This document shows positions 1 through 64,000 of a DNA stretch of 64,000 nucleotides, one piece after another. Each line of letters opens with the position of its first letter. The stretch's first letter is position 1. The stretch lies in NCBI RefSeq assembly GCF_040938485.1, contig NW_027270961.1:2604001-2668000 (forward strand). The letters are read 5' to 3'. Source of the DNA: Diadema antillarum. Taxonomy: Eukaryota. The notes beneath the pieces were generated by a model. That model ran no database searches and was not told the origin of the DNA. It worked only from the letters and a program-made list of their open reading frames with translations. Position numbers and translations under genes: made by a program.

Positions 1-1565
1 GTTAACCACAGGCGGCACCGAGCCCGCAGCCTGCATCGAGGTATAATCACTTCTCCTTTTCACTGAATTGAGTATGGTAGCTCGAATTCTTATGTTGTTT
101 TCCTCTGAGCCATGCCTCCAAGCGAGGCAGACAAAACATAACCCGCCGAGACAAGACGGGATCGCCGTGGGGCGCCGCGTTGAAAAAGATCAGTGCGCGC
201 GGAGTGGTGCTTTTATATCCCATGCAAAGGTGATGAGCTTAATACTATAGTTGGTGGAGAGTGGAATAATTGATTTGACTAGACAGCTTGTTAATCCCCA
301 CTTAGATTATCTCCAGGTCACCAACTAATCATCTCAAGAGATTGTCAGTGAAGAAGACAGTATAGCTATTTCCTCGATCTTGAGGAGTATACACAAACTG
401 ACTTTAATTCATTCCCGAGGTTCGCATACCCCCAAACAACGCAATGATAATACCTCAATGATTAGATGGTAATCAATAGCAATACCACTAAGTTTTCTCG
501 TCTAACAGTCAACAGGAGTGGCATGATTTCTAATTCCATCTGAGGAAAAAATAAAAGATGAGGGTTTCATAATTGACACAGTGTTTTCCCACAATTTCAC
601 ATCGTATTTCACAACGAATATTATTCGCTTTGTTGGGAGGAGTTGCGGCCTCAACAGGAAGTGGCTATCAAAGTCACCACATACAGCGTCCTTGGAGCTT
701 GGGCAGAAAATATGTTCATCGTAGCATGAAATAGTCAACTCCTATACGGTAAACAATTAACAATCAATATGTCACGGAGAAGTTACCCAGTAGGGCCTAA
801 TCTGTCACATCAATCGTTTGTAGTGCATGCATATGGAATGTGTAATCGGAGATACCCCATGCACTCAACAAGTAAAAAGAAGTTTCAAAATATTTACATT
901 TCTCACTGCCAAACACAGAACAATAGTCTTGAGGTCAAATTTGAGATGCACGTTATTTTGACGCCATGAAATATTCGCTTGATGCTGTAGGATTGAAGAA
1001 GGGTGTCATGTGCTTAGGAACGTGCACATTGTACCATTATGTTTTAGCTTTCCAGACACGAGCTTTAGATAATAGATAAGGCGCAACACATCAACACAGC
1101 CATATGTTAGTTGATAATGAAACGTAATGATGAGAACAGTAAAATCTGTTTACATCGATACATGAAATGAGATGACACGTATCCAAGAGAACATTATTTC
1201 AGCCTTTAAGTATAACAAGGCTGCAAGGTTCAGGATGTTAACTTTCTTGTCGTGTACAAATTAGATAACATGCATCCATTACAGTGTTATTCTCCGCGCA
1301 ATAAATAACCATACATAATAATTTCTCAAAACGAGTCTTGATGAAAGTCAGTCAAAACTTGCGGGCTTAGCCCTGTGATAGAAACCTCTGAATTATAACC
1401 AAACACACGCGATTAATTTAATTGAAGAATTATATAAGAGGACAAATTTCGCAAGGGAATTCTAAAGTTGTGCATGGTTATTAGGCCTACTGATAATTGT
1501 ATATTATCTAAGGTTTGTTTGTGTGTTTTTTTGTCAGCAAGATATTATTCAGTGGGGTGAAGGTT

Positions 1566-1738
1566 CAGGTGTGAGTTTCTTCAATTTGTCTCCCTCTACA
1601 AATAAAATTTGTTAAAATCGCAACTGCTGATCTGTAAATTAACAAAAATGTCGGGAAAAGGTACCAGTGGGACTCGAACCTGTCGATCTTAACAAATTTC
1701 ATTTGTAGAGGGAGACAAATTAAAGAAACTCACACCTG
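1566..1738. repeat. 55-bp inverted repeat enclosing a tRNA B-box-like (SINE-like) fragment
   Basis: 1566-1620 and 1684-1738 are reverse complements with 3 mismatches. The 63-bp spacer reads CAGGTTCGAGTCCCACTGG on the minus strand. Confidence 0.8.
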
Positions 1739-2519
1739 TACTTTTTTGTCTTTTAGGTATTTTTTTTTTCTGTATTGTTTGTAGAACTGCGAGGGTCTGA
1801 GCTAGGTTTGCTGTTTTACGATTGAAACTTAACTTGCTTAATGTTTGGTTTTAATGCATAATGTACAAATTTTTTTTTGGTGCCCGATATATGCATTATG
1901 TGATCCATGCATTTTCCAGGCTGATCGAAATGCAGACGAATAATTACGGTGTGTTGAAATAGATCCAATACAACAGGAAAATACTATCGAAAATGCGGAA
2001 ATTGCTTTAATCATTCATCTCACCTGTCGACCCCTCTATAGCTTCAGTACAAAAGGTTTCTAATGGGCTCTGCATGGTGATAACAATGTGTTGCTTGGTG
2101 ATGGCTTATCATAAAGTAACTGTACCTCATAAAGTTTGCACTTTAAAAACATTGAGGTTCTGCTCGGTTGCTCGAATAGAATAGGAAAGAATGCCATGCT
2201 GGTATTCTTTCTTTTCTTTCTTTTCCTGGAATGGAGTCTGACGAGAAAGATTACCCTGGTTGCAAGTTCACACCAAAAGCAAAAATACACGTGGGCCTAC
2301 GTTGTAATTCACATGTACAATAATACCTCTGGAAAAACCCAAACAATGGTAATTTTTCCCAGGCATCACCGTACTTTGCTGGTGATGTTCATCAGGGCAA
2401 AGCAGAGCAATTTCATGGTATTACATTCCAAGATATCATAAAAATGATGACCTTCTGTCTTCTGAAATGAAATTATTCGCAACAGAGAGCAAAAATATTA
2501 TAATCTATACGCACCAAGA

Positions 2520-3130
2520 ATTCGAGACACTTCGTCCCTAGATAGCCACATGTCCACCGCGGGACGGTCCGTGAACAAGCTAGCCGATGAAGCGATGAGA
2601 GCCGCTGCATAGACCGCTAAAATCGACACTCCCGACACGGCCATGCTGAAGGATACCGAAAATGTCGTCTGCCCGATCAAAGAAAACTTCGAAAATCCTG
2701 AGGTATTCAGGTAGAATCGTTGATTACACCTTCATATCACCTCCTCAACGTGCACGGTGTAAAACATGCAGGCAGGTGGTGAAGCTGCCAGTATACCACT
2801 CCGACAAGTTCTCTTATCCTGACGACAGTGGGACCTTTCGCGGCGAGCGAACGGAGGCCTGTATGAGCTGCGATCTACTCTTTCGTTGGGTGGTGGTGGT
2901 AATCTCTTTTGGCCCGGAATAGCTCTACCACAGAGACACAATGAGGGAGATATGGCTGAACGATTCTCCCCAGCTTTGGGAGAACGAGAAAACCACTCAT
3001 GTTATATATCGCTTTGGAGTAGTTGGGGGATAAACACAATATTCTTCCCCCATTTTTGAGCCTTTGATTCCAGCGGGCAGTGATGAACAAAGTTGAGTTT
3101 TTCAGATCGTTACAGTTAATTTTCCTTTCC
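2520..3130 (+). mobile_element. Decayed Penelope-like retroelement (GIY-YIG endonuclease region)
   Basis: Frameshifted plus-strand translation gives RARCKTC...GTFRGERTEACMSCDLLF...LYHRDTMR / MAERFS...NHS...IFEPLIPAGSDEQ. This parallels the Penelope pattern RCKTC...TC.S.N(L/V)IY...YIGET.R.L.ERF.EH...IF.LGTL.P.G.N. Contains stops and frameshifts. Confidence 0.6.
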
Positions 3131-3859
3131 AATAGCCTACCTGTGACAACATCCAGCAAGACTGGACCTCTAGAGCAGCGCAGTGATTGCCAAGAAAGGA
3201 GTCTATACATAGCTGTAGAATATGAATATGCAAGATGAAATATAAGATTGATTTTGTGACGATTACGGGATTGTGGAATCGGTGACGATTTACCTTGATC
3301 TAATCATGGACCCAAAGGGTAGGGTCCATGATCTATTCTATTTTGAAATTTGATGCCATTTAGGGTGTCAGAATAGTATACATTCAAACGGCGCTCATGC
3401 GTGAGGTCCATTGCTCCGGGATGACGATGTCGTCATGTATACCACTATGACCCACTTTCAAGGATTCACAGCATTTTCGTCCATCGGACTACTGGCAGGA
3501 CTATACGATACAAGTGCCGCCTGACTCTTTCCTGTCATACACCTTGCATCGGAGTTTGATTAATAATTTGATTGCATTTCGCCTCCATTGTCTTGACTCC
3601 AAAGAAGCACAGATTTAATACCACTGATATGAAAGTGTACGAATCCTTATGGGCATGTAGTTACAGTATATAGGTTGTCACCCCTTACTAACACACACAA
3701 ACACACATCTTTACACAAGACTCTTTTCATTTCACATAATTTTGCTTACCTTATTCTCTGTTACCAAAGAAAGTAATATGTATTTTTGTCGAAAAATGAA
3801 ATAAACTCTGAATTGATTTGAAATAAAAAAAAAAGGTTTGTTAGCATCAAAACACCCTT

Positions 3860-4090
3860 TTTCATTTCCGGATTAACGAACTTTTGAAATAATGATTCTT
3901 TTTCCTATAAACGAAACTTCGGAATAACGAACCTAATTTAGATGATTTGGACTAGCGAATCATCGGAATAACACCACAATAATGTTCGGACTAACGAACA
4001 TCCACTTATACGGAATTTATGTGTTTCGGAATAACGAGCCTTGTATGCCATTTTTGGATTTTCGAACCTTCGGAATAACGAACATCACCC
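3860..4090. repeat. MITE-like repeat built of TTCGGAATAACGAAC motifs (partial copy)
   Basis: Several degenerate copies of cttcggaataacgaac. The same family recurs at about 45400-45685. Confidence 0.7.
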
Positions 4091-4199
4091 ATTTGAATTA
4101 GACATCTCGTATACATGATGTGCAACGCTCCTATCGGTAGCTTGGGTATTATACCACACACGACATGATAACTTAAATTTCTTGATCACCTGAACGCAT

Positions 4200-5252
4200 A
4201 TTCAAGTTCAAGTTCAAGTTTATTTAACCAATTCATTAAACATTTGACATTTTACAAAAGGATACAGCATTAAGAATAATGAATGGTTTGGGACCCCAAA
4301 AGAAGCAGAGCTTGTCAAAAAGGGGTCCCGGATAAACATATAAAACAAAACATACTAAAGTTTTAAACATATTAACAAGAAGTATAATAGTAACATATTT
4401 ACATAGGACAGATGCAACGCAAGCACACACACACACACACGCACACACACATTCAATCACACGCACACGTGTCACAAAACGCTCATGCACATACATGTAC
4501 AATAGTTCACATAATGAAATTGCAGAAAGATACTTTCTATTTTACTACACTTTTGAATTCAGCTTCCCTGATCAATTCTTGTTTTACAAATTTCCCTCAA
4601 GATAGATGCGACATGTACGTTTAAAGTTGGATAGTGTTGAGGCTGACCTAATTCTCAATGGCAAATTATTCCATTCTCTAATACAAACATATACAAATGA
4701 ATTTTGGGCAGTTTGAGTTCTTACAAAGGGTTGATGAATGAGATTACTTTTACGCGTATTATAAGCATGAACGGTAGAATTTAACACAAACGCATCCTTC
4801 ATGAAAGATTTCGGATCACCTTGTGTCTTAAACATAAAAATCAAGCAACTCAAGATAACAAATTTTTCAAATGGCAAAATATGAAGTTGAATAAACAATG
4901 GCAAACTTGGACTTCCATAGTTTGAATTTGTAATATACCTTACAGCTTTTTTCTGAAGAACAATCAATTTATCTATATGAGTCTTATAAGTATTTCCCCA
5001 AGCTACATTACAGTACATTAAATGAGGCATAACTATGGCATTATACAGAGTAATTAAAGTTTCTTTTGGTAAATAGAGACGTAACTTGGATAAGATACCA
5101 ACACTACGAGAAACTTTAGTACAGACGTAACTGACGTGGTCTTTCCACGATAAATATTCATCGACTATAACGCCTAGGAATCGTACATTATGGCTTCGAT
5201 CAATCTGGTTACCGCCTATTACCAGTGGAACAATGTCATTTCCTGTAAGATT
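4200..5252 (-). mobile_element. 5'-truncated L2/CR1-clade LINE (RT C-terminus, 3' UTR and tail)
   Basis: An open frame 5252-4584 reads RFLGVIVDEYLSWKDHV...GILSKLRLYLP...LYNAIVMPHLMYCNVAWG...LQKKAVRYI...WNNLPLRIRSASTLSNFKR. The 3' UTR has a stem-loop (GGGACCCC...ACAAGCTCTGCTTC...GGGGTCCC), then AATAAA and a (CTTGAA)n tail at about 4200-4225. Confidence 0.92.
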
Positions 5253-5821
5253 CTATCATCCTATATATAGTGTCCCAGTAATCAGTGAAGGTTCCCAATT
5301 TAGCAGATATCAATTGACTGGATGGACTGAGTGAACTTGTTCGTTACGAACTTAACATCAATCTTTTAAATACTGTATATTCTTTCAATGTTTGATATAC
5401 AACTGACCAATTATCTTAAACATTCTAATCTCCCTCGAATGATGATTTTCCATCAAGCATTCATAGTAATACAATTGTATCTTCATTTATCTGTTTGTTT
5501 GTTTGTTTGCAACGTGTAATAGAACTATAGGCATGATTATCACATGCCTTTTCATGACATTAGACCTTCAGGGATATACAGCATTTAACCTATACACAGA
5601 ACATTGATTTCTCGAATTAGACTGTAAGAGAGAGGAGGGAGATGAGTTTTTATGTGATAATACAGGGGCTGCGGAACGTTTTTTTTTTTTTGGGGGGGGG
5701 GGGGTAAGAGGTCAAAGAATTAAATTTGTACAGTGTATGTATGTAGGCCATGTAATATAACAAATATTGACTTGTCTATCGTAATACATGTACTCAGTAC
5801 ACAGTATAATTTATGTAAAAT

Positions 5822-5931
5822 GACAATCCCGTGGGAGGTTTTTTTTCCCTCTAGACAAAACCCTCAACGCTGTGTGCTACGGGAAAACATAATCTCTCGG
5901 GAAAATAGGACTCCCGTGGGAATAGTGTCAC
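5822..5931. mobile_element. Small MITE-like element
   Basis: Imperfect terminal inverted repeats TGACA(CT)ATCCC..GGGAG at both ends. Confidence 0.5.
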
Positions 5932-8013
5932 ATGTTAAATTACACCTTTGATGAAGCCATACCTGGTAGACAATTGCTATGTGTGTTTATTAATCTTCAT
6001 GTAAGAGGAAATGATTCATGTACATGTATTTCGTATTAAAATATATTTTGACCGAGTCTTTGTCGCGTGCTGTACTAGTAATATTATTTTGAGTTACACA
6101 TTGCAGAAAAGCGTATTGTATGTACTGCAGGCGAGTTGGAATGCGACAATGATTTCATTTATTTCAGGTACAACACATTTATACATTATAAAAATACATA
6201 AAATATATGACTCTTGAGAGGCAATCTAAATATATATACACTGAACTCTGTGAACTGCATTTTCAATGTACGTTGTACAGTTGTATATTAAAATCTAAAT
6301 AGACTGCCAAGATGGCTATGAACACATACATGTATTTCCATCACTACAAGTCAAAATGATTTCATAAAACATGACAACAAAATAAGCAATCACGAAAACG
6401 ACAATCATATTACAACTATAATTGCTATGGGAATACATTTACATGAAGAAAATCTTTTTTTTTGTGCGTGATCGTAGCTATATCTGCCGAGTTGCATGGA
6501 AATCCCAAGTGAAAAATCACCATCAACCTATTACATAATAGAATAAGCATAATTTATTTGAAGTCACTCAAAATGAACGTTGGGAGATGACTTTGATTTA
6601 GGCAATGCAGCATCTTCGATTTCTGTAACACATCAGTTGCTTCTAACTTAAAACAAAACAAGACATAATGGCCCATATCAACAAGAACTTACTGTCTAAG
6701 AATACATTTTACCCTTTAACCAACACACCAAAAGACATACAATGTATAAAGGTTACACACAATCACAATGGAAATGTAGATGTATGTGTTAACTCAATGA
6801 ACAGTTACAAAGGACATGCATGTCTACATACTTGTACAGTGTACATGTACATGATTATGAACTGTGCATCCATGGCACAATCTACGATGTTTTTGCAAAC
6901 ATAGACATGTTGAAAAGACAATTGACTGCATCTAAAGTTCCCGTATTTGTAATTTTTGCAACGTACAGGGCTTCATATCTTTCATACCAAGTTATACCAA
7001 ATCATATTTTTCAATCCACTTAATTGGCAGTTTTTGTTCCAGTAAACATCAAAGGAGAACACCTTAAGAAGATTCACAACTTTATTCCTTTGGTCATTTG
7101 AAGAACATTTTTTTTTTTTTTTCACAGAAACAATGATCTGCCTGGAGGAACAAACAGAACTCACGTGCGTTGATATGAATTAAAACATCTTATCAATGAA
7201 CGTGGTATAAAAGAGAGAAATTTGGGGTGTTTGGTGGGCTCAAAAACGAATGTGAAGAAAATATATGCAGGACAGGAAGGTTGACTGGATGGCACCAAAC
7301 GCTGGTGCAGGCCTCAAAAAGCCAGACATTATAACTTGCTGCTTGTGTTCAACTATTTGTAATTTAAGGGGAAATCCCAGACCAGTCTAAATTTAGCCTG
7401 AAAAGAAGAGTGAAATTTTACGTGCACAAAAGTGAAAATTTGATCAAAATCAGATAAAAATGAGGAAGTTTTGCTAATTTTCACAAAATACTTCATAAAA
7501 AGTACATAATGAATACATGCAAATAAGTAATTTAATGTTTTTGCCTCACAATTTGCCAGAGTTTGTACACAAACTCTTGAATTTCCATGTTTTTTTCTCC
7601 TTTTTTTTTCTCAAATGCAATTATGCCCCAGTCTGAAATGTATGAATATATCTGACTGCAGTGCTAATTATTTTGGATTATTCATCAAAGTACATTTTCT
7701 TCAGTATTTGTACACAGTCAATAGAAAATTGTGAGGTGATGACTCAGAAATAATTGTACTTACATGACCAGATAAGTAATAATCATAATGGAAAAAATAA
7801 TCCTGACTTTGTGATACGTGTTATCATTATCCACTGCTTGCCTTAAAATCACTCTGGCATAAGTTTCAAGTCTAAAATGAAGATGAGATTCCAATTCTAT
7901 TACTGTAAAGTCTTATCCTAGTTATTCTCTCATAAACTTCTGCCATCTTAATAATTTTGAATGAGGTATCTTGTAACTGAGAGTTACACAAATCATGGCT
8001 GAGTGATGAATCT

Positions 8014-9878
8014 TTACTCAGCAAGGCTTTCCACAAAGTTGTACACCAGTTGATGCCATTTGACTGGGCTATCCATGTAAGGATGATGACCCGCCCCTAG
8101 AAACTCCTGGGCTCTGTGATTGGGCAGGTTCCTGAGATTGGCAGTTGCCTTGCGACCCGCCTCTGTGTCATTCTCACCATACGTGATAAGGGTTTGTGTC
8201 TGCCAAACAAAAAGAGGATTGTTTATAAGAATGAAATGCACACTTGAACAAAACACAAAAGAATGTGTGTGACCGATTTTCAACTTTGGGGAAAAATATA
8301 CATTCTGAAATCCACTTTGTTGACAAATTTTTATTCACTGAATACTTTTCCAAATAAATTCTAGAATCTTAGCATGTTCATTATTATCCAGTCCCTTAAA
8401 AAAGAATCAATTTGAAAGGCAAATTAACCCATTGAGGACGAACTGCTAAGTGTATTTGCTATTTTCCCGTAGACACCAGCCTGAATATGCTCAGGAATAG
8501 TTTTCCACAGATTAAGGCAACTGCAGTTCAGTTGATTCTCTAGTTACAAGCTTATTTAGCACAGTAAAGTCTCAAATTATCACAATTTCTTACCACAAAA
8601 ACAATTCATTGCACAGAGAATAAGAATATTGAAACTGTTTTGGTAGAAGAGATGTACCTGATTTTTCTGATATTCCTCAGGAGTGTATTTGTCTGTTGAG
8701 TGAGGAGACACTGGTACGTATCCTCGCACCAGCTCAGGGTGTTCCATAATAAGAGGGATGGATAAGTCACCGCTCCTCGAGGGACTGATAATGACCGGCC
8801 TCTCAATTTTGAGTGCTTGGTACAAACACTTCATGAAGGTCACAGGGTCACCCACATCCATTTTGACTAGTCCAGTTTGTCCATATCCTGAAATTATAAG
8901 GAAATGAAAACAGTTGTTTCAAAAACACAGAAGTGCACAGTTAAGACTTCAAACTTTTATGATAGAACTGATCTTATTGCTGCATTAATTCGCCCATTGA
9001 TTACATTATGCATTCCTGGTACACATAGCTTAAAAGTAAATGAGCAATAAACCACAGTACATTGTATTTACATTAAGACAAATCCATATAAAATATGGAT
9101 GCATTCTTTACTATTTTCTATAACGCCTAAAATTAACTGAAAACCCAGAGAGGTTTCTTAACTGAATAAACAAAACATTGATCTAACATACATATCACAA
9201 GTGAAGGAGGGGGCAAACAGATGATTCATTATTTCCTAAAATGGAGAATGAAGTTGATCATGTTTAAAATGGTTTAAGCTATAAAATGGAAAGAGTTCCT
9301 TATGTCCCCCCCCCCCCTCCACCAACTTGCACAAAATAAACAAACCACTATTCCCCCTTACTAATAATAAACTAAATAAAGGTTATGGGAAGTCTTCCCA
9401 TTAATGGCATAACCTTTATTTAGTCCATTATTAGTAAAAAAAAAAACAAACAAACATCAATCTATGCATTTTTGGCAAACTAGTGCTAGATCTAGTGGGG
9501 GTTATACAAGGAACTCTTTCCCTTCAATTAGCAGATACATACTTTATTCTGGCACGAAATACTCTTTAGTAGAGGAGGGTATTTGATAAAGATCAGATAA
9601 ACACCTGGCATGTCAATGGCAGTGGAAGAATAGCCATAGCTGGCAAAGTAGTGCATCGAGCCATGCTCAAGCCACGTCTGCGATGAGTAGCAGCCAGCGT
9701 GAAGGAAGAGAACGTGACCCCGGCAGCTCTCCGTTGTACCTTTAGAAACTTTTCGATAGAATATGCTGCGGCCGTTAATATCAACCTTTCCTTCCTGTTC
9801 TACGTAGCTGACACCTGCCTTGGTCCGTACATCGGTCACAAGCTTCTCCCAGCTTTCACTTTCAACCTTTTCGGTCAT
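8014..9878 (-). CDS. ABHD14B: ABHD14-family alpha/beta-hydrolase (ABHD14B-like), complete, 3 coding exons, 229 aa
   Basis: Exons 9878-9605, 8887-8658 and 8199-8014 join in frame at GT-AG sites (phases 1, 0), giving 690 nt ending TAA. The translation has FLHAGCYSSQTW, AIDMPGYG, PVIISPSRSG, GYVPVSP, LITYGEND and GAGHHPYMDSP, collinear with remembered ABHD14B motifs (LLHGIRFSSETW, DLPGLG, VVISPSLSG, GFVPVAP, IVYGDQD, GAGHPCYLDKP). The Ser-Asp-His triad is retained. ABHD14A versus B orthology is not resolved. Confidence 0.93.
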
Positions 9879-10182
9879 TTTGGCTCACTTGCTTGCGTAA
9901 AACTGACAGTCTCTGTCAAATAAGCTCAAGCAAGTGCCGTGGACGTGGACGTACCTGAAACAAGGTCAGGGCTGCTCCGCCGACGCACCTGTACCTGGCA
10001 TAGCGGCAGCAGAGCAAGAACTCTATGCAGATCATGTGATATACTCGGACATGATCACATGACCGTGTACGTTCAATGCACAAAAGTACATTGTTGTACT
10101 CGGCTAAACACTGCTAAAGGAGGGTATATCTTTGGACAATTCCACGCTGAACACACTCAACAGGACCACTATACTCGTCAAA
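9879..10182. promoter_or_regulatory. Probable bidirectional promoter between ABHD14-like and LAMTOR5
   Basis: Only 304 bp separate the divergent start codons, and the interval is locally GC/CpG-rich (about 9930-10020). Transcription start sites are not known. Confidence 0.7.
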
Positions 10183-12614
10183 ATGGAGCAGAATCTTGAC
10201 AAGCTACTGGATGACACGTAAGTTCGAGATTAGCCAGTGTAGATTATGACCGGGTCAGCAGTTCACGCCAGCGAATGTATTATCGAGTTCTCTTATTAGG
10301 CCGAGATATGCGCTCACATTTTTAACACAGTCCCACATGCTGTATTTGTTGTGTGCGTGTTGGCTCCCTGCATAGAATTCCGATCGCGATGGTTGTTGAT
10401 GGAAAATAACGTATGCAGCGTTTTGTTAAATCTGGCAGGATGACGCAGTAAAGATATATTACATGTGTAAAGATAGATTAAATGTAAATGTGACGCAGTA
10501 AAGATAGATTCCATGTGTTTCCAGTGGAAATGCCAATTTTGAAACGTCTCTGGATCTAGCTGCTGAATACATTTGTATATTAATTATACCGGTATCTTAT
10601 TCTTACCCAAATATTAAAAACAAATCGATCTGCTATATCTATGATTTAGACATATTATGTATATTTAAATCAAGCATTGCATTTATATCCCTCGAAATGC
10701 ATTGAATGTCTAATGTTCTTGTTAATTTTGCAGTGTGTTTTATTTTAACACATATCTAGGCCAGTAGTATCCTTTCGTGAAGAGCTGTTTGTTTGCAGGT
10801 TAATAAAATGTTTGTTTTTATTTGATGATTAGAATGATGACTTTGCGTCATTATTAGGTCATTTAGGCCTGAACATATGTTTTGAAATTTGAGGGATACA
10901 CTGTAATATCCAGTGTAACTTATTCTTTAAGAAAAAATGAAATGTTTAACCTGTTTCTTCTTCACAAGCAAAATGAGATCAGAATGATGCAACAATTGAT
11001 TTTCTGTTATTTGAAGAAGGAATGACACAGAATGACAAGCTCTTGTGTATTTTTATATTTGGGCATACAATTTGACTACTGATTTTAAAAATTGCTTGAT
11101 AAGTAGACAAATCATACATATATATACCGTTATGTGAAAACTGTATTTTTCAACCTTTCTGTGCAGCATGGAATCCCAAGGTGTGATGGGTGTTTTGTGT
11201 GCTGACAAGCAAGGTTTATGCTACAGTGGTAAGTCAAAGTATATACGTACATGTACTCATACAAACAGCAATATTGATGAGAAATGGTGGTAATATTTGT
11301 TTGGACATAAAGATTTACAGTACATGAATGAATAGCTTATAGCAATGACTTAGCAAGCGGCCAAAGGGCAATGAAGTCATCAAATTGCTGTCTACAATGC
11401 TGATTAACCAGATCACATTGAGTAAGAATCATCCTTTTTTTTTAACCCCAATGTTATGCTCAGACAATGATTTTTTTTTTTTTCAGACCATATCAATTAG
11501 TAGCTATCTGCCCTATGTGTTTTCATGTTTGCTGAAAAAATCTCCTCTCTTCCAATCAGAGACAAGCTAGATGAGTGGTTGAATACTAGTACTGGTATTT
11601 AGTTTGAATCCCTGTGTATGCATTCGATTGTTTAAATTGTTATTGTTATAACCTTGTTCTAAAGTACATGTACATCTAGACAGAGCAGTGTGTGGTTACC
11701 TCATAGATGTAGGTTTGTACTCCTACAGACTTGTTGGTTGCTGTGCAAGGGATTCTTCTTAATGTGAAAAGTGTTGTTAAATTCATCTGATAAAAGGCAA
11801 CTAACAACAAGTAGTGCTCCTACTTGTGTTCACTTTAGCTGTTTAGCATGAGTGTTTACATTTTCTTCAATGAAAATAGTGTGTTTTCTTCTATGAAAAT
11901 TACAAGATATGTATGAATTGTGTTCTCAAATATCTGAATATACTAGTTTGTTCCTTCCCTCCACAGCAAAAGGGACAGCCTCAGCAGATTCTGCAGGTCT
12001 TGTAGCATCTCTGGCTCACCAGGCTTCTCTCCTTGTTCCCGAGAGCCCAAACGCTCCTGTAATATGTCTAGAATCTGATGGAGGGTGAGTGTGGAGGACT
12101 TTACATTATGTTTGACTCCCACATTCTAATACACCTGTTATACACTACACAGATACGGAACCTTCCCTCAGATGACCTTGTGGAAATATACCCCCCCCCC
12201 CCACATGTTATTAGGGTACACATACTAATGCTTGTTACCTCCCTCTAAAAGCACCCCTATCTCATTTCTGACCCCCCCCCCTTTTTTTTGAGGATTTTCT
12301 GTAGGTTTTTTTCCTCCTTGGAGACCCCCTAAATCTGGAACACTGCTAAATGCTCACTCTATCTCAGGGGAGCTGCCATTCCAACCTCCTATCTCAAAAA
12401 AGACAAACTAGACCATTTGTCTGATTTGTGTAATAATTTATTCCATCCAATACTCACAAATAAAGATGTGCTAATTATAATCTTGAATTCTGGTAATCCT
12501 AGAACTAAATTGCAATCACAATAATGCTCTATATTTTGTTTCTCTCGTAGGAATGTTCTCGTCAAATCACATCAGGATGTTACAATAGCAATCCACAAAA
12601 TGCCTGGATACTGA
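10183..12614 (+). CDS. LAMTOR5: Ragulator complex protein LAMTOR5 (HBXIP), complete, 4 coding exons, 92 aa
   Basis: Exons 10183-10217, 11167-11228, 11967-12084 and 12551-12614 (GT-AG, phases 2, 1, 2) give MEQNLDKLLDDTMESQGVMGVLCADKQGLCYSAKGTASADSAGLVASLAHQASLLVPESPNAPVICLESDGGNVLVKSHQDVTIAIHKMPGY*. This matches human LAMTOR5 as I recall it ([29 protein letters not shown]...[27 protein letters not shown]). All exons are too short for the ORF track. Confidence 0.96.
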
Positions 12615-25900: not shown

Positions 25901-28900
25901 TTCATATTTCATAAGAGGCTTTTCATTATCTCACTTAGGAATGTTCAAAACATGAATCCCTACCTCAACCAGTACTGTACAGTCCCTTTAAGATACCCTC
26001 AAACCTCAGAAAAAAATAAAAGAAAAAGAAATATATTATATATGTGTATACATACATACATACACACATATATAATTTGTAGATCAACTTTGAGAAAACA
26101 GTTATCAGTTCTGTCCAGGTATTGAGTGAAATATTAAAATATCAGGAAAATAATTTGAATGCTTTGGCAGTAAGAGTATTTGTCGATTCTCACCAGTTAT
26201 TCTTTGTGCTGCATTTGTTGTCACCTGATATGTATTTTCAAGATTCAAGATTCAAGATTCAAATTTATTTGTCACTTCCATCAAATAAACAAAGAAATTA
26301 TATACAGTGTGTATGCAGAGGATATTTGTAATAATTGCAGAATGTGATTTAAAAAAGTACATATGAAAAGGAGTAACAGATGAAAAAACACAATTATATC
26401 TTTTTTATACATAAAGCATATAATACAAGTTAACTAAGGATGGGGATGGAAATGGAGGGTCATACCATGAAGCAAAGCTTGTACGATATGGGACCCTCTG
26501 ATATATTTTCATCCATTGCTGATAGTGTTTTTTCTCCCAATGCTCAGGAGTCGATTTGGGATACCCTGTCTGCCAATAGCAACCTCCATCAGATGAAATG
26601 GTTGCTCGAAGCCTTTGTAAGTTTTGATGTCACACTAGAAAGTGATGAAATGTCTGACCGTCGAGGTTACTAACCCTCATGTGCCTGGCATCATTCATTC
26701 TAAGGAAGTGGCCTTGTATCCATGGTAACCAACAATGACTGTCAATTTATCCTCCTCATCTTTCTTTTGATACCTATATAGCACTGAAGTCATCAGGCCA
26801 TGATATACTACCTAATTTATAAAGCATGTGAGAGATGAACCACTGTAGGTATATAAGTAAATACCATAGAAGCAATAAAGATACCATTAAACTCAGATGA
26901 CAATCTGATGTCAGTGGAAATGCTGAATTCCTGTGACTTCCAGATGAACATCTTGAGATATCAAGACTATGTTCAAATAAACAGCATATTTTACTACCTT
27001 TAGAAGAAGTGCTAGAAGGATTTACTCATCTCTGAGCATTCTGAAGATGCAGAACTTTCCTTTATCATGTTTTTGCTGTCTGTAGGTCTGTTTGTCTGTG
27101 TCAATCATACAAAATATTCCAGCCTTGCTCAATAATGGAATTGATATGTTCCCATATATGAGGGTTTATATATTGTTTGAGCAAATGTAGCAAAAGCTCC
27201 GTGTATGAAGGGAATGTTGTTAGTAATACTTACTCCCCAGGGACAAACATTCTGTATGTCAAATATATATTCTGTGCCCACATATGGATTCATTTTCAAA
27301 CTTTATATGAATTTCAATTTAAGTCAGTCTTGAATGTAGTAAATCAAAAATAAGAACAAAAGCCATAATGGTCCTCTTTTATGCTCTACCTATCCAGTCA
27401 GCCATTGATCCAAGGAATAGGAACGCATTGGAGAGCGCCCCCATTACGGTGTTTGCCGTAACTGATGGTGGACTAAGGGCCTTCTTCTCAGCACTCAACA
27501 GAGAACACACTGATGCATCAGAAGAGGTTTGTAAAGCCATCATACTTCTCACTGAAAGTTTTCAGTCAAAGTCATCAATTGTTACCTCTGCCAAGGGAGG
27601 AGGTTATGTTTTCATTGACGTTGGTTTGTTGGTTTGTTTGTAAGTGTGCAAAATAACTCAAAAAATATGAAATGGATTTGGATGTAACTTACAGGAAAGG
27701 TTGAGAATGACATAAGTAATAGATGATTAAATTTTGGTAGTAATCCGGGAATTTGTATGGATTTTATGATGGATTTTTGATTTTTTGACAGGTAGGGTCA
27801 ATGAACTTGGGAGTTCAAGCTGCGCTTTTTTGAGGTTTTCATATTATGTGCACTAAAGTGCATGCTCTAGTTTCTGCTAGGGCAAGGTGCACTGTGCACC
27901 TGAGGGTTGATGACGTAACAAAAGGCTTCTATACTGGGAATTTGGGCGATTTTTCAGCATGCATCGGATGGATGGAAATCATGTATCTCTATTGAAGAAC
28001 TATATCATAGATGGAAATTAGCTGCTTGGTGGAGGTCTTTGTTCTCAGAGTGCTTCTCTAGTTTGGATTGTCACACAGCTTGAGTTCCTATTTCAACTTT
28101 CAACTTGTTAACTTGGCATCCTTACCTGATGCTGATGTATCACCTTAAGAAAGGGACAATTCATAGAGACCCATTTTTCTTGGAAATTGTCATATACACA
28201 GTCGGGATACAGTCGTATTTGCTGTAATCATGATGATTACAAAAAGAAAAAAGAAAAAAGAGAGAATGTTGCTGTAATGTGAACATGTACACTCTTGATA
28301 CCTGTATATTCAGCAAAGAAAAATCATACTTAACAATATTGCATTACCAGAAAGGATGAAATGAAAGCTGAGATAGATGAATGTTGACAAATTCCCTTTT
28401 GTAGACATGTGTAGTATTTCACTGCTAAGTCAAACATTTGTAAATGGGAAACCCTTCTGAATTGTTCTCATATTTCAGCATCATATATCTACTCTACATT
28501 ACATACAATTGAAAATAACTCTGAAATGAAATGCTGTTAAAACTGAAGCTGATTTCCTGTGATACCAGTCTTTGGAACATATTTTGCAAGGTATCTTTCT
28601 CACAGCTAAGATTATGGTCACAGTTATAGCTACACAACATATAAAACATCCATTGTAAACATGGTCATAGCAAGATTAGTCTTACTCAAGTTTGTTGTTT
28701 CAAAGTACAATATGTTTTTTTTTTCCGTTTTGGCTGATGATTTTAAAAGAATGTGAAATGATTACTGGATATTGATCATTTCTCTTGTATTACTCCTGAT
28801 AACTTACAGGTGGTGAGGAATCTCATAAGTCGTCATCTTATCTATCAAAAGGTAGGATGATAATCCTCTGCACATAATAGTCTTCTTTAAACTATTCAGA

Positions 28901-31900
28901 CATTGATGTTTTGAAATTATTACTCTTTGAATATAAATAGATGTTTATAATGATAATTGAAATACACTATTAGATGGATTATTTTTCATAATTTTCAAGA
29001 TATCTAAACACTGGGGTGGGCATCTTGTGATTGATATGATTCAAGTGAATACTTTTTCGTATGTGTATTTTAGTGCTAGATCAAGACATTTTCTGAATGC
29101 ACCAGTGATGATGAAGTAACAAAGACAATCACTGTTGACATCTGGCAGAATTGTATACTGTTTATATCTAAAGATTGATATTGCTTGTTATACAATATTT
29201 AACAAGTTTAGTCCAGTTTGATTAGAGATAAGCCATATATTATTTTAGATGTTCTGGAAATTATGCCACTGGAGTTTGTTCAGTTGACTGATTTGCGTCA
29301 TGGCAACCAAACCAAGTATTCCAATATCAGCATTTAATGATATCAGTTTTATTTGAAGTAGATGATAGTAAGTGGTTAGTAGCAGTTACTTCAGTGAGTA
29401 ATATACGAGCAAGTCTCTCACTTCTTGTCTTTGTCAATACAAATACATTTTATCATTTACCCTCTCAAGACTTGTATCTGAAAGAATCATAGATGTGGAA
29501 ATTGCACTGTATGCTGATGATAATGACAGTTTTCATGCCTTTTGTGAATTGATATTTTTAGCTGAAATATTGGAAAGGCCTTTTTGCATACCTACAGGTC
29601 ATAATGTACACCAGGACAAAATTTGGCTTATGTATTCTCCAAATTAATTCAGTCCATGCTTTGTTGGCCTATTTAGAGGTATACAATCATAAATACTTAC
29701 AGACCAGTCAGTCTGTATGAGTATGATAATTCACCAGATAATGGACTGTACTCCAACAGGAAGGAGAAGAAGATAAGTTATTTATGCAGATCAAATTCTT
29801 GCAATATTTTGCCATTTTTTTTGTTTTGAATGATGACTCACTGAGAGTGAAAGGAGACTTTGTTTCTGATCCACTTTTCCTTGAATATTCACAGCTTTTT
29901 GCACATGATATGATGAAAGCGGGATCAGTAGTCATGAGTGATGGTACAACAGTAAAAGTTGAAGTCTTACAGGGGGTAAGTGATCCAACCGACTTTTAAA
30001 TATAATTCATTATTTGCTTCAATAAACCATTTGGTAGTCATATATAAATGCTTTGGATAGGTGCAAAGTAAATTTACAATTTTGTTCTGTTATGCATTCT
30101 TGCATTATTTATTTATTTATGAATATACTTATGTATTTATTGATTTATTTGTTGATTCCATTTTACTATATGTGTATGAATGTATTTAGTGGATATATTA
30201 ATGTGTATACTTACAATATATGTCTTTGTATAAATGTATGTGCATATGTATGTATGTCTATGTTACAAAGTATATGTTATGCTTGCAGGCTAAATTGTAT
30301 TTGTATTTTGATTGAAAGCTAGATTCAGCATTCAATTATACATTGTTGGTATAGATTGTATAAATCAGTCATATTCTGTCAGTGATATACATTTTTATTA
30401 AATCTACTTGTTTAGATATATGTTTGCTTGTAACTGATTTATATATTTATCTCTTCTTTGCTATCCTTCTGCTTAAAGGGTCAGATCAGACTCGGAAATA
30501 TTGCCACCATGAGGACGCTTGATGTCCAGTCTTCCAATGCAGTCATCCACATCATTGATGCAGCACTCTATGCAAATGATTCAGCCTATATTGAAACATG
30601 TGTGAGGGTCAGCACAGATTCGGTATGTAAAACTCTTGCTCAAAGCTCACGTGTTTAACCTACTCAGATACCATAAGTGTATGCAGGGGTCGCACTTAAC
30701 TTTTTTTTTAACTAGCCAGGCGGACTACTTAGAATCAATTTTGACACTGAAGCAATATTTTGGCTAGCCAGACGGAGTAGTAACTTCAGAATTTTATGAT
30801 TTTTAGCTAGTCCGACGTGATTTTGGGTGGCCAATGGCCAGCGGACCATTGCCAATTTCGAACCCTGGTATGTCATTCAGTGAAGCAACAAAAGGAAATC
30901 TAGAAGAAGAAAAGTCAAAGTGACTAATTATCCACACAATTTTCAGCAGCATGCTTATCTGAAACAAGGTTTCAGTTCCAAGCAGTTTTGGTAAGAAAGT
31001 TGCACACTGTTTTTTCACAAGGAAGTATAAGACATCTGCTTCTTCAAGTTTGATGTCCTTCAAAAATAAGACTCACTTTAGAAAACATTTCAGATAATGT
31101 TTCTTTATGATTTCACTCATTTCTTCATTCAAATGTGTTCATGCAATAATCTTCACTCTTTAATTTCATACAATTATTGTATGTCTGCAGGAGACAATTA
31201 TTATTTGAAGGAGTTGTAGGAGAGTATATGAAAAGAATAACTTGTGGTTACTTTCTCTTTCTGTCCAACCATGCTTTTCTATCCTGGATGAAAACCAACC
31301 CAGACCCAAGATGAAGAGTGCTGTGAGGGGTTCTTCTCTCCCCTCTGCATCCCTTGTCCAGGGGAAGCTGGTGTACCCTGCTCCGGCAATGGTCAGGTGG
31401 GGCACTTTTATTTCTCATATTGCTTGTGAGCTGTCATTATGCCATGAGAATCATGGTGCATTGTATGCTTAATGTGCAAGGCAGAAATCAAGCATATAGT
31501 ATATATCTGCACTGTATTATGAGTATAGCATTTGATGTTTACGCTTCAGTGTACATGAAAATAGTGACAGTCAATGTTACCTCTAAAAATAATTTGTGAT
31601 GTTTGGAAATGTGGAAAGTCAACATCATGTTAAGGATATTTGTGACCCACTACAACAAAATGATCCTAAAGTCGGGCGAGGTCGATTATTTGAAAATTGC
31701 ATGACACAATTCCCTAATCTTTCTGCTTTGAATTGATATACAACACGTCTTATAAAAATAATCGGCTGCGGAGATATCGATGTTTAAAAGAGAGCATGTC
31801 AAGATGTCTGGGAAATCACTGTCTCGAGAAAAGCGCCCTAAAAGTTCTCCTTGCGACGCTATCACAATCAAGAGACACGCAAGTCAGTATTCACCTCCGG

Positions 31901-34900
31901 ACAATGGAAGTTAAGCCCTAGCAACCCCCGAAATGCTCATTCAAACACAGCGTCGGCGGTCTCCTCACCGACCAATCAGTGACCAGGATGTCAGGAGAAG
32001 CGGCTAGGCATAGTTCAACCCGCCCGCACGCACCAGTCGACTGGGCAGAGTGCGAGCTTCACGCTTCGGTTAGCGGCAAGCAGCAAACTGACCAATGAGA
32101 TCACTCTGGTCGTTGTTAGGGGCGGAGCCTATGTGTGGCGCTCAATCCAAATGTTTGAACCAGTTTCTGCTTCGTTGAAACGCCAAAAAAACATGGCCCA
32201 GAAAAATGCTATTTTTTGGTCTTTCCTTTCATCATTTTGCTTCAAAATTTCGACAGATGATAGAAGACATGTCAGACTCTAATATAGGTTTTCCCGGTCA
32301 ATTTCATACTTTTGTCATTCAAGTTCCTATTCCGAGCATTCGATTTCACGCATTCCACTCTCGCAGCACTGAATCAGCAATCAAATTCAAAATCCGGTCA
32401 TTCGAATTCACTATCCGAGCATTCAAATTCACTGTCGGAGCATTCAAATTCACTATCGGAGCATTCAAATTCACTATCGGAACATTCAAATTCACTATCG
32501 GAGCATTCAAATTTAAGAGAGGAGCACGCATTTCATCAATGAGCAGTCAAATTCATGTCAAGCTGGCGACGGAATCTCGTCGGTCATTCAAATTCGTGAA
32601 TAGGCAACCATGTTCCAAATAACTGCATTCAATTTAAAAGAAGTCCTGAATTTAGTTAGTTTGGGGTCGTGTATGCATGTGTTTCTCATTTGGCTCTGAA
32701 TATATTGGGATTTATGATGATTATCTATTTTGCAGTAGAGGTCCACCTGTTCATTGACGATTTTGAACTCGCACTTAGCAAATAGGAATATACAGGCACA
32801 TGTCCCTCGGATTGGACATAAAATGGAGGTCCCACGTGTAAGAGAGTCACAACTCATGCACGTAAAAGATCCCACTTCATTTATTCATCGCAAAGAGCAG
32901 AACATCAAACTGGACCCCATATTATGGAAGACCACCTTTTGCAGCTGAATATGGGTTATCCAGCCATCTTGTTTGATGGAAAACGAAACAAACAAACAAA
33001 AATTAGGCACTGTATATGCCTACAGACGAGCATAATACGGAGGGTTGGTTGACACTTTCGAGGAAAAAAAAAATTCGACTATATTGAAACTGATACTTTA
33101 ACATTTTATACGTGTTGTTTGCTGTGTATTGCTGTCTTATTGATTTACTTTTGCGGGATTATGTGAGATCATTGTGTGTCAGTTTGTCTTTAAATTGATG
33201 AATTGTCATTATCATGATTATGTGGTTGGTGTTGGGGCGTTGTCAGCATGCAGTATCACCAAGAGATATGATTACTAGTCGTTGTGTTGTTTGGATGCAC
33301 TGCTGATGGCTGATTGGACATTGCAATTTGAAACTTATTGAGATGAAAAATAAAGAATACATGAGCAGAGAACAATGTAGAACCTGTAAACAACCATAAT
33401 TACACTATATGCAAGCCTTTATTGATTGTGTTGGCCCTTTTCCCTTTCTTAAAAGTCTACTCCATTTTCCTCGTTAAATTGATTGCACGAAGTAGGAACT
33501 TGATCGCCTAAAAATGAATTTGAACGCTCCAAACAAGCTCATTGGGACTATCACGTGACTATCGCATGAATTTGAATGCACGAGTAGGAAAGTCGGTGCT
33601 CGCATTTTGAAATTGAATGCCCAATAGTGAATTTGATTTCACGAAAACGAAATAGAACGCCCATAAATGAAATTGAACGCTCGGATTCTGAATTTGAATG
33701 CCCGAATATTTTCGCGTGCGTGCGCTGCCCGAATTTGAATGCACATTAATGAATTTGAGTGACAAAAATATGAAATTGACCGGGAAAACCTATAATATGT
33801 CAAATTCAGAAAATCGTAAGTTTTGACCAATTTTGATGCTCTAACTTCCAACTCGATTTTCACGGCTTCGACTGTGCGCGACTTTAGGGCCATTTTGTTG
33901 TAGCGGGTCACATTTCTATTCATTTCAAACCTTTAGCTTTTTCAAAAACAGCCTGAAACTGATTGATTGATAATTTCTGACTGCAAGTTTAATAGAGAAA
34001 TGTTTAATTGAGTTGAATTGATATTATCAATGCCCGTTGAAATGATAGAAGTCTCCATTACCACAAACATAGATATGGAAATGATTCATGATTTATTAAT
34101 TCATCCAATCAGAAGAGCTGTTGTCAAGTAGAAAATATTTCATATGAAAGCATACAATAAATTATACCCATTCAATGCTGTCAGCTGCCATTATTTTCTT
34201 GATCTTTGGACTTTTCATAAAATAGCTTGTCATCCAGGTTGGTTACAATCATGTGATTATATTGTTTCCTTTCATTTTCTGTTTGCATGTATTGGCTGAT
34301 GTAATCGTTTCTTGTGTCTCTAATTTCCTGTATAGTGTGATGATGGTAAGCAAGGCACTGGTCAATGCACTTGCCTTGACCGATTCACTGGTCAAGAATG
34401 TAACTTGTGTAGCAACCCAGCCATGTATGGACCGCACTGCAACCAGAGTACGTACCTTCTTAAACATGTATTTCTGTTATTAAATGATCTACATCATAAT
34501 CAAGTAAATAACAATATTACTTTCTCTGTACAGCTACCAGTATTTTGTCTCAAATTTCATCTTATAGTAATATCATGCTTTGTTCACATATTCTTAAGAT
34601 TGATTGACTTGTGAAACTCATATGACTGAGGCATGCATCAAATTATTCAAATAGAAAACTGGTAGGTAATATCATGGATTGCAATTTTGCTGGAGATGCT
34701 TATCTTTGGATTTTGGTGCTATAATGCCAAGAACTGACATGTCATAACTTGTAATGTTTTGAAATATGACAGGTCTTTTTTCAACATCTGGGATTATATA
34801 TAATGAGCTACTAGTCTGCCAAGTTAGCTAATGGCATAACATATCTTCTATAAGTCAGTTCACAAAACTTTGATACTGTTGCTTCATCTCATCAAACTTG

Positions 34901-37526
34901 AAGCTTGCTCCTGTCTGCATGGCCAGTGTAGCCGTGGCGACATCACCAACCTGGGAGCCTGTGCTCCAGACACCTGTTCCCCAGGATACCAGGGGCGTCA
35001 CTGTGACCAGCCCACGGCCCCACCCTGCTCCCCTCAGGAGAACCAGTGCCACACCCACTCTTCCTGTGTCTTGTCAGCATCTGGAGTCCCGAGGTCAGAA
35101 GGAAATATTTGGTATCATCATATGTTTGTATTCCACCATATCCCATTCATCAACCTGTTTGGGAAAACTATATACATACGATTATATTAGTGTTTATATG
35201 TAATGAGTTTTATTGAAGCTTTGAATAGCATCATACATATCCCCCCCACGAAACAAAAAACAAAAAACAAAAACAAAAACAAACAACTAACTTCTTTTTT
35301 TTTCTTTTGGTGAAGTAATATGACTGAATCTGTTTAGACACACTCCTTTTACCTTTTAGTTTCTAAAAGTAAATATTAGAAAAGAAATAAGGAAAGTGAC
35401 TTTACTGCTGTACAGAATCATGAACTAAACCTACGGGTGTTGCACTGCTATATTTTGTAGGTATTCACGAAATTTTACAAAGTCTCTCTTGAGACACTTG
35501 TTAGATTGAGGTAGGGCTGTCTGTTCCTTCTTGAAGGTGTCAGTTAGTGTTCATCAACATATGGATGTAAGGGCCTAGCAACACCTTCAAACTAGTCATT
35601 GAACCAAAATGGCAAAAGTTTTTGTGTATCAAGCACCTCTACTGATTGTGCCATATGTGACATCTATCCCCCCGTACATTTTGTTGGATTTTTCTGGCTT
35701 GATTTCATCTGTCTTCAATTTGCAATGCTTTCTTTCATATGAATATTAGAGTAACACCAATATGTATGGACTCTGAATACACCAAGCAATTACCATTTAT
35801 CCAGTGGCATACTACCTCACTATCTCTGTCATATTATGTGTTTTATTTACTGACCTAGATGTGTATGTGATGCAGGCTTCGAGGCTTCTGGTTTGGAATG
35901 CCTTCCCATCAACCCTTGCAACAGAGAGGAGTATGGAACCAGAGGCTGTCATCCTTTCTTGGTAAAATAAGCTTTTGATGTACAGATAGCCAAGTAGTGA
36001 TAGTAGAAACACATCACTTCAACCTCTTTTACATGATATAGTCTTATCTTAATATGGTGATGGAGCTTCTTCTTGTGACACTATGTTTTAAAATGGAGAT
36101 GTTGCAAATACATATGTAAAAGTGACATTGTTTTCATGTTATCAATCAATGTAAGTCTTTACTTCACCAGAATAAGTAGTGGAAGTGAATTTAAAGCTCT
36201 CAATAATAGCATCCGTCATTGAAATCAAGTATGAAAACTACTTATTAAATTGCTACACCACCCAAAACCATGGACCATTCATAATGATAATTGTTCTCTT
36301 GTTGTTTTTATTGTGTGAGTTTGTTTGGTTTTGTTTGTTTGTAGTTGTTTCTCTTTCTTTGTTGCTTTTCAAGCTTGAAATGAAAAGCACTTAAAACAAT
36401 GAATGACTTACTGTGCTGTGTTGTAGTTGTTTCATTTTCTTTGTTGCTTTTTAAGTTAGAAATTAAAAAAAGTTTAAAAATAAATGACTTACTGTGCTGT
36501 GTTGATACTTATGTATTTTATTCTCTGAATAGGAAACATGTGTCTATGAGAGGCCTGGCCAGAGTAGGTGTGTCTGTCTTCATGGCAACCAGACTGGTGC
36601 TGTGGAAGACAGCAGGTGTCACTCCCAGAGCAGCTGTCTCCAGGATAATGGAGGATGTCATCCTAACGCCACCTGCTTCCATTCACTCTTACTAGATCAG
36701 GTGTGTGGCCATTGTTGGTCTCCAGACTTTTGTTGTCTTGATGATATTTAACTTTTATTTAAAAAAAGATGTGTGGATGTGGCATAGCACTAAAGTGGAG
36801 TTCTGCATAATAACGCTCAGTCTTTATGAAACAGTCTTTGATGTCTGTCGTTATCAGATTGTTCTTTAAGAGTTTGAGTCTGTTTTGTGTCGATCAATTT
36901 TTGTGGGAGTAGGTCAATATCTTCAAGAAATTATCTGAATCGACACAGCATGATGTAACAACATTTCCTGCCATCAGTACCAGAGTATGCAAGAAGAAAA
37001 CATACTGCTGATAAGAGAGATAACAAACAAAAGAAGTTGTCTCATAGTTTGGGACGAATATTCCTCAACGGACTCCAGAGTGATTGCCGACAAAGTAACA
37101 GAATAAATCATTTATTTTGAAGAAATTCTAAATGATGAAAAATTGACATGCAATGACAATCTTGTTTTTATACATCAACAATGTGTGATGACTAATTGTC
37201 ATCAAAGCTAAATTATTTAATAGCTGGCTGATTTGTAAAGCTCGATCTGAACAGAATGTCAAGGATATTGGAGCAGTGCACAATATTGAAAGCAATTGAT
37301 CCAAATGTTCAAAAAGCTGTCATTAGTGTAGAGAAAAGACTGTTTTTAAGAGAGTGTTTGTGTTATGAATGTACCAAGGACTTGTGGTGTTTGTGGTGAA
37401 TAACTGACTAATATTGGTGTCTTTGTTTCTCAGGTTTCATGTTACTGTCTGCCTGGTTTTGACGGGAATGGTTTCTCCTGTGAACCCATCAATGCCTGCA
37501 TACCAAACAACCCATGTGATGCTTCG
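18822..37526 (+). CDS. STAB2: Stabilin-like (STAB1/STAB2 family) EGF/fasciclin scavenger receptor, 5' part only (18 exons, 959 codons, no stop found)
   Basis: Exons: 18822-19494, 20533-20676, 21505-21695, 22351-22554, 23335-23493, 24412-24558, 25222-25356, 26548-26616, 27398-27526, 28810-28851, 29895-29975, 30479-30622, 31304-31396, 34336-34447, 34904-35093, 35859-35961, 36533-36700, 37434-37526. All have GT-AG sites and compatible phases. Domain order: hydrophobic signal, Cys-rich module ending [13 protein letters not shown] cluster ending [14 protein letters not shown]1 (YTVFVP...[13 protein letters not shown]), FAS1 (ITVFAVTD...[13 protein letters not shown]), [10 protein letters not shown] and a second EGF cluster. 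This is the stabilin order. The exon 5 acceptor could instead be 23296. Paralog assignment (STAB1 vs STAB2) is arbitrary. Confidence 0.92.
19947..19991. repeat. (AAT)n microsatellite
   Basis: Direct reading. Confidence 0.95.
22618..22858. mobile_element. MITE with about 30-bp perfect TIRs in stabilin intron 4
   Basis: GAGTTTGTTCGCAAAAACCGATAAGTCCAT ... ATGGACTTATCGGTTTTTGCGAACAAACTC. Superfamily unassigned. Confidence 0.85.
25600..25987. mobile_element. Kolobok-like MITE, right part with internal palindrome
   Basis: Ends GTCCCT|TTAA. Internal inverted repeat GATGAAAATTGGTTTTGAAATGGCTGAGATATCCAAAAA / TTTTGGATATCTCAGCCATTTGAAAACCAATTTTCATC. Left boundary approximate. Confidence 0.65.
26236..26505 (-). 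mobile_element. L2-like 3' end (UTR stem-loop and tail only)
   Basis: GAGGGTC...ACAAGCTTTGCTTC...GACCCTC stem-loop with the same loop motif as the 4.3-kb L2, then AATAAA and a (TCTTGAA)n tail. Confidence 0.7.
27579..28061 (+). mobile_element. Complete short Helentron-type non-autonomous element (HINE-like)
   Basis: 5' TT...ACCTCTGCCAAGGGAGGAGGT (subTIR plus fold-back), then a (GTTT)-like microsatellite. 3' CTTGGTGGAGGT (the inverted subTIR), a short hairpin and CTAG|T. Confidence 0.75.
30684..30867. mobile_element. MITE with CAGGG...CCCTG ends and a 5-bp target duplication (GTATG)
   Basis: gtatg|CAGGGGTCGCACTT ... AATTTCGAACCCTG|gtatg. Confidence 0.7.
31642..33911. mobile_element. Sola1-like non-autonomous DNA transposon
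   Basis: About 45-bp TIRs (GTGACCCACTACAACAAAATGATCCTAAAGTCG / CGACTTTAGGGCCATTTTGTTGTAGCGGGTCAC) flanked by ATTT on both sides. A 4-bp AWWT duplication is the Sola1 signature. Confidence 0.7.
32285..33792. mobile_element. Nested fold-back element with TA duplication and a 21-bp minisatellite
   Basis: TA|TAGGTTTTCCCGGTCAATTTCATA... and ...TATGAAATTGACCGGGAAAACCTA|TA. About 6 copies of GAGCATTCAAATTCACTATCG at about 32390-32515, with degenerate inverted copies at about 33560-33750. Confidence 0.7.
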
Positions 37527-37574
37527 GTAGGTCAAAAACTTGTTTACACATATGTATGATTATTGTCAGGCGTA

Positions 37575-37742
37575 TTGGGAGATGCCAAGTAGTCTTCTCA
37601 TCCAGCCATGACTGAGCAGAAACTTTAAGAATTCATAATTTTTGAACGGATTGTCGGATTTTCCTCAAACTCTCACTGATGTGTTCTACTTATATTGCTG
37701 CATTCACTCAACCCACATGTCTATGAAGGTGAACCTTGTCCT
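37575..37742. mobile_element. Kolobok-like MITE, right-end fragment
   Basis: Matches the right end of 46261-46831 and ends GAAGGTGAACCTTGTCCT|TTAA. Confidence 0.8.
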
Positions 37743-37979
37743 TTAACCTATATGCAAACTAATTCAGATCAGTTGGGTGTGTTATATTCCATTTCCACGG
37801 CATCAGTGGGTGCTGTTCTTACTGCCAAAGCAGAGAGGTTTAACCACTTCTTGTATATCAGGTATATGGTGGACAAGATATTCGTTTACTCCACTTTGAT
37901 GAAGACACTTAAATCTTATACATTTCTGTTTCCTTATTAACATGACATGTAAAAATGCACAAGTTCAAGCTGGAGTACC

Positions 37980-38460
37980 CCATTTATTAACAATCTTCTT
38001 AACATCGGAACAAGATCTGGAGTTACCCCTATATCCTACATACCTGACATTCTTGTCGGTGCGACACGTATTGAATAAATTCCGACGATGGCCACAGGAA
38101 ACAGAGAAAATTCTCCAGGCACCCCGATCAAGTAACGGGACCTCGACGATGGCCCCACCTGTCAAACTCACGCCCACGTGCACCCAGTCGCTCACTGTAT
38201 GCCTTCTGTGCCATAATCCGCGCAAGAACATCACCCTTCTTGACCATTATATGCGGCAGTAATACTTCAAACTTAATTTTCGGATGTTGATCACCTTCCA
38301 GACGTAAAACAAACATCAAAGAGTTCAGAAACGTTCTAAAGACACATGCACCATCTAAAGAGCTACGTAACCCTTTTCGTCATTCATCTACTACAATAGC
38401 ATGTAAGGATTGTTCAACTTCGATGTACACACCCTACACAGCACCCTCAATCTTGTTCTG
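37980..38460 (+). mobile_element. Possible highly decayed Penelope-like remnant
   Basis: Fragments in shifting frames (PISY..DILVGA, PTCQTHAHV, ICGSNTSNLIFGC, HTLHSTLN) echo the Penelope linker and GIY-YIG pattern. Weak. Confidence 0.3.
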
Positions 38461-39726
38461 AGAGGGGCGCAGGCATACCACCTGTTCGTTGTGATTGTGT
38501 TTGTCATGTAAACAAAGGCTAGCTGTGCTCACCGTCTTGTCGGTATTGTCTGAACTGGGCTATATTACGTGTTTATCCCCCCTTTTTTATTCACATTAAT
38601 TGAATAATAAATATCTGCAAAGTTATTATTCATCGTATAAATTTGATTGAAATGTATTAAAATGAATTCAAAACCTTTACTCATTAATGTTGTTTTATTA
38701 TAAATTGTTTGAATAAACAATACTCAAAGAAAAAGCTTTAAAAAAGTCTACCGTGAGCGAACTGATGCAATCCTAGCTCACTAGTACGTGGCAAACGATA
38801 ATGATCGATAATACCTGGGCCGGTTTATACGCCAATAGGAAATCTAAACAGCAGGCAGTGGTTTAGACATCTGCATGCAGATATATCATTAGTTTTCCCA
38901 CCCCCTGCATGGTTGTTCACGAAATACGAGAAATAGGCCCCTATATACTGCCTTCAGCCTCAAGGACTATGACATCAAACCGAAGAAATTATTCCCAGTA
39001 TTTCGTGAGAACAAGCAGGGCATAACGATTCGTGTGTGCGATGATGACGCCATGCAACATTTCCTCCATGATAATATTATAGGCTTACCCAGGGAGGTGT
39101 TCTCTTCCACCCTCCCTGGCTTACCACAGCATGTGCATAATCAAGCCGGGAGACGAGTAATCCAGTGAATTTCAGAACTTGGGAATAATCAATGCATCAG
39201 TTGTTACTAAAAAAACTCTGGTTGCTCCAAATTGTGATCTTTATTAGAGCTGCACCTGTCTGCGTCGAGTCCAGTTATGATAGTGATGGCACGATCCCCC
39301 TCCCCCCCCAAAAAAAAAACAACAACAACAACGAAAAGAAAAAAGAGTGTAATGACCATGACAATGACAATGACCATGACAATGACAATGACAATGACAA
39401 TGGCAATGACAATGAGAGCAATAATAACTGTCACAAAATGAGATTAAAAAAAAACCAAAACTGAGACGGGAAAGTGCGTGAACTTTTGATCCATGAGAGT
39501 CTGGACCGCCAGTCTCTAGAGACCAATTCAGTTTTTAGTGTCGACCATGACTGGGGGCTTCCGACAATTATTTATCGAGAAAAAGATAATTCAATGGGTT
39601 ATGCGATGAGTCACGTGCATTGTACTCAAGTGCATGAATTAACTTCTGTTAGGCATACTGAAGCCCCCCCCCCCCCCCCCCCCCCCCCGCTTAGCGCCTG
39701 TTATGGCTTCAATAGGCATTAACATA

Positions 39727-39759
<33 letters not shown>

Positions 39760-39927
39760 AACTTAGAAATGTCGCTGTGGCGACTGGTATGTCTCCGCAA
39801 TGAGGTTCTCCTAACAGGTCTAGTACAATGTCTTGACAATGTGTGATGACAGCAGGCCCGTAGCCAGGATTTTTCAAGGGGGGTGCGGTCACTAAAAAAA
39901 TGGACCTTCGGTACCAATACCAATGAT

Positions 39928-40012
<85 letters not shown>

Positions 40013-41229
40013 TTTGGACGACCGAACTACAAAAGTTGTATAAGAATTTGCGCGCGAAGCGCGCCGCAAATTGTGAATTTTGACTGTTTTAATGACGTTT
40101 TAAAGTCTCGAGGAAATTTGTATTTTTGTCTGTTGCATGCAATCGCGTTACGGTATTTCATCTAGGAAATAGTAAAAACTCATTTTGCCAGGAAGTTGCA
40201 AAGTTTAATTGTGTTCGAGACTCTGCGCGCGTAGCGCGCCGCAAAATTGAGAATAGTGAATTTCCTGGTGTTGTTTTAACTTTTATTTTTTCTATTGTAT
40301 ACCCGCGTTAGCAGGCCTGAAGCCAGGATTTTTAAAGGAAGGGGGGATTGCGTTAATTAACAAAACGGTCCTTTGATACTGTCCCGGGAGGGGTAGCGAC
40401 AATTAAAAGGTGGACACCATGCTCATACATGGACTTTCAAAATGGCCCCTAAACGAGTAATGATTATATGATTTTTTTTGGGCCTTAAAAACAAGTATTC
40501 CTTAAATGTTTCCTGCACCCTAAAGAAGTACTTCATCATGATTGAACAATATACCATTTTCCCAAATTTCGGCCTTTTTGATACCCTTTGATTATATACG
40601 CTCGTACATCACACTTTCCATCTGATCCGTGAGAAAAAACGACCCCTATTACGCGTTTTCTTTAGCGAGTATGGTCACGGTGTCCACCTTTCAGTTGGAG
40701 TTTTCCATCCCATTGGATGCTGTTTGGAAGATGAAACATTCACTTTACTATACAGTATATCAGCCGTTGGTATGCGAGTTTGTCAAAAACGAAAATAAAT
40801 AAGAAAATTTTTAAAACAAAATGAATTGTAAATGTGAACCATTTATATTTTGCCTCCTTGTGGTAGGATATTTCCAGCATTTCCGAACTTTCAAATAATC
40901 ATTTTAGATTTAATAATATTAAAGGTAGTAGATCCGATTCGCAAACATCTCCAATATCAGTCAAATGTCATATTAACCATCATGCTAAGAAGGTTTTCTT
41001 TGTGAAATTTGGAGGTCAGTGAAATTCAAAAATTAAACATCCGTTAGCCATTGGAAGAAGTTGAGTGCAAATTCAGACCTCAGGCTTAGTGCTCAGATGT
41101 TATCCTATTTGATTTGATCTGTCTTACTGTGCACACTAAGATACATACTGGAATGGTTATTTCTTATTTATCAAAATAATTATAGTAGCATATTTGGTTA
41201 CTAGCTGTCTCTAAGCATTTTCGAATTTG

Positions 41230-42172
41230 GGCTGCAAAGAGATCCACTACCTTTAAGTTAGAAGAGAGATAAGTAAATAATGATGAAATAAACAAACAAA
41301 AAAGAATGAGTTTCTTTTGTAATACTATCTGACAAACTTTTTACTTTACCATTTTACTTCATAGCTCAGCACTTTCCATTCTCTCTCATACCCTCTTACC
41401 CATTACATTTAAATGAAATGCAACTAAAATGAGTTTGCGTGCCTGCATAATACTCTTTGGAAATTATAAGTGAAAATGTTCTTAGGTTTTGGCTCACTTT
41501 AAAATGAGAACCAATAGAACTGTCACAACATGAGAAAATGTATAAGTAATAATCAACAGTACATTTCCGAATTTGGCCTGCAAAGAAATCCGCTACCTGT
41601 AAGTTAGAAAAGAGATTAGTAGATAATGATAAAATAAACAACAAAAAAGAATGAGTTTCTACCGCCGTATCCAGAACAGAGCCTGAATCGGTGCAGGCTC
41701 AAGAAATCGTTTGTACTAATACGTCTTGAAGTACTGTGTGATACTGTTGACTCAGACTTCTACAAAGCTGTAAGTAAGAATTTTAACCCAATCCGGCTCA
41801 TTACCTGTGTTTTTTATGAAAAAGATGAATAAAGAATGTAAATTAAATAACGCGTCACAATGCAGTCTAACGCTCTCACAATGTTATCATACATAGGGTT
41901 TTTCCCTGACTGTTTTTACTCCGGAGCTCTTGCAATATTCAGGCTTTTGTAATACTATCTGACAAACTTTTTACTTTACCATTTTACTTCATAGCTCAGC
42001 ATTCTCTCTCATACCCTCTTACCCATTACATTTAAATGAAATACAACTAAATTGAGTTTGCGTGCCTGCATAATACTCTTTGGAAATTATAAGTGAGAAT
42101 GTTCTTAGGTTTTGGCTCACTTCAAAATGAGAACCAATCGAACTGTCACAACATGAGAAAATGTATAACTAA
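41230..42172. repeat. Local direct duplications (A-B-A'-X-B')
   Basis: About 230-bp B at about 41318-41550 and 41948-42172, near identical. About 85-bp A at about 41230-41315 and 41578-41660. Confidence 0.85.
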
Positions 42173-42442
42173 TAGAGAACTGGAGTAAGACAGGCCTTTC
42201 ATTTTGTTTTGTCTCTCCTGATCGTTCGCAAGAAATGCTAATTCATGACCACCTTTTCACAATTTGATTGGAGCATGCATTCATAATGGAAAATAGTTGA
42301 CATAATAATCTATCCCCAGGCATTATCATGCCAACATGTACTTATATGTACATGTACTATATCTTTGTGAGACGTAGATATAAAATGTCTCAGGTTTTCG
42401 ATTATAGTAATTTCGAGGAAATTTCTTTAATCTTTATCATAT

Positions 42443-43125
42443 GTGACCGTGCACCTCAAAACGAACATAAAGTCGCACACACTGATTTTGCGTGAGGACT
42501 GAAAATAAGTGAAGTGGGTCAACCTAACCGAACTTGACTTTTTCATATTTTCTGAAAGAGAGGGTCTTCCTTTACATTATGCTAAAATTTGGTATCATAC
42601 AATGGGCAGGAATTACTGTGTTTTTTAGCAGTTTATCTCGAACATTTTTTGGTAGAATAGTGTGGTTAGGTGTGTCTTTAGAATCCCTTTTTCATTTCTG
42701 AAAAACCTTGTCCACACTCTTCACTTTCAACTTATAACTTTTGAAAAGATAGTGTTACCGCTTTGAAAGTTGGCATTGATTATGGACAGAATGTGTTAAT
42801 GAGGCATGCTTAATTTCAGTTTAATCTGATAATCCCTTCATTGTTGTTACTCTGGTGGTTTACTTTCTGTTTTTTTGTCTTTCATCGCACAGCTAGCACG
42901 GTTTGGTAAAGATTAAGCGCTTGAATAGACACTGTACTTTAATAAGAGCCTCTTTTCTCAGTTCACACTTTTCCTGAGTTTGTGCTTTCTTTCCAATATT
43001 TAGGAGAGTCCATTTGATTTGAGTTATACATTATTTTAAAGCTTAAAGTGTGCTCTTTCAGAATATGGACTTAACTAAAAATTCATGTCTGGCGACTTTT
43101 TGTTTGTTTTGAGGTGCAGGGTCAC
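42443..43125. mobile_element. Sola1-like MITE (GTGACC termini)
   Basis: GTGACCGTGCACCTCAAAACGAACATAAAGTCGC / GCGACTTTTTGTTTGTTTTGAGGTGCAGGGTCAC. Flanks ATAT and ATTA give an imperfect duplication. Confidence 0.7.
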
Positions 43126-43604
43126 ATTATATGTAAACTTGAGGCTATTAGATTTTCATCCACTTACCTCTGTCCCTGTGAAAAAATGCAAGTGTCAACC
43201 TCAATGTCATCCACGAATCGCACGTACTCGGGCGGCCAGTGGAAAAAAAAAAACACCGGTCACACGCGCCAAGGGCCATGGCATGCAGTGCCAATATAAT
43301 AATAGCTCGCACAAATTGATACATAACATTTGTGTTTGTGTGCATGGGGACGATCCGATGGTTCATACAACAAAAGGGTTTCGTACAATTATTTTTAACA
43401 TTGTTAAACGTACTCTTCCACATTTACGTAGCATATAATGTGTCTTTATATTTATTTGGATTGTTATCTTGAGAATTGCTAAAAACCGTTATTATGAAAA
43501 AGTGGACCTTTCAGAATTTGGGGGGGGGGGGGGTGCGTACGCACCCGACGCACCCCCCCTGGCTACGGGCCTGGACAGTTTCACTTACAATTAACAAAAC
43601 ATTA

Positions 43605-43666
43605 CAATGACAACTCGAAAACATAATGCCTCCGGCGACACTTCGTAGTGGAGGCGTAAAAAAAAG
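43605..43666 (-). mobile_element. 5'-terminal fragment of a HINE-like element (same family as 63419-64000)
   Basis: Minus strand TTTTTACGCCTCC...ACGAAGTGTCGCCGGAGGCATTATGTTTTCGAGTTGTC. Confidence 0.6.
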
Positions 43667-44416
43667 ATTAAAAAAAAAAACCGCACTCAAACCGAATCTG
43701 TCTGAACATGGAGCTACTACACATGGACTGGTAGTGAAAGTCTTTAGCCTATTATATGCATCATCACTGCTGCCACCTATGCATCTTATATCCATATTAC
43801 AGTGATTCTGGACAATGACGAATGCGTAATGTTGCATCGTCGCTGACAAAAAACCGCTTCCCTCATTTCGGTCCTCTTTGGCTGCGGTGCTTTTCATCGC
43901 CTTTTGCCTTTGAATAGACACCAATTATGGGGAGCAGCAAACCTGAAACAGGACGAATTCTCTGTCACAAAATTAGTAATTACTGAAGTGGACACCTCTG
44001 GACTTGGACACGTATGTAACTTTACTTAATGTTAGGATATAGACGTACTATAGTAAAGTGTCGTCTACCCGCGGTTGCTGTCCATGTTTACTCTGAAACA
44101 ATATGCGAAAATGAGGAAAATTAGATAACTAATCACAATCAACTTGCCAAAATATTTGCTTTCTGTGGCATTTCGCAACCTTGCATGCGCGATGATTTTC
44201 CAGTGTACACTATAACTGCACATGCATTTTCTTGAACATGTTGAAATCTTTATGAGAGTTTTAATATATACTAGGCCTATATATCTTCTGCGCATGCATA
44301 GTTTCATTTTTTTTTTCAAGGAGCCGTCTTGTTTTATATCCAGGCTGGCTGTTGGCGGTGATAACGAGATCAAAGCAGAAACAGGTGCATGAATTAACCC
44401 TTTTTGTGCCAATGAT

Positions 44417-46249
44417 CAGTGGCGTATCTAGGGAAAATGGCGCCCGGGGCAAGCGCGAAAATTGCGCCCCTAATTTCTGAAAAAGTGTTCAAGCCCAACC
44501 CCATCCCGTTAGGGACTTTAAAAAAATCCACATGATAGGCTTTTTCAAGGACTATAAAGGGGTCTTTTGAGGGTGATTTAAATGTAATAGATTTTGACAA
44601 ATTTTGGCGAGCGAGCCGAAAATTCTAATATTTCAGCTTACAAAACATGGAATTCTTGTCATTTTTTGGTTATTAAATCTTACAATTCTAATCAAGATAT
44701 AGTGACGGCCTGATAGATAACGATTTATACCAACAAACTAAGGACTTGAAAAAATACTGTAAATTGGTACGCGCGAGTGAGCCGAAATTTGTATATTTCC
44801 TCGTCATCATCACGTTTTGTTCTTATCTTTTTTATATATACATTTTGGCGAGCGAGCGCAGCGAGCGAGTCGAAAATTTTTGTATTTCAGCTTACTAAAC
44901 ATGGAATTCTTGTCATTTTTTGCTTATTAAATCTTACAATATATTCTAATCAAGATAATAGTGACGGCCTGATTGATAACGATTTATCCCAACAAATTGA
45001 GGACTTGAAAAAAATACTCTAAATTGGTACGAGTGAGTGAGCCGAATTTTGTGTATTTCTGCGTCATCATCACGTTTTGTTCTTATCTCTCTCTCTCTCT
45101 CTCTTTTTTTTTTTTTGGATAAATTTTGGCGAGCGAGCGCAGCGAGCGAGCCGAAAATTTTTGTATTTTAGCTTAAAAAACATGGAATTCTTGTCATTTT
45201 TTGCTTACTAAATCTTACAATTCTAATCAAGATATAGTGACGGCCTTATATAGATAACGATTTATACCAACAAACTGAGGACTTGAAAAAATACTCTAGC
45301 GAGTGAGTGAGCCGAAATTTGTATATTTCCGCGTCCTCATTATGTTTTATTCTTATCTTGTTTGATTTGTTGTTGTTTTTCGCCCCCCCCCCCCATGTTC
45401 GAAACCGGTTACAGCTCGAAGGTTCGTTATTCCGAAGGCTCTTTAGTCCGAAGATTCGTTATTCCGAAGGTTCATTGTTCCGAATTTCATTTTCGGATTA
45501 ACGATTCTTCGGAATAACGAACCTTCGGAATAACGCCACAGTAATGTTTGGATTTACGAACCCTTTTTCATTTTCGGATTAACGAACCTCTAGGTATAGG
45601 GAATTTGTGTGTTTCGGATTAACGACCCTTCGGATTAACGAACCTTCGGAATAACGAAACTTCGGAATAACGAACAGCACCCTCGAAACCGTTGGCGCCC
45701 TCTTTTGATCCAATCGGCGATCGCTACAGAACGAAAGAAATTGCAGTTCTGCTCCGTATAACATTTTACCTGCTAAATATAAAATGACATGTGTGAACAC
45801 ATTCACAATAGACTTGTGAGTTTGTCCGCTTCATCATCACGTTTAGTTCTTGTCTTCTTTTTTTTTTACATTAATTTTTATATAAATATAAAATTGCGCT
45901 CGCTTATTTTGTAGCGAGCGCAGCGAGCGAGCCGAAAATTTTTGTATTTCAGGTTACAAAACATGGAATTCTTGTGTGAACACAATAAACATTGTCAGTT
46001 TGTCCGCGTCATCATCATGTTTTGTTTTTAATCTTGTTTGATTTGGTTTTCTCCCTCCCCCCCCACCTCCACCCCATTCTCCCTCCACCCGTCCGGGCGA
46101 CATCTTTTTTTTTAATTCTTCTTCTTCTTCGTTTTTGTTTTTTGTTTTTTGTTTTCGTTTTTTCGTTCTTTTGCGCCCCCAAGGAGTGGCGCCCGGGCCA
46201 CGTGCCCCCCCCCCCCCCTTGCCCCCCTCTCCCCCTAGATACGCCACTG
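44417..46249. mobile_element. hAT non-autonomous element, 1833 bp, 8-bp target duplication
   Basis: ccaatgat|CAGTGGCGTATCTAGGG ... CCCTAGATACGCCACTG|ccaatgat. Contains about three internal 240-280-bp repeats (about 44600-45330) and a nested TTCGGAATAACGAAC MITE (about 45400-45685). Confidence 0.92.
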
Positions 46250-46260
46250 CCAATGATTAA

Positions 46261-46831
46261 AGGACAAGTTCACCTTCATAAACATAAGGATTGAGAAAAT
46301 GCAACAATATTAGTAGAACACATCAGTGAAAGTTTGAGGAAAATTGGACAATCGATGCAAAAGTTATGATTTTTTTAAATTTTTGTGCTGGAACCGCTGG
46401 ATGAGGAGACTACTACAGCTTGTGAGTCATATGCGTACAACAGTATAAAGAAAATATAAAAGAAAATTCAACATATTTTCACTTTTTTCGCATAATAAAA
46501 GAGCAATTGACATTTTCCTCTTTCTAAAGGCAGGGGGAATAATATTACCCATAACATTTATCGGTAACGAGTCAGGGAAATGTGTACTTTTTTCAAAAGA
46601 TGGAATTTTGTGAAATTCTCTTTATATTTTCCTTATATTATTGTACGCATGTGACATCTAAGTTATTCATACACTGCAGTAGTCTTCTCATCCAGCGGGT
46701 ACTGCACAAAAACTTCAAAAATTCATAACTTTTGAACGGATTGTCTGATTTTCCTCAAATTTTCAATGATGTGTTCTACTGATATTGCTACATTCTCTCA
46801 ATCCTTATGTTTATGAAGGTGAACTTGTCCT
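46261..46831. mobile_element. Complete Kolobok-type MITE, 571 bp
   Basis: TTAA|AGGACAAGTTCACCTTCATAAACATAAGGATTGAGA ... TCTCAATCCTTATGTTTATGAAGGTGAACTTGTCCT|TTAA. A TTAA duplication with RR...YY termini is the Kolobok signature. Confidence 0.9.
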
Positions 46832-48025
46832 TTAATGTGCGCAATTTCACACACAAACCAATGGACAGGAAATAATGTGACGCACAAAAGGTTAATGAGC
46901 GATTGATGTCTATGTGTATATGTGTATGAGTATAGGTCCATGGGCTATCGGGTGGATACTTCCTATTATATAACTCGTATAAAAAAAGGTAATCCAAATT
47001 TGAAGGGCTACTATTTTCATATGATTGTCAACAATGGAGAGCGCAATGTTGGTTGTGAGGAAAGGGGAACTCTTCCCCTGTTTATTGATTATGTTGACAG
47101 ATGTCATGCATGACTGAGCACATGAGCTTTGAAGACAACAGTGACAAATTGTATTTTTCCAAGTTTGAGTGTAATCGTGAGGGAACAATGAATGTCTCAC
47201 TGTATTGGATGAGGTCTGTCAATGAAAGTGGTCAAATTAACAGGTCAGATTAACAGAAAGTTTTGTTCCTCTACAGCAAACTGCCAAAGAGTTCCATACA
47301 AGATTAATTCATCGTTTCCTTATAGGCTGAACATGGACCTACCACACACATGGACTATAAGAACGCGGGATGTTTTTCTTTGATCCCATCATCACCACCG
47401 CCACCTGATTATTGAGGGTACCATCTATCGGCACCCTAATAATCTGCAATTCGTTTATTACAAAAGTATAAAACAAATCCGCCTAAGTTTTGCCTAGAGT
47501 ATGCCGTAAATACTGCAGTTCCGAATCCCTGATTCTGAAACTCCCTTCTATAGCGCTATTTTAGTGCGTGCGAAGCATTTTCTTCGCGCGGCTTATAGGC
47601 CTAAGGGTACCTCACGATCGTCACCCTCTCCCTCCATTGGCAATACATGTGCATGTGAATTTCACAGTCATGAGCGAATGTGTAATTGAACCACGTTTAG
47701 TTTGGTTTGTTAGTTTGTTTATGAGTTTGTTTTCCGTCTCTTCGCTTTCATTATTTCCATACCTAGTGGCGCTTATCCCACGCGTACCTTTTCGTTCTTC
47801 ACGCAAACAGCCATGATACGCAGAGTGCCGATGTCAAGGTACCCTGCCGATACGTGGTACCCTTACCATATACATTCAGACGTTTGGACAATGAAGATTG
47901 TGTAAATGTGCATCGTCACTGACAAAAAAAACCAAAACAAAACAAAACAAAAAACCGTTTCCCTCATTTCGGTCCTATTTGGCTGAGGTGCCTTTTCAGA
48001 CTCAACTGCCTTTGAATAAACATCA

Positions 48026-48868
48026 ATGATGGGGAGCAGCAAACCTCAAACAAGGACAAATTTTGCGTCATAAAATTGGTATCTTTATACTGATGCGGAT
48101 CAGCTTGCGGCCACGCATGTAACGTCCCTGAATGTCGTCTACTGTTCCTGTCCATGTGTACTCTGAAATAATGTGCGACAAATGGGGAAAATGGATTACA
48201 AAGCACAGTCAACCAGCCTAATCATTTTGCTTTTTCTTGTAAAGTATTTTACTAATGAAATTGCCTTATAGCGATGATTTCGCAATATACACTACAACTG
48301 CACACGCATTTTTCTTGATTACAGAGAGTTATTATCTTCTGAGGATGTAGTATTTAGATTTCTCAAAGCGCCGTCCCGTTTTTATCCAGGCTGGCTGTCG
48401 GTGGACAAGACTGGATCAAAGCAGGAAAGCATGTTCAAAATGTCTTTGTGACGCTTTTGACAGAAACAGGTGCACGAATCCATTGATTAACGAGCGATGA
48501 ATGTCCATGTGTGTGGTAGGTCCATGGGCTGAAAAACAGCTTCAATCGTTTCACTTTGATGAACTTCTCCTTTGGTCTTCGCATAAAATTTAAAAAAAAA
48601 AACTCTATGGAAGAGTGGCTTGGAGCATACATGGAACTTCTAAACGAGTGGGATGCTAAGCATGCAATATTGTGTAGTGCTATTACGTATGGGCGCCTCC
48701 ATTCTGCACAAACTGAGAAGAGATTCCACTCCTTCTCTAACACTTCCCTGCTTTGTAACAGCAAGGAGCTTCAAGCTTCTTGGTAACAGCCTAAACGCGC
48801 TCAAGGCTATTATAGATGATGGTGTTTTGACTGTTTCGAAGGAACAGAGTGATGATATCATAATATAG
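48026..48868 (+). pseudogene. Decayed small multi-exon gene, copy 2 (family unidentified)
   Basis: MMGSSKPQT/(frameshift)GQILRHKIGIF at 48026; exon 48390-48469 (LAVGGQDWIKAGKHVQNVFVTLLTET); exon from 48520 (GPWAEKQ..., with a stop and frameshifts). Confidence 0.5.
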
Positions 48869-49558
48869 TCATAACAAAATGATGTGTGTTATTTGTTTTA
48901 TAAATGATGAAGCAGCTCCTTGAAATAATTCAGAATGTAGGCGTTCTTATTCAGCAGCAGCCATTTGCTTTGCTAGGCCCATAGACTTTTCCGTTTGCCT
49001 CGGAACGATGGATACGAATTTTTACTAATGCTGATAAACCGATATTCTCATTTTTTTAAACATCAAATTTTCAAATGTTGGCATCTTCTTGCATGATAGC
49101 AATATGCAAAGATCACTAACAAACTTAATGATATATGATAGTCCTATCATACGTGCATAATTGCTATACGATTCATGGGTCAATTAGGGTGTCTCTCCTT
49201 TTAACCAGAAGCTGAATTCTCAGAAGAAAAAAGTAAATGATTTGTGCCTCATACATTACGTTGACCGTAGAAATCACTTTTGTATTTTCATTGGTTTTGC
49301 TCCGAGCGAGTTTATCAATATCATCATCTTTCATATTCTTTTTGTTTCGATTTACTGTCGAATTTTACAAATAGCCTAATTCGTGTGGACGACTGGGGGG
49401 GGGGGGGGGTGGGTAGGGTCCACCCTAGGTCCCTTGGAGTGACGTTGCTGCAGACCTTCTTTTTCTGGAGCAAAGTTGTAAATATATTGTCTATGGATTA
49501 AATACTATATATAATATTATTTTGTGTTTACATAAGATACGTCAAAGACAATACCTCC

Positions 49559-49714
49559 GGGCGGGTGTTTCATCAATTTAGTCAGCGCTGACAAGGTGTC
49601 AGTCTCTGACAATATCTTAAGTAAAATCCTTGGTTTTGATTGGCTGAGAAGCTTTGGTCACTGACTGTTACTATGGTAATTGTCAGCCCTGACAACTTTG
49701 ATGAAACGGTGCCC
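49559..49714. mobile_element. Harbinger-like MITE
   Basis: GGGC..GTTTCATCAA / TTGATGAAACGGTGCCC termini, palindromic interior. Confidence 0.65.
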
Positions 49715-50152
49715 AGTCCTCATTAAAGCAATCTCGAATTGTTTGTGTCGTTACTCATTGTCCAAAAAGCTCCCCCACCCCCTCCCCCCACCCCCCCCCC
49801 ACCCCCCAAAAAATCTCTTTCAGTGTTTGGCACTGTATTTCCGTCTTTCATTCTATGTGATCTACGGAATTGATAAGAACAATCAGGAGTTGAAGCTTGT
49901 TGATGATCCGTGAGACCCCCTCGATCCCTTTGTGCTGGGAGCGAAATATGACAGTTATGACGCTACTGAAACTATAGCACATGCAAACAAAATGTGTTTT
50001 TGAGACTGATCTTGAATTGTCTATCACACCGGCATGCTTGAGAGGCTTGATTTGCTTTGTTTTCTTTCTTTTATCATTTTAATGAGCGATTATCAGTCTG
50101 AGTAATAGTTGCCGGCAGTGTCTTTATAATTATATTAAAAGAAGAAAGCCTG

Positions 50153-50312
50153 GGGCCCGTTGCATAAAAGTTACAATTATGGTAACTTTGCCATCCAATG
50201 GTAACTACCATGGCAACAATACTCAACAGCCAATCAAAATCAAGAATTCCATGGAAGTTACCATTGAATGGCAAAGTTACCATAATAGTAACTTTTATGC
50301 AACCAACGGCCC
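50153..50312. mobile_element. PIF/Harbinger MITE with CTG duplication
   Basis: ctg|GGGCCCGTTGCATAAAAGTTAC ... GTAACTTTTATGCAACCAACGGCCC|ctg. Almost wholly palindromic. Confidence 0.85.
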
Positions 50313-51493
50313 CCTGGACGTAAAACAGTTGTTCACAAGCCTACCATCGTACATAAATTTGCATCAAGGGTCTTCGTATAAAGACTACAGAGGTGACGGA
50401 GCTGGACACTACTAGTATCCTATTCATTGAAAGTCTGTATGGGCGGGCTCGCTTGGGTCTGCATGTGCGCAGTCATCGAGATTCACTTGACATTCGAGGA
50501 CACGCAAGGAGGCGTGGCGTGCCCGTCGTCTCTGGTAAGAGGTTGTATAGGCTACGAGCAACTGACGAGAGTTCAGCCTGCAGCTGCGGGTCATGACACT
50601 ACAAACGATGGTACCATCGCTGCACTGGGAGTGCATGAGAGACCGGCATGTTTGTTGACCTAGGACGATAAATCCATGTCAAACTCAGGGACAAGCAAAG
50701 GCGTTGGTACCTTGACGAATGCGTTTGTACATACAGGTACAAGGCTTCTGATCTTAGGTGTACAACTGTGGCATGCTGCTGGGTTCTGTTTGCGAAGTTG
50801 GTCGGATTTCATGCCTGGTACTCCGTTGAAAAGTAAGAGAAAGGTTATATTATTTTGAAAGAACCTGATGTCGACTAGTATTACTATCATAGAGAAACAT
50901 ATTATGTCTATAAATTACATCGACTATAAACGGACTGCCCATCAGGGAGGCTGGAGGAGGGAGGTGCAAATGGGGTCTGTCCCACCTCTCTGGTGATGCT
51001 CTGTGAGAGTGTATTAAACAGTAGGTACCTACTGTCACACATTAGCTGTCTTTACCCCCTTTTAGCTTTTGGTGGTTGTGTCGTCTTTCCGCCACCTTGT
51101 TTTTTTTTTGTTTTTTTTTTGTTTGTTTTCGAGCCGTATCATCATTTCTATACACGCCAGGGAGGAAGGTCGTTTCGCCTCCGTGCTGGCGCAACCAGTA
51201 TTTAGCTGTAGGGCCTATGGACCTTTTTAATGCTGCAACTAGCAACTGTGCCCCCTGAAGTAAAACAAAAACACAAACACAAACCACGTACAAATCGTAG
51301 TTACACCAAGGAGGTACTAGTACTAGCCAGGCTCGCCTAGTACATCCTTTGTCATATTGTGCTCTCGCAGGTAGATTGCGTAGACCTAATGGCTCAATTC
51401 CCATCAGGCTTACTCTAATATGCATCTTTTCGTAGTGTTAGCAGGTGAAAAGAGCGAAGAGAGATTAACGGGAACTGCCCGAATATGCCGTTA

Positions 51494-51940
51494 GGCTGCG
51501 TTCACATAGAAGTATACTATTCGGGTGTTCAGGCTCGTTTTTCGAGGGCACGCGAACAGCTTGAATCGAACGATAGGATTTCCTCACACCGGTTCACATA
51601 GGAGGGCACTATTCGAAAGTACCGAATAGCTGCGAAAAGTATAGCAAAGTGGGAATCGAGCTTGTTCGATTTTCTTGCAGCGTATACCGTCTCTCGTTTA
51701 TGAAATAATGACACTTTTGTTCTGGATTTGCCCTTTAGCAAAAATAAGCATGCAGACTGACATTCTGATGCAGTTTAGAAATTGTTAATAAGATTTGCTG
51801 GGATGTAGGAGGAAGAAATCCTCACTGCATGGGATGGTGAGTTGACGGTGCGGGTGATGGTGTATTCGGTGCTCGAATATTTGATAGCGAATAGCGAATA
51901 GCGAATACCGAATACCGAATACTTCTATGTGAACGCAGCC
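51494..51940. mobile_element. PIF/Harbinger MITE with TTA duplication
   Basis: tta|GGCTGCGTTCACATAGAAGTAT ... ATACTTCTATGTGAACGCAGCC|tta, with (CGAATAG/C)n subterminal repeats. Confidence 0.9.
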
Positions 51941-52399
51941 TTACATAATCGGAGAATGCATTTCTCTGCGACAGACGAAGCGATGTGTGTGTTCGCGCAT
52001 GCCGAACTCTAACCTCGAATATACTTTCTTTACTATGCTGTCGACAATTCCCTAGATCCCTCTTTGCTGCTGAAGTGATTCAACACCCAATAAACGGTAA
52101 AGCCAGGTATGAATGAATAGAACAAAAGGGAGGAGTACTATTGGATTTAGTGCATTCGTATCTTCGATCCCTTAGATAATATCACGTTCAGAGTCATGCA
52201 GGTTAGTCTCTATCGCTTGGATGACTCTCCCAACAAGGACGTCATGAACGGCGTCAGTTTTACAATGTTCCCGAACTCTTGTTGACTACTACTTCTTTAC
52301 TCGTCAGGCGTCAGTTCGCAGAAATTCTGTAGAACAATCATTACAGTTAGATCAAGGAGGTACTCTGCATAAATATAGTACCTCCTTAGTTAAAATCAT

Positions 52400-52418
52400 A
52401 TATATACATGTATATAGG

Positions 52419-52453
<35 letters not shown>

Positions 52454-52640
52454 CCTAATGAAAGTGAACTCGGGACTCCAAGAGAAATTCTTAATTATCC
52501 TGAAAAAGAGACATATGACAAATGGTTACACAATTCAGAAAGGGAATTATTTATTTATGCATTTATGCATTTATGCATTTATGCATTTATGCATTTATGC
52601 ATTCATTCATTCATTCATTCATTCATTCATTCATTCAGTC
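52400..52640. repeat. Microsatellite cluster (TA)n, (TTTATGCA)n, (ATTC)n
   Basis: Direct reading. Confidence 0.9.
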
Positions 52641-55004
52641 TTCTTTGAGTAAGGTTACCCTTCCATACAGTTCGCCAACTGCATGTTCCAGTCAGGCCGC
52701 AGCACGTATCAAGGGACCTGCATACATATTTTAAACAACCAAGCAGATTATCATTACATTTGTACAAAGATAAAACATGAAAATATGTATAAAAAACGAA
52801 AAACATAAAACATAGATTATTATATACCGAAATTGAAGTTGAAAAGTTTCATTGAGGACAATTAATCATACTATGTATACAGATCAAACATCGCTGTTGT
52901 TGATTTTATTTCCATATTCAGACAAACATATGCACAATTTGCAAGATAATACAGGCCTACAGATATACAGAATGAAGAAATGGAGGATTGCCCGTTCAGC
53001 CATAATTGCAAAATACGACTGTTCTTACACATGGTCCCATAAACACCGTACACCAAAACATAACGATAAAGACCGGGCTATTTTGGAGGTTTAGTAGACG
53101 GGGGGCATCATGCCCCCTCCCCCATGATCTCGGCCATGGAATGTCCGATTGTCGCCAAATTCCGCATGCACCTAGTTTATGACGTACCCTATATCCAAGA
53201 AAGCATAGTTATTTTTACGAAAATAACCATAATTTCTAACTAGAGATTGTAATTTGTCATCACTGACAAATTAAGGTGATCCGATTTTTTTTATCAATGA
53301 TTCGAGTCCTGATACTGCAAAGTCTCAGCTACAACATATCAAAATCTGAGAGAAATTCACCGTAGCATAAGTAAGATAGTGCTCGATAAAGAGAGTCATG
53401 TCAATTTTCACATCTAAAAAATTCCCTCCCATAGAGATAACACGTCATAGCGAAGATAGAAAAAGAAGTACATATGACCTTTGACCCCACTTTGCACAGA
53501 CAAGATGGCATCTGAGCAAAAAGTGGTTATTTTATGAAATGACCCCTGTAACATGGATTTTACGTGTGCAAAATATGGGAAAGATAGGTCATGTATTCAC
53601 CAAGATACAGGATGAAATATCTATGACCTTTGACCCTAATTTACATACCCAAGATGGCGTCTGATCAAGTAGTTGTTATTTTATGAAATAATGTTCGTGA
53701 CATGAACTAAACATGTGCAAAATATGGTGGTGATAGGGTATGTTTTTCTTGAGTTATTGCACATAAAGTTGCAAAAAGAAAGGAATATCTCAATACATCG
53801 AAGATAAACTTTATTTTCAACCAAGTTTTTTCACGTGATCCCGACAACGTATGAAAAAACAAAGGGCACACTTACGATAGCCCTACGTCTCAGCTACAAC
53901 ATATTAAAATCTTAGAGAAATTCACCAAAGCATAAGTGAGCTAGTGCTCGATAAAGATAGTCATGTCAATTTTCATTTCCATAAAAATTGCACTCCCATA
54001 GAGATTACACGTAAACTGGTCAAATTTGACAAGGTTACCTTCAATCCATTTTTTCGAGGTGATGTCGTCATCCAATGAAAATTGTGTATTTAAATTTATG
54101 AAAGACCATTTCATAAGCTACAACATATTGAAATTTGGGTGAAAATTGGCAAAGGAAGTGAGATACGCTCGAGTAAACTTGAAATTTGATGACGTCATTT
54201 TGAAAATTTACTTTTTTTACTTTATTAAGAAATTTGATATCTTTTAATCATTTTGTCAGCATCGCCAACCCATGAAATGACATATAAAACTCATCAGCTT
54301 TCAGAATATGTAAAGGAAATGGGGGGTCACCGTTCATCCTGACGAGTAAAATCGCATTTAAGATTTGCGGTTTTTTGGCATAGTTGCACTGTCTATTGCC
54401 ATTGACGCGCGCGCGGAATTTCAACTTTGACGGGCCCGTATGACGTCATATTGAGTCGGATTGACTTGAAACTTGGTAGAAATATTCCTTCACATTTCAG
54501 ACATTTGATCACAGTGAGAAAAATGGGAAATTTCTATTGCATATGAGCTGTGCGTGCGTATATGCGCGCGCGCGTACGCGTCCGTCCGATTTTTTCATTT
54601 TTTCAAAAAATGCTCTAAATGGTCTGAAACGTGTGCAAAAAAATTTTGGGCTTGATTGGAGCATACAAATATTTCAACGCGCGCGTACGCGCACGTTTTA
54701 AGAGAAAATATGAATTTTGACAACATGAATAGAATTCGCTTGACTTGAAATATATGTGACGTAAATTTCATTGAAAAATTCCATTCCATTAATGAGATAT
54801 GATTGAGAATGTGTTTTCATATAATGACGTCATAGTGACGTCACGGTCGACTGATCACAATGATTTTACTTGATCTGTCGTCTTTGGGACACGATACATA
54901 CATGGTATAAGTTTGAACTTGATAGGCATAGCACTTTTTGAGCTAACCTCTGCACAACTTTTGAGGAGAAATAAAGAAAGAAACAAAGAAAGAAGAATAA
55001 AGAA

Positions 55005-58000
55005 CTAGACTTGGAATTTGTCAACACTGACAAATTAGGTGATCCGATCTATTCGGAAATCAATGATTTACGTCCTGATCCCAATAGGCATGACCATAAA
55101 TGTTTCATCTGCGTTTAGGGGACATTGGCCGTGTGATGTTTGGATTCTCATTTAGAAAAGGGAGTAAGACCTGCCATCTTTGGTACCGAATTCCGTATAC
55201 ACTAACGAAGATACAGAATGAAGTATATTTGACCTTTGACCCCACTTTGCACAGACAAGATGGCATCTGAGCAAAAATTGGTTATTTTTTGAAATGATTC
55301 TTATAACATGGTCTTTGCGTGTGCAAAATATGGGAAAGATAGGACATGTATTCACCAAGATACAGGATTAAACATTTATGACCTTTGACCCTAATTTACA
55401 TACCCAAGATGGTGTCTGATCAAGTAGCTGTTATTTTATGAAATAATGTACGTAACACAAACTAAACATGTGCAAAATATGGGGGTGATAGAGGCTGTTT
55501 TTCTTGAGTTATTGCAAAGAAAGTTGCAGAAAGAAAGAAATATCTCAATACATCGTAGATAAGCTTTAATTTCAACCAAGTTTTTTAACATGATCCCGAC
55601 ATTGTATGAAAGAACTAAGGGTACATGACGATAGCCCAAAGTCTCAGCTACAACCTATTAAAATCTGGGAGAAATTTACCGAAGGGTAAGTGAGCTAGTG
55701 CTCGATACAGACAGTCATGTCAATTTTCATTTCCAGATAAACTCCACTCCAATAGAGATAACACGTAAATTGGTCAAATTTGACAAGGTTACTTTCAATC
55801 CATTTTTACGAGGTAATGACGTCACCCAATCAAAATTATGATTGAACAAAACAGAAAGAGCAAATAATAAGCTACAACATATTAAAATCTGGGAGAAATT
55901 CACCGAAGGGTAAGTAAGCTAGTGCTCGATAAAGACAATCGTGTCAATTTTCACATCTAGAAAAATTCCCTCCCATATAGATAACACGTCATAACGAAGA
56001 TACAGAAAAAAAGTACATATGACCTTTGACCCCACTTTGCACAGACAAGATGGCATCTGAGCAAAAAGTGATCATTTTGTGAAATGATTCTTGTAACATG
56101 GCCTTTGCGTGTGCAAAATATGGTAAAGATAAGACATGTATTCACCAAGATACAGGATTAAACATATATGAACTTTGACCCTAATTTACATACCCAAGAT
56201 GGTGCCCGATCAAGTAGCTGTTATTTTATGAAATAATGTACGTGACACGAACTAAACATGTGCAAAATATGGGGGTGATAGAGGCTGTTTTTCTTGAGTT
56301 ATTGCAAAGAAAGTTGCAGAAAGAAAGAAATATCTCAATACATCGTAGATAAGCTTTAATTTCAACCAAGTTTTTTAACATGATCCCGACATTGTATGAA
56401 AGAACTAAGGGTACATGACGATAGCCCAAAGTCTCAGCTACAACATATTAAAATCTGGGAGAAATTTACCGAAGGGTAAGTGAGCTAGTGCTCGATACAG
56501 ACAGTCATGTCAATTTTCATTTCCAGATAAACTCCACTCCAATAGAGATAACACGTAAATTGGTCAAATTTGACAAGGTTACTTTCAATCCATTTTTACG
56601 AGGTAATGACGTCACCCAATCAAAATTATGATTGAACAAAACAGAAAGAGCAAATAATAAGCTACAACATATTAAAATCTGGGAGAAATTCACCGAAGGG
56701 TAAGTAAGCTAGTGCTCGATAAAGACAATCGTGTCAATTTTCACATCTAGAAAAATTCCCTCCCATATAGATAACACGTCATAACGAAGATACAGAAAAA
56801 AAGTACATATGACCTTTGACCCCACTTTGCACAGACAAGATGGCATCTGAGCAAAAAGTGATCATTTTGTGAAATGATTCTTGTAACATGGCCTTTGCGT
56901 GTGCAAAATATGGTAAAGATAAGACATGTATTCACCAAGATACAGGATTAAACATATATGAACTTTGACCCTAATTTACATACCCAAGATGGTGCCCGAT
57001 CAAGTAGCTGTTATTTTATGAAATAATGTACGTGACACGAACTAAACATGTGCAAAATATGGGGGTGATAGAGGCTGTTTTTCTTGAGTTATTGCAAAGA
57101 AAGTTGCAATAAGAAAGAAATATCTCAATACATCGAAGATAAGTTTTAATTTCAACCAAGTTTTTCGACGTAATGCTGACATTGTATGAAAAAATGAAGG
57201 GCACATAACGATAGCCCAAAGTCTCAGCTACAACATATTCAAATCTGGGAGAAATTCACCGAAGCATAAGTGAGCTAGTGCTCGATAAAGATAGTCATGT
57301 CAATTTTCATTTCCAGAAAAACTGCACTCCCATAGACATAACACGTAAACTGGTCAAATTTAACAATGTTACTTTTAATCCCCTTTTACGAGGTGATGCC
57401 GTCATCCAATCAAAACGTTGTTATTATATGACTGAAAGACCATTTATTAGGCTGCAACATATTGAAATTTGGACGAAATCAACAAAAGATTAAGTGAGAT
57501 ATGCCTGAGTGAACTTGAAATTTGATGACGTCATTTTGAAAATTTACTTTTTTTACTTTATTAAGAAATTTGATACCTTTTAATCATTTTTTCAGCATCG
57601 CCAACCCATGAAATGACATGTACAACTCATCAGCTTTCAGAATATGTAAAGAAAATGGGGGGTCACTGTCCATCCTGACGAGTAAAATCGGATTTAAAAT
57701 TGGCAGTTTTTTGGTATTGTTGCACTGTATATCGCCATTGACGCGCGCGCGGAATTTCAACTTTGACGGGCCCGTATGACGTCATTTTGAGTCGGATTGA
57801 CTTGAAACTTGGTAGAAATATTTCTTGACATTTTAGACATCCGATCAAAGTGAAAAAACGGGAAATTTCTATTGCATATGAGCTGTGCGTGCGTATATGC
57901 GCGCGCGCGTACGCGTCCGTCCGATTTTTTCAATTTTTCAAAAAATGCTCCAAATGGTCTGAAACGTGTGCAAAAAAATTTTGAGCTCGATTTGAGCATA

Positions 58001-58373
58001 CAAATATTTCAACGCGCGCGTACGCGCACGTTTTAACAATGCGATGAATTTTGAAAATATGAGTAGAATTCCCTTGAAGTGAAATTAATGTGACGTAAAT
58101 TTTATTGAAAAATTCCATTCCATTAATGAGATATGATTGAAAATGTGTTTTCATATAATGACGTCATAGTGACGTCACGGTCGACTGATCACTACGATTT
58201 TACTTGACCCGTCGTTTTTGGGACATGATACATATATGGTATAATTTTGACATTGATAGGAAGTGGACTTTCTGAGCTAACCTCTGCACAACTTTTGTCC
58301 AGAAATAAAGAAGAAGAATAAAGAATCCGTACAGATACAGAAGGTGATCCGAGAGGATTCTCGGATCACCTAA
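55005..58373 (-). mobile_element. HINE-like element B (3369 bp, internal 790-bp tandem repeats)
   Basis: CTAG end at 55005-55008. 5' hairpin AGGTGATCCGAG-AGGATT-CTCGGATCACCT-AA ends at 58373. A 790-bp period is seen at 55431/56221/57011. Confidence 0.88.
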
Positions 58374-59351
58374 CTAGAGATTGTAATTTGTCATCACTGA
58401 CAAATTAAGGTGATCCGATTTTTTTTTTAATCAATGATTCGAGTCCTGATCGTAATAGGCATGACAATACAAGTTTCATCTGTGTTTAGAGACATTGGCC
58501 GTGTGAGGTTTGGATTCTCATTTAGAAAAGGGAGTCATATCTGCCATCTTTGGTACCAATTCTGTATACACTGAATAACGAAGATACAGCAACGAATACA
58601 TATGACCTTTGACCCACCTTTACACTCCCAAGATGGCATCTGAGGAAAAAGTGGTTATTTTGTGAAATGATTCTTGCGACATCGTCTATATTCGTGTGCA
58701 AAATATGGCAAAGATAGGACAGGTATTCACCAAGATGCAAAATGCAAAGTCTTAGGTACAACATAAAATCTGGGAGAAATTCACCGAAGGGTAAGTGAGA
58801 GCTAGTGCTCGATAAAGAAAAGCATGTCGATTTTCACATTAAAAAAAAATCCCTCCCATAGAGATAACACGTCATAACGAAAATACAGAAAGAAGTACAT
58901 ATGACCTTTGACCTCACTTTGCACACCCAAGATGGCGTCTGAGCAAAAAGTGGTTATTTTGTGAAATGATCCTTGTTACATGGTCTTTGTGTGTGCAAAA
59001 TATGGGAAAGATAGGACATGTATTCACCAAGATACAGGATGAAACATTTATGACCTTTGACCCTAATTTACATACCCAAGATGGTGTCTGATCAAATAGT
59101 TGTTATTTTATGAAATAATGTACGTGACATGAACTAAACATGTGCAAAATATGGGATTGATAGCCATTGTTGTTGTTCATCTATTGCACAGAAAGTAGTA
59201 GAAAGAAAGAAAAATAAAGAAAAAAATATGTTATTTTATAGAAATTTGAAGGAGAAGCATAAAAAAATCAGAAAAAGATAAAGTTAGGAAGGGAGATTAA
59301 GACTAACTAAAGAAAAAGAAGAAAAAAGTGTTTAAAAAAATGAAAAAAAAA

Positions 59352-59432
59352 TATTGGCAGGGGTGAGCCTCGAACCAGGGACCTTAGGATTACGAGTCGG
59401 ATGCGCTATGCAATGACCTATTTCATGCTCCA
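59352..59432 (-). pseudogene. tRNA-like (tRNA-Met/Thr-derived or SINE head) fragment inside element C
   Basis: TAGGTCATTGC (A-box-like), ATAGCGCA-TCCGA-CTCGTAA-TCCTA-AGGTC-CCTGGTTCGAGG (B-box-like), ...GCCA, then a T-run. The acceptor and anticodon stems do not pair, so it is not a functional tRNA. Confidence 0.6.
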
Positions 59433-60657
59433 TAGGCCCTGTGTATTAAGCAAAATGACGCTGCGTCGAAGCCACGTGCCATTTTCAACCAAGTTTTTCG
59501 ACGTGATGCCGACGTCGTATGAAAAAATGAAGGGCACACTTACGATAGCCCAAAGTCTCAGCTACAACATACTAAAATCTGGGAAAAATTCACCGAAGCG
59601 AAAGTGAGCTAGTGCTCGAAAAAGAGAGTCATGTCAATTTTCACTGCCAGAAAAACTGCTCTCCCATAGAGATAACACGTAAACTGGTCAAATTCTACAA
59701 GGATACATTCAATCCATTTTTACGAGGCGATGACGTCATCCAGTCAAAATGTTGTTTTTACATTAATGAAAGAACATTTCATAAGCTACAACATACTGAA
59801 ATATGGGAGAAAATTGGCAGAGGATAAGTGAGATACGCTCGAGTAAACTTGTAATTTGATGACGTCATTTTGAAAATTTACTTTTTTTACTTTATTAAGA
59901 AATTTGATATCTTTTAATCATTTTGTCAGCATTGCCTACCCATGAAATGACATGTACAACTCATCAGCTTTCAATATATGTAAAGAAAATGGGGGGTCAC
60001 CGTCCATCCTGACGAGTTAAATCGGATTTAAAATTGGCAGTTTTTTGGCATAGTTGCACTGTATATCGCCATTGACGCGCGCGCGGAATTTCAACTTTGA
60101 CGGCCCCGTATGACGTCATATTGAGTCGGATTGACTTGAAACGTGGTATAAATATTCCTTGACATTTCAGACATGCGATCAAAGTGAAAAAACTGGAAAT
60201 TTCAATTGCATATGAGCTGTGCGTGCGTATATGCGCGCGCGCGTACGCGTCCGTCCGATTTTTTCAATTTTTCAAAAAATGCTCCAAATGGTCTGAAACG
60301 TGTGCAAAAAAATTTTGAGCTCGATTGGAGCATACAAATATTTCAACGCGCGCGTACGCGCACGTTTTAAGAGAAAATATGAATTTTGAGAACATGAGTA
60401 GAATGCGCATAACTTGAAATATATGTGACGTAAATTTCATTGAAAAATTCTATTTCATTAATGAGATATGATTGAGAATGTGTTTTCATATAATGACGTC
60501 ATAGTGACGTCACGGTCGACTGATCACAATGATACATTAGATTTGCCGTCTTTGGGACATGATGCATACATGATATAATTTTGAAATTGACAGGCAGCGG
60601 ACTTTCTGAGCTAACCTCTGCACAACTTTTGAGGAGAAATAAAGAAGAAGAAGAAGA

Positions 60658-62467
60658 CTAGAGATTGTAATTTGTCATCACTGACAAATTAAGGTGATCC
60701 GATCTTTTTTTTTAATCAATGATTCGAGTCCTGATACTGCAAAGTCTCAGCTACAACATATTAAAATCTGAGAGAAATTCACCGAAGCATAAGTAAGATA
60801 GTGCTCGATAAAGAGAGTCATGTCAATTTTCACATCTAAAAAATTTCCTCCCATAGAGATAACACGTCATAGCAAAGATAGAAAAAGAAGTACATATGAC
60901 CTTTGACCCCACTTTGCACAGACAAGATGGCATCTGAGCAAAAAGTGGTTATTTTATGAAATGATCCCTGTAACATGGTCTTTACGTGTGCAAAATATGG
61001 GAAAGATAGGACATGTATTCACCAAGATACAGGATGAAACATCTATGACCTTTGACCCTAATTTACATACCCAAGATGGCGTCTGATCAAGTAGTTGTAA
61101 TCTTATGAAATAATTTTCGTGACATGAACTAAACATGTGCAAAATATGAAGGTGATAGGGGCTGTTTTTCTTGAGTTATTGCAAAGAAAGTTGCAAAAAG
61201 AAAGAAATATTTCAATACATCGAAGATAAACTTTAATTTCAACCAAGTTTTTTTACGTGATCCCGACAACGTATGAAAAAACGAAGGGCACACTTACGAT
61301 AGCCCTACATCTCAGCTACAACATATTAAAATCTTAGAGAAATTCACCGAAGCATAAGTGAGCTAGTGCTCGATAAAGATAGTCATGTCAATTTTCATTT
61401 CCATAAAAATTGCACTCCCATAGAGATTACACGTAAACTGGTCAAATTTGACAAGGTTACCTTCAATCCATTTTTTCGAGGTGATGTCGTAATCAAATCA
61501 AAATTGTTTAATTACATTTATGAAAGAACATTTCATAAGCTACAACATATTGAAATTTGGGTGAAAATTGGCAAAGGATTAGTGAGATACGCTCGAGTAA
61601 ACTTGAAATTTGATGACGTCATTTTGAAAATTTACTTTTTTTACTTTATTAAGAAATTTGATATCTTTTAATCATTTTATCAGCATAGCCAGCCCATGAA
61701 ATGACATGTACAACTCATCACCTTTCAGAATATGTAAAGAAAATGGGGGGTCACCGTCCATCCTGACGAGTAAAATCGGATTTAAAATTGGCGGTTTTTT
61801 GGCATAGTTGCACTGTGTATCCCCATTGACGCACGCGCGGAATTTTGAATTTGACGGGCCCGTATGACGTCATATTGAGTCGGATCGACTTGAAACTTGG
61901 TAGAAACATTCCTTGAAATTTCGGACATCCGATCCGTGTGAAAAAATTGAAAATTTCTATTTCATATTAGCTGTGCGTGCGTATATGTGCGCGCGCGTAC
62001 GCGTCCGTCCAATTTTTTCAATTTTTCAAAAAATGCTCCAAATGGTCTGAAACGTGTGCAAAAAAAATTTGAGCTGGATTTGAGCATACAAATATTTCAA
62101 CGCGCGCGTACGCGCGCGTTTTGAGATAAAAATGAATTTTGAGAATATGAGTAGAATGCGCTTAACTTGAAATATATGTGACGTAAATTTCATTGAAATA
62201 TTCCATTCCATTAATGAGATATGCATGAAAATGTGTTTTCATATAATGACGTCATAGTGACGTCACGGTCGACTGATCACTATGATTTTACTTGCGCTGT
62301 CGTCTTTGCGACATGATACATATATGTTATAAGTCTGACATTGAGAGGCAATGCACTTTCTGAGCTAACCTCTGCACAACTTTTGAGGAGAAATAAAGAA
62401 GAAGAAGAAAAACAAAGAATCCGTACAGATACAGAAGGTGATCCGAGAGGATACTCGGATCACCTAA
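60658..62467 (-). mobile_element. HINE-like element D (innermost, intact, 1810 bp)
   Basis: CTAG end at 60658 and complete 5' hairpin ending 62467. Same length and layout as the reconstructed A. Confidence 0.88.
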
Positions 62468-63418
62468 AAAACAAAGAATCCGTACAGATACAGAAGGTGA
62501 TCCGAGAGGATACTCGGATCACCTAATCAGTACAGATACAGAAGGTGATCCGAGAGGATACTCGGATCACCTAATTAAAGCTAATTGATCATGCAAGTAT
62601 GCTCATTTTTCTTGATTTTTTATTTTTTGTTTATTTTGTGCCAATATGGTTGTCTAGTGATCCCTTAAATGTGAAATATGTGAAACTGAAAACTGATTGT
62701 CTAAGACCAAAATATAGGTGATTAATCAAACACTTATATTCGTTATACATATCAATCTCGCATATATATATCTCAGTCTTTCTTATGTAAATTATTGTTT
62801 TCATTTCTTATTTTTCTATTGTTTTATGTTTTTCATTTTCAGAAAAATTAATTTCAGCATCAGATCAGATTTTAATAGCTGAAAAACAGACTGCAAGAAA
62901 AATCAAAGTAACACAGAATCTTGCAAAACCTCATTCATTTTACACATAAACACATACAAATACGCCATTTTTGACTGACATGTGACCGTAAAATGTCAAG
63001 ACAACACCATGACCGCTGCAGGTATATACGCATATTAGGTATCAAAAGATGCGTAAGACCCTAAAGAAAAAAAAAGTCATGACGTCTTGGGGTGAGATCT
63101 TATAAATTCTGGAAATGATCGCAAAATTTACGGAGGGGGGCAAATTTCCGGGGGGGGGGGGGGCATGATGGCCCCAGTCTTTTTATAGGGTTAAGCACAA
63201 GATATAGAGGTGGAGAAGTTGACAACCGTTATATCAACTCAGTTATATAAAGTTATAGAGGTGAGGGTCAAAATTGCACTCATTGCAATAGATTTTAAGA
63301 CAACATCTATTGTTAAAGCTTACAATTTACATTTTTTCTTAAACACATAAAAGTTTTTACAACCTGGACATTATAGGCCTAGGTCTTGTTCCAAAGCTTT
63401 GACGTGTGAAGATCAAAC

Positions 63419-64000
63419 GAAGTGGTGCCGGAGGCATTATGTTTTTGGGTTGTCCGTCCGTCCGTCCGTCCGTCCGTCATCAATTTTGTGGACAAATGCT
63501 CAAAATTTCACTATTGCCCCCATATCCATGCAATGCCTGAAGGTATTTTCTTGAAAGTTAGTGTATAGGCCTATATTATGTACTACCAAATAAAGATTCT
63601 CCAGAGAGAGTTTTGGGTCATGAGGTCAAATGTCAAGGGTCAAAGGTCAAGAAATTGTATGTTTTTCTCCATATCTCGCAAATGGTTCAAGGTGTCTTCG
63701 TGGAACTTAATATATATGCATGTACTGACTGGCCGTGATTATCTAGGGATCTAGATCTAGGTCAAGGTCAACTCCTCAAAATGTCGATCACTACTGACCT
63801 CATATCTATGCAATGCCTGCAGGATTTTTCTTGAAACTTGAAATATACATGTATTACCCAATAGATATATATTCTGTGAGAAGTTTCTTGCCAAAAGGTC
63901 AAAGGTCAAGTGCAAGGGCTAAATTTCACTTCTCCCTCCATATCTCGAAAATGGACTCAAGGTATCATCATGAAACTTATTACATACTTATGCATGTTCT
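63419..64000 (+). mobile_element. HINE/DINE-1-like element of another family (5' end damaged, runs off the window)
   Basis: ACGAAGTGGTGCCGGAGGCATTATGTTTTTGGGTTGTCCGTCCGTCC... has the (GTCC)n tract and GGTCAAAGGTCA-type internal repeats. Confidence 0.7.

What the first reader, a model, noticed from the sequence alone, without database searches (positions are those of the whole stretch)
53240..62574. Russian-doll nest of four Helentron-type elements, A[B,C[D]], with exact end book-keeping
What looks like a 9.3-kb satellite resolves into four minus-strand non-autonomous rolling-circle elements. There are four 3' ends (subTIR, hairpin, CTAG at 53240, 55005, 58374, 60658) and four 5' ends (TT plus a 12-bp fold-back AGGTGATCCGAG/CTCGGATCACCT ending at 58373, 62467, 62526, 62574). 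Removing D rejoins C (…GAAGA|AAAACAAAG). Removing B and C rejoins A (…AATAAAGAA|TCAGTACAG). Removing A rejoins the host (…TTTCTAA|TTAAAGC). No junction needs a target duplication, which defines the element precisely as 5'-TTAGGTG...CTAG-3'. Iterated self-insertion, rather than simple concatemer formation or unequal crossover, would be a distinct route to building large repeat blocks. Helentron/HINE architecture is established knowledge; the nesting is read from the sequence; the mechanism is inferred.
Basis: partly seen in the sequence, partly recalled or inferred. Interest (0 to 1): 0.85.

Follow-up and report, generated by a model that had tools for sequence, protein, structure and literature searches.

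The report
Nested stack of four Helentron-type transposons
A 9.3-kb repeat block is four copies of one non-coding rolling-circle (Helentron-type) transposon that inserted into each other's T-rich 5' region; it is a clean example of ordinary transposon nesting, not a new kind of element.

Summary
There are four CTAG 3' ends (53240, 55005, 58374, 60658) and four 5' fold-backs (ending 58373, 62467, 62526, 62574).

Joining 53240-55004 to 62527-62574 gives an 1813-nt element. It is colinear with the intact 1810-nt copy D (93.7% identical). Joining 58374-60657 to 62468-62526 gives a 2343-nt element that is colinear with D except for one CTT microsatellite unit. No junction carries a target duplication.

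The anatomy matches published non-autonomous Helentrons (HINE/DINE-1-like). The 11-nt subTIR sits 2 nt from the 5' end and has a complementary inverted repeat beside it. A CTT microsatellite, central tandem repeats and a 3' subTIR follow. A 10-bp hairpin ends 10 nt before the 3' terminus.

Nesting by successive insertion is the best reading. Three claims need trimming:
- The ends are fixed only to within one T.
- About 1.6 kb of B comes from an internal 790-bp tandem duplication, not from insertion.

Both break points lie in the most T-rich tract of the element strand. That matches the known T-rich target preference and explains the shared orientation. Array building by repeated insertion is already described for other transposons. 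Interest is modest. The scan had also noted these stacked hairpins separately (s1-220865).

The parts
53240..55004 (-). A1: body and 3' end of the outermost element A (element nt 49-1813). On the element strand it ends in the 3' subTIR TCGGATCACCT, a 10-bp hairpin and CAATCTCTAG.
   Evidence: Aligns to D 1-1762 at 93.7%. Termini printed. Hairpin fold.
55005..58373 (-). B: complete 3369-nt element with the most divergent ends (9-bp 3' stem, 13-bp 5' fold-back). It holds a 790-bp internal tandem duplication.
   Evidence: Identity at offset 790 is 0.92-0.97, with a 663-nt exact run at 55656 vs 56446.
58374..60657 (-). C1: body and 3' end of element C (element nt 60-2343). It includes a private 270-bp segment at 59213-59482.
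   Evidence: Aligns to D 580-1752 at 90.4% and to D 1-78 at 98.7%. The private segment has no other copy in the window.
60658..62467 (-). D: complete, uninterrupted 1810-nt element, the innermost of the nest.
   Evidence: Both termini are present and fold.
62468..62526 (-). C2: the 59-nt 5' end of C (TT, a 12-bp fold-back, a second small hairpin, then TTCTTTGTTTT).
   Evidence: 100% identical to D's first 59 nt. Rejoined C is colinear with D apart from one CTT.
62527..62574 (-). A2: the 48-nt 5' end of A.
   Evidence: One difference from D in 48 nt. Rejoined A matches B at 13/13 nt after the junction.
53233..53239 (.). Host flank next to A's 3' end (TTTCTAA on +). With 62575-62581 it forms the inferred empty site.
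   Evidence: The flank shares CTAA/TTAG with the element's 5' end, a 4-nt microhomology (blast overlap 497-500).
62575..62581 (.). Host flank next to A's 5' end (TTAAAGC on +).

Best explanation
Four copies of one family of non-autonomous Helentron-type (HINE/DINE-1-like) rolling-circle transposons lie on the minus strand as a nest made by successive insertions. Element A entered an AT-rich host site. Elements B and C entered A between element nt 48 and 49, either as two hits at the same point or as a C-B head-to-tail dimer. Element D entered C between nt 59 and 60. Each incoming copy was integrated without duplicating or deleting target bases, as expected for an HUH-nuclease/helicase mechanism working through a single-stranded intermediate. 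Both internal targets lie at the start of the element's own CTT/T-rich microsatellite, just 3' of the two 5' hairpins. This is the most T-rich tract of the element strand. The known T-rich/TT target preference of these elements would therefore make a resident copy a target for the next one, in the same orientation. The result is an almost-tandem array with orphan 5' hairpins stacked at one edge. Shown here: the anatomy, the colinear rejoining, the absence of target duplication, and the T-rich position of the break points. Inferred: the enzyme, the single-stranded intermediate, the order of B versus C, and the generality of the hotspot.
For: End motifs and coordinates come, and the hairpin folds. 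Rejoined A is 1813 nt against 1810 nt for D at 93.7% identity. A1 covers D 1-1762 and A2 covers D 1761-1810. The alignment shows no gap at 48|49 against B, and only a microsatellite-unit difference near 59|60 against D. Swapping the pairs would need crossing insertions and creates gaps of 2 to 11 nt. In A, the 16 nt downstream of the break are in the top 1% of T-rich windows. In intact D, all eight top T-rich windows start at nt 48-56. No ORF of 110 aa or more lies in the nest. The architecture matches the published HINE description: subTIR 2-4 nt from the 5' end, a 3' palindrome 8-35 nt from the 3' end, a microsatellite, central repeats, no target modification and a T-rich/TT target (PMC4067079 sections 5-6; PMC7492417; T-T for HLE2 in PMC11417382).
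Against: This is a single locus. No solo copy, empty allele or autonomous partner could be retrieved, so the termini rest on internal consistency only. The break points lie in a length-variable microsatellite, so the rejoining of C is exact only to one CTT unit. Two elements at the very same nucleotide of A need either a strong hotspot or dimer mobilisation, and neither was tested. Under either allowed register the three targets are not uniform: A|T, A|T, T|T in one, and T|T, T|T, T|C in the other. The hotspot inference rests on two or three events. The assembly cannot be checked here.
Confidence: 0.82

Rival explanations
1. The block is a head-to-tail tandem array made by missed termination or unequal crossover. 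Local slippage then multiplied the 5' hairpin, and two monomers happen to be 5'-truncated.
For: TRF reports 62408-62574 as a 59-nt repeat of 3.0 copies. C2 is 100% identical to the adjacent end of D. One true head-to-tail junction exists, C|B at 58373/58374. Tandem Helitron arrays from bypassed terminators are described (PMC4067079). B shows that unequal exchange does act here.
Against: This model needs two truncations at nt 49 and nt 60 that happen to complement orphan pieces of 48 and 59 nt. It also needs an 11-nt deletion in the third 'unit' that happens to be supplied by the end of A1. The C/D identity extends about 55 nt beyond the break into C1, so it is not a mark of local duplication. 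The copies are 6-10% diverged and belong to two structural subtypes, so they are not monomers of one recent array.
Confidence: 0.06
2. The block is an assembly artefact, with reads from dispersed, similar copies wrongly joined in a repeat-rich stretch.
For: The window contains an N gap at 14720-14890, so the assembly is not gapless. B holds an almost perfect ~860-bp internal duplicate that could be an assembly product. The three stacked hairpins are near-identical.
Against: The four copies differ by 6-10% and in module content, which is enough for assemblers to keep them apart. Random misjoins would not give base-exact complementary break points at element termini. There are no N runs inside the block.
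Confidence: 0.07
3. The elements are nested as described but are not moved by a Helentron. They could be a cut-and-paste MITE family or a canonical-Helitron relative.
For: The 3' end is CTAG preceded by a hairpin 10 nt upstream, as in canonical Helitrons. In one register two of the three targets are A|T. No Rep/helicase-endonuclease gene with these ends was found.
Against: There is no target duplication at three natural empty sites, which argues against cut-and-paste MITEs. The 5' end is TTAGG rather than TC. The asymmetric subTIR with a 5' inverted repeat, microsatellite and central repeats is the HINE layout, not the Helitron one.
Confidence: 0.05

Closest known systems
HINE / DINE-1-like non-autonomous Helentrons (Thomas et al. 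2014, PMC4067079)
   Same: An 11-nt subTIR sits 2 nt from the 5' end, with a complementary IR beside it. There is a microsatellite, central tandem repeats and a 3' subTIR followed by a palindrome close to the 3' end. The elements have no coding capacity, cause no target modification, and show T-rich/TT targets with T's at the boundaries.
   Different: The 3' terminus is CTAG, as in canonical Helitrons. The copies are long (1.8-3.4 kb). No partner Helentron was identified here.
Cg_HINE / pearl elements of oysters (PMC7492417)
   Same: The modular layout is the same: a left flank with subTIR, IR and microsatellite, an array of satellite-like central repeats, and a right flank with subTIR and palindrome. 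Subfamilies differ by module.
   Different: There is no sequence relation. That paper discusses growth through the central repeats and recombination, not insertion of elements into each other.
Tandem TE dimers by double insertion (McGurk and Barbash 2018, PMC5932611) and microsatellite-targeted MULE arrays, SaTar (PMC5907723)
   Same: Repeated insertion at a preferred site builds multimeric arrays that can seed satellites. SaTar elements are associated with microsatellites and target them.
   Different: Those are P, hobo, retroelement and MULE systems. SaTar arrays are strictly non-nested. Here the target lies 48-59 nt inside the resident copy, so orphan 5' ends stack up.
Tandem Helitron arrays in Myotis and Bombyx, as cited in PMC4067079
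   Same: These are same-orientation clusters of rolling-circle elements lying directly next to each other. The C|B junction here is of that kind.
   Different: Those arrays are attributed to bypass of the termination signal. The other junctions here are insertions into a resident copy.
Tsp elements of Strongylocentrotus purpuratus (Cohen et al. 1985, cited in PMC4067079 as DINE-1-like)
   Same: They are an invertebrate-deuterostome DINE-1-like family, according to the citing paper.
   Different: They were not compared. The paper is not held and the organism of this window is unknown to me.

Membership tests
HINE (Helentron-associated non-autonomous element) | 11-15 bp subterminal inverted repeats, with the 5' copy 2-4 nt from the terminus | tested here: met
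   AGGTGATCCGA starts at nt 3 in all four copies. Its complement TCGGATCACCT lies near the 3' end.
HINE (Helentron-associated non-autonomous element) | The 3' subTIR is subterminal and followed by a short palindrome 8-35 nt from the 3' terminus | tested here: met
   The subTIR starts 45 nt from the 3' end. A 10-bp stem (9 bp in B) ends 10 nt before the terminus. Folds are -7.7 to -11.8 kcal/mol.
HINE (Helentron-associated non-autonomous element) | An inverted repeat complementary to the 5' subTIR (DINE-1 type), a microsatellite and central tandem repeats | tested here: met
   A 12-13-bp fold-back has z of -6 to -7. A CTT-rich microsatellite starts at nt ~49. Internal repeats have periods of about 149, 566 and 790 nt.
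HINE (Helentron-associated non-autonomous element) | No target-site modification, with insertion in T-rich sequence or a TT dinucleotide | tested here: met
   Three reconstructed empty sites show no duplication or loss. The internal targets are in the most T-rich tract. Whether the cut is T|T or N|TT is unresolved.
HINE (Helentron-associated non-autonomous element) | No coding capacity | tested here: met
   No ORF of 110 aa or more lies in 53240-62574.
HINE (Helentron-associated non-autonomous element) | An autonomous Helentron (Rep-helicase-APE endonuclease) with the same termini exists in the genome | not testable with these tools
   Only this 64-kb window is available. None of the ten longest ORFs has a Pfam hit. 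Metagenome scans gave only chance matches.
Canonical Helitron (HLE1) | 5'-TC ... CTRR-3' ends, no inverted repeats, insertion between A and T | tested here: not met
   The 3' CTAG and a hairpin 10 nt upstream are present. However, the 5' end is TTAGG and an 11-nt subTIR is present. The targets are not uniformly A|T.
Satellite / simple tandem array | Complete monomers joined head to tail throughout | tested here: not met
   Only one of the internal junctions (C|B) is head to tail. The others join a terminus to an internal position.

The most novel reading that the evidence does not exclude
This HINE family may have a genuine self-targeting hotspot. Its own 5' T-rich microsatellite, just after the two 5' hairpins, would attract new copies in the same orientation. 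The family would then routinely build pseudo-tandem arrays marked by stacked orphan 5' hairpins. That is a countable, mechanism-specific route from dispersed Helentron elements to satellite-like blocks. Read-through from an orphan 5' end to the next 3' end could also mobilise chimeric copies with multiple 5' hairpins.
Probability: 0.3. Interest if true: 0.45.

Novelty: new member of a known kind. Interest (0 to 1): 0.27.

Why it matters
The nest supplies three built-in empty-site controls for one Helentron-type family. These narrow the termini from five possible registers to two. They also show insertion without target duplication and locate the targets in the element's own T-rich tract. This is useful for annotating the family and for counting self-insertions genome-wide. 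It does not change what is known about Helentrons, or about how transposons nest and seed repeat arrays.

Tried and rejected
1. I looked for other copies outside the window. Two metagenome scans used the 5' fold-back as the pattern. The strict pattern found nothing. The loose pattern found four GC-rich or unrelated contigs with no blast similarity to the elements. These are chance palindromes and were rejected.

2. I looked for other copies, solo ends or a paralogous empty site inside the window and found none. The lone CGGATCACCT at 4812 has no accompanying feature.

3. I looked for an autonomous partner in the window. There are 15 ORFs of 110 aa or more, and the ten longest have no Pfam hit.

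4. It is uninformative, because C and D are identical over nt 1-~118 on both sides of the break and A2 has only a private change.

5. I tested swapped pairings (A2+C1 and C2+A1). They would need crossing insertions and leave gaps of 2 to 11 nt, so they were rejected. A2+C1 aligns to B deceptively well, because the microsatellite varies in length.

6. I tested whether the tRNA-like piece in C's private segment is a tRNA or SINE. ARAGORN and Rfam call nothing.

7. The 1985 Tsp transposon paper is not held.

8. Notes of this scan on the same genome mention many Helentron-like elements with internal motif arrays. Only their titles were shown, so none could be tested. The stacked hairpins of this locus were also noted separately.
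Full report
**Observation**

I read 52800-63000 and searched the whole window for the end motifs.
- On the + strand AGGTGATCCG occurs at 53274, 55037, 58342, 58408, 60692, 62436, 62495 and 62543.
- Its complement occurs at 58362, 62456, 62515 and 62563. A lone extra copy at 4812 has none of the other features.
- The 3' hairpin arm AATTTGTCA occurs only at 53251, 55015, 58385 and 60669.

As single-stranded DNA the 5' ends fold into a 12-13-bp fold-back followed by a second small hairpin. These folds have energies of -14.4 to -16.2 kcal/mol and z-scores of -6 to -7. The 3' ends form a 9-10-bp hairpin that ends 10 nt before the terminal CTAG, at -7.7 to -11.8 kcal/mol.

**Book-keeping**

In element (minus-strand) order the block reads A2 (48 nt), C2 (59 nt), D (1810 nt, intact), C1, B (3369 nt, intact), A1.

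*Element A*
- A1+A2 is 1813 nt, against 1810 nt for D.
- A1 aligns to D 1-1762 at 93.7% and A2 to D 1761-1810.
- Across the A junction (nt 48|49) there is no gap relative to B. The 13 nt after the junction are identical to B.

*Element C*
- C1+C2 is 2343 nt.
- Across its junction (59|60) it is identical to D except for one extra CTT unit in a microsatellite.
- That microsatellite differs in length among all four copies.

*Target duplication and alternative pairings*
- No pair of flanks shares more than one base, so there is no target duplication.
- The alternative pairing (A2 with C1, C2 with A1) would require crossing insertions.
- It also leaves gaps of 2 to 11 nt.
- A2+C1 aligns to B with only a 2-nt gap, because the microsatellite varies in length. 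This shows that 'exact' must be read with the microsatellite in mind.

**Why nesting rather than slippage or a simple tandem array**

TRF reports the three stacked 5' pieces as a 59-nt repeat. C2 is 100% identical to D's end. A slippage model, however, needs several coincidences:
- two bodies truncated at exactly nt 49 and nt 60;
- an 11-nt deletion in the third unit that the end of A1 happens to supply.

The C/D identity is also not confined to C2. It runs to about nt 118, roughly 55 nt into C1, and then drops to 80%. A2 carries only one private base.

The four copies are 89-93% identical over their shared 1.25 kb. They fall into two structural subtypes. A and D lack a 3'-internal module of roughly 130-160 nt (about 55080-55205 in B and 58451-58575 in C) that B and C share. 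They are therefore independent copies, not monomers of one recent array.

**What fixes the ends, and what does not**

The host site shares TTAG with the element's 5' end, so the host junctions alone allow five registers. The site in A allows shifts of 0-2 nt and the site in C allows 0-1 (derived; the host microhomology is visible). Two registers survive: TTAGGTG...CTAG and TAGGTG...CTAGT. The targets are then A|T, A|T, T|T in the first, or T|T, T|T, T|C in the second.

**What it is**

The layout matches the published description of non-autonomous Helentrons (PMC4067079). It also matches the oyster Cg_HINE modules (PMC7492417). The matching features are:
- subTIR 2-4 nt from the 5' end, with a complementary IR beside it;
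- a microsatellite and central tandem repeats;
- a 3' subTIR followed by a palindrome 8-35 nt from the terminus;
- T-rich/TT targets and no target modification.

No ORF of 110 aa or more lies in the block. The window holds no recognisable Rep/helicase gene, so the autonomous partner is untested. The terminal CTAG with a hairpin 10 nt upstream recalls canonical Helitrons. The 5' TTAGG and the subTIR exclude that family.

**How it most likely arose**

Both internal break points sit at the start of the element's own T-rich microsatellite.
- In A, the 16 nt downstream of the break are in the top 1% of T-rich windows.
- In the intact copy D, all eight most T-rich windows start at nt 48-56.

Given the published preference for T-rich targets, a resident copy offers a strand-specific target just 3' of its 5' hairpins. 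This explains the common orientation and the stacking of orphan 5' ends.

B and C occupy the same nucleotide of A. One possibility is that the junction was hit twice; the first insertion regenerates N|TT there because the element starts with TT. The other is that a C-B dimer moved as a unit. I cannot tell which. I also cannot tell whether D entered C before or after C entered A.

The enzyme and the single-stranded intermediate are inferred from the family, not shown here.

**Not all growth is by insertion**

B is long because of an internal 790-bp tandem duplication. Identity at that offset is 0.92-0.97, with a 663-nt exact run at 55656 vs 56446. The duplication lies between copies of a short internal motif. 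This is ordinary unequal exchange, or possibly an assembly product.

**Comparison and novelty**

Nesting of transposons is commonplace.
- Clusters of Helitrons and HINEs lying directly next to each other are discussed in PMC4067079.
- Array formation by repeated insertion at a preferred site, as a seed for satellites, is described for Drosophila transposons (PMC5932611).
- The same is described for microsatellite-targeting MULEs (PMC5907723).

This locus adds a tidy example for a Helentron-type family. It has built-in empty sites and hints at a self-targeting hotspot, based on two or three events. I rate it a new member of a known kind, of modest interest.

**Limits**

No other copy of the family could be retrieved. 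The window has none and the metagenome scans gave only chance palindromes. The assembly could not be checked.

Notes from this scan on the same genome suggest that Helentron-like elements with internal motif arrays are common there. These are leads only. The stacked hairpins of this locus were also noted separately by the scan (s1-220865).

Noticed in passing
window 53240-62574: The elements are loaded with transcription-factor-like motifs. They hold 19 perfect CRE palindromes (TGACGTCA) and 11 DR1-like direct repeats (TGACCTTTGACC). They also hold 11 AAGATGGC/GCCATCTT motifs and 18 CGCGCGCG runs. The remaining 54.7 kb of the window has 0, 2, 4 and 0 of these. The segments carrying the CRE pairs are 95-100% conserved among all four copies.
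   Followed up: partly
window 55460-57108: Inside B, a 790-bp unit is tandemly duplicated almost perfectly (55460-56318 vs 56250-57108, with a 663-nt exact run). It is either a very recent unequal exchange or an assembly artefact.
   Followed up: partly
window 59213-59482: Copy C has a private 270-bp segment that is T-rich on the element strand. It replaces a short stretch of the other copies and contains a tRNA-like 3' part ending in TGCCA on the minus strand. ARAGORN and Rfam call nothing, and no other copy exists in the window.
   Followed up: partly
window 53236-53239 and 62571-62574: The host target and the element's 5' end share TTAG (CTAA on +). This 4-nt microhomology may be chance or may reflect what the nuclease cuts. 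It is not seen at the two internal targets.
   Followed up: no
window 50158-50306: An AT-rich perfect-looking palindrome hits several unrelated miRNA-precursor models on both strands, all well below their gathering scores. It is probably a MITE-like fold-back, not a miRNA.
   Followed up: no
window 52398-52635: Just upstream of the nest there is an (AT)26 tract and ten copies of ATTTATGC.
   Followed up: no
window 14720-14890: This is the only N run in the window (171 nt). It was left untouched.
   Followed up: no
elements A-D, element nt 1-1260: Identity between copies is mosaic. C=D is 100% over nt 1-~118 and then 80%. A=D is 100% in two 100-nt blocks, and B=C is 100% in one. This suggests recombination or gene conversion among family members, or locally constrained segments.
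   Followed up: partly
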